DNA of 63,984 nt, filler included, from Candidatus Babelota bacterium (GCA_017999075.1; 10 parts of 10 records of this genome joined end to end with filler, not necessarily neighbours in it); one strand, 5' to 3'. Shown: positions 1 to 63,984, numbered from the whole stretch's first letter. The notes: generated by a model not told the origin, from the letters alone. Made by a program: numbers and translations.

Positions 1-91
1 CTTCAAACTCGTTTTTTTCTACTATTCGTTTAATTTCTTTTAAAAGGAGAGGTTCGTCGTCAACAATCAGAGTTTTAAATTGCGCGTTCAT
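1..91 (-). CDS. Response regulator receiver domain protein, N-terminal fragment (runs off window start)
   Basis: Manual translation from ATG at 91: MNAQFKTLIVDDEPLLLKEIKRIVEKNEFE. LIVDDEP is the classic receiver-domain acidic pocket. Not in the ORF track. Confidence 0.8.
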   Translation of the reverse strand, partial: MNAQFKTLIVDDEPLLLKEIKRIVEKNEFE

Positions 92-260
92 AAATTTTTT
101 TGTAAACTAATTATTTCAAATCACAATATCTGAAATTAAATATTCTTCTAATTATATTTTTTGTGTCGTCAAGAGTTTTTACTGTTGTTAATATATAACT
201 GAAATTTCAGACCATTTGTATTATGCTGAATACGATATTAAATTTTTAAAATAAATAGTA

Positions 261-1205
261 ATGAATATGTTAGAAAAAACAAAAGAATATGATTATTCAA
301 AAATTTTTAGTATTGTTTCCTGCTGGAATATTTCACTGGATAAAATTTTTCAAGATATGCAAATTGAAGGCAGCCCGGAACGTTCTGATTTCAGAACAGT
401 TATTTCGGATAAAGCAGGAAAATTATATGTGCTTGAAAAATTAAAACCAGATTCATTTAATAAAAGAAAATCCATAGCTGAATATTTGAAATATTTTTTT
501 GAATGCGGAGTCAGAGTTATCCCGTTTATTCAAAATAGTCAAGGAGATTTTATATCAAATTTTGAAGACGATTATTGGATGATTTCTGCATTTAAATACA
601 ATAAACTTTTAGATAGAAATAACTATTGGAAAGAAGGCTGGCGCGGAAAAAATACTGCTGAAGTATTATGCAATTTATATCGGGCATCTGATAAAATTAA
701 TATTGCTGAACCGCTTTTTTTGCTCGAAGATTATGTGTTTAATCTAAAGTCTGTTATTAAATATTATTTTCCTGAATTGCATAATGAACTCATACCGATA
801 TATGAACATTTGGAAAATGAATTTTGGGATGCATATAAAGTTTTTCCAAGAGGATTCTGCCACGGCGATCCGCATCCTTTGAATATACTTTGGTCAGATG
901 ACCAGATTATTGCGCTTATTGATTGGGAATTTTCAGGAATAAAACCGAGACTATATGATATTGCGCTTGTAATAGGATGCGTGGGTTCGGAATCTAAAAA
1001 ATCATTGAATGCTGAATTTTGTAATGCTTTCAAAAAGGAAATGAAGGAACAATCATTTATTGACAGAGTAGCGGAAAAATATTTGAAACAATTTATGACT
1101 GCAATTAGATTTGGCTGGTTGTCTGAATGGCTTAGACGCAATGATGAAGAAATGATACGTTTTGAGATTATGTATATGTCTCATATTTTGGAACTTGAAA
1201 ATTAA
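261..1205 (+). CDS. Aminoglycoside phosphotransferase / type II homoserine kinase-like phosphotransferase
   Basis: Brenner motif CHGDPHPLNILW and IDWEF (DFG-equivalent); 314 aa. Confidence 0.8.
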   Translation: MNMLEKTKEYDYSKIFSIVSCWNISLDKIFQDMQIEGSPERSDFRTVISDKAGKLYVLEKLKPDSFNKRKSIAEYLKYFFECGVRVIPFIQNSQGDFISNFEDDYWMISAFKYNKLLDRNNYWKEGWRGKNTAEVLCNLYRASDKINIAEPLFLLEDYVFNLKSVIKYYFPELHNELIPIYEHLENEFWDAYKVFPRGFCHGDPHPLNILWSDDQIIALIDWEFSGIKPRLYDIALVIGCVGSESKKSLNAEFCNAFKKEMKEQSFIDRVAEKYLKQFMTAIRFGWLSEWLRRNDEEMIRFEIMYMSHILELEN

Positions 1206-1284
1206 AAAATATTATTAATCGGGAAAAATATACATTTTGAAACAGTTCAGTAATGCCATTAATTCAGTTGCAATGTTACAGATT

Positions 1285-3054
1285 TTATTCTGCAATCGGG
1301 AAATTAATTATAATTTCTGTTCCTGCGCCTAATTTACTGCTGATACTTAATTCTCCCATATTTTTTTCGATAAATTCTTTGCACAGAATTAATCCTAAAC
1401 CTGTGCTGCCTTCATTTTCTGTGCCTGACTGATAACTCTTTTGATCGATTCTGAACAGATTTTCTTTAATAATTTCACTGATTCCTGTTCCCTGATCTTT
1501 TACAGATATCGTAACTTTTTTACCGGATTCTTTAATATCAATTTCAATTTTTCCGCCTCTGTATGAAAATTTTATTGCATTTGATATAAGATTTCTGAAA
1601 ATTGTATTCAGCATTTGTTCATCAGCAAAAATAAATATGCTTCCGGATATTTTATTTACAATTGATATTTCTTTTTTTATGGCAGTTTCGTTAAATAATT
1701 CAGTAGTAGTTTTTAATATTACTGATAAATCTGTTTTTTGCGGATTAAAAGGAATTTCCCCTTTTTGAATTCTGGACCACATCAATAAGTTTTCAAGCAG
1801 ACTATACAATTTAGTCGCGGATTTGTGAACTAAAGTCATATATTTTTTTGAGTTTTCACTTGATACAGATTCATTTGAATCAATTAATATTTCAATAAAT
1901 CCAAGCACAGAAGTGAACGGAGTTTTCAGATCATGAGCAATTATTGAAAAAAATTTGTCTTTCTGAGAATTTAATTCCATTAATTTTTTATTTGCGAGAG
2001 TAAGTTTTTGATTGGCATCAATTATTTTTTGACTGGCAAATTTTTGTTCCGTAATATCTGAAGTTATACTTATGATATGCGGAACATCTTGAACCATAAT
2101 TTTTTTTGCTGAGATAGAACTTGTAAAAATTTCTCCGTTTTTTTTTTGAAACTGAATTTCTAAATTTTCAAAGAATTCTTTTTCTTTAAGAATATTTATT
2201 ATTTTGGATCTGTCTTCATGATTTTTATAAATATTTAAGCTGAATATTGATTTGTTTAAAGATTCTTCCAAAGTAAAACCTGTTAAATCAGTAAATTTTT
2301 TGTTTGCTTTTACAATAACTCCATCTGAGAGACGGGTAATCAAAACTGCGTTAGGACTTGTAAAAAAAATATTTTCAACATCATTTTTTGCATCTCTCAT
2401 TTCAGAACTTAATCTCTGGTTCACCATTACGATTAAACCTAAAGTAACTGAAATTCCTTCTGTAAGCTGAACGAAATAGGTGATTATGAGCATATTTGAC
2501 GGATTAAAATAATTTTGGCTTTCTTTAAAGAATAATACTGAAAATGCCCGTATTATAAAAAAACAGCTGTGCGCAAGAAAAATGGAAGCATTGAATTTTG
2601 CTGATAAATTACATGAATTAAGCCTGCTTACCCAAATACATTTTGCTGTTATAAAAGAAAAAAAAGATAGAGTCAACCCTATTATTATTGTCCTTGGGGT
2701 AATATCATTTTTTATATATGTAAAATAAAATAATAAAGTAGTAAAAATAATGAAAATTGTTGCAATAACAGGTATGTTTTCTTTTTTTTCAAAAAATCTG
2801 CAGCAACCTATATAAATCATAATAGCTGCGCCAATAAATAAAATATTGGCGGACATAATCATCAATAATTGTATTGCAGCTATTTTGCGTAACAGCGAAA
2901 AAATAAATCCGGCAGCAACAAATATAAAACCTGTCAACCACCAGCCGACGCCTGCATAACTTTTAGTTGCTTTATATTGAAGAATAAAAGCAGCTACCTG
3001 TAAAAAATTAATAATACCTAAAATAAATAGAAGTGTAGCTAAATCAATTTTCAT
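1285..3054 (-). CDS. Membrane-bound PAS-domain sensor histidine kinase
   Basis: About 7 TM helices at the N-terminus, PAS domain (SPNAVLITRLSDGVIVKANKKF), H-box IIAHDLKTPF, N-box NLISNAIKFS, G boxes DQGTGI/GSTGLGL. Start moved to MKIDLATLL (3054); track start is 3198. Confidence 0.9.
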   Translation of the reverse strand: MKIDLATLLFILGIINFLQVAAFILQYKATKSYAGVGWWLTGFIFVAAGFIFSLLRKIAAIQLLMIMSANILFIGAAIMIYIGCCRFFEKKENIPVIATIFIIFTTLLFYFTYIKNDITPRTIIIGLTLSFFSFITAKCIWVSRLNSCNLSAKFNASIFLAHSCFFIIRAFSVLFFKESQNYFNPSNMLIITYFVQLTEGISVTLGLIVMVNQRLSSEMRDAKNDVENIFFTSPNAVLITRLSDGVIVKANKKFTDLTGFTLEESLNKSIFSLNIYKNHEDRSKIINILKEKEFFENLEIQFQKKNGEIFTSSISAKKIMVQDVPHIISITSDITEQKFASQKIIDANQKLTLANKKLMELNSQKDKFFSIIAHDLKTPFTSVLGFIEILIDSNESVSSENSKKYMTLVHKSATKLYSLLENLLMWSRIQKGEIPFNPQKTDLSVILKTTTELFNETAIKKEISIVNKISGSIFIFADEQMLNTIFRNLISNAIKFSYRGGKIEIDIKESGKKVTISVKDQGTGISEIIKENLFRIDQKSYQSGTENEGSTGLGLILCKEFIEKNMGELSISSKLGAGTEIIINFPIAE

Positions 3055-3442
3055 ACGAGACTTTTTTTCATACGAGACTTCTGTAATATTTTCTAAAAAT
3101 TTAAACCAAGTTTTATATTTTTGATATTTACATGCAAACTTGGCATAATTGCTGAATAACTGGTTTTTTATATTATCTATCTTGTTAAAATATGTCAATA
3201 TATATTTTTTTGCAGATACGCATGCGCGCTTAAATATTAAAAAAATAAAGTTTAAAAAAACTTGACTTAATCGGTATTTATAATTAATATTAAAAACTAT
3301 TATTTTTGTATTTAATTTTATCTGGATGAATGCTAAATCAGGGCATTTATTATAAATAACGGTTGTTTTAAAAAATATAACGGAAAATTGAAAATAATTA
3401 CAATTATGTACAATAATCTATAAAATTAATGGAGGTTGGTAT

Positions 3443-4318
3443 ATGTTTGAAGGAGTAACGACTGCAATTATTACGCCTTTTAAAAATGGAAAAATCGACG
3501 AGAACGCATTTGAAAAATTGATAGATATTCAAATCGAGAATAAGGTTGATGGCATAGTTCCGTGCGGCACTACAGGAGAATCCGCAACATTGTCTCTTGA
3601 AGAACACGAGTATGTTATAGAATTGGCTATAAAACGTGGTAAAAATAAAATTAAGATAATTGCAGGTACCGGTTCTAACTCTACCAATGATGCAATAAGA
3701 CTTACAATGCACGCTAAAAGTTCAGGTGCTGATGGCGCTCTTATAATAACTCCGTATTACAACAAACCAACTCAGGACGGATTATACAGGCATTTTAAAA
3801 CTATTGCTGAAAATGTCGATATTCCTATCATATTATATAATGTGCCTGGAAGAACAGGAGTTAATATGCTTCCTGAAACAGTAGCAAGATTATCTGAAAT
3901 AAATAATATAGTCGGAATAAAAGAAGCTTCCGGAGATGTGTCTCAAATTTCTGAAATTATAAGATTATGCGGCGATAAAATAAACGTGATTTCAGGAGAC
4001 GATGCTTTGTTTTTTCCTATACTTGCTCTTGGCGGCAAAGGCGTTATTTCAGTGATTGCTAATTTAATACCAGCTCAAATAGTTGAATTATACAGATCAT
4101 ATGTAAATAATGAAATTGAAAAGTCAAGAAATATTCATTTTCAATATTCTCAGCTGATGAAAATAATGTTCATAGAATCTAATCCGATACCTGTTAAAAC
4201 AGCGGCGTCGCTGATGGGATTATGTGATTTTGAAATAAGGCTGCCTTTATGCAATATGAAAAAAGAAAATTATAATAGTTTAGTCCATGTTTTAAAAGAT
4301 TATAAATTAATAAAATAA
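3443..4318 (+). CDS. dapA: 4-hydroxy-tetrahydrodipicolinate synthase
   Basis: GTTGES, PYYNKPTQ, LYNVPGRTG and GIKEASGD motifs; GGAGG RBS upstream. Confidence 0.97.
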   Translation: MFEGVTTAIITPFKNGKIDENAFEKLIDIQIENKVDGIVPCGTTGESATLSLEEHEYVIELAIKRGKNKIKIIAGTGSNSTNDAIRLTMHAKSSGADGALIITPYYNKPTQDGLYRHFKTIAENVDIPIILYNVPGRTGVNMLPETVARLSEINNIVGIKEASGDVSQISEIIRLCGDKINVISGDDALFFPILALGGKGVISVIANLIPAQIVELYRSYVNNEIEKSRNIHFQYSQLMKIMFIESNPIPVKTAASLMGLCDFEIRLPLCNMKKENYNSLVHVLKDYKLIK

Positions 4319-4344
4319 AAAATTATTTGAAATGGTGTAAAAAA

Positions 4345-6668
4345 ATGTTAAAAGAAAAATTATTAAAAAATGCGGTATTGACTTTGCTCGCTGTAGTATT
4401 TTTTATAGTAACTGTTTTATTTACCACTAAAACCCAGAATATAGTACTTAATAAACCTGTTGCAGTAGTTGTTGTCGGAATGGCTATTTTGTTTCTATGG
4501 ATTATTCATTCTGTTGAACGCGGTTCTTTTGAATTGCCGTCATCTCCAGTCACTTTTCCTTTAGTGATGATGATACTAATAGGATGTGTAATTCATACCG
4601 CAATATCGCCTTTTAAATATTATGCGCTTGAAGAATCAGGCCGGTTTTTAGGGTATTTTATAGCCATACTGGCAATTATTAAATATATGACTGACATGAA
4701 AACCGTAATGAAATTTTTAAATTTCATTGTGCTGATAACATGTTTCACTTCAGTCTATGGAATAATGCAGATATACGGTATAGACCCTTTTGTTGAATGG
4801 GGAATGCCGACTATTCCTTATGTTTCGACATTCGGAAATCAGAACTTTTTTGCAGGGTATCTTGTAACTGTAATACCTATATGCATAGCAATTATATTCA
4901 CTTCAGGAAATTATACATTTAAATCTGTTTCTTTTTTGACATATGTTCTTGCGAGTTTTAATATAATATATTCAGGAAACCGCAGCGCTATAATAGGCTG
5001 GGCATTTGAAAATATGCTGTTTATAATTTTCAGTATCAGATTTGGCTTCTTAAGTTTTTGTTTGAAAAATAAAAAAGTTTTTTTTATAACAATAATTTCT
5101 TCACTTATTTTATTTATTTTGACTTTTTATGTGTCAATGAAACTGAGCCCTTATTTTGATTTACGCATGAAAACTATTTTTCAGACAAAATTCGGAACCA
5201 ATAAAGTCCGCGTTATAATGTGGACCGGAGCAGCGCGTATGTTCAGAGAAAAACCTATTATGGGTCAGGGAATGGGAACTTTTCAATTGACATTCGGACC
5301 AAAACGGCCTTCAAATTATAACAGGTCAGGAGTCAGCCATAATACTATGCATTCGCATAATGAATATATGGAATGGTTTTCGGAGATGGGGTTAGTAGGC
5401 ATAACTTTATTCTGGTGGATAATGGCGAGTTACTTTATTTTTACAATTCATATGCTTATAAAAGTGAAAAATAAAATTTTCAGGAATCTTCAGATAGGGT
5501 TGATGTGTTCTGTGTTGGGATTTCTTGTGGAAAATATAATGAGTGTTAACTACAGGTGGACTGCTCCTGCGTTAAATGCGTGGTTTGTTATGGGTCTTTC
5601 TGTAGCTTTATGCTACGCGGTTAAAAATGAAGTTCCGGCGTTACAACCAAGTTCTTCTAAAAAAACACAGTGGAACACTAATCCTGTAAAATATATTTTG
5701 TATGCAGGTTTGGTTATAATGTTTGTATATATGCTTTCGTTTTGTTTTAAAATGATAAAATCTGATTTTTATTTGAAAATGGGTATGGTGAGAGTTGACA
5801 GCGGAACTCCTAATGAACAAATGCTGAACGAAGCTGAATATTTTTTAAAAAAATCAATTGAGCTGTATCCGTTTGATTTGTCAAGTTATTATAAACTCGG
5901 ATTTGTTTATTTGCAGAAAGGTTCAAATTTGATAAATAAAAATCAGATGCAGGAAGGCAGAACTTTTCTGCTGAAAGCTCTGGATATGTATAATGAAATA
6001 ATTAAACTTGCTCCGAACTACGCACAAATTCATAATAATTTGGGAATGCTTCATAATCAACTGAGAAATGAGTTTGAAGCTGTCCGTCAATTTGAATGGG
6101 CGACAATTCTTGAAAATAATGAAAAAAACCACGAAAATTTGATACGATTTTATATTAACAGGTTTAATAATCCCGGAAATGCGTTTTATCACGCTTATAT
6201 GCTTAAAGAAATTGCGCGTGAAGAAAAAGACAGAAAAATAGGAATGTATTTATACAATTATCCGCATATTTCTAAAATATATTCTATTGAAAAAATTAAT
6301 GAAGATACAAAAAGATTTTATTCGGAATTTTCGCAGTATCAGGATTTATACACTGAAACTTTGAGAAATATCTCATCTATACGATCTATGAGGAACGATA
6401 ATAAATCAGCGGTAAACTGGATTTCTCTTGCCATTGATTTAAATGACAGCAATACGATTTACAAAGCTGTTATGATGGAATATATGATGAAATCAAATAA
6501 TATAGGTAATATAAAGAAATATTTTTATTTTTTGGATAAAAAATATTCTGATATTAAGTTTAAAGGAGAATTGTTTAAAAATATTCTTCCGCTGTTTAAT
6601 CAATATGCTCAAAATGGAACTAATAAACCTGATGACAGAGCTGAAGTTTATTTGTTGATGGCTAAAGC
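4345..6668 (+). CDS. O-antigen ligase (Wzy_C)-family membrane protein with C-terminal TPRs, truncated at contig end
   Basis: Many TM helices; STFGNQNFFAGYL, RVIMW..A..MFREKPIMGQGMGTF and HSHNEYMEWFSEMGLVG motifs; TPR-like repeats (YYKLGFVY, HNNLGMLH). Confidence 0.85.
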
Positions 6669-6768
6669 NNNNNNNNNNNNNNNNNNNNNNNNNNNNNNNN
6701 NNNNNNNNNNNNTTAATTAATTAANNNNNNNNNNNNNNNNNNNNNNNNNNNNNNNNNNNNNNNNNNNN
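6669..6768. other. Artificial contig-joining spacer (N44-TTAATTAATTAA-N44)
   Basis: Identical 100-nt linker with stops in all six frames. Also at 13435-13534, 20131-20230, 26751-26850, 33348-33447, 39940-40039, 46513-46612, 53085-53184 and 59653-59752. Confidence 0.99.
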
Positions 6769-6993
6769 AAAAATTTTTTTAAATCTATTATGGTATAAGT
6801 ATATTTTCAAATACAAATATGTCAATAGTAATTTTATAAAAATAATGAACAAAATTATAGAAAAAAATATATTGTATTATTTATATTTTTTTAGTAAAAT
6901 ATTAAATTTAATATCTGTTGTAAAGTTTTAATGCTTTGTAAAATTTGTCAAGCTTGAAATTATTGTTTTTGAATGTATAAACAGGAGATTCAG

Positions 6994-8568
6994 ATGAAAA
7001 AAATTTTAATATTTGATACTACTTTAAGAGACGGAAGTCAGGGAGAATACGTTTCATTTACTAAAGAAGATAAACTAAAAATATGTGAAATGCTTGACGA
7101 TTTAGGATTACATTATATTGAAGGCGGCTGGCCTGGAAGCAACCCGAAGGATATGGAATTTTTTCAGGAAGCTCGTAAAATAGAATTTAAAAATTCGAAG
7201 CTTACAGCATTCGGAAGTACAGCTCATCCGAAAAATAAAAATGTAAAAGAAGATAAAAACTTGCAGGAATTAATACGGAGTAAAGCTCCTGTTATAACAA
7301 TATTCGGAAAGTCATGGGATTTTCACGTTACTCAGGCGTTAAAAATAGGGTTAAATGAGAATTTGCGTTTAATCGAGGATTCGGTATTTTTTTTAAAAGA
7401 TAACAAGCGGGAAGTTATATTTGATGCTGAACATTTTTTTGACGGATATTGTGCTAATCCGGAATATGCTTTGAAAGCTCTTGAAGCTGCGCAGAAAGGC
7501 GGGGCAGATTACATAACTTTATGTGAAACGAATGGAGGAATGCTTTCTCATAAAATTTTTGAAATAGTATCTATCGTTTGCAAATTTATGAGGGTTCCGA
7601 TAGGGATACATTGCCATAATGATTCAGGATGCGGAGTAGCAAACAGTCTGGAAGCAATAAGAGCTGGAGCTGTTCTTGTACAGGGAACAATTAATGGACT
7701 TGGAGAACGTTGCGGAAATGCAAATTTATGTTCAATAATTCCGAATCTAAAATTCAAAATGAATTACAACTGCATATCGTCCGTTAATATAAAAAAAATA
7801 ACCAATGTGGCCCGTACAATAAGCGAGCTTGCAAATTTATCGCATGATGAACGTCAGCCTTACGTAGGAAACAGCGCGTTTGCTCATAAAGGAGGAATTC
7901 ATGTCAGCGCAATAGAAAAAAACAGTAAAACTTATGAACATATAGAACCTGAACTTGTTGGAAATCATAGAAGAGTCCTGATATCGGAACTTTCAGGGAA
8001 AAGCAATATTTTATATAAAGCTAAGAATTGGAAATATGAAATAGAAAAAGAAGGGAAAGATTTAAAACCAATACTTGAACAGATAAAAGAACTTGAAAAT
8101 TCAGGATTTCAATTTGAATCTGCAGAGGCATCATTTGAAATTCTTATGCTCAAAGGACTTGGAAAATTTGAACAATTATTTAAAGTTATAGGGTTCAGAG
8201 TTATAAACGAACGACTGGGCGATGGTCCTACAAGATGCGAAGCAACGATAAAAGTGGAAGTTAACGGTAAAGTAGAACATACTGCTTCTGATGGAAACGG
8301 TCCTGTAAATGCTCTTGATAATGCTTTAAGAAAAGCTTTAATGAAATTTTATCCGCAAATATTAAATATAGAACTTACAGATTATAAAGTTCGAGTTCTG
8401 GAAGGAATTGCCGGAACCAGCGCTATAGTAAGAGTTCTTATAGAATCAAGCGATGATAAAAATAAATGGGGAACAGTGGGAGTATCTGAAAATATTGTAA
8501 AAGCAAGTTTGGATGCTTTAATAGACAGTATAAGTTTTTATCTGATGAAATATGCCGATTTAAAATAA
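6994..8568 (+). CDS. cimA: Citramalate synthase (DRE-TIM family)
   Basis: [52 protein letters not shown], and C-terminal regulatory domain [17 protein letters not shown] before ATG 6994. Confidence 0.93.
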
Positions 8569-8599
8569 TTAAAATTGCTGATTTATTTTATATTGAATT

Positions 8600-10597
8600 A
8601 TGAATTATTTTATGCGTAAAAAAAAAATAATTGTATTTTTCGAAGTTTGTATTTTATTGATTTTTATTTCTTCGGTTTATGGAAACGAAGATACGTTTTA
8701 TTATAAAATCAAAAAACACGATATACTGAAGATAAACATTTATCCCGATGAAAAACAGAGTGTACAAAGGGAAGTCAGCGATATAGGTTCTATATCAATA
8801 CCTTTGATAGGGAATATAAAAGTAGAAAATTTATCCATAGAAGAAGTTCAAAATATAATCAAAAAAAAACTTGAATATTATTATTATAATCCGGATGTTA
8901 TAATTGAACTTATATCGCTTGACAAGCATATTATAACTGTGGCCGGATATAGGCCGGCTAATATTGACGGTTCAGACAATATGCGTAATTTCTATATTGA
9001 ACTCATACCTGGAGATAAGCTGTCGGATCTGCTGATAAAAATAGGCTGGGAATGGAATACTGATTTGAAATATGGTAGAATAATAGTTATACGGAATCAG
9101 AAAAAAAATTATACTATAGATTTACTTGATTCAAAAACCGATGCCTTGAATTACGAATTTGTATTGGAAAATAAGGATGTTGTTTTTTTTGAAAAAAATT
9201 CTTCAGGAACCGTAAAAATAATAGGATTTGTAAACCAGCCAAAAACAGTTTATATTCCGTATCATTCTGGATTAACGGTTTTGCAGGCGGCTCTTGAATG
9301 CGGCGGATTCAAAACTGAAGCTGATTTGAATTCGGTAAAAATTACAAGGTTTAATTATGAAAACGGAACAGAAACTATTATATTGAATTTATATGATGAA
9401 CAAAATGATACGAATCTTCTTGCAAATGATGTTGTTGAAATTCCAGAATTAAAAAATTCATTTAAAAAAACCGTTACTTTCATAGGAATAACAAACAGCG
9501 GAATAATTGAACTTGATAATTGGAAAGAAAATTCGCGTTTATCTGATGTAATAGGAAAAGCGAAGTTTAACATGGATTCAAAATTGAATTATATTTTCGG
9601 GATAAACAGCAAATTTCACCCGCCTGTTGAAGCTGATTTTCAGAAGTTTTCTTCCGAAGGAGATATTACACATAATCCGTTAATATATCCGGGAGACGTG
9701 ATAACTGCGAAAACTGCTGAAAAATTTATGCCTGAAGATAAAGGTGTAGTCAGTGTATTAGGTAATTTTGTAAATCAAGGAAGGTATCCGGTAAACGAAT
9801 TTTCACGGTTAGCGGATGTACTGATAAAAGCAGGGTGGCAGCATAAAGAAGCTGAACCTGTATCAGTGCTGATAATCAGCTCAAATTCAGTTCTTGCTGA
9901 ATATGATATAAATAAATTTTTATATTACGGTGATGCCAATCATAATCCTGTTGTAAATCACGGAGATTATGTTTATGTAAGAAAAATTCAGAAAAATAAA
10001 GTATTTATTGTTGGGCAGGTCATAAACCCGGGATATTTTGAATTAGAAACCGATGAAAGTAAAAATACTCTGGCAAGATATATTTATAAATCAGGCGGTC
10101 CGCGTGAAACAGCGGCTATGAACAGAATTAAAGTAGTCAGAGATAATATGAACATAGATGTTGATTTAAATGAATTTTTTTATGCTCAAAATTTAGAATC
10201 GGATTTCAAACTTAAAGACAAAGATATAGTTTATATTCCATCCATTCAAAAATTTTCATTTTATGTATTTGGTATGGTGAACAGAGTAGGCAGGTATGAT
10301 TCGGATAAACCTGTAACAGTGCTTGAAGCATTGACTATTGCGGGAGGATATAAATATACAGGAAAAGTTCGCGGCGCGAAAATTTTACGGGGAGCCAGAG
10401 ATAATCCTCAAATAATAGATGTTGATTTATTAAGTTCGTTGAATGATTTCGGTTATGGAACAAATTTGTTTCTGCAGGAAGGAGATATTTTATATGTTCC
10501 AAAATCTCCTGTAACCAATTTAAAGGATTTTCTTGACAATATCGTTCCGAGTTTAAGAAATGCAGTAGATTTCGGAAAATCGATTAAAGATTATTAA
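8600..10597 (+). CDS. wza: Polysaccharide export protein (Wza-like, Poly_export plus multiple SLBB domains)
   Basis: Signal peptide; GSISIPLIGNIKVENLS Poly_export motif; repeated SLBB units (V.I.G.V..PG ... GD.V.VP). Confidence 0.85.
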   Translation: MNYFMRKKKIIVFFEVCILLIFISSVYGNEDTFYYKIKKHDILKINIYPDEKQSVQREVSDIGSISIPLIGNIKVENLSIEEVQNIIKKKLEYYYYNPDVIIELISLDKHIITVAGYRPANIDGSDNMRNFYIELIPGDKLSDLLIKIGWEWNTDLKYGRIIVIRNQKKNYTIDLLDSKTDALNYEFVLENKDVVFFEKNSSGTVKIIGFVNQPKTVYIPYHSGLTVLQAALECGGFKTEADLNSVKITRFNYENGTETIILNLYDEQNDTNLLANDVVEIPELKNSFKKTVTFIGITNSGIIELDNWKENSRLSDVIGKAKFNMDSKLNYIFGINSKFHPPVEADFQKFSSEGDITHNPLIYPGDVITAKTAEKFMPEDKGVVSVLGNFVNQGRYPVNEFSRLADVLIKAGWQHKEAEPVSVLIISSNSVLAEYDINKFLYYGDANHNPVVNHGDYVYVRKIQKNKVFIVGQVINPGYFELETDESKNTLARYIYKSGGPRETAAMNRIKVVRDNMNIDVDLNEFFYAQNLESDFKLKDKDIVYIPSIQKFSFYVFGMVNRVGRYDSDKPVTVLEALTIAGGYKYTGKVRGAKILRGARDNPQIIDVDLLSSLNDFGYGTNLFLQEGDILYVPKSPVTNLKDFLDNIVPSLRNAVDFGKSIKDY

Positions 10598-10599
10598 TT

Positions 10600-12822
10600 A
10601 TGGAAAAAATATATTCAGTAGAACAGTTGCCGCTTCAGCGGTTTGTGAATATACTTGATAAAAATAAGTATATAATAATTTTCATAACTGCGGCAATAAC
10701 TTTATTGCTGTTTTTTTTTATGCCGCAGCCGCAGCTTGAATATGAAGCTGTTTCTAAGATATTAGTGAAGCAAAAAAGCGTTTCTGTTACCACTATGTTT
10801 GCGGAAGAACAATCAAATCTTCTTCCTTTAATGAAAAACCAGAATGCTATAAAAACTTATATAGAACTCATAAAATCTATAGAAGTTTCAAGATCTGTAG
10901 CCAAAAAACTGCTTGCTGATGAAATTGAAAATTCAGTGGCAACCGGAGTTTTATCAAATGAAATTCAGGGGAAATCATATAATGACTTATCGTTTTATCT
11001 TCTTGAACGTATAGACGCTGACTATGCAGAAGATGCAAATGTCATAAGGATTCATTCACGCACTGAAAATCCGGATTTTTCAAAAAAAATAGCCAATCTG
11101 ACAGCGACAGTATTTATTAATTTCAACCAGAATCTTGAACGTGGTGAAATCAGAAGCGCGTTAAATTATATAGTAGAACAAAAAGGATTAGCTAAAAAGA
11201 AACTTGATCAAACGGAATATGAACTTGAAGAATATTTAAGAATAGCGAATCCCAGAGTAATGAGCGACGGATTAAAAGAGATTATAAGCCGCTTGGCTCA
11301 ACTTGAATCAAGATATAATGAAATAGAAATAAATGAAACTTTAGCTAAAAACAATATAAAAGAATCAAAAAAACTTTTAAATTCAAAAAGCGCGTATAGC
11401 GATAAAAATAATATTCAGGATTTACTGCCGGAAAATATTAAAGAATTAACAGGGAAACTTGAAGATTTGAAATCCGAATATAATGAACTGTCAAATTATC
11501 AGAAAGAAACCCACCCTGAAATAAAAAAATTGAAAAGCAGGATAAAAATAATAGAAGAAAAAATATCTTCTGAAATTAAAAACATGTCTAAAACTGCCAA
11601 TAAGGATGATCAATTGTCTTTTTTATACAATAAAACCTCGCCATATTCGATTGGTGAAAATTATATGAAAAACATATTGGACTCCGAACAGAATCTGAAA
11701 AGTTTTGATAAAGAAAAAAAAGAAATTTTAAAACAAAAGGATATGATATCTGTACAGTTAAAAACATTGCCGCTTGATACTTTAAAACATACAAGGTTAG
11801 TAAAAAATGTGGAAACAGCAAATAATATTTATTTACGGCTTATGCAGAGAGAAGAAGAATTAAGACTTATGGAAGCGAAAGAACTCGGTGGGTTGATATT
11901 GTATGAGAAAGCAGAAGAAGCTTTTATAACCAATCCTCCAAAACCAAGGTCCACCTCGCTTATACTTGATTTTATACTTGGATTAATTATAAGTATAAGC
12001 GTTGTTTTAATAAAAGAATATCTTGATACGACATTTAAAAATCCGAATGATGTATTTTCTATACTTAAATTGAAAATACTCGGTATTGTTCCTGAAATAA
12101 TTCCAGATAAAGATTCAAATTATATTGACGGATTAACAAATTTTGCGCCGTATTTAATAACTCATTTTGCACCAAAATCCCCTTCAGCAGAAGCTTTTCG
12201 TGCGCTCAGGATAGTTTTGGAAACCAATGTTGAATTATATAATTCTCCGAAACAAGGCAAAACTCTTCTTATATCGAGCCCGACTCCAGGTGAAGGAAAA
12301 AGTATCTGCGCTTCTAATATTGCTCTTTCGTTTGCAAATATAAATAAAAAAGTTATAATAGTTGACACTGATACGAGAAAACCTTCATTGAATAAATTAT
12401 TTAATATTCATCCGAATTCCGGATTAACTGATGTTGTATTCAAAAACTGTAAAGTGGAAAATGCTATAGTCAGACAGGTCGTTCCGAACCTTGATATACT
12501 TTTTTCAGGAGAACGGGCTGGAACTGAAATTGAATTTACAAGTTCAAAAAAATTCATTGAACTTATGAATATATTAAAACAGACGTATGAACTGATAATA
12601 TTTGATTCTCCGGCAATGCTTGTAGTGTCAGATCCTGTTATGCTTTCAACTATGATGGATAGTGTTGTTATGGTAGTACGTCATAATTACACCAAGTATG
12701 ATGCTGCGCTTCAAGCTTTGAGATATTTTGAAAATGTAAATGCAAAACTTTACGGCGTGATTTATAATGGAGTAGTTTCAGAAAAAAAATATTATTATAA
12801 GTATTATGAAAAGCAATCTTGA
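10600..12822 (+). CDS. wzc: Polysaccharide co-polymerase / BY-kinase
   Basis: Two TM helices around a coiled coil; AEAFRALR, Walker A SPTPGEGKS, DTDTRKP, IIFDSPA; C-terminal Tyr cluster KKYYYKYYEK. Confidence 0.92.
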   Translation: MEKIYSVEQLPLQRFVNILDKNKYIIIFITAAITLLLFFFMPQPQLEYEAVSKILVKQKSVSVTTMFAEEQSNLLPLMKNQNAIKTYIELIKSIEVSRSVAKKLLADEIENSVATGVLSNEIQGKSYNDLSFYLLERIDADYAEDANVIRIHSRTENPDFSKKIANLTATVFINFNQNLERGEIRSALNYIVEQKGLAKKKLDQTEYELEEYLRIANPRVMSDGLKEIISRLAQLESRYNEIEINETLAKNNIKESKKLLNSKSAYSDKNNIQDLLPENIKELTGKLEDLKSEYNELSNYQKETHPEIKKLKSRIKIIEEKISSEIKNMSKTANKDDQLSFLYNKTSPYSIGENYMKNILDSEQNLKSFDKEKKEILKQKDMISVQLKTLPLDTLKHTRLVKNVETANNIYLRLMQREEELRLMEAKELGGLILYEKAEEAFITNPPKPRSTSLILDFILGLIISISVVLIKEYLDTTFKNPNDVFSILKLKILGIVPEIIPDKDSNYIDGLTNFAPYLITHFAPKSPSAEAFRALRIVLETNVELYNSPKQGKTLLISSPTPGEGKSICASNIALSFANINKKVIIVDTDTRKPSLNKLFNIHPNSGLTDVVFKNCKVENAIVRQVVPNLDILFSGERAGTEIEFTSSKKFIELMNILKQTYELIIFDSPAMLVVSDPVMLSTMMDSVVMVVRHNYTKYDAALQALRYFENVNAKLYGVIYNGVVSEKKYYYKYYEKQS

Positions 12823-12926
12823 TCCTGATATATGTGTCATTTCTTAAAGTCCGGTTATGTTTGAAAAATCAAAACGATCTGTTGTAAACATTTTTATTTA
12901 AGTTTAATTAAGGAGTCAAAAACCTC

Positions 12927-13434
12927 TTGTATAAAATTAATTTTGACAAGGTAATAAACAGAAAAAATACAAATTGTTCCAAATGGGATAATGCAAAAAA
13001 AAGATTGAATGCAGATATTGATTTGCCGTTATGGGTTGCAGATATGGATTTTCAGTCTCCGCCTGAAGTTATAAAAACGTTATGTAAATACGCGGCTCAT
13101 GGAATATACGGTTATACGTATATCCCTGATGAATATTATAAAACGATAATAGAATGGAATCGGAAAAAACATTTCTGGGATATTCCTCAGGAACATATAC
13201 TTTTTTCTCCGGGAGTTGTTATTTCTTTAAAAACATTGGTGCAGGCGTTCACAAAACCCGGGGACAACATAATAATTCAATCTCCGATATATCCTCCGTT
13301 TTACAGTTCTATTAGCAGTAATGAAAGGCGGATTCTTGTCAATCCTCTGATTATCAGAGACGGCAGATATCATATAGATTTTAATGATTTTGAAAAAAAA
13401 ATAAAAGATAAGAAAACAACAATGTTTTTATTAT
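12927..13434 (+). CDS. MalY/PatB family PLP-dependent cystathionine beta-lyase, truncated
   Basis: RKNTNCSKWD, LPLWVADMDF, HGIYGY and PIYPPF motifs; TTG start after AAGGAG. Confidence 0.9.
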
Positions 13435-14296
13435 NNNNNNNNNNNNNNNNNNNNNNNNNNNNNNNNNNNNNNNNNNNNTTAATTAATTAANNNNNNNNNN
13501 NNNNNNNNNNNNNNNNNNNNNNNNNNNNNNNNNNAAACGATGTTGCGGGATAGCAGAAAAGTAGTATCTTTCCGCAACTGCGTTTTACGCCAAGATGAAC
13601 GAAGCCGCGTCTGAACCCTAATATATTATTAGTGGAATTTGAATCGTTTCTGATAAAGTGAGATAAAAAAAATCTGAAGATAAAATCACAAATTTATAGA
13701 CTGGATAGCAGAAAATCAGATAAATTATTCTTGAGAAAGATTATAATATAATTGCACAGAGGAATTGCCGTAAGAAAACAAACTGTTATCAGTTGGCGCG
13801 ATAATAGACAAATTTAAATAATATAACTCAATATTCATTTTTTTATGGCTCTCTTTTCTGTGTGCGTTTTTTTGTTTGTCTGTTCTTGATAATTTTGTGG
13901 TAGCCGGTAACGGTAAGGCAGATAAATTTTCCTATTTTGCAATGCTCGCGTTTTTTGAACTCAAGATTTTCTTTGAACTTTGACTTTATCATTGCAGACA
14001 ATTAAACTGCACAGGTTCAATATTAGAAACAAATTATTATTATCTCACGACAATAATTCTTGTTTTTTTTAATGTAAATCTTAAAAAAATCTTGAAAATT
14101 TGTAATTTAATCCTAAAATTTTAAAATATTTTCATCAAAATTCTACGATTTTGGAAAAAATTTTCTACAAGTTTTTGTAAGAAAAAACAGCATAATATTT
14201 TAAAGATTTTCCCGCATTTCTTATTTTTCTTTTTTAGCGGTCGAATTTCATAAGAAATACAGGAAAATAAAGAAAAAAATACGGGGTTTTAAAAAA

Positions 14297-14331
14297 TACT
14301 TGTATAAATCGAATACAAGTAAAATACAAGT
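14297..14331. promoter_or_regulatory. Operator-like inverted plus direct repeat
   Basis: TACTTGTAT (14297-14305) N7 ATACAAGTA (14313-14321) is a perfect 9-bp inverted repeat; AATACAAGT recurs at 14323-14331. Confidence 0.4.
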
Positions 14332-14530
14332 TTTTTTATGTGGACAAATTATAATTTTTATGTTAATAATTATAATGTTTGATAAATATTTTTTGTAATA
14401 AGTTATATTACTGATTACTGATTTTATTCAAACAAAATAATATAATCTGATAAAAACACATATTCTATAAAAACATATCTTTTTATGAATATGCGGAAAA
14501 ATTAATTTCAGATTATTTATAGAACATTTT

Positions 14531-14735
14531 GCCTTGAACAGAAAACTGGCACTTTTCAATAAGAGAGGCAAAGCGAGTGCGTTCCGAATCCTAATTCGGG
14601 GCGTAGATACTACGCTTCTCTTATAGGTTATGCCAGTACCTTTGTTCAGGGCGTAGAGTTTACGCCCTTTTTTAATCCTCAAACAAACGGCGTATACTCA
14701 CATAAAAAAGATTTTTGAAAAGGTGAGTGAGTATA
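14531..14735 (+). ncRNA. Putative structured cis-regulatory leader RNA (unrecognised family)
   Basis: Nested stems 14531-14542/14641-14652, 14545-14551/14631-14637 and 14559-14569/14614-14624; inner hairpins 14584-14599 and 14601-14615; overlapping terminator; hairpin over the RBS region 14693-14701/14727-14735. Visibly GC-richer than flanks. Confidence 0.6.
14648..14673 (+). terminator. Intrinsic terminator-like hairpin within leader
   Basis: AGGGCGTA-gagtt-TACGCCCT followed by a T run, about 70 nt upstream of ATG 14740. Confidence 0.65.
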
Positions 14736-14739
14736 TAAT

Positions 14740-17700
14740 ATGAAAAAATTATTTTTCACGGTTTGCATTATATTACTTTTCAGTTCAATAATATTTTCAA
14801 AATCCATTCCCAAAAAACTTAATTTTCAGGGCAGAATAACAGACATAAATAATATTCCATATAATGGGATGTATAACCTGACATTCAGAATTTATGATTC
14901 TATAGATGGAGCCAATATACTCTGGACTGAAACACAAAATAATATTCAAGTTATAAAAGGTTTATACAGTATTTTACTTGGTTCAGTGAATGAAATAAAT
15001 CTTTTGTTTGAAAAAGAATATTACTTAAGTGTTGAATTGAATAATTATGGAGAAATAACTCCGCGTATTCCTATTGTTCCTTCTGCTTATGCGTTTAGAG
15101 CCATATATTCTGATACGGCTGTAAACACCCTTACACTAAACGGTTATTCAAGCGACAGCTTTATAACCACAAATCAAATTACGAATCTGACGAATAACAA
15201 AGCGGACAGTAATCATCAGCATTCAATAAGCAATATAACAGACAGCATTCCGTTTTCAAGAATAACAGGCGCGCCAGCAGGTATTGACACATCGAATTTT
15301 GTTTTAACAACGAACATCGCGAACTACACAAATTTTATTGATACTAATTCAGCGGATAAAAGATATTTGTCAATCAATGCTGATACAATGAATGCAGACT
15401 GGAATAAAATAATTAATAAACCGAATATAATTACGGATTCATCAAGTTTTGCAACATTATCAATTTTAAATTCTCAATTATCAATTTTGTCTGATACTTA
15501 CCTGACTAAAACTTCTGTAATTTCGTCTGGCTCAGTGGTTGGTTTAACTGCGAATTTAACGAATTTAACAAATAACAAAGCAGACAGTAATCATCAGCAT
15601 TTAATAAGCAATATAACAGACAGCATTCCGTTTTCAAGAATAACAGGAGCGCCAGCAGGAATTGATACATCGAATTTTATTTTAACAACGAACATCGCGA
15701 GTTACACTAATTATATTGATACGAATTCAGCGGACAAAAGATATTTGTCAATCAATGCTGATACAATGAACGCAGACTGGAATAAAATAATTAATAAACC
15801 TAATATAATTACTGATTCATCAAGTTTTACAACATTATCAATTTTAAATTCTCAATTATCAATTTTGTCTGATACTTATCTGACTAAAACTTCGGTGATT
15901 TCGTCTGATTCGGTGGTTGGTTTAACTGCGAATTTAACGAATTTAACAAATAACAAAGCGGACAGTAATCATCAGCATTTAATAAGCAATATAACAGACA
16001 GCATTCCGTTTTCAAGAATAACAGGCGCGCCAGCAGGTATTGACACATCGAATTTTGTTTTAACAACGAACATCGCGAATTACACAAATTTTATTGATAC
16101 TAATTCAGCGGATAAAAGATATTTGTCAATCAATTCTGATACAATGAACGCTGACTAGAATAAAATAATTAATAAACCGAATATAATTACTGATTCATCA
16201 AGTTTTGCAACATTATCAATTTTAAATTCTCAATTATCAATTTTGTCTGATACTTATCTGACAAAAACTTCTGTAATTTCGTCTGACTCAGTGGTTGGTT
16301 TAACTGCGAATTTAACGAATTTAACAAATAACAAAGCGGACAGTAATCATCAGCATTTAATAAGCAATATAACAGACAGCATTCCGTTTTCAAGAATAAC
16401 AGGAGCGCCAGCAGGAATTGATACATCGAATTTTATTTTAACAACGAACATCACGAGTTACACTAATTATATTGATACGAATTCAGCGGATAAAAGATAT
16501 TTGTCAATCAATGCTGATACAATGAATGCAGACTGGAATAAAATAATTAATAAACCGAATATAATTACGGATTCATCAAGTTTTGCAACATTATCAATTT
16601 TAAATTNNNNNNNNNNNNNNNNNNNNNNNNNNNNNNNNNNNNNNNNNNNNNNNNNNNNNNNNNNNNNNNNNNNNNNNNNNNNNNNNNNNNNNNNNNNNNN
16701 NNNNNNTCAATGCTGATACAATGAATGCAGACTGGAATAAAATAATTAATAAACCGAATATAATTACGGATTCATCAAGTTTTGCAACATTATCAATTTT
16801 AAATTCTCAATTATCAATTTTGTCTGATACTTATCTGACTAAAACTTCGGTGATTTCGTCTGACTCAGTGGTTGGTTTAACTGCGAATTTAACGAATTTA
16901 ACAAATAACAAAGCGGACAGTATTCATCAGCATTTAATAAGCAATATAACAGACAGTATACCGTTTTCAAGGATAACAGGCGCGCCTGCAAGTATTGATA
17001 CAACAATAATCGAAAATAGAATTACGAATTTGGAAAGTGATTCAATTGCTAAAGCCAATCGAGCGCAGAATACAGAGAACAGAGTGCAGAGTTTGGAAAG
17101 TGATTCGAGTTTTAAAACGTTACAACTTTCAAATATTAACTCTCAACTTTCAACTTTATCAGACAGTCATATAAAAAATTATCAAAGCGATACAAAAACA
17201 GGCGATTTGACAGTTGGCGATACTGTGTTCGCGCAATTCTTTGTAGGCAACGGAAAAATGCTGACAGGCGTTTTAAAATTGACCGATGTTATTTCAGCAG
17301 ATTCAATCAGCGGAGGAACTATAACAGGGAATGTAACTATAAATACCAATAAGCCGATAACAACTACAGATACTATAACAGCAACAAATTTTGTGGGAGA
17401 CGGTAGCGGATTGAATAATATTTCTTCTTTGAAATTATTTGAACAAATTATAAACTTGCCATCAAGAACATGGAATCTTAATTCTTACACTTCAACAGAA
17501 GAATTAATTTCGCAAAATATCAATTTGGGAACATATCCTATAATTATTTTAAAAATTGAATTATCAGGGCAATTTAATATTGATGCAAATGGTTATGATG
17601 CATCATTGCTTCCATCATTTAATCCATATGCAGTTGCTCACATTGAAATTGACAGTATGACTTTAATTCATCAAAATAATTCATACGCCAATGTTTCATC

Positions 17701-17953
17701 ACTAATAATTGAAAAAGGAGATTTAGGAGGGGGAAGCAATAGAAAAGGAATTTATTCTTATAATTCAGCTTCAAATAATCCAACATCAGAAATTAAATCT
17801 TTTAGTTATCCAATGTTTTCTTCTATTATATTGTCTAATTCAATTTTTTATTTACGATACGCTTATTCTATAACAGGGGGTATAGGACACAACGTTAATA
17901 TGAGTATAAATGATGTTAAAGTTAAATTAACTTATATAAAAACGAATTATTAA
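14740..17953 (+). CDS. Secreted phage-tail-fibre-like repetitive adhesin; interrupted by in-frame TAG (16156-16158) and a scaffold gap
   Basis: Signal peptide; N-terminal LNFQGRITD...TFRIYD...LWTETQ...PR..I...AYAFRA domain typical of bacterial fibre proteins; 126-aa repeats with KADSNHQH and WNKIINKP; FVGNGKML/FVGDGSGL fibre motifs; unique C-terminal domain. Collapsing the 99-bp duplicated gap flank gives one in-frame ORF of 1005 codons. Confidence 0.75.
15181..16990 (+). repeat. Tandem 378-bp (126-codon) coding repeat, at least 4 full plus 1 partial copy
   Basis: Unit starts at 15181, 15559, 15937, 16315 and (after the gap) 16892; near-identical copies. Confidence 0.97.
16607..16706. other. 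Scaffold gap (100 N, no linker) inside the repeat array
   Basis: 16508-16606 is duplicated at 16707-16805 (99-bp overlap), typical of an unresolved repeat. True copy number is unknown. Confidence 0.9.
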
Positions 17954-17999
17954 ATAAAGTGTTTATAGGAAAAAGTTATAACTAATAATTGGAGGTTTT

Positions 18000-18743
18000 A
18001 TGAAAAAAAATTGTTGTTGTCATTCATTAAATACTTTTCAGCCAATGCCTGTAAATAATGAAATAGCGAGAAATGTTAATTTATCTTTGAGCGAAATTAA
18101 GGAAAAAATTCAAAATGAAAAAGGAATTGTTTATATTTATAAACTTAGCACAATTCGTTTTGAAAATAATCAGATGCAGCAAAAAGGTTCTGCCCCAAAT
18201 TTTCAAGGAGGACTAATAACACTCTGTACTTGTAAAAAATATTTACGAACATATTCTGAAATAAAAACTACTCCTCGTGTTTGGATAGCAGGTTTAACGA
18301 GTTCAACAAAAAATATAAAAAATCCATTTGGCAGCTTGTTTTATTTAATGAAAATAGGAGAGCGTTATGAATCTTTTTATGATATATGGTTAGCAAATAA
18401 TAAAACTGTTCAATCAGCCAAAAGTGCATGCAATAATGAATTGGGTGATTTTTATGAACCCAAAATAAAAAAAATAAAAGAACATTCTGAAGATAGGTTT
18501 AACTCTATAAATTATGAATTTCCAAATGAAAATCATTCACATATAATAAATGACGAAGATGAATGGCGCACAGATATTGAATGCGTTTATAATAACAAGA
18601 GACGGCCAGTATTATTAAGCGGGAATATAAATTTTAGTTTTTTATGGTCAGCGCCTAAAATTAAGTTTAATGAAGATATTTCCCGGGGTGGATTAAAATG
18701 TAGTAGCATAAATAATTTTTTTAAGAAATTAGAAGAAAATTAA
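18000..18743 (+). CDS. Nmad2-like (nucleotide modification associated domain 2) protein
   Basis: GSAPNFQGGLITLCTCKKYLR resembles the Nmad2 G.APNP..G.CTLATCKP.IR signature, followed by WIAG, LFYLMKI, GDFYEP, H...D and VLLS...F; GGAGG RBS. Confidence 0.7.
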   Translation: MKKNCCCHSLNTFQPMPVNNEIARNVNLSLSEIKEKIQNEKGIVYIYKLSTIRFENNQMQQKGSAPNFQGGLITLCTCKKYLRTYSEIKTTPRVWIAGLTSSTKNIKNPFGSLFYLMKIGERYESFYDIWLANNKTVQSAKSACNNELGDFYEPKIKKIKEHSEDRFNSINYEFPNENHSHIINDEDEWRTDIECVYNNKRRPVLLSGNINFSFLWSAPKIKFNEDISRGGLKCSSINNFFKKLEEN

Positions 18744-18797
18744 TGATTAATATTAAAAGAAAAATGTAAATTTTATAATTTTTAGGAGGGTTTTATT

Positions 18798-19748
18798 ATG
18801 GCTATGATTAAATGTAAAGAATGCGGTAAGGAGATTAGCGACAGTGTTTCAACCTGTCCAAATTGTGGAAAAAAATTAAAAACAAGCAAATTAAAATTAG
18901 GTTGTTTAACCCTTATTGGTCTTATAATTTTTATCGCTATTATAACATCTTTGCAGTCAGGTAGTGAAGAAAAAGAATTATTGGAAAAATTAAAAAATGC
19001 TCCAATTGAAGAAAATATTGATTATGTAAATATTTATAATCATTTTAAAATAATGTCTGACCATACAGATATTCAACGAGAAAACTTAATTAATGAATTA
19101 AATAATAAAAAAATCAAATGGATTGGCACCGTTTATGAAGTAACCAAACTTGAAAACGGATATATAATCCAAACTTCCGGCGATGACGATGAAAAAGAAG
19201 CAGGTTCATTTATCACGGTTGATGCCACAAAGAGTAAATATATTGAAACCTTAAAAACAGGAGATAGAATAAGAGCAATCGGAATATTTAGGGGAACTAC
19301 TGCAAGAAATATTAATTTAAATCCCGCATATTTATTAGAACCAAATGAAGGATTGCCAATAAGAATTAATGAAAAAGCAGAAAATAATCAAACACAAAAC
19401 AATGCTAATCAAAATAATGAGATTCCGCCATCTACAATTGCTGGAAAATATATTTTAAAAAGCGAAGAAGGTAGTGATATAAAAGGAGAAATGGAAATTT
19501 TAATTACTGCCGATAATAAAGTTTCATTTTCGATTGAAATTACTAATGATGTAGGGGTTGGAGAAATCGCAAAAGATGCGATTTTTATAGGAAATTCTGT
19601 TGTTTATGAAATGAAGAATGAAGATAATGGCGAAGTAGAAAAAGTTAAAATCTCATTTAATGATAATATTGCTAATGTAGAAACCGAAAATTGCAGAATT
19701 TATCATGGTTTTGGAATGAGTTTTAATGGGGAATATATAAAACAATAA
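18798..19748 (+). CDS. Zinc-ribbon, single-TM protein with extracytoplasmic OB-fold-like and beta-rich domains
   Basis: CKECGKEISDSVSTCPNCG zinc ribbon; TM helix; KKIKWIGTVYEV...LKTGDRIRAIG OB-fold-like segment; N/Q-rich linker; AGGAGG RBS. Confidence 0.75.
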   Translation: MAMIKCKECGKEISDSVSTCPNCGKKLKTSKLKLGCLTLIGLIIFIAIITSLQSGSEEKELLEKLKNAPIEENIDYVNIYNHFKIMSDHTDIQRENLINELNNKKIKWIGTVYEVTKLENGYIIQTSGDDDEKEAGSFITVDATKSKYIETLKTGDRIRAIGIFRGTTARNINLNPAYLLEPNEGLPIRINEKAENNQTQNNANQNNEIPPSTIAGKYILKSEEGSDIKGEMEILITADNKVSFSIEITNDVGVGEIAKDAIFIGNSVVYEMKNEDNGEVEKVKISFNDNIANVETENCRIYHGFGMSFNGEYIKQ

Positions 19749-20230
19749 CATTAATTTTTTGATGATATAATTATTATTAAAGAGCGGGTAATTATGTTGT
19801 GTAAAAATTGTTTGGTTTAAATACATTGGCTCTTGCAAAGATAATTCTTTGAATAAATTTGATAAAATAATGTCGATAATATCGATTATTTTTGTAATGA
19901 TAGCGCCGATATTTTGGTTAGTTCCGTTGATTTCCGCTTTAATTATAAGAAAAAATCATGCTCAAAAAATATATAAAAAAACGATTCTAATAATTAGCGG
20001 AATGGTTGCAATATGCACTTTTTAACATTTTTTTAAATAAAATTTTTTTATATTATGTTTGAAAATGAGCATAAATTATTACTATATGTATAATGGAGTA
20101 ATAGAAATATTTTTTTAAATTTGTTAGTAGNNNNNNNNNNNNNNNNNNNNNNNNNNNNNNNNNNNNNNNNNNNNTTAATTAATTAANNNNNNNNNNNNNN
20201 NNNNNNNNNNNNNNNNNNNNNNNNNNNNNN

Positions 20231-20673
20231 GTTATTGCAAGTATATGTAGAATATAAACTTCAGCCGAAATTGATTCTGTCCAATATGTTCTTGAAAAAG
20301 ATATATATAAAAGCGCGAAAAACGCGCTCATTATTTTTAAATTTTTGTTTAATCCGTTTTTTTTGCATAATGCATTTTCGGATTTCAAACAGCATAATCC
20401 AAAGATTATATGCCCGATTAAGATAAGATTTAATCCGCTTAAGATATTATTTATTAAATAACAGCTTGCCGGAACTGTTAAAAATCCAGAAAACATTGTT
20501 ATGGCTGAATTCAATAACCTTACAAAAACCGGATAACCGGGAGAATGAGGTATTCCATTACAGAAACCTGCGGTAATCAGTTCTATTGAATCGCCGTCTG
20601 GATTTAAGTTGTTTCCTGCCGTATAAAAATATACAGCGCATAATGCAATAACGGTAATGCATATTTTTTTCAT
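20231..20673 (-). CDS. DUF2723/TMEM260-like GT-C membrane glycosyltransferase, truncated
   Basis: GDSIELITAG..GIPHSPGYP and FSRTYWTESISAEVY.LH motifs. Confidence 0.8.
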
Positions 20674-21260
20674 TTATTTATTTCATTTATTACATTTTTT
20701 ATGGTGTCCTCATTTTGCGTTTTTGATTTAACAGCCGTTTCTGTTTTTTTTATAATTTTATTATCACTGGTTTTTTTTTCATCTTTTATTTTTTTATTTT
20801 CTATTTTTATATTTTTTTTTTCGGTCCTCAGATTTTTTGAAGAAGTTTTTATTGTATCACTGTCTTTTTTTACTGATTTATTTTTTTTTTCCTGTTTAGA
20901 CTTATTTATTGTTTTGTCAGGAACAGATTTTTTTGAAATTTTCGGCTCATCTTTTTTCGGCTCGTCTTTTTTTAAATCATTATGCTCGCTATGCTCGCTT
21001 TTTTTTTGTTCATGAAGTTCGGAAGTTTTTGGTGATGTGATTTCATTTTCAATTTCTTCATCGGTTTTATTTTGAACCTCTTTTATAACTGATTCTATGG
21101 CGTCATTATCATAATCGGTCTCTTCACCGATAGAATTTTTTTCCGAACCATTGTTAAATGAATCATTTATTTTTATCCATTCTGTTTTATATCTTCCTAT
21201 ATAAAAACCCGAAGAGAATGTTATTGCTATTATTATGATAAAAAATAATATTTTATTCAT
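20670..21260 (-). CDS. Hypothetical membrane-anchored, Lys/Glu-rich low-complexity protein
   Basis: N-terminal TM helix MNKILFFIIIIAITF; KKDEPKKDEPK and SEHSEH micro-repeats; ATGA overlap with the downstream gene. Confidence 0.65.
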   Translation of the reverse strand: MNKILFFIIIIAITFSSGFYIGRYKTEWIKINDSFNNGSEKNSIGEETDYDNDAIESVIKEVQNKTDEEIENEITSPKTSELHEQKKSEHSEHNDLKKDEPKKDEPKISKKSVPDKTINKSKQEKKNKSVKKDSDTIKTSSKNLRTEKKNIKIENKKIKDEKKTSDNKIIKKTETAVKSKTQNEDTIKNVINEINK

Positions 21261-21303
21261 TATAGTTTTAAAAGATTCATCAAATACAAATAAATGTTTC
21301 GAC

Positions 21304-21349
21304 AAAAAATATTATCTGGATTCCGGACTTTTAATCCGGAATCCAGATA
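21304..21349 (-). terminator. Intrinsic terminator after flagellin genes
   Basis: Perfect 15-bp inverted repeat TATCTGGATTCCGGA (21313-21327 / 21335-21349), 7-nt loop, T tract on the minus strand. Confidence 0.85.
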
Positions 21350-21366
21350 CATATTCGGATGTTTTA

Positions 21367-22245
21367 TTATCCTAACATCTGAAGAACGCTTTGAGGTCTT
21401 AAGTTTGCTTGAGTCAACATTGCTTGACCTGCCTGCATTAAAATTTGTTCTTTTGTGAAATTCACCATTTCAGCGGCTAAATCAACATCTCTGATTCTGC
21501 TTTCAGCTGACTGTAAATTTTCTTTTGCAATCAATACAAAATTATAAGTATGTTCTAAACGGTTTTGAATTGCTCCGAGTTGAGCGCGCTGTTCAGATAT
21601 CTGGTTGATAGCTGAAGATAATAAAGCTATAGCGCTTTCTGCTTCAGCTCTTGTAGCTACTGTAAAAGCAGTAGTTCCGTCGCCGAGAGTGTCTATATTC
21701 ATACCGGTTGTTGAAAAACTTGAAATATGAACTGAATAAGTCTGATTGATGTTAGCGCCTACATGAAATACTAAAGATCCCGGGTTTCCTGTTGCTCTGT
21801 CAATTCCATATGATCCGTTTAATAAATATTTTGTGTTGAATTGAACTCCTGTCTGCATACGATCTATTTCACATAACAGTTGTGTTATTTCAAGCTGTAT
21901 AAATTCACGGTCTGAATCAATCAGTGTGTCATTTGCAGACTGAACAGCTAAAACTCTCATTCTTTGAAGTATGCTGTGCAGTTCTTCAAGCCCTGATTCT
22001 GCAGTCTGAATTAATGAGATACCATCTTGAATGTTTCTTGAAGCCTGATCTAATCCATTGATCTGTGTTCTTAATTTTTCGCTGATTGCAAGACCTGCAG
22101 CATCGTCTGCTGCTCTGTTGATTCTGTATCCGCTTGAAAGTTTTTCCAACGAACTGTTTATTCTGAAATTTGTTAAAGTTAATTGTCTGTGCGCATACAT
22201 TGCGCTAACATTATGCTGAATTCTTAATCCTGATTCCATACTCAT
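21367..22245 (-). CDS. fliC: Flagellin (292 aa, short type)
   Basis: SLEKLSSGYRINRAADDAAGLAISEK N-domain and AESRIRDVDLAAEMVNFTK C-domain; start at MSMESG after AAGGAGG (track start 22344 is too long). Confidence 0.97.
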   Translation of the reverse strand: MSMESGLRIQHNVSAMYAHRQLTLTNFRINSSLEKLSSGYRINRAADDAAGLAISEKLRTQINGLDQASRNIQDGISLIQTAESGLEELHSILQRMRVLAVQSANDTLIDSDREFIQLEITQLLCEIDRMQTGVQFNTKYLLNGSYGIDRATGNPGSLVFHVGANINQTYSVHISSFSTTGMNIDTLGDGTTAFTVATRAEAESAIALLSSAINQISEQRAQLGAIQNRLEHTYNFVLIAKENLQSAESRIRDVDLAAEMVNFTKEQILMQAGQAMLTQANLRPQSVLQMLG

Positions 22246-22254
22246 TTTAATCTT

Positions 22255-22418
22255 CCTCCTTGTAGAAAACCTAAATTTTATCCGATATGTTTTTATTGAT
22301 TTTACCGGATAAATTTTCTGACCAAATTTTAAAGATTTTAACAATCTTCAAATTACGAATGTTTAGCCCTCTTATTAAACATCCGTGTTAATAAAAAGCT
22401 TAATAGTCCACCTCCTTG
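22255..22418 (-). promoter_or_regulatory. CsrA/RsmA-type binding sites in intergenic leader of downstream flagellin
   Basis: ACACGGATGT in a hairpin loop (22372-22394); CAAGGAGG at 22411-22418 and over the RBS at 22255-22262. Confidence 0.6.
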
Positions 22419-22446
22419 ATAAATTTTTGGTCTTATTTTAATAATT

Positions 22447-23325
22447 TTATTTTAACATTGACAACACAGTTCCAGGCTGAACATTTGCCTGCGATAACAT
22501 CGATTGACCGGCCTGCATTAAAATTTGTTCTTTTGTAAAATTAACCATTTCAGATGCCAGATCCACATCACGGATTCTGCTTTCTGCTGTTTGCAGATTT
22601 TCTTTTTCTATAAGAACAAAATTGTATGTGTGTTCGAGTCTGTTTTGAACAGCTCCGAGAACCGCTCTTTGTCTGGATATTTCGTTTATAGCTGATGAAA
22701 GTAATCCTATAGCGCTTTCAGCATTTTCTCTTGTTCCTACAGTGAAAGGCGTTATTCCATCGCTGAGAGTATCAATATTTAATCCTGTAGTTGAGAAGCT
22801 TGATATTTGAACTGAAAATGTCTGATTCATGTTAGCGCCGACATGAAATATCAGAGAACCTGGACCTCCTGCGGTTGGAGGAGTAATATAATCTCCGCTC
22901 AATAGGTATTTAGTGTTGAACTGAACTCCGGTCTGCATTCTGTCGATTTCACATAATAATTGGGTTATTTCAAGCTGTATGAAGTTTCGGTCTGAATCTA
23001 TCAATGTATCATTTGCAGATTGTACTGCAAGTATGCGCATTCTCTGAAGAATGCTGTGCAGTTCTTCAAGTCCGGATTCCGCAGTTTGTATTAATGAAAT
23101 ACTATCTTGAATATTTCTTGACGCCTGATCAAGTCCATAAATTTGAGTTCTGAGTTTTTCACTGATTGCCAGACCGGCAGCATCATCTGCAGCCCTGTTT
23201 ATTCTGTAACCACTGGAAAGTTTTTCTAATGAACTGTTAATCCTTAGATTGGTTAAAGATAATTGCCGGTGAGCGTACATTGCGCTCACATTATGCATAA
23301 TCCTTAATCCCGATTCTGAACTCAT
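22447..23325 (-). CDS. fliC: Flagellin (292 aa, paralog)
   Basis: Same conserved flagellin N and C domains; highly similar to the downstream copy. Confidence 0.97.
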   Translation of the reverse strand: MSSESGLRIMHNVSAMYAHRQLSLTNLRINSSLEKLSSGYRINRAADDAAGLAISEKLRTQIYGLDQASRNIQDSISLIQTAESGLEELHSILQRMRILAVQSANDTLIDSDRNFIQLEITQLLCEIDRMQTGVQFNTKYLLSGDYITPPTAGGPGSLIFHVGANMNQTFSVQISSFSTTGLNIDTLSDGITPFTVGTRENAESAIGLLSSAINEISRQRAVLGAVQNRLEHTYNFVLIEKENLQTAESRIRDVDLASEMVNFTKEQILMQAGQSMLSQANVQPGTVLSMLK

Positions 23326-23331
23326 TTTTTT

Positions 23332-23514
23332 CCTCCTTGATTATTCTTCCGGCAAATCCGTTCGCCGGATTAAATATTAAAACGCTGAAATTTGCCCTCA
23401 CAACGAATTAATATTTTTTAAACAACGATAACCCGTCTTCATAAGACAGGTCAGGTATTGTTCAGATTATTCTTACTATTACCTGTCCTTGGTCTTTTGT
23501 TTAACTTATCCTTG
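23332..23514 (-). promoter_or_regulatory. CsrA/RsmA-type binding sites in 5' UTR of upstream flagellin
   Basis: CAAGGATA (23507-23514), CAAGGACA (23484-23491), hairpin TCCGGCGA-ACGGAT-TTGCCGGA (23348-23369) and CAAGGAGG RBS (23332-23339). Confidence 0.65.
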
Positions 23515-23551
23515 TTTAACTTCGGTAATTTTCTTACCGATTATGTCACTT

Positions 23552-23579
23552 ATATCGGTGGTTTTTTGAAAAAACTTTA
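23552..23579 (-). promoter_or_regulatory. Sigma28 (FliA/SigD) promoter
   Basis: Minus strand TAAA(GTTT)-N16-ACCGATAT, matching the TAAA-N15/16-GCCGATAW consensus, upstream of the flagellins. Confidence 0.8.
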
Positions 23580-23645
23580 GCTGTTTTTACTGTTTTATAA
23601 TAACGACTTTGTTATCAATGGTTTAAAGTGAAAAAACTGAGGTTG

Positions 23646-24332
23646 TTAAAATGCGCAGCATATTTTTTTATAAAATAAATCTGACAAATTATTTATATTG
23701 TTGTCGCTTTGAAAAAAATTATTAATATCTGATAATCCGCAAAATGAAGAATACAGTTCATTCTGTTGTATATTAAAAATATCAGAATATAATTTATAAT
23801 TTACTTTTATGGGAAGATTTCCCTGTATCAGAGTCGATGACGGAAATTTTCTAATAGCTGTTCCAACAATTTTTTTTTTGTTCCATTCTATTTCATAATC
23901 CGAAGTATGATTAAAACATACAGGATCTTTTATTCCAGCTTTTTTTTTTGTGCAGTTAAGTTCTGAAGGAATTCCTGATTCGTTTAATGCGGAATTTAGA
24001 GATGTGTTAACTATCTTATAATAATCAGTTATTCTTGTAGAATTGAACAAATTGTTGTTTATGACAATTGAAAAAGTAAAATCATTATCATGAAGAATAG
24101 CTTTGCCTCCTGTCGGGCGTTTTATTACAGGAATATTATTTTTCAAACAATATTCAAAGTTTATGGATTTATCCTGATGTTGAAAATATCCTGTTGTTAC
24201 AGAAGGTTCAATCCATCCGTAAACTCGAAAATATGAAATTCCGTTTTTTTCAGAATCATTTGCCAGTTTTGCGTCAAATGACATATTATATTCAGCTTTT
24301 GATACACTGTATTTTATGAGTTCAAATTTCAT
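23646..24332 (-). CDS. Lipoate-protein ligase A / octanoyltransferase family protein
   Basis: YNMSFD, FRVYGW..PSVTTGYFQ, VIKRPTGGKAILHD and KKIVGTA motifs. Confidence 0.9.
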   Translation of the reverse strand: MKFELIKYSVSKAEYNMSFDAKLANDSEKNGISYFRVYGWIEPSVTTGYFQHQDKSINFEYCLKNNIPVIKRPTGGKAILHDNDFTFSIVINNNLFNSTRITDYYKIVNTSLNSALNESGIPSELNCTKKKAGIKDPVCFNHTSDYEIEWNKKKIVGTAIRKFPSSTLIQGNLPIKVNYKLYSDIFNIQQNELYSSFCGLSDINNFFQSDNNINNLSDLFYKKICCAF

Positions 24333-24358
24333 ATTATATAATATAGTTTAAGATAAAT

Positions 24359-24856
24359 TCAATAATTTAATGTATTACAGTAACATAACGCTACTGCTAT
24401 TGCATCGGCAACATCCGGAGGTTCAGGCAATTTATCAAGAGAAAACCTGTTTTTTACCATATTTTGCATCTGTAGTTTTGATGAATGACCGTTGCCTGTC
24501 AAAGACATTTTTATTTTGTTTGCAGCAAAACTTTTTACAAGAAGATTGTTTACTGCAGCAGCTAAAAAAATTACTCCGCGCGCATGTCCCATAATTATTG
24601 AAGTTTTCGGATGATTATAATGCGAATATAATTCTTCGACTACCATTACGTCTGGATTAAATAGTTTTATAAGATTGCTGGTTTCGTCAAAAAGATATTT
24701 TAACCGTTTTTCGAGAGATTGGTTGCTCTTAATTTTTATACATCCGGCTTCTTTTAAAATTGGTTTTCTGAAATCTGCATCTATAATTCCATATCCGGTA
24801 ATTCCAAGACCCGGATCTATTCCTATAATACGCAATATGTTTTTGTCAGAGGACAT
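24359..24856 (-). CDS. ruvC: Holliday junction resolvase RuvC
   Basis: IIGIDPGLGITGYG, VVEE, GHARGV, KMSLTGNG and PDVADAIAVA motifs. Confidence 0.96.
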   Translation of the reverse strand: MSSDKNILRIIGIDPGLGITGYGIIDADFRKPILKEAGCIKIKSNQSLEKRLKYLFDETSNLIKLFNPDVMVVEELYSHYNHPKTSIIMGHARGVIFLAAAVNNLLVKSFAANKIKMSLTGNGHSSKLQMQNMVKNRFSLDKLPEPPDVADAIAVALCYCNTLNY

Positions 24857-26072
24857 TGACGTTTAATTCGAATGGAATATTTTTTAAACCTGAATTAAGC
24901 TGACAGTCCTGTTTGGTAATAAAATGAACACATTGTTCGTATTTTTTGCTGATATTTTCTATAGTTGTGAAAAATAAATCGTCAGCTTCTTTACAGTCAT
25001 AATAATTGAAATTAATTGTAAACATATCTTTTAACAGATTGTTTACAAAATCATCTGAAAGAAACGCGTCAAAAAGTTCTGCGTCTTCAGTTGATACTTT
25101 GTTTGTAAAAACAAAATTGCATATTTCGGTCGTGATTTCAAATTTTACGCTTAACGTCAGGTAAATGACTACTTTATCAATATTTTCGTATAAGTTTCTG
25201 ATTTTTTTTATTATTTTCGATTCCCGGTCAATAGAATCGTCAACTATATAATAAATCATTTCGTTTAATTTCATTATTTTGTTTGCTTCAAGCATATTAT
25301 TTCTTAAAGATACCATTACAGGCAGAAGTGATTTGCAGAAATCACTTTCAGCATTTCTTATTTTTGTTATAATTGAAGATATCTGATTGAATTCTCCGTA
25401 TCCGTCGATTATATAACCTGCAAGGTTTTCGGCTTTTCCTATTGTATCCTGAATAGAATCATAACCTATTGAATAAGGAGTTAATTTATATTTCCCTGCT
25501 ATTTCGTTTAATCCTCTGCCCAACACCAGACTTCTGGAAATTATTATTACCGATAAATTGTTATTGGCATCTTCAGGGATAAAATTGAATTTTGCAGAAC
25601 CGGATTGTTCTTTTAAATCAAGCAATATCTTCTGGATTTTGTTATACCATTTATTGAGTTTGTTGCCGGGAGAAAAAACTTCTATATCATCTTCACTTAC
25701 ATTTTTTTCGGCGCAGTATTCCTGGAATACCTGTTCTTCGTTTTCACAGATTTTAAATATATTCATTATTGCAGTATTGGATAAAAATTTAAAAACAGGT
25801 TTTTGCAGATGGGTTAAATATATTTTTTTGTTCAGCATCCGTAATTTTTTATTTAAATCTATCAGTTCTTTGAATGTTTCCGTTGATATGAAAGGGACTT
25901 TGGCAAGATCAAACGCTACATATTCGCAAAATGTATTGAATTTGGAAATCAGTGTTTCTTTTATAGGATATAAGTTTTGTTCTGTAATACTGCCGGTAAA
26001 TTCTACAACAGTAATTTTTTTATAACAATAATCATCAATATTTAATCCTGATTTAATAGTGATTTCAGCCAT
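24846..26072 (-). CDS. STAS (anti-sigma antagonist) domain protein with extra domains
   Basis: N-terminal STAS pattern VVEFTGSI...VAFDLAKVPFISTETF...KIYLTHLQKPVFKFL; remainder unassigned. Confidence 0.65.
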   Translation of the reverse strand: MAEITIKSGLNIDDYCYKKITVVEFTGSITEQNLYPIKETLISKFNTFCEYVAFDLAKVPFISTETFKELIDLNKKLRMLNKKIYLTHLQKPVFKFLSNTAIMNIFKICENEEQVFQEYCAEKNVSEDDIEVFSPGNKLNKWYNKIQKILLDLKEQSGSAKFNFIPEDANNNLSVIIISRSLVLGRGLNEIAGKYKLTPYSIGYDSIQDTIGKAENLAGYIIDGYGEFNQISSIITKIRNAESDFCKSLLPVMVSLRNNMLEANKIMKLNEMIYYIVDDSIDRESKIIKKIRNLYENIDKVVIYLTLSVKFEITTEICNFVFTNKVSTEDAELFDAFLSDDFVNNLLKDMFTINFNYYDCKEADDLFFTTIENISKKYEQCVHFITKQDCQLNSGLKNIPFELNVNVL

Positions 26073-26315
26073 TGCATTCCCCTCAATTTAATTTTTATTT
26101 TTTATTTATTATAGAATTAAAAATAAAAACTTCAATATAAAATAAAAACATGAATAGAAATACCGGTTAGGAAAACTGCTCCTATATCTTGAGCTTATGA
26201 ATTGTTTACAAAATATTATATATTTTTTTAAGAAATTAAAATATAATTCTATCATATTATACTTTTATAATTTATTAAAATTAAAATTTGTATAAAAATT
26301 ATGGAGTGATAAGAG

Positions 26316-26750
26316 ATGATTATAGTTACTGGTGGAGCCGGATTTATTGGAAGCGCCATTATATGGAGATTGAATCAGATTGGAGAGTCTAATATTTTAG
26401 TTGTTGACAGCCTTGGAAAATCTGATAAATGGAAGAATCTAAGAAATTTAAAATACAGTGATTATATGGAAAAAGACAGGTTTCTGGAAAAAATAATTAA
26501 AGATGAATTTCATGAAAATGATGTTGATTGTATAATACATATGGGAGCGTGTTCTTCCACCACTGAAACAGATTGCAGGTATCTGGCAATTAATAATTAT
26601 GAATATACCAGGATATTGGCTGATTTTGCAGTATCTAACCAGATAGGATTTATTTATGCAAGCAGCGCTGCTACTTATGGTTCAGGCGAATCAGGGTATA
26701 ATGACGATGAAAAAAATCTTGATAAACTGCAGCCTTTGAATATGTATGGA
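26316..26750 (+). CDS. rfaD: ADP-L-glycero-D-manno-heptose 6-epimerase, truncated
   Basis: MIIVTGGAGFIGS, HMGACSSTTE, YASSAATYG and PLNMYG motifs. Confidence 0.93.
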
Positions 26751-26850
26751 NNNNNNNNNNNNNNNNNNNNNNNNNNNNNNNNNNNNNNNNNNNNTTAATT
26801 AATTAANNNNNNNNNNNNNNNNNNNNNNNNNNNNNNNNNNNNNNNNNNNN

Positions 26851-27188
26851 ATAAAAATATATTGAATAATATTAATGGGATAAAGTTTATAGATCCTCCG
26901 TCCGTAACCAGGCCGAATTATTGGTTTTATTCTATAATAATTGAAAAAGGAATATATGCTTATAACAATATTGAATTAATGAATATTTTTTCAGAGAATA
27001 ATATTCAAACACGTCCTTTATGGTATTTGAATCATTGGCAGCAACCTTATAAAAATAATTATTCGTATAAAATTGAAAAAGCGGTATGGTATTACGATCG
27101 TATTTTGAATTTGCCGTGCAGCAGTAATTTGACAGAAGAAGAAGTGGAAAAAGTTTGTGTTATTATCAGAAAAAATTCTAAAAAGTAA
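26851..27188 (+). CDS. LegC/DegT family aminotransferase, C-terminal fragment
   Basis: NYWFYSI, NIQTRPLW and ILNLPCSS motifs; open to the contig start. Confidence 0.85.
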
Positions 27189-27204
27189 CAGAGGTTGAAT
27201 CATT

Positions 27205-28266
27205 GTGGAAAAAATCAAACAGTTATTTATTTCTAAAGAAACTTTGATCAGTAAAGCTTTAAGTCAAATTGATGAAACCGCCGAAAAATTATTGTTTGTA
27301 GTTGATGAAAAAAATACTTTATTAGGAACTGTATCTGATGGGGATATCAGACGCTGGATATTGAAGGATAAAAGTATAAAAGAATCAGTGGATAATGTTA
27401 TGAACACATTTCCAATAACTATGAAAAACGGATATTTGATGGAAGATGCAAAAAAAATTATGATTGAAAAAAAAATTAATTGCATTCCTGTAGTTGATGG
27501 AGATAACAGAATAATACATGCGGTCCGATGGATTGATTTGTTTGATACAAAATTTAAACGTCATAAAATGAATAATATTCCTACTGTAATAATGGCAGGA
27601 GGAGAAGGAAGAAGACTTTATCCGTTTACAAAAATCCTCCCTAAACCGTTAATACCGATTGGAGATAAAACTATTCTTGAATTGATAATCGAAAAATTTA
27701 CCGAGTTTGGGTGTAAAGATTTTTATCTGTCTTTGAATTATAAAGCTAATCTTATAAAAGCTTATTTGAACGATTTTGATTTTTCAAACAACATAGAATA
27801 TGTTGTTGAAGAAAAACCGTTGGGAACAGCAGGCAGTCTTCATCTTCTTAAGAATAAAATTAAATCAACGTTTTATGTGAGCAATTGCGACATACTCGTT
27901 GATGCGGATTATAGCGATATCCTTGAATTCCACAGGACGAATTTGAACAAAATTACTATAGTTAATTCAATGATTAATTATGTTATACCTTATGGAGTAT
28001 GCGAGATTGAAAGCGGAGGTTCTTTAAAGCAGATAAAGGAAAAACCTGAATTTAACTTTTTGGTTAATACCGGACTATATGTTCTTGAACCTGATACTTT
28101 GGACGATATTCCTGAAAATAAGTTCTATCATATAACAGACATGATAAACGATTATATGAAACGCGGAGTTAAAGTGGGAGTTTACCCTGTATCACAGAAA
28201 TCATGGCTGGATATGGGACAGCTTAAAGAATTACAGGATATGATGACAAAATTCGGGGTTAAATAA
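27205..28266 (+). CDS. CBS-domain nucleotidyltransferase (PtmE/LegX-like)
   Basis: CBS pair (GTVSDGDIRR) followed by VIMAGGEGRRLYPFTKILPKPLIPIG, EEKPLGTAG and WLDMG. Confidence 0.9.
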   Translation: MEKIKQLFISKETLISKALSQIDETAEKLLFVVDEKNTLLGTVSDGDIRRWILKDKSIKESVDNVMNTFPITMKNGYLMEDAKKIMIEKKINCIPVVDGDNRIIHAVRWIDLFDTKFKRHKMNNIPTVIMAGGEGRRLYPFTKILPKPLIPIGDKTILELIIEKFTEFGCKDFYLSLNYKANLIKAYLNDFDFSNNIEYVVEEKPLGTAGSLHLLKNKIKSTFYVSNCDILVDADYSDILEFHRTNLNKITIVNSMINYVIPYGVCEIESGGSLKQIKEKPEFNFLVNTGLYVLEPDTLDDIPENKFYHITDMINDYMKRGVKVGVYPVSQKSWLDMGQLKELQDMMTKFGVK

Positions 28267-28380
28267 ATATAAAAAAAATTTCAAAATTAAATTTATTTTT
28301 CAGAAGACCAGAAACTACGGAATTAAGCCCGTAGAGAAATTAATTTTATAGAATATAATATTATCAGAGTAAATTGGATT

Positions 28381-29028
28381 ATGGAAAAATTATTATTAAT
28401 CGGCGGCGGCGGTCATTGTAAAGTTGTTATTGATGCTGTAAATAAAATGGGAGTGTTTGAAATATCAGGAATAATTGATATTAAAGAAAAAATAGGATTA
28501 AAAGTTAGCAGTATTCCAATTATAGGTTCTGATGAAGAACTTATAAAAATCGTTAGTTCGCTGCATATAAAAAAATGTATTATTACCGCAGGTTCTGTTG
28601 GAGAAACTTTGTTGCGGACGAGACTTGTGAAATTATCAGAAAATGCAGGATTGGAATTTGTAAATATAATTCATCCATCTGCAATAATTTCAGAAAATTC
28701 AATTTTAGGTAAAGGGAATTTTGTATCTGCAGGAGCAATAATAAATTCTGAAACTATAATAGGAGATCATTGTATTATAAATACCGGGGCGGTTATCGAG
28801 CATGATTGTAAAATAGGAGATTTTGTTCATATCTCTCCTAAAGCGCTTTTATGCGGCGGAGTAAAAATAGGAAATAATTCTCATATAGGAGCCGGGACAT
28901 GCGTTATTCAAAATGTAGCCGTAGGTTCGAATACAATAATTGGAATTGGAAGCGTTGTAACAAAAACAGTAGAATCAAATATCGTAGCTTACGGAAATCC
29001 GTGTAAACCCAAAACCAATGGAAACTAA
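28381..29028 (+). CDS. neuD: NeuD/PglD-family sugar acetyltransferase
   Basis: LIGGGGHCKVVID, IIHPSA, hexapeptide repeats, IEHDC and YGNPCK motifs. Confidence 0.88.
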   Translation: MEKLLLIGGGGHCKVVIDAVNKMGVFEISGIIDIKEKIGLKVSSIPIIGSDEELIKIVSSLHIKKCIITAGSVGETLLRTRLVKLSENAGLEFVNIIHPSAIISENSILGKGNFVSAGAIINSETIIGDHCIINTGAVIEHDCKIGDFVHISPKALLCGGVKIGNNSHIGAGTCVIQNVAVGSNTIIGIGSVVTKTVESNIVAYGNPCKPKTNGN

Positions 29029-30034
29029 AAAAAATAAAGTGTTTATTATAGCAGAAGCAGGAGTTAATCATAACGGTTCTGTAGAACTTGCAGAAAAAAT
29101 GGTTGAGATAGCAGCTCAAGCCGGAGCAGATGCGATAAAATTCCAAACATTTAAAACTGAACTTCTTGTTTCTAAATATGCGGAAAAAGCTGAATATCAG
29201 GTTAAAAATTCAGGAGAACACGGGAATCAGATTGATATGCTGAAACCTTTAGAACTTGATTGGCAGGCACACGTTGAATTATTTAACTGCTGCAGAAAAA
29301 ATAATATTAAATTTTTGTCTTCGCCGTTTGATATTGAAAGTATAAATTTACTTGAAAAATTGAATCTTGATATTTATAAAATACCTTCAGGAGAAATTAC
29401 CAATTTACCGTATCTTAGAAAAATTGGAACATTGAAAAAAAAAGTGATTTTATCTACCGGAATGTCTGAACTGTCAGAAATAAAAGATGCGATTAATGTT
29501 TTAACTGATTCTGGAACAGATAAAGATGAGATTACACTTCTTCACTGCAATACCGATTATCCTACGAAATTTGAAGATGTGAATCTTCTAGCTATGATTG
29601 ATATTAAAGAAAAATTTGATATAAAGGTGGGATATTCTGATCATACTGCAGGAATAGAGGTTTCAATAGCAGCCGCAGCTCTTGGAGCTGAAATTATAGA
29701 AAAACATTTTACCATTGATAAAAATATGAAAGGGCCTGACCATATTGCAAGCGTTGATCCTGATGAATTAAAAAATATGGTATCAGCAATACGCAATATT
29801 GAAAAATCTATGGGGTTAAAAAATAAAGTTCCGACAAAATCCGAGTTGAAAAATAAATCAATTGCAAGAAAAAGTATTATTGCAGCTGCTGCCATAAAAA
29901 AAGGTGAAGTATTTAACGAATTTAATATATGCGTTAAAAGACCGGGAAATGGGCTGAGCCCTATGATGTGGGATAAAGTTATTGGACAGGTTGCAAAACA
30001 AAATTTTGAAGCAGATGAAAAAATAATAATATGA
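29018..30034 (+). CDS. neuB: Nonulosonic acid synthase (NeuB/LegI)
   Basis: IIAEAGVNHNG, KIPSGEITN, VGYSDHTAG, IEKHFT, C-terminal SAF domain KRPGNGLSP. Confidence 0.95.
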   Translation: METKKNKVFIIAEAGVNHNGSVELAEKMVEIAAQAGADAIKFQTFKTELLVSKYAEKAEYQVKNSGEHGNQIDMLKPLELDWQAHVELFNCCRKNNIKFLSSPFDIESINLLEKLNLDIYKIPSGEITNLPYLRKIGTLKKKVILSTGMSELSEIKDAINVLTDSGTDKDEITLLHCNTDYPTKFEDVNLLAMIDIKEKFDIKVGYSDHTAGIEVSIAAAALGAEIIEKHFTIDKNMKGPDHIASVDPDELKNMVSAIRNIEKSMGLKNKVPTKSELKNKSIARKSIIAAAAIKKGEVFNEFNICVKRPGNGLSPMMWDKVIGQVAKQNFEADEKIII

Positions 30035-30107
30035 AAAAATATTATTATAAAAAGATTGTGTTTTATATATAATAATCGAATTGCTTTATAATATAAGGTA
30101 AATAATT

Positions 30108-31271
30108 ATGAAAAAAAAAATTTGTGTTATTACAGGTTCTCGCGCAGAATACGGATTATTTTATCCGTTGCTGAAAGAAATTAAAGAAGATGATTTTTTT
30201 GAATTACAGATAATTGTTACCGGAATGCATTTATCTCCTGAATTCGGATTAACTTATAAAGAAATCTTAAAAGACGGATTTGCAATAAACGAAAAAGTTG
30301 AAATGTTATTGTCAAGCGATACAGAAGTTTCAATTGCAAAATCAACAGGACTGGGGATTATAGGTTTTTCTGAAGCATTAAACAGATTGAAACCTGATGC
30401 AATTGCAGTTTTAGGAGATAGGTTTGAAATTTTTTCCGCAGTTGCAGCTTCAGTTTTTTTGAAGATTCCTGTTATACATATTCACGGAGGAGAACTGACA
30501 GAAGGAGCTTTTGACGACCAGTTAAGACACGCTATTACAAAAATGAGTGTCCTTCATTTTACTTCATGCGAAGAATATAAAAAAAGAGTTATTCAATTAG
30601 GAGAAGATCCGGAAAATGTATTTAATTGTGGAGCGTTGGGTGTTGACAATATCTTTAATATAAAATTGTTGAATAAAAAACAGATTGAAAAAAAAATAGG
30701 ATTGGATTTAACTAAACCCACAATACTTGCAACATACCATCCTGTAACTTTAGAAAATAACACTTCTGAAAAACAATTTAGAACGATGCTGAAAGTAATT
30801 GATGAGTTGAAAAACTATAATATTATTTTTACAAAACCAAATGCCGATACTGACGGGAGAATTATTATAAAAATTATTGATGATTATGTAAATAAAAATT
30901 CTTGCCGCGCAAAATCATTTATATCGCTCGGGACTTTGAATTATCTGTCAATTCTTAGATATGTAAAATTTGTGATAGGAAATTCTTCAAGCGGAATAAT
31001 TGAAGTTCCATATTTCAATATTCCTACGGTAAATATTGGAGATAGACAAAAAGGAAGAGTTAGACCAGATACTGTTATAGATTGTTCCACAGATTATAAT
31101 GACATAAAAAACGCGGTAATAAAAGCTGTTTCAGTCGATTTTATTAAAATTTGTATGCGGTCAAAAAAAATATACGGGGAAGGAAATTCTTCAGAAAAAA
31201 TAGCTTCAATTATTAAAAAAAAATTGGAAGAAGGATTGAGATTAAAAAAACAATTTTATGATATGATTTAA
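30108..31271 (+). CDS. neuC: Hydrolysing UDP/GDP-sugar 2-epimerase (NeuC/LegG)
   Basis: ITGSRAEYGL, TGMHLSPEFG, LGDRFE, HIHGGE and GNSSSGIIE motifs. Confidence 0.95.
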   Translation: MKKKICVITGSRAEYGLFYPLLKEIKEDDFFELQIIVTGMHLSPEFGLTYKEILKDGFAINEKVEMLLSSDTEVSIAKSTGLGIIGFSEALNRLKPDAIAVLGDRFEIFSAVAASVFLKIPVIHIHGGELTEGAFDDQLRHAITKMSVLHFTSCEEYKKRVIQLGEDPENVFNCGALGVDNIFNIKLLNKKQIEKKIGLDLTKPTILATYHPVTLENNTSEKQFRTMLKVIDELKNYNIIFTKPNADTDGRIIIKIIDDYVNKNSCRAKSFISLGTLNYLSILRYVKFVIGNSSSGIIEVPYFNIPTVNIGDRQKGRVRPDTVIDCSTDYNDIKNAVIKAVSVDFIKICMRSKKIYGEGNSSEKIASIIKKKLEEGLRLKKQFYDMI

Positions 31272-31298
31272 ATTTTGAAATATGAGGCATCAGATAAA

Positions 31299-32018
31299 AT
31301 GTATAAAGAAAAAAAAATTTTAGCGTTAATACCCGCTCGAGGCGGGTCGAAAGGCCTGCCTGGAAAGAATTTGAAAAAATTGTGCGGTATTCATCTAATC
31401 GGATGGACGATAAATCATGCAAAATCAAGCGTTTTAATTGATAAAATTATTGTCAGCACTGACTCACAGGAAATATCTGAAATATCGAAACAATATGGGG
31501 CGGAAGTCCCTTTTTTAAGGCCTGATTATCTTGCTTCTGATTCGAGTAAAGTGATAGATACTATATTTCATTGCTTGGATTATTATGGAAAATCAGGTGA
31601 AAAATTTGATTATGTATTATTGCTTGAACCGACTTCTCCATTAAGAAAAAAAAATGATATTGACAATGCATTGAAACTTATTATTGATAATGAAAATAGA
31701 GCTGACAGCTGTATAAGCGTAGGTGAAATTGCTCTTGAACATCCTGTTTATTCTAAAAAAATTGATTCTGAAGGTTTTGTTAAGCCTTATATTGAAAATG
31801 ATAAAACTTCTCAAATGAGACAATTTTTGTCAAAAGCATATTTTCCTTACGGGGTAGTGTATATTTCTAAAGTTGATTCTATGAAAAAATATAATGAAGT
31901 ATATTCGGGAAATATAATTCCTTATATCATTGAGCGCTGGCAGAATTATGAAATAAATGATATATATGATTTTTTATGCGTTGAAACTATTATGAAACAT
32001 CGTGAAAATGAACTATAA
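31299..32018 (+). CDS. neuA: CMP-nonulosonate synthetase (NeuA/LegF)
   Basis: IPARGGSKGLPGKN, VSTDS, VPFLRP and LLEPTSPLR motifs. Confidence 0.93.
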   Translation: MYKEKKILALIPARGGSKGLPGKNLKKLCGIHLIGWTINHAKSSVLIDKIIVSTDSQEISEISKQYGAEVPFLRPDYLASDSSKVIDTIFHCLDYYGKSGEKFDYVLLLEPTSPLRKKNDIDNALKLIIDNENRADSCISVGEIALEHPVYSKKIDSEGFVKPYIENDKTSQMRQFLSKAYFPYGVVYISKVDSMKKYNEVYSGNIIPYIIERWQNYEINDIYDFLCVETIMKHRENEL

Positions 32019-32095
32019 AAATGACAGGTTAATATTAATATAAAAATAGCCAGACATTTTTGGTTTTACTGAATTTTGGCGGAGGAGCTGAAAAT

Positions 32096-33067
32096 ATGAA
32101 ATTTTTAGTTATAGGACTTGGCTCAATGGGAAAGCGCAGGATAAGATGCCTTAAATCATTGGGATATTCAAATATTTCGGGTTTTGATTTAAGAAAAGAC
32201 AGGGTTAGCGAATCATTGGAAAAGTATGAAATAAATTTTTTACAATCAATAAATGATGAGCAAATAAAAAAATTTGATGCGTTAATTATATCTACTCCGC
32301 CTGACAATCATTTGGATTATTTAAAACTTGCGGTTAAAAACAAAATTCCTGTTTTTGTTGAAGCGAGCGTTATATTGGCTGGGCTTAATGAATTGAAAGA
32401 AGCAGCTTTGAAAAACAATGTATTTATAGCGCCGTCCTGCACATTGAAGTTTCATCCTGTTATAAAAGAAATAATGAAAATTGTAAAATCCAAAAGATAT
32501 GGATCAATAACAAATTTTTCTTATCATTCAGGTCAGTATTTGCCTGACTGGCATCCTTGGGAAAAAGTGACAGATTATTACGTTTCTAAAAAAGAAACCG
32601 GAGGATGCCGTGAGATTGTACCGTTTGAACTTACATGGCTTACGGAGATAATTGGATTCCCTGAAAAAATTTTTTCCTGTTATGGCAAAACAATGAATGT
32701 CGGAGCAGACATAGATGATACCTATGCAATATCAATGAAATGCAGAGACTGTTTCGGAGTTTTGATAGTTGATGTAACTTCAAGATTTGGAGTTAGAAAT
32801 TTAGTTATTAATTTTGAGCTTGCACAGATTCAATGGAGATGGGACGATGGGTATTTTAAATTGTTCGAATCTGAAGAAAACAGATGGATAATATATAATC
32901 AGCCTGAATACAGCGCAGCTCAGGGTTACAACAAAAATATTATAGAACAGATGTATATAGACGAAATTTCGAGTTTTATAAATGGGATACCAAACCCTGA
33001 AAATTATCCTAATTCTCTGAGTAATGATATAAAAATTCTGGAATTACTTGATAAAATCGAGAGTTAA
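32096..33067 (+). CDS. Gfo/Idh/MocA family oxidoreductase
   Basis: Rossmann LVIGLGSMGKRR, ISTPPD.H and GQYLPDWHPW motifs; GGAGG RBS before ATG 32096. Confidence 0.88.
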   Translation: MKFLVIGLGSMGKRRIRCLKSLGYSNISGFDLRKDRVSESLEKYEINFLQSINDEQIKKFDALIISTPPDNHLDYLKLAVKNKIPVFVEASVILAGLNELKEAALKNNVFIAPSCTLKFHPVIKEIMKIVKSKRYGSITNFSYHSGQYLPDWHPWEKVTDYYVSKKETGGCREIVPFELTWLTEIIGFPEKIFSCYGKTMNVGADIDDTYAISMKCRDCFGVLIVDVTSRFGVRNLVINFELAQIQWRWDDGYFKLFESEENRWIIYNQPEYSAAQGYNKNIIEQMYIDEISSFINGIPNPENYPNSLSNDIKILELLDKIES

Positions 33068-33154
33068 AAATATTTGAAAAAATAATTTTTAATTTTTTTT
33101 GTGAATAATTGATATTTTTGATTATGTATTTTATAATTAGGAGTTGTATTTTAT

Positions 33155-33347
33155 ATGGCAAAAAAAGATTTTAGTAGCCGTTTGCATGCGGTAATACCTG
33201 CTGGAGCTCATACTTACAGCAGAGGCGATGATCAATATCCGGAAAATGCTCCTCAGATTCTTGAACGTGGTGAAGGATGTTTTTTATGGGACGGAAATGG
33301 GAAAAAGTATCTTGATTATGGAATGGCTCTTCGCGCAGTTACAGTCC
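33155..33347 (+). CDS. Class III (glutamate-1-semialdehyde aminomutase-like) aminotransferase, truncated
   Basis: IPAGAHTYSRGDDQYP and RGEGCFLWDGNGKKYLDY motifs. Confidence 0.85.
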
Positions 33348-33447
33348 NNNNNNNNNNNNNNNNNNNNNNNNNNNNNNNNNNNNNNNNNNNNTTAATTAAT
33401 TAANNNNNNNNNNNNNNNNNNNNNNNNNNNNNNNNNNNNNNNNNNNN

Positions 33448-36400
33448 ATGGAAGATAATGAAGTGAATCAAAGGGGATAATACATATATATTTTTTATCA
33501 GAAATATATTTTACTGCAGGTTCGAACAATACAGAATACAATTTTTCAGCACTTTCTTCAATATAAGCTTTATTCTGAATTCTTATTATAAAATCAGTTA
33601 CAGAATTTTTAACGTCAAAATTTATAGGAAGTTTTGTTTCAACAAAATCGAATTTTTCTTTTGAAATTATCCAAATATAAATAAAATTTGTATCTGAATA
33701 ATATTCAAGAAAAACTGTTTCTGTATCAATATAATTTTTCAATTCTGAATATGTCAAAACATTAACATTAATTACAGATTCTATTTCAGGGTTTATAAGT
33801 TTCATTTTAAGCAAAGACTCGGAATTTTCAATTTCTAATTTTGAAATTTGTTCTTTGATAATATTTTTTTTCCATTCAGCAGGTTCATAATTAATCTGTT
33901 TGTTATAATTATCAATAAATATTTTATTTGATATAATTTTTGCATACAGTTTATCAATTTCTTTGTTGTTAAACCTGATTTTATGGTTTCCAAGCAAATC
34001 TATTAAACTTCTTGATTTAAATCTTTCAAGATATTCAAATGCTTTTACAAAATCTCCTGTTTCAATATATAAAGAAATAATTTTATCATAAACATTTTTT
34101 TTATCAGTTACAAACCCGTTTTTAAGTTCTTCAATTTTCATATTGCTTCTCATTTTTTCTATTATATCAATTGCTTCGCTTAAAAATAAAATTGATTTTT
34201 TTTTGTCAATTTTTTCAATGCATAACGCTTTTCCATAAATAGAGCGCCATTCAACTTCTTTAATTCCAATTTTTTTTGAAGATTCAAAGGATTTATTATA
34301 CCAATCTTGAGAAACTTCATAATTTTCTATTTTAAAAAACAGGTTGCCGAGTTCTAAAGCACATTTAACTTTATTTATATGATTATTTATTTCTGAACTT
34401 ATTGAATAAGCAGATTCAAGGCAATCTTTCGCTTTTTGGAAATCATTTAAAGCAAGATATGCTATTCCCAAATTTCTGTAATCATATCCTAAAGCCCACC
34501 GAGATTTAAGTTTGCGGTCTATTTCGATAGCCTGATTTAGATATTCAATGGAATCAGCATATTTTTTTTGAGAATTTAGAACGATAGCCATATTGTTTAA
34601 AGTTGAAGATACATCATTATATTTTTTTAATTTTTTTGAAATACTAACCGATAAATTAAAATAATAAATGGCTTTATCATAATTATTCAAAGTCCAATAA
34701 ATCAAACCTAAAGTATTATATGAAATATATAATTGCTGTTCATCTTCATTTTTTTTTGCCATATCAGCAGATTTAAAAGAATAATCAAATGCCTGTTTGT
34801 AATCGCCTTCATACCAAAATGTATTTCCAAAATTCTGGTAAATTTCAGGAATCATATATGTAATTTTTTTTTCGTTTACTATATTCAGCGCTTTACCGTA
34901 CATATCCCTGCTTTCGTTAAATTTTCCCAATTGCTCTAAAACCAACCCGATATCAATCAATGTTCTGGAAACTTTTTCATAATCTTTTTTTTCTTCATAA
35001 TATTCAAGAGATTTTCTGAAATATTCTTCTGATTTTATATAATCGTTAAGTCTCAAATAATATATTTTTCCAAGTCTTGAATATTGTTCTCCTAAAATTT
35101 CAATTTTATCAGTAGCAGATATTATATTTTCAATATAACTTACAGCATTTATATATTCACCTTTAAATTCATTAGTTTTTGCCAATTCTGTTTTTGCGCT
35201 AATAATAAATTTAGAATCTTGGGTATTATATTTTAATGCTTCATTAAAACAATATGCTGCCGAATCATATTCCTCGTTCATAGAATAAAATATTCCGAGA
35301 TTATATAATTCCCTCGAAAAATCGGTTGGTGATAAATTTGACACACGAATATATTCATTTTGATAAAACGCTGATTTGTTGTAATTTTCTGAATTAAACG
35401 CGCATTTAACAGCAAATTTCAGGTATTTTTTTATAAGTTCATTTTCATATAAAACAACCTTGTTCATACTTATAACTCTTTCCATATTTGACAGTGACTG
35501 AGTATAATTCTTTTTTTCAAATTCTTCAGCTGCAGTCTGTATGAGTTCATCTGTTTTTGTTTTTGCAAGTTCGATTTTTTCTGTATCCGAAAAATTTCCA
35601 GATCCGTAAACATATATTTTTTTATTACCGGGTATTGTTAAATCCCGATAATTGAATTTTTCCAAAGAATAATCAGGCTCATTGTTAAAAACAATATTTG
35701 ATATTCCTGATTCAATTAAGGATAATAATATACAATTAAAAACAGAAGAATTAATATCTCCGCACCTCAGTTTTCTTAAAATCAGATAATTAACATTTAT
35801 TACACCAGCATCTCTAAAAAAATTTATTCCTGTGTTAAATCCTGTTTTAAAATCAGCTATTTTTGATTTACTTATGTCTTTAGAATTCATTTCAAGATCC
35901 GCATCTATAATTAAAATATCATAATCTTTATCATTAACAAAATTATTAATGTTTTCATTGTTTATCAGTTTTATTCTTTCGTTGAAAATAGTCTGATTTT
36001 CTTTTGCTTTTATAAATCCCGTTATTGAAGGAACCAATATCCGATTTTTCCCAAACCTAAAAATATCGTCACTTTTATAATTAACTAATATTAGATAAGC
36101 GCCGCCGCCGATGTTATCTAAAACGTCCAAATTATCATTTTCTGTTATATAATTTCCGCATTTCATACCGTTTTGGTCTGCAGTTATTAAATATTCCTCC
36201 ATTCCGGTATTGTAAAGAATATTAAACTTTTTTTCTTCGCCGATTAAACTTTGAAAGTAATAAATATCTTCTTCTCCTGCAATTTTAAAAAATAGATTTT
36301 CATTGTGTTTCAAAACATAATTTAAACAATTCAAATACCTGTCTATATAAACAAGCGCCTGTATACAATCCTGTTTTTTTAAAAAAAAATTAATAATTTT

Positions 36401-39400
36401 ATTGTATAAATCGAATAATATTTTTTCATTTACAAATCTGTATCCGTTATTTTGAATATAAGAAACTTCTTTAAGAAATCCAGTGAGATTTTGTTCATAA
36501 TTCTTCAATTTTTCAATTTCTGAAGTATAATAAAAATTCAACCAAGTTATTGCACTTTCTGAAGACAATATATTGGAATCTGAAAAGTTTGATTCTACAG
36601 TTTTTATATTCAAATCATTTATTTCATTTAACAATAAAATCATTTTATCTTGAACTTTAATTTCTGAAAATGCTTCTTTTAAATTTTTAAGATATTTAAC
36701 TGCATTTTTTTTATTTTCATCCAGTTTTACATATTCATTAAATAATCTTATGTTTCCGGTATCAAATTTTTCTGCCGAAAAAATATTATTTAAAACTTTT
36801 TCTATTTCAGGAACAGAGTATGTAAATTCCTGAAAATAAAAAAATGCAAATGCAGATAATACCGGAAAATCAAAATATATGTTTTTTTTGGAAACTAATT
36901 CATAATATTTTTCCATTTTATAAATAAGTTTTTCTTTTTCCCGGCTATTCATATTTTCAAGATATGATGCCATCAGTATCAGATTAATATATATGCCATT
37001 GTCATCTTTAATGATTCCGCTTAATTTTATTGCAGATTCTGCATAAAACACAGCACTGTCAGTATTATTTTTTAAAAAATATATTTTTGAAATATTGTTG
37101 TATAATATAGCTTTTTCAAGATATAATCCGGGAGAATTTTCAGGAGTTATATTTTCAGGAATACATTCTAGCCGTTTAAATAACGTTTCGAGTGATTTAT
37201 CTTCATTTCCGTAAAGTTTATAGAATTCATTGGCAAGCATATACAAAAATTTTTGTTCTGTCAAATAATCAAGACCTTCTTCGCTACGCGCATCGCTGCT
37301 TTGATCTGATTGTCTCGTTAAATTAAATTTGATATTTATCAAAGCTTCTTTTTTAGATAATACAGAACTGAAACTTTCAGAATAATATTTTTCAGCTTCA
37401 TTTATTAGAATTGATGCCTGATTTTTCATTTTTAATTTTTCAATCTCATTAATAAAACTGCCCGGATCTGTCAAATAATTCATCATAAAAAGAAGAACTG
37501 ATCTTTTATTATAATATTTTTTTTGCGGAGACATATTTTCAGCTTCAAATTCTGCCGCCCTGTTCAAAATTTCCATTGCATTCGAATATTTCCCCGCAGA
37601 ATAATAAATCAAAGATAACTTTTCCATACACATTCTTGCAGTTTCATTATCTGGAGACATATTCAAAACTTTAATATAATAAAATTCAGCATTCTGATAA
37701 TCATTCATGATAAAAGCCGAATATGCGTAATTTATAAAAAAAACAATTTGGCGGTTTTTATCTTCTTCAAAAAAATTGTCATACATTTCTATTCTTCTGT
37801 TATAATAACGATATGCCATTTCATAATTTTTTATATGATAATACACATTTCCAATATTAGTTAAAAGTTCTGTTTTGGTTCTGTAATTTTCATCTTCGGT
37901 CAGCGCAAACGCAGTTTTATAATAATCAATGGAATATTCAAATCGGCCGTGTTTGTTTAAAACAAGTTCAAGTTGTTCATTAATCCATCCCAGTAACTGA
38001 TAGTAATAACTGATTCGGGGTTTGAGTCTGATTGATTCCAATACCATTTTTTCAGAACGTTCTAAATTTTTTTTCCAATCTTTTTTATAAGTAAGCAGTA
38101 AAGAAACCGCATAATTAATTGCGGCAGCCTCTTCATCTACTGCAACCCTTGTTTTTAAAAAGTTATCATATATTTTTTCAATTTCTTCTGTTCTGCCAAG
38201 CATATTGCCCAGTTTTATTAATTCACGATGGGCTCGCACATAAGCGGTATCAAATTCAATAAGTCTATAAAAAGTTTTAAAAGCTTTTTCATAATCTCCG
38301 GTTCTTTCTTCATATATACCTTTATCAAACATCTTCTGTTTGAATTTTTCTTCCGACTTATATTTTTTTTCAGACAATTTTGAATCGTTGTCAACAGCAG
38401 CCTTATAATATTGCAGACTTTTTTCATAATTTTCTTCTGAAAATAAAATATCGCCAATTTTTATATTTGCTTCGCTTATTTCCATAAACGATTCAGGATA
38501 ATTTTTTATAACATCTGTTAAAATTTTTTTAGCAAGATGATTTTCATTAGATAAATAAGCGAGTTCGGATGCCTTAAAAAGAAATTTGGAGGATAATTTA
38601 CTTATTCCCCGGCTCTTATCTGCAAGTTCAGTCAAATAATTTATTATTGAAATTTTTGCCGTATTTTTTTTTTCGTCTGAATAATATTGAACGACATTAT
38701 TTAGTGCTTTATCAGTAATCAGATTGGAATAATCATATTTTTTAAGAAGTTCAGTCATTATTGCTATATAACTATTTTCCTGACCGATATTTCTGTATAT
38801 TTCTGCTTTTTTATATAATAACCTTGCAGATACTGGAGTATCATTTTTTATATTAAAAAAAATTGTATCGTATAAAATAACGGCGTCAGTTAAATTGTCG
38901 TTTTCTGAAGTCAAGTCTGCAAGAAGTTCCGTTGATTTATTTCTTATTCTTTCATTTTTTGAATTTTTAAAAAGATTTTTAAGTGAATTTTCATAAAAAG
39001 TTTTCATTCGTTTTTTCTCAAAATTCGATTTATTTTCCAATTTCATATAATATTCCGAAACAAGTTTTATTATAAAATTAAGATTTTCATCCGCATAATA
39101 GTTTGACAATAAAGATAGATCTCTGTATTTCTTTAGAAATAAATAATAATCCATCAATCCGTCTATCAACTTGTATTTATCATTACTGTCAAGCTTATCA
39201 AATTTTAGTTCTAAATATTTTTTGATAATATATTTTTTCAGATTTTCATCAATTGCGCCTTCAGCTAAATTAAGCAGATTCAGGATATATTCTACTGAAT
39301 ATTCGGAGATAATTTCGGATTTCAATGATTCCGTCCCTTTTAATAAAAATACATCGCGCGAACTTCTTCTGGTTTTATGTCCTGATTTATAAGAAATATA

Positions 39401-39939
39401 ATACAAATTTCCGTTAATAATGGACGGATCAATTATATCAATATCAGAAACAGAACATTGAACTATTTGTTTTTTTAAAGAATTTACATCAACCACTCTG
39501 TATAAAATATTTGTTTTAGAATTATCATCGTACTCAGTGAAATATAATGATTTTTTTATATCAGTTGTTATCAAATAATTCAGTTTGCAGTCAGAATCAT
39601 ATATTTTTTTTATTTCACCGGTATCTATAAGTTTTGTATTTATACTGTAGCTGTCCGATTTTGTTATATAAAAAATCGACTTATTATCATTTGAAACACA
39701 TATCGAAATGATATTACTGTCAGTTAATATTTCTGTTTCAGAAAAATTTTTAAGATTTATTTTTTTTATTTTAGTTTCTGTTACAGAAATACTTTTTTTA
39801 TCTTTTTGGCAGAAAAATAAAAAGTTTCCATCCGAACTAAAAACAGGCATAAATTCTATTGTTTCATTGAGAATAATTTCATTACGTGAAATTATATTGT
39901 AGTTAGTATAACATCTAATTAACTCTATTTTTCCTCCCG
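33448..39939 (-). CDS. Giant PD40-propeller / TPR / CHAT (caspase-like) protein, open at both contig ends
   Basis: Frame is open across the whole contig (>2160 codons). PVFSSDGNFLFF PD40-like repeat, long TPR arrays, AFEYLERFKSRSLIDLL, and CHAT entry KLYSVLFEP...IIPFDSLHYLP. Confidence 0.88.
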
Positions 39940-40039
39940 NNNNNNNNNNNNNNNNNNNNNNNNNNNNNNNNNNNNNNNNNNNNTTAATTAATTAANNNNN
40001 NNNNNNNNNNNNNNNNNNNNNNNNNNNNNNNNNNNNNNN

Positions 40040-40634
40040 GTCATATACAGCTGTGAATTTTGAATTATTTGATTTTAATACGTCAAATCACATAAGCGGA
40101 TTAAGTGAAGCGTTTAATAATTTGAAATTGAAATACAGGCTGCCTTCAGGTGTAAATAAATTTAACGGCAGATTATTTGCAATATTTCAGTATAACGAGG
40201 AATTGCGCCAATGGCATCAGATCTCGCCTTCTTATCAGTATAATATTTTATCAGGGATTGAAGTTGAGATTCAGATTTCGCATTTTTCAATTTACGGATT
40301 ATTTGCGATTCCTTATTTTGAACAATCGGGCGACGTTGAAATATATCCGAATCCGTTTATAGCAGGCGACAGAAATTTCAAGACAGGAAGAAATTATACA
40401 GGAACTGACGACGGCAGCGGAATATATTTTGCCGGAAGCAATTTGAAAAATGCTAATGTAAAAATTGTTAATCTTGCCGGTTATGTGGTGAATGAATTTA
40501 ATACTGGCGGAGAAAGTTATTTTCAATGGGATGTTTTTGACAGAAAGGGAAGACCTGTGTCTTCTGGTCTGTATTATGTTATTATTGAGACTGGAAATTA
40601 TAAATGCGTAAAAAAATTACAAATTATTCGTTAA
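40040..40634 (+). CDS. Secreted protein C-terminus with T9SS type A / FlgD-Ig sorting domain (5' truncated)
   Basis: ISHFSIY, IYPNPF, VKIVNLAG..V, WD..DRKGRPVSSGLY and terminal KKLQIIR. Confidence 0.8.
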
Positions 40635-41902
40635 TTATTGTTTTTTTTATTTTATCTGTTTTAAGTTACGGATATTCGTTTAATGCCGGAGTTCCTCTTA
40701 CTTTACGATATACTGCGGAACATTCTGCGTTATCAGCTGTAACAGCGTTCAGTTCCGGAATAAACGGTATTTTATATAATCCGGCGCTGGTTAAATTAGA
40801 AAAATATGACAGGAATTTTGTAAGCAGCTACATATCGCTGCCGCAGCAGATAAGCCTTTATTATCTTGCTTTTTCAAAAGAACTTGAACAGGATAAAAAT
40901 ACAAGGTTATCAGTTTTTTTATCAGGAATTGACGGCGGTTCAATAAATCAGACAATGATAAACGGAAGAGATATTGAATATACTAATAATTCAAGCGGGT
41001 ATTCCGGATTTCAGGGCGGGTTATCTGTTTCGTATAACCGGAATAAAATAGGATACGGATTTAATCTTAAGAATTATTCTGAAAAAATATCAGGATATAA
41101 AGATAATTTGATTTTATTTGATTTTGGATTTTTATATAAAAATATATTTGAAAATTTAGATGCCGGAATTTCTGCATTGAACATAGGATCAAACATAAAA
41201 ATAAATAATTCTGAAGAAAAAATATCGAGAATATTTTCCGGAGGGTTAAAATATTCTGTTTATAGATTTGATATTCTTGTTGATTTGAAAAAAATCGGAG
41301 AACTGTCTCCGAAATTTTCGTACGGGATTAATTTCAGATTTGATGATAATTTTCATCTGATGGCTGGATACAATGGAACTAAAGATATAAATAATTATAT
41401 TTCTTTCGGATTCGGGTATTTCTATAATTCTCTGGGAATACAATATGCATATGATAATTATGATGAACTTGGGGATTTACACTATATAACTATAAGTATG
41501 AGTTTAAAACCTTTGTCGAATATTTTTGGAATAAAAAAACAAAAAACAGATAATGATAAACTGAAAATCAATAAAAAATCTGTTTATAAAAATGATATGG
41601 GGCAAAATGATAAATCTAATAAAACTGAATATGAAAATAAAAAATCGGAAAATAAACCTGAAGTTAAATTGAATTATGAAACTATTGATATAGGAAAGTT
41701 AAAAGAAAATGCTTTGAAAGCATTTGAATCAAAACAATATGAATTGGCTGTTATTATACTGCAGAAAATTATTTATAACCAGCCTGAAGATATTGAATCT
41801 ATAAAACTTCTTGGCGATGTTTATTTTGAAATCAAAGATTATGACAATGCAGTAAAATGTTATGATATGGTTCAGAGAATAGGATTAAGGAAAGTTAAAT
41901 AA
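40604..41902 (+). CDS. PorV/PorQ-like outer-membrane beta-barrel with C-terminal TPR
   Basis: Signal peptide, LYNPA, GFNLK, FDFG, GISALNIG and YAY..Y.ELG..H.IT motifs; charged linker and TPR at the C-terminus. Confidence 0.72.
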   Translation: MRKKITNYSLIIVFFILSVLSYGYSFNAGVPLTLRYTAEHSALSAVTAFSSGINGILYNPALVKLEKYDRNFVSSYISLPQQISLYYLAFSKELEQDKNTRLSVFLSGIDGGSINQTMINGRDIEYTNNSSGYSGFQGGLSVSYNRNKIGYGFNLKNYSEKISGYKDNLILFDFGFLYKNIFENLDAGISALNIGSNIKINNSEEKISRIFSGGLKYSVYRFDILVDLKKIGELSPKFSYGINFRFDDNFHLMAGYNGTKDINNYISFGFGYFYNSLGIQYAYDNYDELGDLHYITISMSLKPLSNIFGIKKQKTDNDKLKINKKSVYKNDMGQNDKSNKTEYENKKSENKPEVKLNYETIDIGKLKENALKAFESKQYELAVIILQKIIYNQPEDIESIKLLGDVYFEIKDYDNAVKCYDMVQRIGLRKVK

Positions 41903-42010
41903 TAATTTTGTTTTAACAGGATTGTTTATTATATAAAGGAAAATAGTTACATAAACAGAAAAATTAGAATTTTGCTTGCGGAAGTTTTAGAAAATCAGAG
42001 TTTTGGATTT

Positions 42011-42712
42011 ATGGATTATTATTTAGAAAAAAAATATGGTTATGTCTTATTAATTTTAATGGGTTTCGTTTTGAATTGCATTGGGTTGAATGCCGCTGAT
42101 ATTTCATGGTTTGATTCAGGCGATACGTTTTTTTATAATACAGTTAAGAAAACAGAAATAATATCGGATCAAAACGGCGATACGCTGTATTATAACATAG
42201 AATATTATAAATCAGGAGATTTTTTGAGAATAGAACGTTATGCATTTAGAGAAAAGGTGGAAACTTTTATTTTACATATAGGGAATGATTATCATGTTTG
42301 GCGTAAAAATTCTGATGGAAAAACTATAAGCCAATTTCAAAAAAAAGATGATCCTGATAAATATAAGTATAATTCTCAAATTCTCAATTATTCAGAAAAT
42401 ATTTTTAATGATTATTTCGGAAGTGAAACTGCCAACCTTGATGAATTGAAGTTTGAAATAACCGGAGATACAAAAGGAATGTTTGATGGACTGAATGAAG
42501 AAGTCTATCATTTATCATCTAAACTTATAGATATTTCAGGCGCAAATATGTATATAAACGAGCATTGGCTGACAAAAAAACGAATGGTTATAAAAGAAAT
42601 TTCAAGACATTATGTCAAGTCTATTGGATTGGATTTTATATTGAAGAGTATTTCGGTAAAAACAAATGAATTTGATTGCATATTGCCGGAAAATTTAAAT
42701 AAAATTTATTGA
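42011..42712 (+). CDS. Hypothetical exported protein
   Basis: Long ORF with a hydrophobic signal-like segment (VLLILMGFVLNCIGLNA); no recognised motif. Confidence 0.6.
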   Translation: MDYYLEKKYGYVLLILMGFVLNCIGLNAADISWFDSGDTFFYNTVKKTEIISDQNGDTLYYNIEYYKSGDFLRIERYAFREKVETFILHIGNDYHVWRKNSDGKTISQFQKKDDPDKYKYNSQILNYSENIFNDYFGSETANLDELKFEITGDTKGMFDGLNEEVYHLSSKLIDISGANMYINEHWLTKKRMVIKEISRHYVKSIGLDFILKSISVKTNEFDCILPENLNKIY

Positions 42713-42723
42713 CCGGAAAAAAT

Positions 42724-44826
42724 ATGTTATGTGAAAATTTGAAAATTGAAACATGCAGCGAGCGTATTGCAGTTTTTTCAAATAAGAAATCAGGATGTTA
42801 TTTTACTCAAACTTGTAACAAAAACAGCGATTACTGGCGCGGCTGGTTTGTTAATGATGATAAAATTATCGATGATTATTCAATTTTAACTGAATCCGGC
42901 TATTTAGATAAATCAGAAACATTTTCGGAAATATATCCTCATAAAATAATAAAAAAATCGCAAAATATTTTTGTGGAAGAAATTTTTCCTGATTATAGCG
43001 ATTCGCTTATATTAACTTTAAACAATAAAACCAAAAGTATTTCATTTATTCCGCTTATAGCCGGAGAACGAAAAATTTCCGGAATAGAAATTAAGAAAAA
43101 CGCAGTTATATTTGCTTTTGATGAATTTAAATTTTTAACATTAACAATCGGTAAAAGTTCCGGAATTGAAATTATAGATAATCATATTCCTGATTTATCT
43201 TATAATAAATATCATACTCCTGTTAAAATTAATTTTGATTATGGAGAACATACTGTTGTTTTAAGTTATGCTTCAAATAAAGAGGATTCTCTGAATAAAG
43301 GGATAGAAATTTTTAAGAATAAATTTGAAATTATCGAACAAAAAATTAATCGTATAAACGGCATTTTGAAATATGCGGATATAAATGTATCTGATAAAAT
43401 TTATGAGTTTAGTTTGAACTGGATTTTAGTTCAGACTGATAATTTAATAATGGAAAAAGTCGGTAAGGGAATTTATGCCGGATATCCATGGTTTAATAAT
43501 TATTGGGGAAGAGACACATTTATTTCTTTTCCTGGAGCAACTCTTGTAACTGGAAAGTTTGAAGATGCAAAACAGATATTGACTTCATTTTTTGATTTTC
43601 AAAACAATGATAAAAATTCAGAATTTTACGGAAGAGTTCCAAACAGGGTAAATAATGAAAACGATATTATATATAATACGGCAGATGGAACTCCTTGGTC
43701 AGTTATTCAATTGTATAATTATGTTAAATATACCGGAGACATTGAATTGCTGGAGAAATTGTATGAAAAAGTTCGATTAAGTATTGAATCAAATATTGTC
43801 AGGGCAGATGAAAAATTTTTTTTGAAGCATAAAGATGCAGAAACATGGATGGACGCTCAGATTAATGGAAAGATTCCTATTACTCCGCGCGGCAACAGGG
43901 CAAATGATATTCAGGTATTATGGTTCAATCAATTGAAATACGGAATAATTATATCGGAAATTCTCGAGAAAAAAAATACAGCAGAAAAATGGAAATCAAT
44001 ATTAGAAACTCTTAAAAAAAATTTTAGAGGATTTTTTATTAACAGTTCAGGCACTTTGTTTGATCACTTGAATCAGGACGGTTCTGCAGATATGCAGATA
44101 CGTCCGAATCAGATTTTTGCAGTATCACTCGGACTTGATGATTTGATTGAGTTTGAAACAGGTAAAAGAATTTTAGACGAAGTTGTTTTTAAACTCACTT
44201 ATTCTTATGGAGTAGGTTCTTTGAATCAGGATGACCCTGATTTTAAACCTTTTCATCATAGTCCTGATTATCATTTTGATTTGGCGTATCACAATGGTAT
44301 TGTATGGCAGTGGCTTGCCGGTCATTTAATAACTTCTCTCGTGAAATTCGGAAAAACTGATACTGCTTTTGGACTTACCAAAAATATGGCAGACCAAAGT
44401 ATGAATAAAGGAGCCGCTGGATGTATAGCTGAACTCATTGACGCATTTCCTGATAAAAACGGAAATATAAAGTTATCCGGAGCTTTTTCTCAGGCATGGA
44501 GTAATGCTGAATTTTTAAGAAATTTTTATTCGGATTATTGCGGATTTAATCCTGACATGATTAATAATACTCTGTATCTTTCTCCTTTTTTACCGGAAGA
44601 GATTAATTTTGTGTCTTTTGTTGGATATTTTGGCGGAAATGCAGTTAAAATCACGTTTGAAAAAAATGGAGAATTATTGAATTGTCAGATAAGTCCGGTT
44701 AAAACCGGATTCCTCCAAAAAATCAAAATTATTTTTTATAATTCAGATGAAAGAGAAATTTATTTGAAAAATGAAAACCGTTTTTTAATTGATTTGAATT
44801 TGAAACGCATTATAGAGAAAAACTAA
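42724..44826 (+). CDS. Amylo-alpha-1,6-glucosidase / glycogen debranching family glycoside hydrolase
   Basis: IYAGYPWF..YWGRDTFISFPG, YNTADGTPW, TWMDA, IRPNQIFA, YHNG.VW.WL and QAWS motifs. Confidence 0.9.
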   Translation: MLCENLKIETCSERIAVFSNKKSGCYFTQTCNKNSDYWRGWFVNDDKIIDDYSILTESGYLDKSETFSEIYPHKIIKKSQNIFVEEIFPDYSDSLILTLNNKTKSISFIPLIAGERKISGIEIKKNAVIFAFDEFKFLTLTIGKSSGIEIIDNHIPDLSYNKYHTPVKINFDYGEHTVVLSYASNKEDSLNKGIEIFKNKFEIIEQKINRINGILKYADINVSDKIYEFSLNWILVQTDNLIMEKVGKGIYAGYPWFNNYWGRDTFISFPGATLVTGKFEDAKQILTSFFDFQNNDKNSEFYGRVPNRVNNENDIIYNTADGTPWSVIQLYNYVKYTGDIELLEKLYEKVRLSIESNIVRADEKFFLKHKDAETWMDAQINGKIPITPRGNRANDIQVLWFNQLKYGIIISEILEKKNTAEKWKSILETLKKNFRGFFINSSGTLFDHLNQDGSADMQIRPNQIFAVSLGLDDLIEFETGKRILDEVVFKLTYSYGVGSLNQDDPDFKPFHHSPDYHFDLAYHNGIVWQWLAGHLITSLVKFGKTDTAFGLTKNMADQSMNKGAAGCIAELIDAFPDKNGNIKLSGAFSQAWSNAEFLRNFYSDYCGFNPDMINNTLYLSPFLPEEINFVSFVGYFGGNAVKITFEKNGELLNCQISPVKTGFLQKIKIIFYNSDEREIYLKNENRFLIDLNLKRIIEKN

Positions 44827-44924
44827 GTATAAAAATTATATTTTCATATTGATTTTTTTATTTTTCTATATATATATTAAGTCATAAATTATTTTCAAAA
44901 TTTTCTAAAAAGGGTGAATACGGT

Positions 44925-45941
44925 ATGAAAAATTATTATGTGGCAGTTGCAGGCGCAACAGGCGCAGTTGGAACAGAAATGATTAAATGTTTGGAAGACA
45001 GAAAATTTCCTGTAAGTAAAATCAAACTTCTTGCTTCATCGAAATCTGTTGGAAAAAAGTTGAAATTCCGCGGAGAAGATATTAAGGTGGAAGAATTAAA
45101 ACATGATTCTTTCAAAGGCGTTGATATTGCATTGTTTTCAGCAGGCGGCGACCGGAGTTTAGAATTTGCTCCTTCAGCGGCTAAAGATAAATGCGTTGTG
45201 ATTGATAACAGCAGCGCGTTCAGAATGGATAAAGAAACTCCGCTTGTAGTTCCTGAAGTTAATCCTGATGCAGCGAAAAATCATAAATATATAATTGCCA
45301 ATCCTAATTGCTCTACAATTCAGATGGTGGTTACATTAAAACCTATTCACGATATTTCAAAAATAAAAAATGTAATAGTATCTACATACCAGTCCGTATC
45401 CGGAGCCGGAGCTAAGGGTATGGATGAACTTATGAAACAAACAACTGCAATAGTAAATAATTCAGAAGTTCCCGGACCATCAAAATTTGCTCATAGAATT
45501 GCATTCAATTGCCTTCCTCATATAGATAGTTTTATTGAAAACCGCTATACTAAAGAAGAAATGAAAATGGTGAATGAAACAAGAAAAATTATGGGAGACA
45601 ATTCGATAAATGTTTCTCCAACTACTGTAAGAGTTCCGGTATTCCGCGGACACAGCGAATCAGTTACTGTAATAACGGAACGCAAAATTACGAGAGATGA
45701 AGTTATTGCTGCTTTTTCAAATGCTCCGGGAATTATAGTTCAGGATGATCCGTTTAAAGCAGTATATCCTTTAGCTATTGATTGCGAAGGAAAATACGAT
45801 ACTTTTGTGGGAAGAATAAGAGAAGATATAGGGCTTGAAAATGCGCTGTCTATGTGGATTGTTTCTGATAATTTGCTTAAAGGCGCTGCTTCTAATGCTG
45901 TACAAATAGCAGAATTGCTTGCTGAAAAAAATTGGTTATAA
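44925..45941 (+). CDS. asd: Aspartate-semialdehyde dehydrogenase
   Basis: GATGAVG, IDNSSAFRM, IIANPNCSTIQ, STYQSVSGAG, RVPVFRGHSE and DNLLKGAA motifs. Confidence 0.97.
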   Translation: MKNYYVAVAGATGAVGTEMIKCLEDRKFPVSKIKLLASSKSVGKKLKFRGEDIKVEELKHDSFKGVDIALFSAGGDRSLEFAPSAAKDKCVVIDNSSAFRMDKETPLVVPEVNPDAAKNHKYIIANPNCSTIQMVVTLKPIHDISKIKNVIVSTYQSVSGAGAKGMDELMKQTTAIVNNSEVPGPSKFAHRIAFNCLPHIDSFIENRYTKEEMKMVNETRKIMGDNSINVSPTTVRVPVFRGHSESVTVITERKITRDEVIAAFSNAPGIIVQDDPFKAVYPLAIDCEGKYDTFVGRIREDIGLENALSMWIVSDNLLKGAASNAVQIAELLAEKNWL

Positions 45942-45965
45942 ATCAGATATTTTAAAGTTGAAATA

Positions 45966-46343
45966 ATGAGAATAATAATATTTGTATTACTGATTTTTAT
46001 GGTTTTATTTTTAACTAATTGCGTTAAAAAACCTGATAATGCTCTTGAACAATTAGTGTCTGATACAGGAACTGTTTCAGTAAGCACTTATATTATTGAT
46101 TCAGATGGAAGTATAAATAATACTGAAGATATTATTGATACTGAAGCTATAAGAAAAAAAGCCCGTGAAGAGTTTGAATCTCAAAATCAAATAATGCTTC
46201 AAAAATATGACGAAAGAACTTCTAAAGAGGAAGAAAAAAATATTTCGGATACATTAAATTTGATTGAAAATAAGGGAATTGGCAATATAATTAAAAAAAA
46301 AGAATTAATTGGTAAACTTGATAAAAAAAAATCAAATGAATAA
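45966..46343 (+). CDS. Hypothetical lipoprotein
   Basis: Hydrophobic signal ending in lipobox-like LTNC. Confidence 0.6.
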   Translation: MRIIIFVLLIFMVLFLTNCVKKPDNALEQLVSDTGTVSVSTYIIDSDGSINNTEDIIDTEAIRKKAREEFESQNQIMLQKYDERTSKEEEKNISDTLNLIENKGIGNIIKKKELIGKLDKKKSNE

Positions 46344-46512
46344 AATATTGTGCGCAGGCGAAAGCATAATAGATTTTGTTTCACTTGAAAACGGAAAAAG
46401 CCTTGAGGAAACTGTTTTATTTTCAAAACAATCAGGAGGGTCAAGTTCAAATGTTGCTGTTGGACTTGCCCGTCTTGACATACCTGCAGCTTTTACCGGA
46501 ATAATAGCTGTC
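46336..46512 (+). CDS. PfkB family carbohydrate kinase, truncated
   Basis: MNKILCAGESIIDF and GGSSSNVAVGLARLD PfkB signature. Confidence 0.88.
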
Positions 46513-46612
46513 NNNNNNNNNNNNNNNNNNNNNNNNNNNNNNNNNNNNNNNNNNNNTTAATTAATTAANNNNNNNNNNNNNNNNNNNNNNNNNNNNNNNN
46601 NNNNNNNNNNNN

Positions 46613-47103
46613 CAGTAGAACTGGTGGTCGGATCAATACTTCATCCTGCGCCGTCATCAATATTCTCTCCAGGAGCAATTTTAATAATTTTCATAATACC
46701 ATTATTGACTGCGGTTAACAAACTTGAACCAAGATTCGGTTCTATTACTGTAATCGGTTTATTTACTGCAATATTAAAATTAATTTCAGTGGGTGGAGTC
46801 AAGTTTGTCCCTGCATTAGCAATTTTCATTGAAGCATTAATTTTTGATTTGATAATACATTTATTTCCTGAAAGCTATAAAAAATCAAAGATAATAGCCG
46901 CAGGATTGTCAGCAGCAGTTGCAGGAAGCGCTGCAGGAGCAATTATAGGCGGATACACTATAGGATTATTCGATGGTAAAACATGGGCATTCATATCATA
47001 TTATGTATGCTTTAGAGTGGGAAAAGCCCTTATAGGCGGAGTAATTGGAACAATAATAGGAATTACAGTTCAAAACAGATTGGCGGGCTATGTTAAAAAT
47101 TAA
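46613..47103 (+). CDS. ECF transporter substrate-specific (S) component, 5' truncated
   Basis: Small, very hydrophobic ORF directly upstream of ECF ATPase and EcfT genes. Confidence 0.65.
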
Positions 47104-48415
47104 TAATCTTTCAATATCATATCATTCTAAGAATATAATAAAAAAACTTAATTTAAAAATTGAAGATGGGTCAATAATAATTATCTGCGGCAGTTCAGGT
47201 GCAGGCAAAACAACTTTGCTGCATGCATTATCAGGAATTATTCCCGGTATTATAAAAGCCGAAGTTAATGGTTCAATTGAATCAGACGGAGATTCAACTA
47301 TAGTATTTCAAAATCCTCATTATTATTCATTTGCAAACATAGTTCTTGAAGAATTGTCGTTTTATCAGGAAAACCTGAATATTCCGCCAGACAGCATTAT
47401 TGAAAACGTTTTTGAAACGGCAAAATTCTTCAGCCTGGAAAATAAACTCTTAAAAAAAATAACAGATTTATCCGCAGGAGAAAAAGAACGGGTTTCTATA
47501 TCTTCCGCAGTAATGACAAAATCTAAAATATTTTTTTTTGACGAACCTTTATCCTTGCTTGATGAAACAGGAAAAAAAATTTTTTTAGAACTTGTACTTA
47601 AACTTAAATCAGAAAAAAAAATATGTTTTATTTCCGAACATTTAGTAGAACCGCTGCTGAAAATATCTGATAACTTATTATTTTTAAATAATTCTGCGGA
47701 ATATTCTTACTACAATTTGCCGCTATCTGAAAATGACGAAAATGATTTATTTGAAAAAGGAATAAGAACAAAAAAACTATATAACGGACACAGAGCTGGT
47801 TATAAATCTGAAGAAATAATTTTAAAAACTGAAAATTTAAGTTTCGGATATAACTCCCAAAATAAAATTTTGAATAATTTGAACTTTGAAATTCATAAAG
47901 GAAATATTACTGCAATATCAGGCCTAAACGGGACAGGCAAAACCACTTTATTAAAATTAATCGCCGGATTGCTGAAATATGATACCGGAAAAATCTTATG
48001 TTCAGAAAAAATCGCATACATTGACCAGGACCCGGACAGAATGCTTTTTGAAAACAGCGTATATAATGAAATAAATCCGTCAAAAAAATATAATGAAAAT
48101 AAAATAGACATGATACTTAACGAACTTAATATTTCCCATCTGAAGCACAATAACCCGCTGCTTTTAAGTTTAGGCGAAAAACACAGGGTATCCATAGCAG
48201 CAGCGCTCATAACAAATCCATCGTTAATTTTAATTGATGAACCTGCCGCAGGTTTAGATTATAAAAATTTATCTGCATTTTTTGAAATATTACATAGTTT
48301 AACTATTTCCCGTAATATTACGGTTATGATTTCTTCAAACGACAAAGAATTGATAAAATCCTATTCGTCAAAAATTTTTCATATTGAAAACGGAGAAATT
48401 CATGTTAGAACATAA
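47090..48415 (+). CDS. ECF transporter duplicated ATPase (A-A' fusion)
   Basis: Two Walker A motifs (GSSGAGKTT, GLNGTGKTT), VFQNP/DQDP, LSAGEK/LSLGEK and two DEP motifs. Confidence 0.9.
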   Translation: MLKINNLSISYHSKNIIKKLNLKIEDGSIIIICGSSGAGKTTLLHALSGIIPGIIKAEVNGSIESDGDSTIVFQNPHYYSFANIVLEELSFYQENLNIPPDSIIENVFETAKFFSLENKLLKKITDLSAGEKERVSISSAVMTKSKIFFFDEPLSLLDETGKKIFLELVLKLKSEKKICFISEHLVEPLLKISDNLLFLNNSAEYSYYNLPLSENDENDLFEKGIRTKKLYNGHRAGYKSEEIILKTENLSFGYNSQNKILNNLNFEIHKGNITAISGLNGTGKTTLLKLIAGLLKYDTGKILCSEKIAYIDQDPDRMLFENSVYNEINPSKKYNENKIDMILNELNISHLKHNNPLLLSLGEKHRVSIAAALITNPSLILIDEPAAGLDYKNLSAFFEILHSLTISRNITVMISSNDKELIKSYSSKIFHIENGEIHVRT

Positions 48416-49076
48416 TGCATTTGAATATTCTCATAAACAAACCATCATACATAAATTGCCTGTTAAATACAAACTGCTGGCGCTTTTAACAATAGTTATA
48501 CTAATTAATTATTCAAATAACATTATTTTATTGGCGCTATTAACTTGTTTTTCAATAATTTTTTATATTGCGGCAGGATTCAATTTTATTGATTTCATCA
48601 AAGATATTAAATTTGTTTTATATTTATTTGCCGCAGGATTAATTTTCTGGATAGTATTCAATTACAGATCTTTTGAATATTTATCAGTTTTATTTTTTGA
48701 AATCATATTATTCTTTTCAAGTTTTGCATTATTCTTAAGAACAACAAATATCCAAGAATTATTATTCGGGTTGAGATTTTTTTTGCCATATAAAATAATA
48801 TTCGCCATAGGAATAAGCATAAGATTTTTACCGATATTGTCAAATGAATTAAAAAACATTATTTTATTACAAAAACATAGAGGTGGAAAATATGACTTAA
48901 AGTCAATTATTACTGGAAATGCAGTTTTATCAATAATAATTCCGCTTATTGTAAGATGCGTTAAAATTTCAGAACATCTGACAATATACGCATACGTAAA
49001 AAAATTTGGCTTTTCAAAAAAAAGAACGTATATATGCGATTCAAAAAAATATAAAAAACTATTTGAATCCGAATAA
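48402..49076 (+). CDS. ECF transporter transmembrane component T (CbiQ/EcfT)
   Basis: IHKLPVKYKL, RTT..ELL.GL, RFLPIL..E...I...QKHRG and IIPLIVR motifs. Confidence 0.85.
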   Translation: MLEHNAFEYSHKQTIIHKLPVKYKLLALLTIVILINYSNNIILLALLTCFSIIFYIAAGFNFIDFIKDIKFVLYLFAAGLIFWIVFNYRSFEYLSVLFFEIILFFSSFALFLRTTNIQELLFGLRFFLPYKIIFAIGISIRFLPILSNELKNIILLQKHRGGKYDLKSIITGNAVLSIIIPLIVRCVKISEHLTIYAYVKKFGFSKKRTYICDSKKYKKLFESE

Positions 49077-49113
49077 TTTTATTTTTTATAATTTCAAGAG
49101 GAGTGAAATATTT

Positions 49114-51144
49114 ATGTCCAAATTATTTATCATTCATTTTGTTTCATTTTTAATAATTTTATCAGCAAATATGAATTTAACTGCAGAGCCGGTGTTTGAT
49201 CTTGGCGAAATAACTGTTACTGCTGAAAAATCAGAAATTGTCAAAGCTAATCCTGTAATAAAAATTACTGCTGAAAAAATAACGGATTTAAACGCTCAAA
49301 ATATAGGCGAATCATTAAAATTCAGCCCGTCGGTAATATACAGGCAAGCGCGCTCAAAACGGGAATATTATCTGAACGTAAGAGGACTTGAACAGGAACA
49401 CATTACAGTGCTTCTCGATGGAATGCCCTTAAACCAGCCATATGACGGAGTATTGGATTTACAAAACATAATGACTGCTGATGTTTCAGAAATATCTTTA
49501 ATCAAAGGATCTGCTTCTCCAATATACGGAGGTCAGGGTATAGCAGGAATATTGAATGTTATAACAAAAAAATCAACTGATAAAAATGGTTATCTGACTC
49601 TTCAGTACGGGACCTCAAATTTTCAAAATTATGATGTTAATTTTTCAAAAACAATCAACAAATTTACTTTTTTTGCCGCAGGTTCTTACGGAAGTTCAGA
49701 TGATATTCCAATTTCAGATCCATACGTAATCAACTATCTATTTGGAAATGCAGCAGCAACTTATTCCAACTCAAAAAAGCTTGAAAATACGGATTATATA
49801 AAACGCTCAATATCTTTTAAGACAACTTATAATTTAACCGAAAAATCAATTCTTGGATTTACCACAGAATATTATAATAATATTTGGGGAGTAGCTCCGC
49901 ATTTCGTAAGTAATGTGTCAAACGGAAAAGAACGTTTCAGAATATGGCGATTCACCGATTGGGAACGCGCCACATACAATTTGATATATAAATATGAACA
50001 CGAAAATTTTGCACTAAAAACAAGATTATTTCTTGATAATTTCGATAATTCCCTTGATCAGCGCGATATTGTAAGTCTGGCTAATTACAACGGAGAAACC
50101 TATACTCAGGCCATTTCTAAATATGACGACCAGTTATACGGAGGGAATTTGGTATTATCAAAAAATTTTAATAATATTTCCACTGAATTAAGTTTGAATT
50201 TTAAACAGGACAAACATTCCGAACAAAGCAATTCTGTTTCGCCGTGGCTTGATTTCAAATCAAGAACATATTCAATAGGAAATCTTAATACTTTTAAAAT
50301 CCGCGATAATTTAAAACTGCAGGCCGGATTGAGCTGGGATATGCTGGATAAAGTTCTTGTACAGGAAATAAAAAATGGAAATGTATCAGATACCGTTTCA
50401 GGAAAATCAGTAAAAACCGTCAATCCTTATTTTACGGCGATCTTTGATGTTGCAAAAAACAGTTCTATTGCATTTTCTTACGCAAAAAAAATAAAATTTC
50501 CGACTTTAAAAAATTTGTACAGCAGAAGTGTTGATGGAACAAATAATCCCGGCAATCCTGATTTAAAAGAAGAAAGATCCGATAATTTCAATTTGAATTT
50601 TGAACACTCAATAAATAATGGTTTACTTTCTCTCGGATGTTTTTATTATGATATAGACAATCATATAATTTTCAATAATATTTCCGGAACTTACAAACAA
50701 TTTGATGCGCGTATTTACGGCATTGAATTTTCCGGATTAAAAAAAATTAATAATTGGAGCACAGATTGTTCTATCACTTTACTGAAAGCAAGAAATGATT
50801 CAAACAATTTACCTTCAAAAAAAATCGAATATAAACCAGAAATACAGGCTAATGCAGGAATAACTTATTCCAAAAACGGTTATAGATTTATCTTAAACAA
50901 TAAATATATAGGCAGACAAACATATTATGAATACCGCCAAAGATACTATACTGCCGGTACTAATCCTCAAACAGGCAAACTTGACGATTATATTCTGACT
51001 GATATTAAACTTGAAAAGAAGTTTATGGAATCTCATTCTTTGTTCGTAAATATAAAAAATATTTTTGATAAATCATATTTTGATATGCTTTATATGCCTG
51101 GCGCAGGCAGAATTATACACACAGGATATTCTTTTAGTTTTTAA
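49114..51144 (+). CDS. TonB-dependent receptor
   Basis: Signal peptide, TonB box-like LGEITVTAEK, plug motifs VRGL/LLDG/IKGSASPIYG...GILNVITKK, GNPDLKEE, C-terminal Phe; start at MSKLF after GAGGAG. Confidence 0.93.
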   Translation: MSKLFIIHFVSFLIILSANMNLTAEPVFDLGEITVTAEKSEIVKANPVIKITAEKITDLNAQNIGESLKFSPSVIYRQARSKREYYLNVRGLEQEHITVLLDGMPLNQPYDGVLDLQNIMTADVSEISLIKGSASPIYGGQGIAGILNVITKKSTDKNGYLTLQYGTSNFQNYDVNFSKTINKFTFFAAGSYGSSDDIPISDPYVINYLFGNAAATYSNSKKLENTDYIKRSISFKTTYNLTEKSILGFTTEYYNNIWGVAPHFVSNVSNGKERFRIWRFTDWERATYNLIYKYEHENFALKTRLFLDNFDNSLDQRDIVSLANYNGETYTQAISKYDDQLYGGNLVLSKNFNNISTELSLNFKQDKHSEQSNSVSPWLDFKSRTYSIGNLNTFKIRDNLKLQAGLSWDMLDKVLVQEIKNGNVSDTVSGKSVKTVNPYFTAIFDVAKNSSIAFSYAKKIKFPTLKNLYSRSVDGTNNPGNPDLKEERSDNFNLNFEHSINNGLLSLGCFYYDIDNHIIFNNISGTYKQFDARIYGIEFSGLKKINNWSTDCSITLLKARNDSNNLPSKKIEYKPEIQANAGITYSKNGYRFILNNKYIGRQTYYEYRQRYYTAGTNPQTGKLDDYILTDIKLEKKFMESHSLFVNIKNIFDKSYFDMLYMPGAGRIIHTGYSFSF

Positions 51145-51153
51145 TAAAAAAAA

Positions 51154-51181
51154 TTGACATTACTGACTTTTTTATTATAAT
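51154..51181 (+). promoter_or_regulatory. Sigma70-type promoter
   Basis: TTGACA (51154-51159) N16 TATAAT (51176-51181), consensus hexamers, upstream of ORF 51224. Confidence 0.65.
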
Positions 51182-51223
51182 TTTAATAGGCGAATATTTT
51201 TTTAAAAAAACGAAATTATTAAA

Positions 51224-51523
51224 ATGAATATAAAAGCCAATTTTATATGTCAGGATAAATTAAGTTATGTTCCTGTAAATGTTCGGCAAATTTCAAACAC
51301 TAAATTAATTAAATATAGCTATAAAGATTCAAAAAAAAATAAACATTTTTTAATTTTTATAGCTATATTATCTTTGATAATTTCTTTTCTTATAACTTAT
51401 TTCAATATAGGTAAACAATTACAAAATTATAAGGTTCTTCCAAATTCATATCATAAAAATGATAATGAATCGGAATTAGATTTATTAAAAAAATATAAAA
51501 ATATATTAAATAAAATAGATTAA
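51224..51523 (+). CDS. Hypothetical single-TM protein
   Basis: 99-aa ORF with one TM helix, downstream of the consensus promoter. Confidence 0.5.
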   Translation: MNIKANFICQDKLSYVPVNVRQISNTKLIKYSYKDSKKNKHFLIFIAILSLIISFLITYFNIGKQLQNYKVLPNSYHKNDNESELDLLKKYKNILNKID

Positions 51524-51540
51524 ACTTAAGTTTAAGTCTT

Positions 51541-52479
51541 ATGGAAAAATTTCTAAATATTATCATTATTTTATTATTGATAATAATAATAATACTTATT
51601 GGATTTATTGTTATACTAATAAAAAATTCATTAAAGTCTAAGAAAGCTGTAAATCTAATCAAAAAAGGAAGAGAACTAAAAGAAAACAATGAAGTTGATA
51701 ATGCAATTTCTTATTATCACTCCGCGCTGAATTACATGAAAAACGTGACTGCGCTGTATGATTTAGGATATATATACTATTATCATAAAAACGATTTAAA
51801 AAATGGAGAGAATTTTTTCAAGCAATGTATCGAAACAGAACCAAATTTTGCCCCTGCGCATTATTCGCTCGGATTTATATATTTTAACGACTATAAGAAT
51901 CCAAATGCAGCCATAAAAGAATTAAAAATTGCAATATCAATTTCACCTCAATTAGCTTATCCTTACAATACTCTCGGTATAATTTATAATGAATTGAAAA
52001 TGTTTGATCAAGCTCAATTAATGATTAATAAAGCAATTGAAATAGATAATGATTATTCAGCTGCAATTAATAACCTCGGAGTTGTTTATTCAAACAAAGG
52101 CGACTTTGAAAAAGCTATAGAAATGTTCAAATTCGCATTAACTAAAAATTCCACATCTGCCGAATCATATAATAATCTGGGAAATGTATACGGAATAAAA
52201 CTTATGGATGAAGCAGCTATTGAATGTTTCAAAAAATCTATTGAAATCAACCCTTCTAATTACTATACGAATTACTGGCTTGGTTCTATATATTTAAGAA
52301 ACAAGCAATATGAAAAAGCTAAACAAAGTCTTGAAAATTCTATTAAATTGAACAATTCTTTTGTAGAAGGTTTCTTTAATCTTGCCATAGCATGCAGTAA
52401 ACTCGGAGAACGCGAACTGGAACATAAATATTTTGATATCGCAGTAAAATTAAAACCTGAAATTCTTGATGAAATTTAA
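51541..52479 (+). CDS. Membrane-anchored TPR protein
   Basis: N-terminal TM helix followed by about 7 TPRs (YNTLGIIY, NNLGVVY, YNNLGNVY). Confidence 0.9.
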   Translation: MEKFLNIIIILLLIIIIILIGFIVILIKNSLKSKKAVNLIKKGRELKENNEVDNAISYYHSALNYMKNVTALYDLGYIYYYHKNDLKNGENFFKQCIETEPNFAPAHYSLGFIYFNDYKNPNAAIKELKIAISISPQLAYPYNTLGIIYNELKMFDQAQLMINKAIEIDNDYSAAINNLGVVYSNKGDFEKAIEMFKFALTKNSTSAESYNNLGNVYGIKLMDEAAIECFKKSIEINPSNYYTNYWLGSIYLRNKQYEKAKQSLENSIKLNNSFVEGFFNLAIACSKLGERELEHKYFDIAVKLKPEILDEI

Positions 52480-53084
52480 TGACTTCAGCCGAACTTCCGG
52501 TTTTATTATTAACTTATTTTGAAACATATCAGCATTTAATAATTCCTGGATTGATTTTTTTTATAACAATAGTTCCGGTTCCTGTTCCTGAAGACATTCT
52601 ATTGATTTCATTCGGATTTCTCGCTGCAAAAAACAATCAGAATCTTACCATCATTATTTTATTATCTTTTTTTTCGGTAATTTTAAGTGATTTATTTTTA
52701 TATTATTTCGGAGTAGCCCTTGAAAAATTTGCTCTGGCAAAATCTGAAAATTTCTTTTTATCAAAAAAAATAAAAAAAGGGATGTTTTATTTTAATTCTT
52801 TCGGGTCACCCATAATATTTATAGCAAGATTTGTATTTGGAATGAGAAGCGCAGTTTTTATAACAAGCGGATTGCTGAATTTCAAATTAAAAAAATTTAT
52901 TATTTTGAATTCTCTTGCAGGTATTATCCAAATTCCTCTGCTGATAAGTTTAGGATTGATTTATTCTAATAAAATCGACCTGATTATTTATTATATAATC
53001 AGAAACAAAAACTATTTAACTTTTATTTCATTATTTATTATTATTTCAATTTTTATTTTTCAATTTTTAAAATTTTATTTTTTT
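52479..53084 (+). CDS. DedA family membrane protein (3' end at contig edge)
   Basis: PVPEDILLISFG, SDLFLYYFG, IFIARFVFGMRS and KFIILN motifs. Confidence 0.88.
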
Positions 53085-53184
53085 NNNNNNNNNNNNNNNN
53101 NNNNNNNNNNNNNNNNNNNNNNNNNNNNTTAATTAATTAANNNNNNNNNNNNNNNNNNNNNNNNNNNNNNNNNNNNNNNNNNNN

Positions 53185-53385
53185 TTTGCCGGTTCTGTTT
53201 TAATAGAAAAAGTTTTTGAAATACCGGGAATGGGATTACTTGCGCTTGACGCTATAACGAGCAGGGATTATAATGTATTCATGGGAATAATAGTTATACA
53301 GTCATTTTTAGGGTTAGTGGGAAATATCATATCTGATTTTTGTTATGTATGGATTGATCCCAGAATTTCATTTGATAAATCTTAA
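53185..53385 (+). CDS. Peptide ABC transporter permease (YejB/OppB-like), C-terminal fragment
   Basis: Manual translation [19 protein letters not shown]...RDYNV...[20 protein letters not shown]. Confidence 0.9.
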
Positions 53386-53420
53386 ACTTAAAGATAAATA
53401 TTTTAAAGATTTAGAATAAT

Positions 53421-55061
53421 ATGAATAAATTTAAAAAAGTTAAACGCGCTTATTATTCACTTTTAATTATTGCAGGATTATATTTTGTAAGTTTGTTTTC
53501 TGAATTTATAGCAAATGATAATCCTTTGATAATGAGGTTTGGTGGAAAATATTATTTTCCGGTAATAAAATTTTATCCTGAAAATAAGTTTATACCTTCA
53601 GGCAATAAAACAAGAGTAGATTATAAAAAATTGAAAAAATCAGAAGCTTTCAAAAAAGATAAAACTAATTTTATGCTGTTTCCAATCATTCCTTACGGAC
53701 CGAATGAAATAGAAGACACTGAACACGGCTTGTCAAAAAACATAGATATTTCCCTGAAAAAAATGAATCTTGTTTTCGGCAGCGTCAGGATAGATCAATT
53801 TTGCAGAATTCTAAAAATAGAAGATAATATAACTGAAATTTTTGAAAATTCAGAAGAAAAATTGTTTAATATGGATTTAAAAGAGTTATTGGATAAGAAT
53901 TCGGCAGAAATTATGAAAGAATTGATAAAAAATAGATATGAAGGGAAAATATCAAATTCTGTTACACTAAATGGAACTACACATAAAGGAAAATCAATAA
54001 TTTTGAAGTTATCAACATTTTCCGGGGGTGAAATTTCAGGTTCAGGAATTAAGGTAAGAATCAGCGAAGGCGGTTCAGATGATTTTTCAACAGCTAAAAT
54101 TTCAATTGATAGTAAATTGAAAATTTTAAAGTTTAACTCTAAATTTGCTGAATTTATTGGAGTGAAAAATATAAATTTTTTTGTTGATTTTAATAAACTT
54201 ATTGATTTGAGCAGAATTTCAAATAAATCTGAACTGCTGAATTTAATCACAAAAAAAATGTTGTCTAATAATATTGAAACTGAAAAAATAAAAATTACAG
54301 TTAATAAGAATTTAAACGAATATGATGAATTTGAATTGTATGCATTTAAGGAAAAAATGAAGTTTCCGTATAAACCCACAACAAATCATCTGTTTGGAAT
54401 AGATGATACAGGCAGAGACATATTCGCAAGGTTATTATATGGATTCCGTATATCAATGTCATTTGCTTTGATTTTATCAGTATCTGCTATGTTTGTTGGA
54501 ATTATTGTCGGCGGAATTCAGGGGTACGCAGGAGGATTGGTTGATATATCGTTTCAGCGGTTTACGGAAATTTGGTCAGCTATTCCGTTTTTATATGTAA
54601 TAATTTTATTAGGAGATTTGTTCGGGAAAGGTTTTAATTTGCTGCTTGTATGTTATGCGATTTTTAATTGGATAGGAATTTCTTATTATATCCGTGGAGA
54701 ATTTTTGAGATTAAAAAAATTTCAGTTTGTTGAAGCTGCAAAATCTTTAGGTTTACCTTGGTATAAAATAATTTTCAGGCATATTCTTCCCAATTCTTTA
54801 ACTCCGGTTGTAACTTTTTTCCCGTTTAGTCTGATGAGTGCGATAGTCTCGTTATCTGCTTTGGATTATTTGGGTTATGGCTTGCCTGCTCCAACTCCGA
54901 GCTGGGGTGAATTGCTTGGTCAGGCTCAATCACACAGGGATGCCTGGTGGCTTATTATATATCCTGCGGCATCTTTATTTTTTACTATGCTTCTTACTGT
55001 TTTTATTGGAGAAGGAGTAAGAGACGTTTTTGATACAAGAAAAAAAATAAAATATGAATGA
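53421..55061 (+). CDS. Peptide ABC transporter permease (YejE/OppC-like) with ~200-aa insertion
   Basis: SLFSEFIANDNPL, HLFGIDDTGRDIFARLLYGFRIS, EAA loop FVEAAKSLG and PTPSWGELL motifs; 546 aa. Confidence 0.9.
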   Translation: MNKFKKVKRAYYSLLIIAGLYFVSLFSEFIANDNPLIMRFGGKYYFPVIKFYPENKFIPSGNKTRVDYKKLKKSEAFKKDKTNFMLFPIIPYGPNEIEDTEHGLSKNIDISLKKMNLVFGSVRIDQFCRILKIEDNITEIFENSEEKLFNMDLKELLDKNSAEIMKELIKNRYEGKISNSVTLNGTTHKGKSIILKLSTFSGGEISGSGIKVRISEGGSDDFSTAKISIDSKLKILKFNSKFAEFIGVKNINFFVDFNKLIDLSRISNKSELLNLITKKMLSNNIETEKIKITVNKNLNEYDEFELYAFKEKMKFPYKPTTNHLFGIDDTGRDIFARLLYGFRISMSFALILSVSAMFVGIIVGGIQGYAGGLVDISFQRFTEIWSAIPFLYVIILLGDLFGKGFNLLLVCYAIFNWIGISYYIRGEFLRLKKFQFVEAAKSLGLPWYKIIFRHILPNSLTPVVTFFPFSLMSAIVSLSALDYLGYGLPAPTPSWGELLGQAQSHRDAWWLIIYPAASLFFTMLLTVFIGEGVRDVFDTRKKIKYE

Positions 55062-56040
55062 TATGGAAAAGAATGATTTGTTGAAAATAAATAATCTTTC
55101 AATAGATTTTTATACTGATTCAGGTGTAATTCCTGCAGTTGATAAAATTTCTTTAGAAATTGGAAAAGGTGAAATTATAGGATTGGCTGGAGAATCAGGA
55201 TGCGGAAAATCTGTTACGGCGTTAAGCATACTAAACTTGATTCCTAAACCTGCCGGAAAAATTGTTTCAGGCGAAATATTATTTAAAAACACAGATATTT
55301 TAAAAATGAATATTTCCGACCTGCGTAAGATAAGAGGAAATGAAATAAGTATGATATTTCAAGAACCTATGACGAGTTTATCGCCATTGCAGAAAATAAA
55401 TAAACAGCTTATTGAAGGTTTGAAAATACATAATCCAGGACTTGAAAATAAAAAAGCTTTTGAGATTGCAAAATACTGGTTGAATAAAGTAGGAATTCAG
55501 GATGTTGATAAAAGATTATATTCATATCCTTTTGAATTATCAGGAGGTATGCGCCAGAGAGTTATGATAGCTATGGCAATGCTTATGAAACCTTCTCTTC
55601 TGATTGCCGATGAACCTACTACAGCGCTTGACGTTACTATTCAATCTCAGATTCTTGATTTAATAATTGAAATGCAGGAAGAAACGAAAATGTCGGTTTT
55701 GCTGATAACTCATGATTTTCCTGTGATTGCAGAAGTATGTCAAAAAGTTATAATTATGTATGCCGGAAAAATAATTGAAGTTGCGGATGTGAAAAAACTT
55801 TTTGCGGTCCCATTTCACCCTTATACTGCCGGTTTGATAAAATCAATCCCGAAAATAAATTCTGAATTAAAACGGAACCTTTACAGCATTCCTGGATATG
55901 TTCCTTCTCCAGCTGATTATCCTGCCGGATGCAGATTTTATCCGCGCTGCAGCGCAGCGATGGATGTATGTAAAAATAAGGAACCTGAGCTTAAAACAAT
56001 TGATTCGAGGCAGGTGGCGTGTTTTTTGTATGGGAACTAA
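55054..56040 (+). CDS. oppD: Oligopeptide ABC transporter ATPase
   Basis: [36 protein letters not shown]-terminal Cys cluster. Confidence 0.92.
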
Positions 56041-56047
56041 TAATGAT

Positions 56048-57019
56048 ATGAATAATAATATAATAATAAAAATTGATAATTTGTCAAAATATTTTCCGGT
56101 AAACTCAGGGTTATTTAGTTTTTCAAAAAAAATAGTTAAAGCTGTGGATAATGTCAGTTTGGGAATTTATAAGGGAGAAACTTTTGCGTTAGTCGGTGAA
56201 TCAGGTTCAGGTAAAACAACATTGGGAAGATGTCTTGTTTTTCTGGAATCTATAAATTCCGGAAAAATATTGTTTAATGGAGAAGATATTTCAAGACTTG
56301 ATTCATCAGGATTAAAAACTTTCCGTAAAAAAATGCAGATAATATTTCAAGATCCTTTTTCTTCTCTTAATCCGAGAATTAAAATATCGGATATTGTCAC
56401 AGAAGGTCTGATAGAACATGATATTATATCAAAAAAAAATAAAATTGAAATTGCCGGGCATTTGCTTGAATCTGTGGGACTTGATTATAAATATATGGAC
56501 AGATATCCTCATGAGTTTTCCGGAGGACAAAGGCAGCGTATAAACATAGCCAGAGCTATAGCTATGAATCCGGAATTCATTGTTTGTGATGAACCTGTGT
56601 CTGCTCTTGATATGTCTGTAAGGACGCAAATTTTAAATTTAATGCTTGATTTGAAATCAAAACTAAATTTATCTTATTTATTCATTTCTCATGATATGTC
56701 TGTTGTATATAATATCGCGGACAGGGCAGCAGTAATGTATGGAGGCAGAATACTTGAATTAGGATGCGTCGATAATATTTTTGCAGAACCTTTGCATCCG
56801 TATACGGAATTATTGATTTCTTCTATTCCTAAACCAGATCCTGAATTAAAAAAAAATAAGATTGCTGTTGACGAAAATTATTATATTCCTGATTCTGGGT
56901 GTAAATTTTTTCCACGATGCAAATATTGTACTGACCAATGCAAAAATTCTACGCCTCAATTATTTGAAATAACACCGGGTCATTTCAGTGCATGTTATTT
57001 GAATCTGAATAAAAAATAA
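56048..57019 (+). CDS. oppF: Oligopeptide ABC transporter ATPase
   Basis: VKAVDNVS, GESGSGKTT, RYPHEFSGGQRQR, DEPVSALD and HPYT motifs. Confidence 0.92.
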   Translation: MNNNIIIKIDNLSKYFPVNSGLFSFSKKIVKAVDNVSLGIYKGETFALVGESGSGKTTLGRCLVFLESINSGKILFNGEDISRLDSSGLKTFRKKMQIIFQDPFSSLNPRIKISDIVTEGLIEHDIISKKNKIEIAGHLLESVGLDYKYMDRYPHEFSGGQRQRINIARAIAMNPEFIVCDEPVSALDMSVRTQILNLMLDLKSKLNLSYLFISHDMSVVYNIADRAAVMYGGRILELGCVDNIFAEPLHPYTELLISSIPKPDPELKKNKIAVDENYYIPDSGCKFFPRCKYCTDQCKNSTPQLFEITPGHFSACYLNLNKK

Positions 57020-57046
57020 AAATGTAATCTGAATAAAAAACGTATT

Positions 57047-57940
57047 TTATTTTTCTTTTTGCAGAGTAAATTTCATCATATCTACAGCTGCAGAAATAAG
57101 TTCCATTAAACCCTTATCGTATTTTTCCATATCAACAGCCCCTTTTTCTTCTCCGGAAATATCAATAAGGTTTACCATAGGTTTTTTTATTTTGAATATT
57201 GTTTCGTTTTGTCTGTGGAAAGAATATGACATTTTTTTATTTCCTTCAAACCCAACTTCTATGCCTCGTAAATCTGCAAATAATACAATGTCTAATGATT
57301 TAAGAACAGGCGCTCCTTTTTTTCCTTTGTCAATGTAAAAAGAAATTTTCATTGCTGCATTTGCTTTTGCATCATTAGTTAATTCCGCTAAGCGGCCTGC
57401 TAATTTTATGGCTTTAAAAGGATTTGTAGGGAATAACCCGAGATTTTCAGCTGAAACTTTTATTCCTTTTTTTGTAACTCCGTCACTTAAAATGCTTCCG
57501 GTATAACCTTTTGTAGTTTTTTCAAAATCAAGTTCCAGTGATTTGTAACGTTCAAGAGAAGTAAGGTTTTCTTTAGGAACTACCTGAAAACCGTTTTCTT
57601 CAAAAACATTTTTTATCATATCGTAAAAACGGTTTATGACTGAATTATAATATTCATTTCCAAGGTGTATTGTTGAAGTTTTAGTTGATATTGTTCCTGT
57701 TGTCCTTTGAGAAAAAACGCTGCTTGTAACTTCTTTGCTTTGTAAAAATTCGCCTGCGCATTCTACAATAACTATATTGCTGACATTCCATTTTTTTAAA
57801 TCGCTGAAATTATTATCTGTTAATTTTCCGGATATTTTTTCGATGTCTTTGAAATCATTGGCATCGTATTCATAATCGCCGGCATAAATAATTGAATTAA
57901 TTAAAATAAAACATAAAATTAATAACGCTGTTTTTTTCAT
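57047..57940 (-). CDS. Hypothetical exported protein
   Basis: Sec signal MKKTALLILCFILINSIIYA; GGAGG RBS spacing favours ATG 57940. Confidence 0.7.
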   Translation of the reverse strand: MKKTALLILCFILINSIIYAGDYEYDANDFKDIEKISGKLTDNNFSDLKKWNVSNIVIVECAGEFLQSKEVTSSVFSQRTTGTISTKTSTIHLGNEYYNSVINRFYDMIKNVFEENGFQVVPKENLTSLERYKSLELDFEKTTKGYTGSILSDGVTKKGIKVSAENLGLFPTNPFKAIKLAGRLAELTNDAKANAAMKISFYIDKGKKGAPVLKSLDIVLFADLRGIEVGFEGNKKMSYSFHRQNETIFKIKKPMVNLIDISGEEKGAVDMEKYDKGLMELISAAVDMMKFTLQKEK

Positions 57941-58142
57941 AAACATCCTCCGAATGAAATATATTTTTTGAATTATATAAAATAAGTGAAAAATTGTCTA
58001 CGGATTTAAAATTATTTTTTAATTTGCCGATTTTGAATTTGACAAAATAATCACAATAAAAATATTAATGCATTTTTCGAGTAGTTAAATATAATATATT
58101 AGGTTTTAATTTTTTTTTAAAATAATTTAATGATTTAAGTTT

Positions 58143-58604
58143 ATGCGTGATTATTTCATTTATTTAAAAGAATATTATTTCAATTCCGGAATAATAACTT
58201 TTTTTTTGTTTTTATTATCGTTAACCCTTACGTTTTTGATTATTTTGAAATACAATTTTTTTAGAAAAATTAATTCTGTATCAATAAATAATATTGAAAA
58301 TATTAAATTTCTTTCGTCTGATTTTTCGGATTGTTTAAAAAATAAAGATAAATATCTTAATATTATAAATACTCTTGTTATTATTGCTCCTTTATTGGGA
58401 TTGTTAGGAACTGTAACAGGTATGATTACGACTTTTGAAATAATGACAGATTCCGGAACCTCTAATATATCTGCATTTGCTGAAGGGATAAAAGAATCTT
58501 TATTTACCACTGAAATCGGATTGATAATTGCAATTCCGGGATATTTTTTTTCACGCAGGTTACATAAAAAAGCTGGAGCGCTTAAGAATCAGGTGAAATT
58601 ATGA
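58143..58604 (+). CDS. exbB: MotA/TolQ/ExbB proton channel protein
   Basis: APLLGLLGTVTGMITTF and GIKESLFTTEIGLIIAIP motifs. Confidence 0.9.
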   Translation: MRDYFIYLKEYYFNSGIITFFLFLLSLTLTFLIILKYNFFRKINSVSINNIENIKFLSSDFSDCLKNKDKYLNIINTLVIIAPLLGLLGTVTGMITTFEIMTDSGTSNISAFAEGIKESLFTTEIGLIIAIPGYFFSRRLHKKAGALKNQVKL

Positions 58605-59017
58605 TTAAAATAGAAAGAAAAAAAAATAAATATACATCTGAAGGAATAAATATAGCTCCGCTTATAGACATGATTTTTATATTATTGCTTTTTTTTGTTG
58701 TTAATGCGGCTTTTTTTAATGAATCTGGCTTAGATATAAATAAACCATCTGCGCAAAATTCATCTCAATTGGAAAAAAACAGCATTGTGATATATGTTAC
58801 TCAGGATGAGAGGATTATTATATCTAACCGTCAGATAGAATTGCTTTCTTTATCAGGTTCAGTAAAAAACGAACTTAATGAAAAAAACGGGTGTGAATCA
58901 GTTATAATAATTCCTGATAAATCAGTTCAATCAGGGTTACTTATAAGGATTATGGATGAATGTAAAACTGCTGGAATAAAAAACATCAGTGTTGCAACTG
59001 AAAAGCATAACGACTGA
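58601..59017 (+). CDS. exbD: ExbD/TolR biopolymer transport protein
   Basis: INIAPLIDMIFILLLFFVV and IMDECKTAGI motifs. Confidence 0.92.
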   Translation: MIKIERKKNKYTSEGINIAPLIDMIFILLLFFVVNAAFFNESGLDINKPSAQNSSQLEKNSIVIYVTQDERIIISNRQIELLSLSGSVKNELNEKNGCESVIIIPDKSVQSGLLIRIMDECKTAGIKNISVATEKHND

Positions 59018-59044
59018 TTTTTTTATGTTAAAAAAATAAAATAT

Positions 59045-59652
59045 ATGTTTGATTTTTTATCGAAAAAAATTTTAAATTTTTTTTTAAACAGACCTGCTGT
59101 ATCAGCAATATTGATTAATTTTATTATAATTATTTTTATTCCTGCTGTTACATTAAAAAAAAATGTTTCCGAAATTAAAAATTATCAGGTTTTTCCTGTA
59201 GAAATAATAAGCATTGCTCAAAAAGACGAATTGATTAGAAGTCAGGAAAATTATGATGAAAATAATGAAAAACTTGATAACCATCCGAAAAATTTAAAAA
59301 AAACCAATGTAATAGAAAGTGAATTGTTAGATTATGAAAAAAAAACCATTAAAGGTTTTTTGAATTTGAATGAGTCTTTAAAGATTGATGATAATAATTA
59401 TGAATACAGTGAGCCTGAAAATATTGCTGCAAATGTTGGTGAAAAAAAAAATTCTGAAAATAATTATGGATCAGCCATTAAAAATATAGAAATACCTGTG
59501 CAGTATTCAAATATTGAAAAAAAAACAAATAATGTGTTTGAAGAAAGGCAATTTTCTGAACACGAAGTTGAATATAAAACTGTTGTGATAAAAAAAATAA
59601 AACATTTTTATCCTTTTATTGCAAAAAGAATTAATAAAGAAGGAAAAGTAAA
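59045..59652 (+). CDS. TonB-like energy transducer, truncated
   Basis: TM anchor, charged linker, YPFIAKRINKEGKV start of a TonB C-domain; follows exbBD. Confidence 0.75.
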
Positions 59653-59752
59653 NNNNNNNNNNNNNNNNNNNNNNNNNNNNNNNNNNNNNNNNNNNNTTAA
59701 TTAATTAANNNNNNNNNNNNNNNNNNNNNNNNNNNNNNNNNNNNNNNNNNNN

Positions 59753-60415
59753 CGAATACAGCTCACCCTTAACTTTTTTCTTTATTATAGGCGCATAAAT
59801 TTCAAATGTTTTACTTTTATAATATTCTTCAATTTTGTCAACTGAAACATTCAGTTCAGCGTATATTTTTGAAATATCAGTAATAACGGCGATCTTACCA
59901 TTTTCGTTAACAAAATCCCCTTCTTTCACCATAACTTCTTTAACAAAACCTGAAATTTCCGATTTAATAAAAACTCCTTCCATTTTTTTTTTCTATTTTG
60001 CTTTTTCATTTTTTTTCATAGCCACTTTAGAATCAGCAATCCTGTAATCGGTTAAAGTTTTAAAATTTTGAGTTTTAGTGTTTTCCAAAATCATTTTATT
60101 TAAATCAAATTCAAGTTTATCTAATTCATCTTTTATCTTTAACGCGTCAAGTTCACATAAAACAATATTTGAGTCTATATAATCTCCTTCTTTTATTTTT
60201 AAATTATTGATCAAAGCCCCTACCCTGCTCGTAACAGAAATTTCCCTGTAAGGAATAATTATTCCGTCATAATTTTCCTGCAAATCAGTAAAAATAATTT
60301 CTTTATTCTCAAAATTTGTTTTTTGAGACACAGGAATATTTTCACAATAACCAAAAACCAAAAAAATTATAAAAATCAAAAACAATATAATTTTAAAAAC
60401 CCCAAAAACTTTCAT
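59753..60415 (-). CDS. Membrane fusion protein (RND/HlyD periplasmic adaptor), split by in-frame TAG at 59993-59995 and truncated at contig edge
   Basis: The two track ORFs are in frame, separated by TAG AAA AAA AAA, and align without gaps to the adjacent MFP paralog (GIIIPYREIS; SGFVKE..VKEGD). Confidence 0.8.
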
Positions 60416-60463
60416 ATTATGATTTCTCCTTGAAATTTTCAATTACGAATTTAGACTTATCTT

Positions 60464-61156
60464 TCATTCTTTAATTGATGCCAGCATCCCAGGTTTAATT
60501 TCATTATTCGGATTTTTAATCAATATTCTTGTTTTTACTGTATTTGTCGCTGAATCAATTTCCGGAAATACTGTCCAAATTTTTCCTACAATATTTTTTT
60601 TAATAAGAGGAATTTCAATTTTCACTTCTTGTCCTATTTTATATTTTTGTCCGCTTCCTACAGGAAGATTGATTTCTAAAAAAACATTTGAGATATCAGT
60701 CAATCCTGCAATTTTCCCTCCTTCATTAATTTGATCCCCTTCTTTAACCTTTATTTCCTTAACAAATCCTGATACAGAAGATCTAACAACAGCCTTTTTC
60801 AATTTATCTTTTATTTTAGATACATCAAATTTTTTTTTCATGATGTTATGATTTGAAATTTTTATTTCTATCAGGTTTCTGTCTTTCTGCAATTTTTTAT
60901 TTTCCAGAAGCATTTTATCCAAGTCCATTTCCGCTTGAACAAGCTCATCATATATTTTAATAATATCAAGTTCGCATATAACTTCGTTTTTAGAAACAAA
61001 TTCTCCTTCGGTTATTTTCATGTTTTTTATTACAGCGCTCAACCCGCCTGATATTGAAATTTCACGATATGGAATAATTACGCCTTCAACGCAAAAAATT
61101 TTTTCTCCTGCGCAAAAAAATATAAAAACCAGCACAATGATTATAATCCTTATCAT
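60464..61156 (-). CDS. Membrane fusion protein (RND periplasmic adaptor)
   Basis: Signal/TM segment, lipoyl half-motifs (ITEGEFVSKNEVI; SGFVKEIKVKEGD), PEIDSATNTVK and IKPGM. Confidence 0.9.
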   Translation of the reverse strand: MIRIIIIVLVFIFFCAGEKIFCVEGVIIPYREISISGGLSAVIKNMKITEGEFVSKNEVICELDIIKIYDELVQAEMDLDKMLLENKKLQKDRNLIEIKISNHNIMKKKFDVSKIKDKLKKAVVRSSVSGFVKEIKVKEGDQINEGGKIAGLTDISNVFLEINLPVGSGQKYKIGQEVKIEIPLIKKNIVGKIWTVFPEIDSATNTVKTRILIKNPNNEIKPGMLASIKE

Positions 61157-61204
61157 ATTATCATCCTTTAAAATATAAAAATATTTTTTATGCTATACAA
61201 AAAT

Positions 61205-63628
61205 CTACCAAATATAATTCATATAAATATAATTTATAGGCGATTCAAGGAGATATGATAGAATAGAAACCTTATCTCCTTTAATTCTTCCGTTCCCAGC
61301 CATAGATATACGTAATTTTTCATTTTTATTTTCAATTGAAAAATAAGCAGGATAGTAATTTAGTTTAGAAATTTCATTTTTTTCAGATTCTACACTTACA
61401 TATTCAATTTTTCCGTTGATTATGTCCAAAGGAAACGCAGGAAATTTAACATTAATTTCCATTCCTTTTCTTATTTTGCTTATTTTTTCTTCAGGTATCA
61501 TCAATTTAACCTTAATTTTTTTTAAATCAACTATTTCCGCAAATTTCGAACCACTTGATACATATTGCCCTAATTTTGAACTCGCATCTTTCAGTATAAC
61601 CTGACCTGAAATAGGAGATAAAATCAAAGTTTGTTCTATTTGGTTTTCAATTTCTTTAATATTTTCAATAGTCTGATTAAGTTCTATTTCCTTTGTTTCA
61701 AGTTCCAGCAACAAATTTTTTGTTTTAAATTTTAATATATCTTTTTCGGTTAAAACCATTTTATCTTTTAATTTTTGTAATTGAATTTTCAAATCGTTGT
61801 CATTTATTTTCGCTATCGGATCTCCTTTTTTAACAATATCTCCGTCTTTAATAAAAACTTCTTTTAATAATCCTTCAACTTGCGGATATATGAATTTTTT
61901 TGTTAACGGAACTATCTCTGCCGAAGTATTTAAATTGTAATTTATTTTTACAAACCCTGCCGCTATAATCAGAAATATTATAATGGCAGCAACTGCAATT
62001 TTAAATTTAATAGAACGCTTTTTGCCTGATTTATCCTTACTTCCGAACAGATCAAATTTAGGAACAGACCTGTATAATTGAGAATTTCTCAACGATACTG
62101 CAGCCTGATTAAATAATATATCCATAGCCTCTTTTTTATCTTCAGGAAAAACGTTTATCTGACGGCTTTCAAAAATTAATATTCCCAGATTTCCTTCAGA
62201 ATCATTAAGAAGCCGGCAATAAAAAGAGTTTATATTTGCACTATCAAAATATTCTATAAACTGTCCTACAGCAGCAGGCTGTTTTTTATACTCAGAAATA
62301 TCACGAAAATAATTTTCTTTTTTATTTTCAAGTATCATTCCTGATATTGAAACAAGTTTATTCAACGATTTGTTTTCAGAAAAATTTCCCGCCATATCCG
62401 AAACTGCGGCAATTGTATATTTGCCTGGTTTTGATTCTATTAATAAAATTGATCTATCATAATTAAACAATTGTCTTGTCAAATTAACTATAGATACTGA
62501 TACAGAATCTATGTCAAGTGATGAATTGATGTCTTTGCTTATCTGAAGAAGCGCTGACAATTCACCTATTTTTTTTTCTTTTTCAAACATTTTTGCATTT
62601 TTTATTGACATTGATGCTATAGACGTAACACTCTCAAGAAGATCAACTTCATCCCTGTTGAACTTATGCGTTCCTGTTTTTTTGTTTATTGCCTGCACAC
62701 ATCCTATTGCAGACTGATTATCAATTAATGGCATACACAGCATAGAATGAGTTTTGAATCCAGTGTGTTCATCCACCTTTGAAGAAAAACGTTCATCATT
62801 TTCAGCGTCAAGAACAATTTCCATCTTTTTGTTTTCTACAACGCTCCCGACTATTCCTGTTCCTACAGGGAGTTTTACCCCTATAATCTTACCTTTACTT
62901 TCGCCTTCAGCAATTTTACAAATAATTTTTTCAGGTTCTTTCTCATCTATAAGCCATATAGAACCTGCCTCACAATCAAGAGCATCTATAATTTTTTTTA
63001 ACACCATATCAAGAAGAGTTTCAAGCTCAAGAGTTGAATTAAAAGCTCTTGCAAAATCATTCATTATCATTGAACGTTCTTTAAGCCTTGTTTCTAAGTT
63101 ATGAGTTTGAGCATTTACAAGAGATGCGCCTGCATTATCGGCAATAATTTTCAATATATCCATGTCATGATCATTAAATTGGCCATTCTCATTTTTTTTA
63201 TTAAAAATCTCAACAGCACCCAAAGAATTCTTTTCATATACTATAGGAACGCATATTATTGATTTTGTAACAAAACCGCTTTTATCATCAACATTAGATT
63301 GAAATCTCTTATCTTTTGACGTATCGTAAATAATGGTGGGTTTTTTAGTATTAATACACCATCCCACTACTCCTGTTCCATAAGGAATTCTTAAATTCAA
63401 TACTTTCTCCCTAGCAGGACCTATAGCTTCTGTACATACAATTTCTTTAGTATCGTTATCAAGAAGAAAAAAAGTCCCTGCTTCAGCATTGATTTCCTCA
63501 ACTACTTTTATCAATATTTTATTCATAAGAACCTTTAAATTCAAAGTTCCTTGAAACTGTTTAATTATTTCATAAATCAGTTTTAATTTTTTATATTCTG
63601 CAATATCAATTTCATTTTTTTCGGCCAT
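61205..63628 (-). CDS. Triple-GAF domain membrane fusion protein (GAF-GAF-GAF-TM-HlyD)
   Basis: Three GAF repeats (GTGVVGW...TKSIICVPI; GTGIVGS...THSMLCMPL; a third divergent copy), TM helix, then MFP (VEGLLKEVFIKDGD, ILSPISGQV, LRISMAG). Confidence 0.88.
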   Translation of the reverse strand: MAEKNEIDIAEYKKLKLIYEIIKQFQGTLNLKVLMNKILIKVVEEINAEAGTFFLLDNDTKEIVCTEAIGPAREKVLNLRIPYGTGVVGWCINTKKPTIIYDTSKDKRFQSNVDDKSGFVTKSIICVPIVYEKNSLGAVEIFNKKNENGQFNDHDMDILKIIADNAGASLVNAQTHNLETRLKERSMIMNDFARAFNSTLELETLLDMVLKKIIDALDCEAGSIWLIDEKEPEKIICKIAEGESKGKIIGVKLPVGTGIVGSVVENKKMEIVLDAENDERFSSKVDEHTGFKTHSMLCMPLIDNQSAIGCVQAINKKTGTHKFNRDEVDLLESVTSIASMSIKNAKMFEKEKKIGELSALLQISKDINSSLDIDSVSVSIVNLTRQLFNYDRSILLIESKPGKYTIAAVSDMAGNFSENKSLNKLVSISGMILENKKENYFRDISEYKKQPAAVGQFIEYFDSANINSFYCRLLNDSEGNLGILIFESRQINVFPEDKKEAMDILFNQAAVSLRNSQLYRSVPKFDLFGSKDKSGKKRSIKFKIAVAAIIIFLIIAAGFVKINYNLNTSAEIVPLTKKFIYPQVEGLLKEVFIKDGDIVKKGDPIAKINDNDLKIQLQKLKDKMVLTEKDILKFKTKNLLLELETKEIELNQTIENIKEIENQIEQTLILSPISGQVILKDASSKLGQYVSSGSKFAEIVDLKKIKVKLMIPEEKISKIRKGMEINVKFPAFPLDIINGKIEYVSVESEKNEISKLNYYPAYFSIENKNEKLRISMAGNGRIKGDKVSILSYLLESPINYIYMNYIW

Positions 63629-63715
63629 AATTATATTTCCATAAAAATTTATTATTCTATATTTTTTTATATTTTCTCATTTTCACAATTGCCAAACATG
63701 GAAAATGATATTTTA

Positions 63716-63984
63716 TTATTTTGTACTGCTTATCGACTCAGGCAAATAGTATATTCTCCTTAATTTAGACGACTCATTTTTGTACTGAACAATTTTTTCG
63801 ATTTTTTCAATCAATTGAGAAGGCATACGCATTTTCAATTTCAATAATTCAATCTTGTCTATTTTTCCTTCCTTATATTTCAACTCAGCCAATTTTATAT
63901 TACGTTCTGTAACTTCTATCCTTTTAAGAATATTATTATATTCTTGTTCCATTTTTTGAAGATTATTTAATTTTTCAAAAATTT
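63716..63984 (-). CDS. TolC-like outer membrane efflux protein, C-terminal fragment
   Basis: Frame open to the window end; NIKLAELKYKEGKIDKIELL resembles the OEP A...Y..G.....LL pattern; upstream of the MFP genes. Confidence 0.6.
   Translation of the reverse strand, partial: IFEKLNNLQKMEQEYNNILKRIEVTERNIKLAELKYKEGKIDKIELLKLKMRMPSQLIEKIEKIVQYKNESSKLRRIYYLPESISSTK

Follow-up and report, generated by a model that had tools for sequence, protein, structure and literature searches.

A predicted structured RNA with an intrinsic terminator, shared by a Candidatus Babelota locus and Bacteroidales conjugative elements

A number of RNA systems can be set beside the locus described here. The c4 RNA of P1 and P7 is an antisense RNA that is co-transcribed with its own upstream and downstream sites (a1b1, a2b2) and that targets a ribosome-binding site. 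Further points of comparison are the ON-type transcriptional riboswitches, such as the pbuE adenine riboswitch, the T-box leaders, in which the UGGN bulge of the antiterminator pairs with the 3' NCCA of tRNA, and the put and EAR elements, which are processive antitermination RNAs. For the P4 CI RNA, one segment has been described as complementary to both upstream and downstream sequence (seqA-CI-seqC; PMC4825925). The c4 antisense RNA family (RF01695) is listed in PMC2864571, as is the 'Bacteroides-2' motif (Weinberg et al., 2010), a Bacteroides ncRNA candidate without an Rfam accession. According to PMC7366714 and PMC13750123, no more than two small RNAs, rteR among them, had been described in Bacteroides until recently, and in the portions drawn on here rteR is the only one tied to Bacteroides conjugative elements.

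The stretch of DNA analyzed as a whole, hereafter the window, comprises 63,984 nucleotides, filler included, of a Candidatus Babelota bacterium (GCA_017999075.1). Within it, positions 14531–14673 of the + strand are predicted to be an evolutionarily conserved folded RNA, the family of which is absent from the RNA catalogs searched. Judging from the comparison of its members, this is a new family of structured leader or small RNA with a terminator and an unusual three-partner design. In Rfam 15 (4227 models) no match at the gathering score was obtained across the whole window, which agrees with the first-pass annotation, where no known riboswitch consensus had been recognized. A local search returned only matches with E ≥ 1.9, the single one over the element itself being rliI with 12.2 bits against a cut-off of 45 (E 2.2), and around the copy of locus L031 only matches with E ≥ 4.9 were obtained. 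The literature covered, which included parts of PMC7366714, PMC10994844, PMC13750123, PMC2864571, and PMC5587801, held no description of the RNA; a prior listing under another name, for instance in the small-RNA tables for B. thetaiotaomicron, is possible. The likeness to the 'Bacteroides-2' motif is one of description only (a Bacteroides ncRNA candidate), identity with the present family being possible.

The folded element and its surroundings in the window

The element forms an island of 44–45% G+C on an AT-rich scaffold, the surrounding intergenic DNA having 13–26% G+C. Positions 14531–14652 fold into a three-stem rod with an intrinsic terminator (14648–14673) behind it, and the fold is far beyond shuffled controls, with z-scores from −5.8 to −8.5 overall. 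For the + strand of the 221-nt region 14525–14745 the folding energy is −76.7 kcal/mol, while shuffled sequences average −47.1 (z −5.77; none of 200 folded as well), and for the 149-nt core it is −63.1 kcal/mol (z −8.49). The − strand of the same 221-nt region reaches −66.3 kcal/mol (z −4.93), leaving the + strand better by ~10 kcal/mol with RNA parameters.

The three nested stems proposed in the first-pass annotation were all recovered, and they and the features that follow lie on the + strand. P1, the outermost, pairs GCCUUGAACAGA (14531–14542) with UUUGUUCAGGGC (14641–14652) over 12 bp, two of them G-U, and the last 5 nt of its 3' strand overlap the 5' arm of the terminator. P2 is a 7-bp helix (14545–14551/14631–14637) whose two strands belong to modules that are nearly invariant in the family, namely a 5' module, GAAAACUGGCACUUUUCA (14541–14558), and a 3' module, AGGUUAUGCCAGUACCUU (14625–14642). 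P3 pairs AUAAGAGAGGC (14559–14569) with GCUUCUCUUAU (14614–14624) over 11 bp, including one G-U pair, its 3' strand being assigned by both the minimum free energy (MFE) fold and covariation. The rod is capped by an apical hairpin, specific to each lineage, with a 5' strand termed W (UGCGUUCCGAAU, 14578–14589), the MFE partner of which is 14594–14605, and a 3' strand termed X (14594–14607), which carries a first copy of GGGCGUAGA at 14599–14607. Two smaller enclosed hairpins had also been pointed out. Both can form, but the MFE fold lengthens CCGAAT/ATTCGG to 12 bp instead, and the other, GCGUAG/CUACGC (14602–14607/14610–14615), draws its 5' arm from X and has 2 nt in common with P3.

The repeat GGGCGTAGA is indeed found twice, at 14599 and 14649. 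The second copy falls within the terminator, which is made up of a strand termed X' (AGGGCGUA, with the second copy of GGGCGUAGA), a loop, a 3' arm termed Y (UACGCCC, 14661–14667), and a U run (14668–14673). A terminator scan found 14648–14668 followed by a T run, and this was the sole such site in 13400–15000 (0.4 in shuffles). The local hairpin has an energy of −12.9 kcal/mol (z −3.98) and shows the G+C-rich stem and U run of an intrinsic terminator. Within the window, no clear promoter was recognized.

Between the terminator and the next gene, a weak hairpin, TATACTCAC/GTGAGTATA (14692–14701/14727–14736), lies beside the Shine-Dalgarno region GGUGAG (~14722–14727). It had been read as occluding the ribosome-binding site. 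The hairpin does exist, but it is not significant (z −1.6, equaled by 17 of 200 shuffles) and not conserved, the orthologous locus having a different hairpin (z −0.19), so its membership in the element is not supported. A loose echo of the 5' end, suggested at 14677–14691, has no counterpart in the copies L020 and L022 of the related genome G006, both of which keep the terminator sequence.

The gene downstream of the element encodes a secreted repeat protein with phage-tail-repeat (PF12789) units (14740–17953, + strand) and is split by an N gap and repeats into three ORFs (14740–16158, 16243–16716, and 16721–17953). On the left, N gaps at 13435–13535 part the locus from its neighbors. The wider neighborhood is chromosomal, with polysaccharide export genes, two flagellins, RuvC, and LplA; no mobile-element genes were seen near the window locus, and no transfer genes at either this or the L020 locus, which is also chromosomal. 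The LeuA-like protein of the window has 73% identity to a protein of an unclassified metagenome-assembled genome (MAG; L001) and 51–57% identity to proteins of Endomicrobiaceae/Elusimicrobiaceae MAGs, one Planctomycetota MAG, and a cyanobacterium. Only three of the genomes searched fall into the taxonomic group to which the closest ones belong.

Members of the family and their genomic settings

The window RNA by itself served to make a covariance model (R1), with which 60 relatives were searched; two copies were returned, both in the related genome G006. One of these, L020, is the orthologous locus, with the RNA 82 nt upstream of the ortholog of the surface-protein gene, while L022 is a paralog upstream of genes for an unknown 262-aa protein, an actin/Hsp70-like ATPase, and a HerA/FtsK-like ATPase. 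These three sequences already give 11 pairs changed on both sides. Seven loci were then obtained from a viral-contig collection by pattern scans on the invariant modules and four Bacteroidales 'plasmid' records were added by BLAST, all of them scoring 43–70 bits with a model termed R2. With identical copies counted once, the family comprises 13 distinct members, i.e., the window, the two in G006, and ten carried by conjugative or mobilisable elements of Bacteroidales, several of which are close kin (L031, L033, and L038; L035 and L040). The sequencing runs listed for the locus were all of DNA. Contigs from wastewater and digester metagenomes hold further variants, one with five compensatory changes (four in P3, one in P1), and another with a compensatory G>A/C>T exchange in the GCGUAG/CUACGC hairpin.

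Other searches added no member. BLAST of the element against five related genomes gave chance matches only, and a pattern search of 400 relatives of G001 returned G006 only. Across 151 genomes belonging to the phylum of G002, R2 gave only one weak match (E 0.065, 22.5 bits), which was discounted, as was a weak match in G034 (18.5 bits, E 0.58). One metagenome scan yielded only copies identical to the two G006 loci. A curated phage collection had no match to the RNAs of the window, L031, or L034, and a plasmid collection had none to L032 or L034 and, for the window RNA, only a 29-nt match to the invariant module.

In the records of Parabacteroides distasonis and Bacteroides ovatus (L038, L039) the RNA is unannotated. 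It lies there in a gene order of RteC, HTH, bifunctional primase/helicase, the RNA, 'dihydrofolate reductase family protein', and a convergent topoisomerase III. Loci L031 and L033 have the same layout with rteR (RF04181) nearby, and their carriers are CTnDOT-type conjugative elements. The family shares these carriers, conjugative elements of Bacteroidales, with rteR, and the two RNAs are ~0.6 kb apart in L031 and L033. The RibD_C gene separates them, and rteR, which is 84 nt long, is unrelated and has no similarity to the family; an Rfam search of L031–L033 returned rteR only, located elsewhere than the element. RibD_C proteins follow the RNA in six members, on the evidence of Pfam (L031, L035, L036), of record annotation (L038, L039), or of near-identity to L031 (L033), and a similar 163-aa ORF after the RNA in L040 is probably a seventh case. 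This linkage holds on different element backbones, that of L036 carrying two tyrosine integrases. By eye, an inverted repeat was recognized in the stretch from the terminator to the RibD_C gene; it may be part of a separate control region.

The remaining settings are varied. L037, a mobilisable element, encodes a relaxase, a DUF5906/VapE-like protein, and a methylase, and its RNA precedes small unknown proteins. L034 adjoins a Bacteroidetes-type integrase; genes on the opposite strand flank its RNA on both sides, the RNA converges on an XRE gene, and there is no co-oriented gene downstream. In the other 12 of the 13 members, a co-oriented ORF starts ~31–155 nt past the U run. The products encoded downstream are heterogeneous (tail-repeat surface protein, HerA-like/actin-like ATPase operon, RibD_C proteins, small secreted proteins), and the single coherent pathway expected downstream of a riboswitch was not found across the 13 members. 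Promoter-like sites were recognized by eye upstream of the RNA in L020 (TTGACT-16-TGGTATAAT) and L022 (TTGAAT-16-TATAAT), and L031 and L033 have a TAnnTTTG motif upstream of the RNA which we take to be promoter-like.

Competing pairings within the family

When the 13 members were aligned with the covariance model, 95.7% of the 487 cells of the rod were paired and 30 of its 44 pairs were changed on both sides, with contributions from P1 (8 of 12 pairs), P3 (11 of 13), and the apical helix W:X (10 of 12). None of 500 shuffles reached these values, and slid partners paired in 37–44%. This alignment leans towards the rod because it was fitted to it; an anchor-based count of P1 made without an alignment found 135 of 156 cells paired, with three to five pair types at six positions. 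Many G-U pairs are conserved in the stems. Covariation in the family is strong, with P1, P3, and the apical hairpin all covarying, and the combination of covarying stems with invariant unpaired nucleotides is that of an aptamer-like domain.

It had been remarked that the first copy of GGGCGTAGA, which lies in X, might pair with the 3' arm of the terminator as well. Of the remarks made in the first-pass annotation this was the most speculative, and it is the one that sequence comparison backs best, X:Y pairing being kept in 13 of 13 members by different sequences (98.1% paired, five of eight pairs changed on both sides). In the window group X is GGGCGUA and Y is UACGCCC, and the corresponding strands are AGCGUGGC and GCCACGCU in L033, GCGUGGG and CCCACGC in L032, and GGUACGG and CCGUGCC in L037. 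The window duplex has an energy of −15.6 kcal/mol, with a fraction of 0.006 of shuffled Y sequences as good. Across the 13 members the duplexes range from −11.7 to −17.4 kcal/mol, and the fraction of shuffled Y as good is at most 0.054 in 12 of them and 0.22 in L034. Y also resembles W, and its helix is followed on the same strand by a U/T run in all 13 members. In ten members a local terminator hairpin (−5.5 to −16.0 kcal/mol) is made with X', a copy of X shortly before Y. In L032, L034, and L037 the local hairpin before the U run is absent (−0.7, −3.7, and −1.8 kcal/mol, respectively, no better than shuffles), and these three keep both X and Y.

The pairing of X with Y competes with W:X in all 13 members. 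When nested, it excludes P1–P3 and costs 9–32 kcal/mol relative to the rod in 12 of the 13. In L022 the X:Y state is the MFE fold, P1 and P3 being degraded there (7 of 12 and 7 of 11 pairs, by eye). The MFE fold of L020 is the full rod without the terminator, and that of the window is a shortened P1 together with the terminator.

The family resembles the P4 CI RNA (described in PMC4825925) in its carriage by mobile elements, in a link to premature termination, and in X, for which a single transcript holds complementary sites on either side. It differs in that no match of sequence or structure was found in Rfam, in that the three segments are confined to ~100 nt of a single folded domain, and in genomic setting, since on the conjugative elements the RNA lies downstream of a primase/helicase gene. 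The c4 RNA likewise has an antisense segment co-transcribed with its own upstream and downstream complementary sites, but in the present family the downstream site is the 3' arm of a terminator rather than a ribosome-binding site, and again there is no Rfam match. With ON riboswitches the family shares covarying stems around invariant unpaired nucleotides and a position between a promoter-like site and a gene. A P1 3' strand common to the 5' arm of the terminator, a further such likeness, is confined to the window group. Competition between P1 and the terminator had been proposed for the window; the underlying overlap, of 5 nt, is present in the window, L020, and L022, but in the other ten members, which are of the Bacteroidales type, P1 and the terminator are adjacent. 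The lack of a family-wide overlap, the lack of a coherent gene class, and the one stand-alone member all set the family apart from ON riboswitches. Of the earlier annotation, a conserved multi-stem RNA with a terminator outside Rfam 15 is supported, and the hairpin over the ribosome-binding site, the echo, and the overlap of P1 with the terminator as a family-wide feature are not.

The 18-nt 5' module and the ~17-nt 3' module (consensus GAAAACUGGYANUUUUCA and GGYAURCCAGURCCUC, respectively) are nearly invariant in all 13 members, which belong to two or more phyla, and are placed between variable stems. P2 varies at one pair only, which is C-G in nine members and U-A in four. Each module is also self-complementary, so that two local hairpins are possible in place of P2. 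The first, H5 (14541–14545 with 14553–14557, loop CUGGCAC in the window; GAAAA[CUGGYAN]UUUUC in general), is paired in 65 of 65 cells and never covaries. The second, H3 (GGYAU[RCCA]GURCC; GGUAU/GUACC with loop GCCA in the window), is paired in 75 of 78 cells, and one of its pairs covaries (U-A in ten members, C-G in two of different lineages, and U-G in one). The rod cannot explain this covarying pair because its two positions sit in different internal loops of the rod; with a chance of coincidence of ~0.04 by hand count, and as a matter of one pair, the covariation is suggestive only. On a plain MAFFT alignment, RNAalifold chose H5, H3, and X:Y, a set with 98.0% of 247 cells paired. H5 and H3 are compatible with P1 and P3 and would make the rod a four-way junction, in which the loops UGGY and RCCA could still pair with each other. 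The T-box leaders come to mind here, as the UGGY of the P2 core pairs with RCCA, the Y/R pair covaries (C-G in nine, U-A in four), and both motifs are in hairpin loops in the alternative fold. The likeness is that of a 4-nt motif; Stem I, the specifier, and the T-box sequence are all absent, and there was no Rfam T-box match even at E ≤ 10.

Possible modes of action

The reading that we prefer, with a probability of roughly 0.4, is that the family members are cis-acting bistable leaders of a mobile-element RNA family which gate an intrinsic terminator ahead of a cargo gene. Covariation suggests that two incompatible pairing sets are both kept in evolution. One is the rod P1-P2-P3-W:X, accompanied in most members by the local terminator hairpin X':Y, and the other combines the long-range helix X:Y with the local hairpins H5 and H3. 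Which partner Y receives would depend on the state of the upstream domain, and according to that partner transcription would either stop at the U run or continue into the gene behind it; where X' is missing, X:Y would take the place of the terminator stem. The position as a leader is favored by the co-oriented ORF in 12 of 13 members, the promoter-like sites upstream, the overlap of P1 with the terminator in the window group, and the linkage to RibD_C genes on differing backbones. As the full 12-bp P1 hides X' in the window group, the complete rod is proposed to be the read-through state, and given that the core is identical across phyla, the trigger is proposed to be universal (a small molecule, RNA polymerase, or a tRNA end). 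It counts against a leader that the genes downstream are heterogeneous, that L034 has none that is co-oriented, and that the local terminator can form in ten of the 13 members whatever the upstream domain does, and because of the energetic cost of nested X:Y a switch would need a factor, kinetics, or a pseudoknot geometry. The terminated RNA of ~145 nt may also act in trans.

The main rival explanation, which we regard as possible though rather unlikely, is a small RNA that acts in trans and is encoded by a stand-alone gene with a promoter and a terminator of its own, in which case the downstream gene would be incidental and X/Y and H5/H3 would serve maturation or target-induced refolding. L034, having no downstream gene and sitting between two opposite-strand genes, is as expected for a free-standing RNA gene, and the strong local terminators of most members, the heterogeneous downstream genes, the known small RNA rteR encoded nearby on the same CTnDOT-type elements, and the inverted repeat before the RibD_C gene, if it is a separate control region, all point the same way. 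Co-orientation with a nearby ORF in 12 of 13 members does not, nor do the three members without a terminator hairpin of their own; invariance of internal-loop nucleotides across phyla would be unusual for a base-pairing small RNA, and no target was identified. Small RNA and leader are compatible, since a terminated RNA could also act in trans. This is carried further in a self-directed antisense scheme like that of P4 CI, where X of the accumulated RNA, terminated or processed, would pair in trans with W or Y of nascent copies and enforce termination, so that cargo would be expressed briefly upon entry into a naive cell. Here the dual complementarity of X to upstream W and downstream Y, the resemblance of Y to W, the need of members without a local hairpin for a partner for Y, and the association with mobile elements speak in favor, but in the mature rod X is tied up in a stem, no Rfam match to C4, IsrK, or SeqA-type families was found, and around the chromosomal window locus no element genes were seen. 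We regard the scheme as improbable.

Processive antitermination of the put/EAR kind, with the invariant module binding RNA polymerase to bring about read-through of the terminator into foreign cargo, would suit an element placed just after a promoter and just before a terminator, the varied cargo, and an invariance across phyla that fits a universal partner such as RNA polymerase. It leaves X:Y covariation and the stand-alone L034 unexplained, similarity to any Rfam antitermination family is lacking, and we consider it very unlikely. That the structure might function as single-stranded DNA, for example as a lagging-strand origin or a conjugative-transfer site, is suggested by the location of most members on conjugative or mobilisable elements beside primase/helicase, relaxase, or integrase genes, and by folding with DNA parameters, in which both strands are far beyond shuffles and about equal (−32.1 vs. 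−29.3 and −29.4 vs. −26.8 kcal/mol). The U/T run that comes after the 3' helix, on the same strand in every one of the 13 members, the promoter-like sites upstream, co-orientation with the next gene in 12 of 13, the many conserved G-U pairs, and the chromosomal window and L020 loci without transfer genes all argue for RNA instead, leaving the DNA reading with very little probability. A leader peptide was rejected, because the invariant module is read in different frames in different members (by eye). A sigma-54 promoter, a K-turn, an attC site, and a hairpin ribozyme were likewise rejected by eye, their defining nucleotides being missing or not conserved.

Returning to the bistable leader, a bolder form of it may be entertained, though we think it improbable. 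The family would then be a protein-independent class of RNA switch, mobile across phyla, whose core toggles between the 7-bp helix and kissing hairpins with UGGY and RCCA loops. Such a core would sense a universal component, be it a small molecule, RNA polymerase, or, with the RCCA loop as its would-be mimic, the free NCCA end of uncharged tRNA, and the handing of the terminator 3' arm to either its local partner or the apical strand would gate cargo in a new host.

Conjugative elements of the kind that carry the RNA spread accessory and resistance genes. The structured leaders and small RNAs of gut Bacteroidales, and those of their conjugative elements, are barely charted. Three properties of the family are unusual, i.e., a core that is identical between elements of Bacteroidota and a sparsely sampled candidate phylum, covariation that backs two incompatible folds, and a terminator 3' arm that always matches a distant apical strand, and their combination makes the family a good candidate for a new class of regulatory RNA controlling cargo genes. 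As regards annotation, the RNA accounts for a recurrent unannotated gap of 0.4 kb that runs from the primase/helicase gene to the RibD_C gene on CTnDOT-type elements.

Genes and scaffold gaps around the RNA in the window

The RNA is preceded in the window by an AT-rich stretch of about 1 kb (13536–14530) that lacks long ORFs and in which an HTH-like remnant of 21 codons (about 13764–13829, plus strand), a basic ORF of 52 aa (13843–14001, minus strand) and a G+C-richer patch that may be structured (13536–13640) were found. Scaffold gaps in the form of N runs at 13435–13489 and 13491–13535 cut an aminotransferase ORF and stand between the RNA locus and the polysaccharide-export genes.

A secreted repeat protein (14740–17953) was identified with matches to the phage-tail-repeat domain PF12789 and with near-identical tandem repeats of about 125 aa each (LTNLTNNKADSNHQH...SRITGAPAGIDTSNF), and its N-terminal domain is kept in the ortholog of the related genome G006. 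Its gene is split into three ORFs because another N run, at about 16600–16710, falls within it. Directly after it lies the gene of a nucleotide modification associated domain 2 (Nmad2) protein (18000–18743), followed by that of a zinc-ribbon protein (18798–19748).

Further along the window there are two tandem flagellin genes (21367–23325, minus strand), after which RuvC, LplA-like and STAS genes occur, and this region is therefore chromosomal. An ORF of 2152 aa is also present on the minus strand at 33392–39850.

Flanks of the RNA in Bacteroidales members

In the Bacteroidales members of the family, transcription probably starts about 85 nt 5' of the closing stem P1, downstream of a TAnnTTTG site. 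Immediately 5' of P1 these members have TTATATATAACATA in common, together with a small hairpin, ACGUUCGC(N)GAACGU (10725–10762 in L031, with both in the same place in L033, L035, L036, L038 and L040), of which L037 carries a compensated version, GCGUU..AACGC. On the other side, the stretch from the U run of the RNA to the start codon of RibD_C holds an inverted repeat, (A)ACAGTTT ... AAACTGT(T), that is conserved (L031, 10905–10959; L039, about 6140–6193; oriented L035, about 3172–3222). This repeat may function as an operator or as a hairpin controlling translation, and its arm is similar to AAACUG in the 5' module of the RNA.

Mobile-element markers and the operon of the paralogous copy

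The small RNA rteR (RF04181) was found in the 'viral' contigs of L031 (11480–11560, minus strand, 96 bits) and L033 (2104–2184, plus strand, 95 bits), adjoining a topoisomerase III gene in both. Its presence identifies these contigs as CTnDOT-type conjugative elements rather than phages.

Downstream of the paralogous RNA copy there is an operon (L028, 7400–13008) whose gene layout resembles that of a defence system. Its products are a 262-aa membrane protein of no known function, a 223-aa protein and two ATPases, one actin/Hsp70-like (512 aa) and one HerA/FtsK-like (864 aa).
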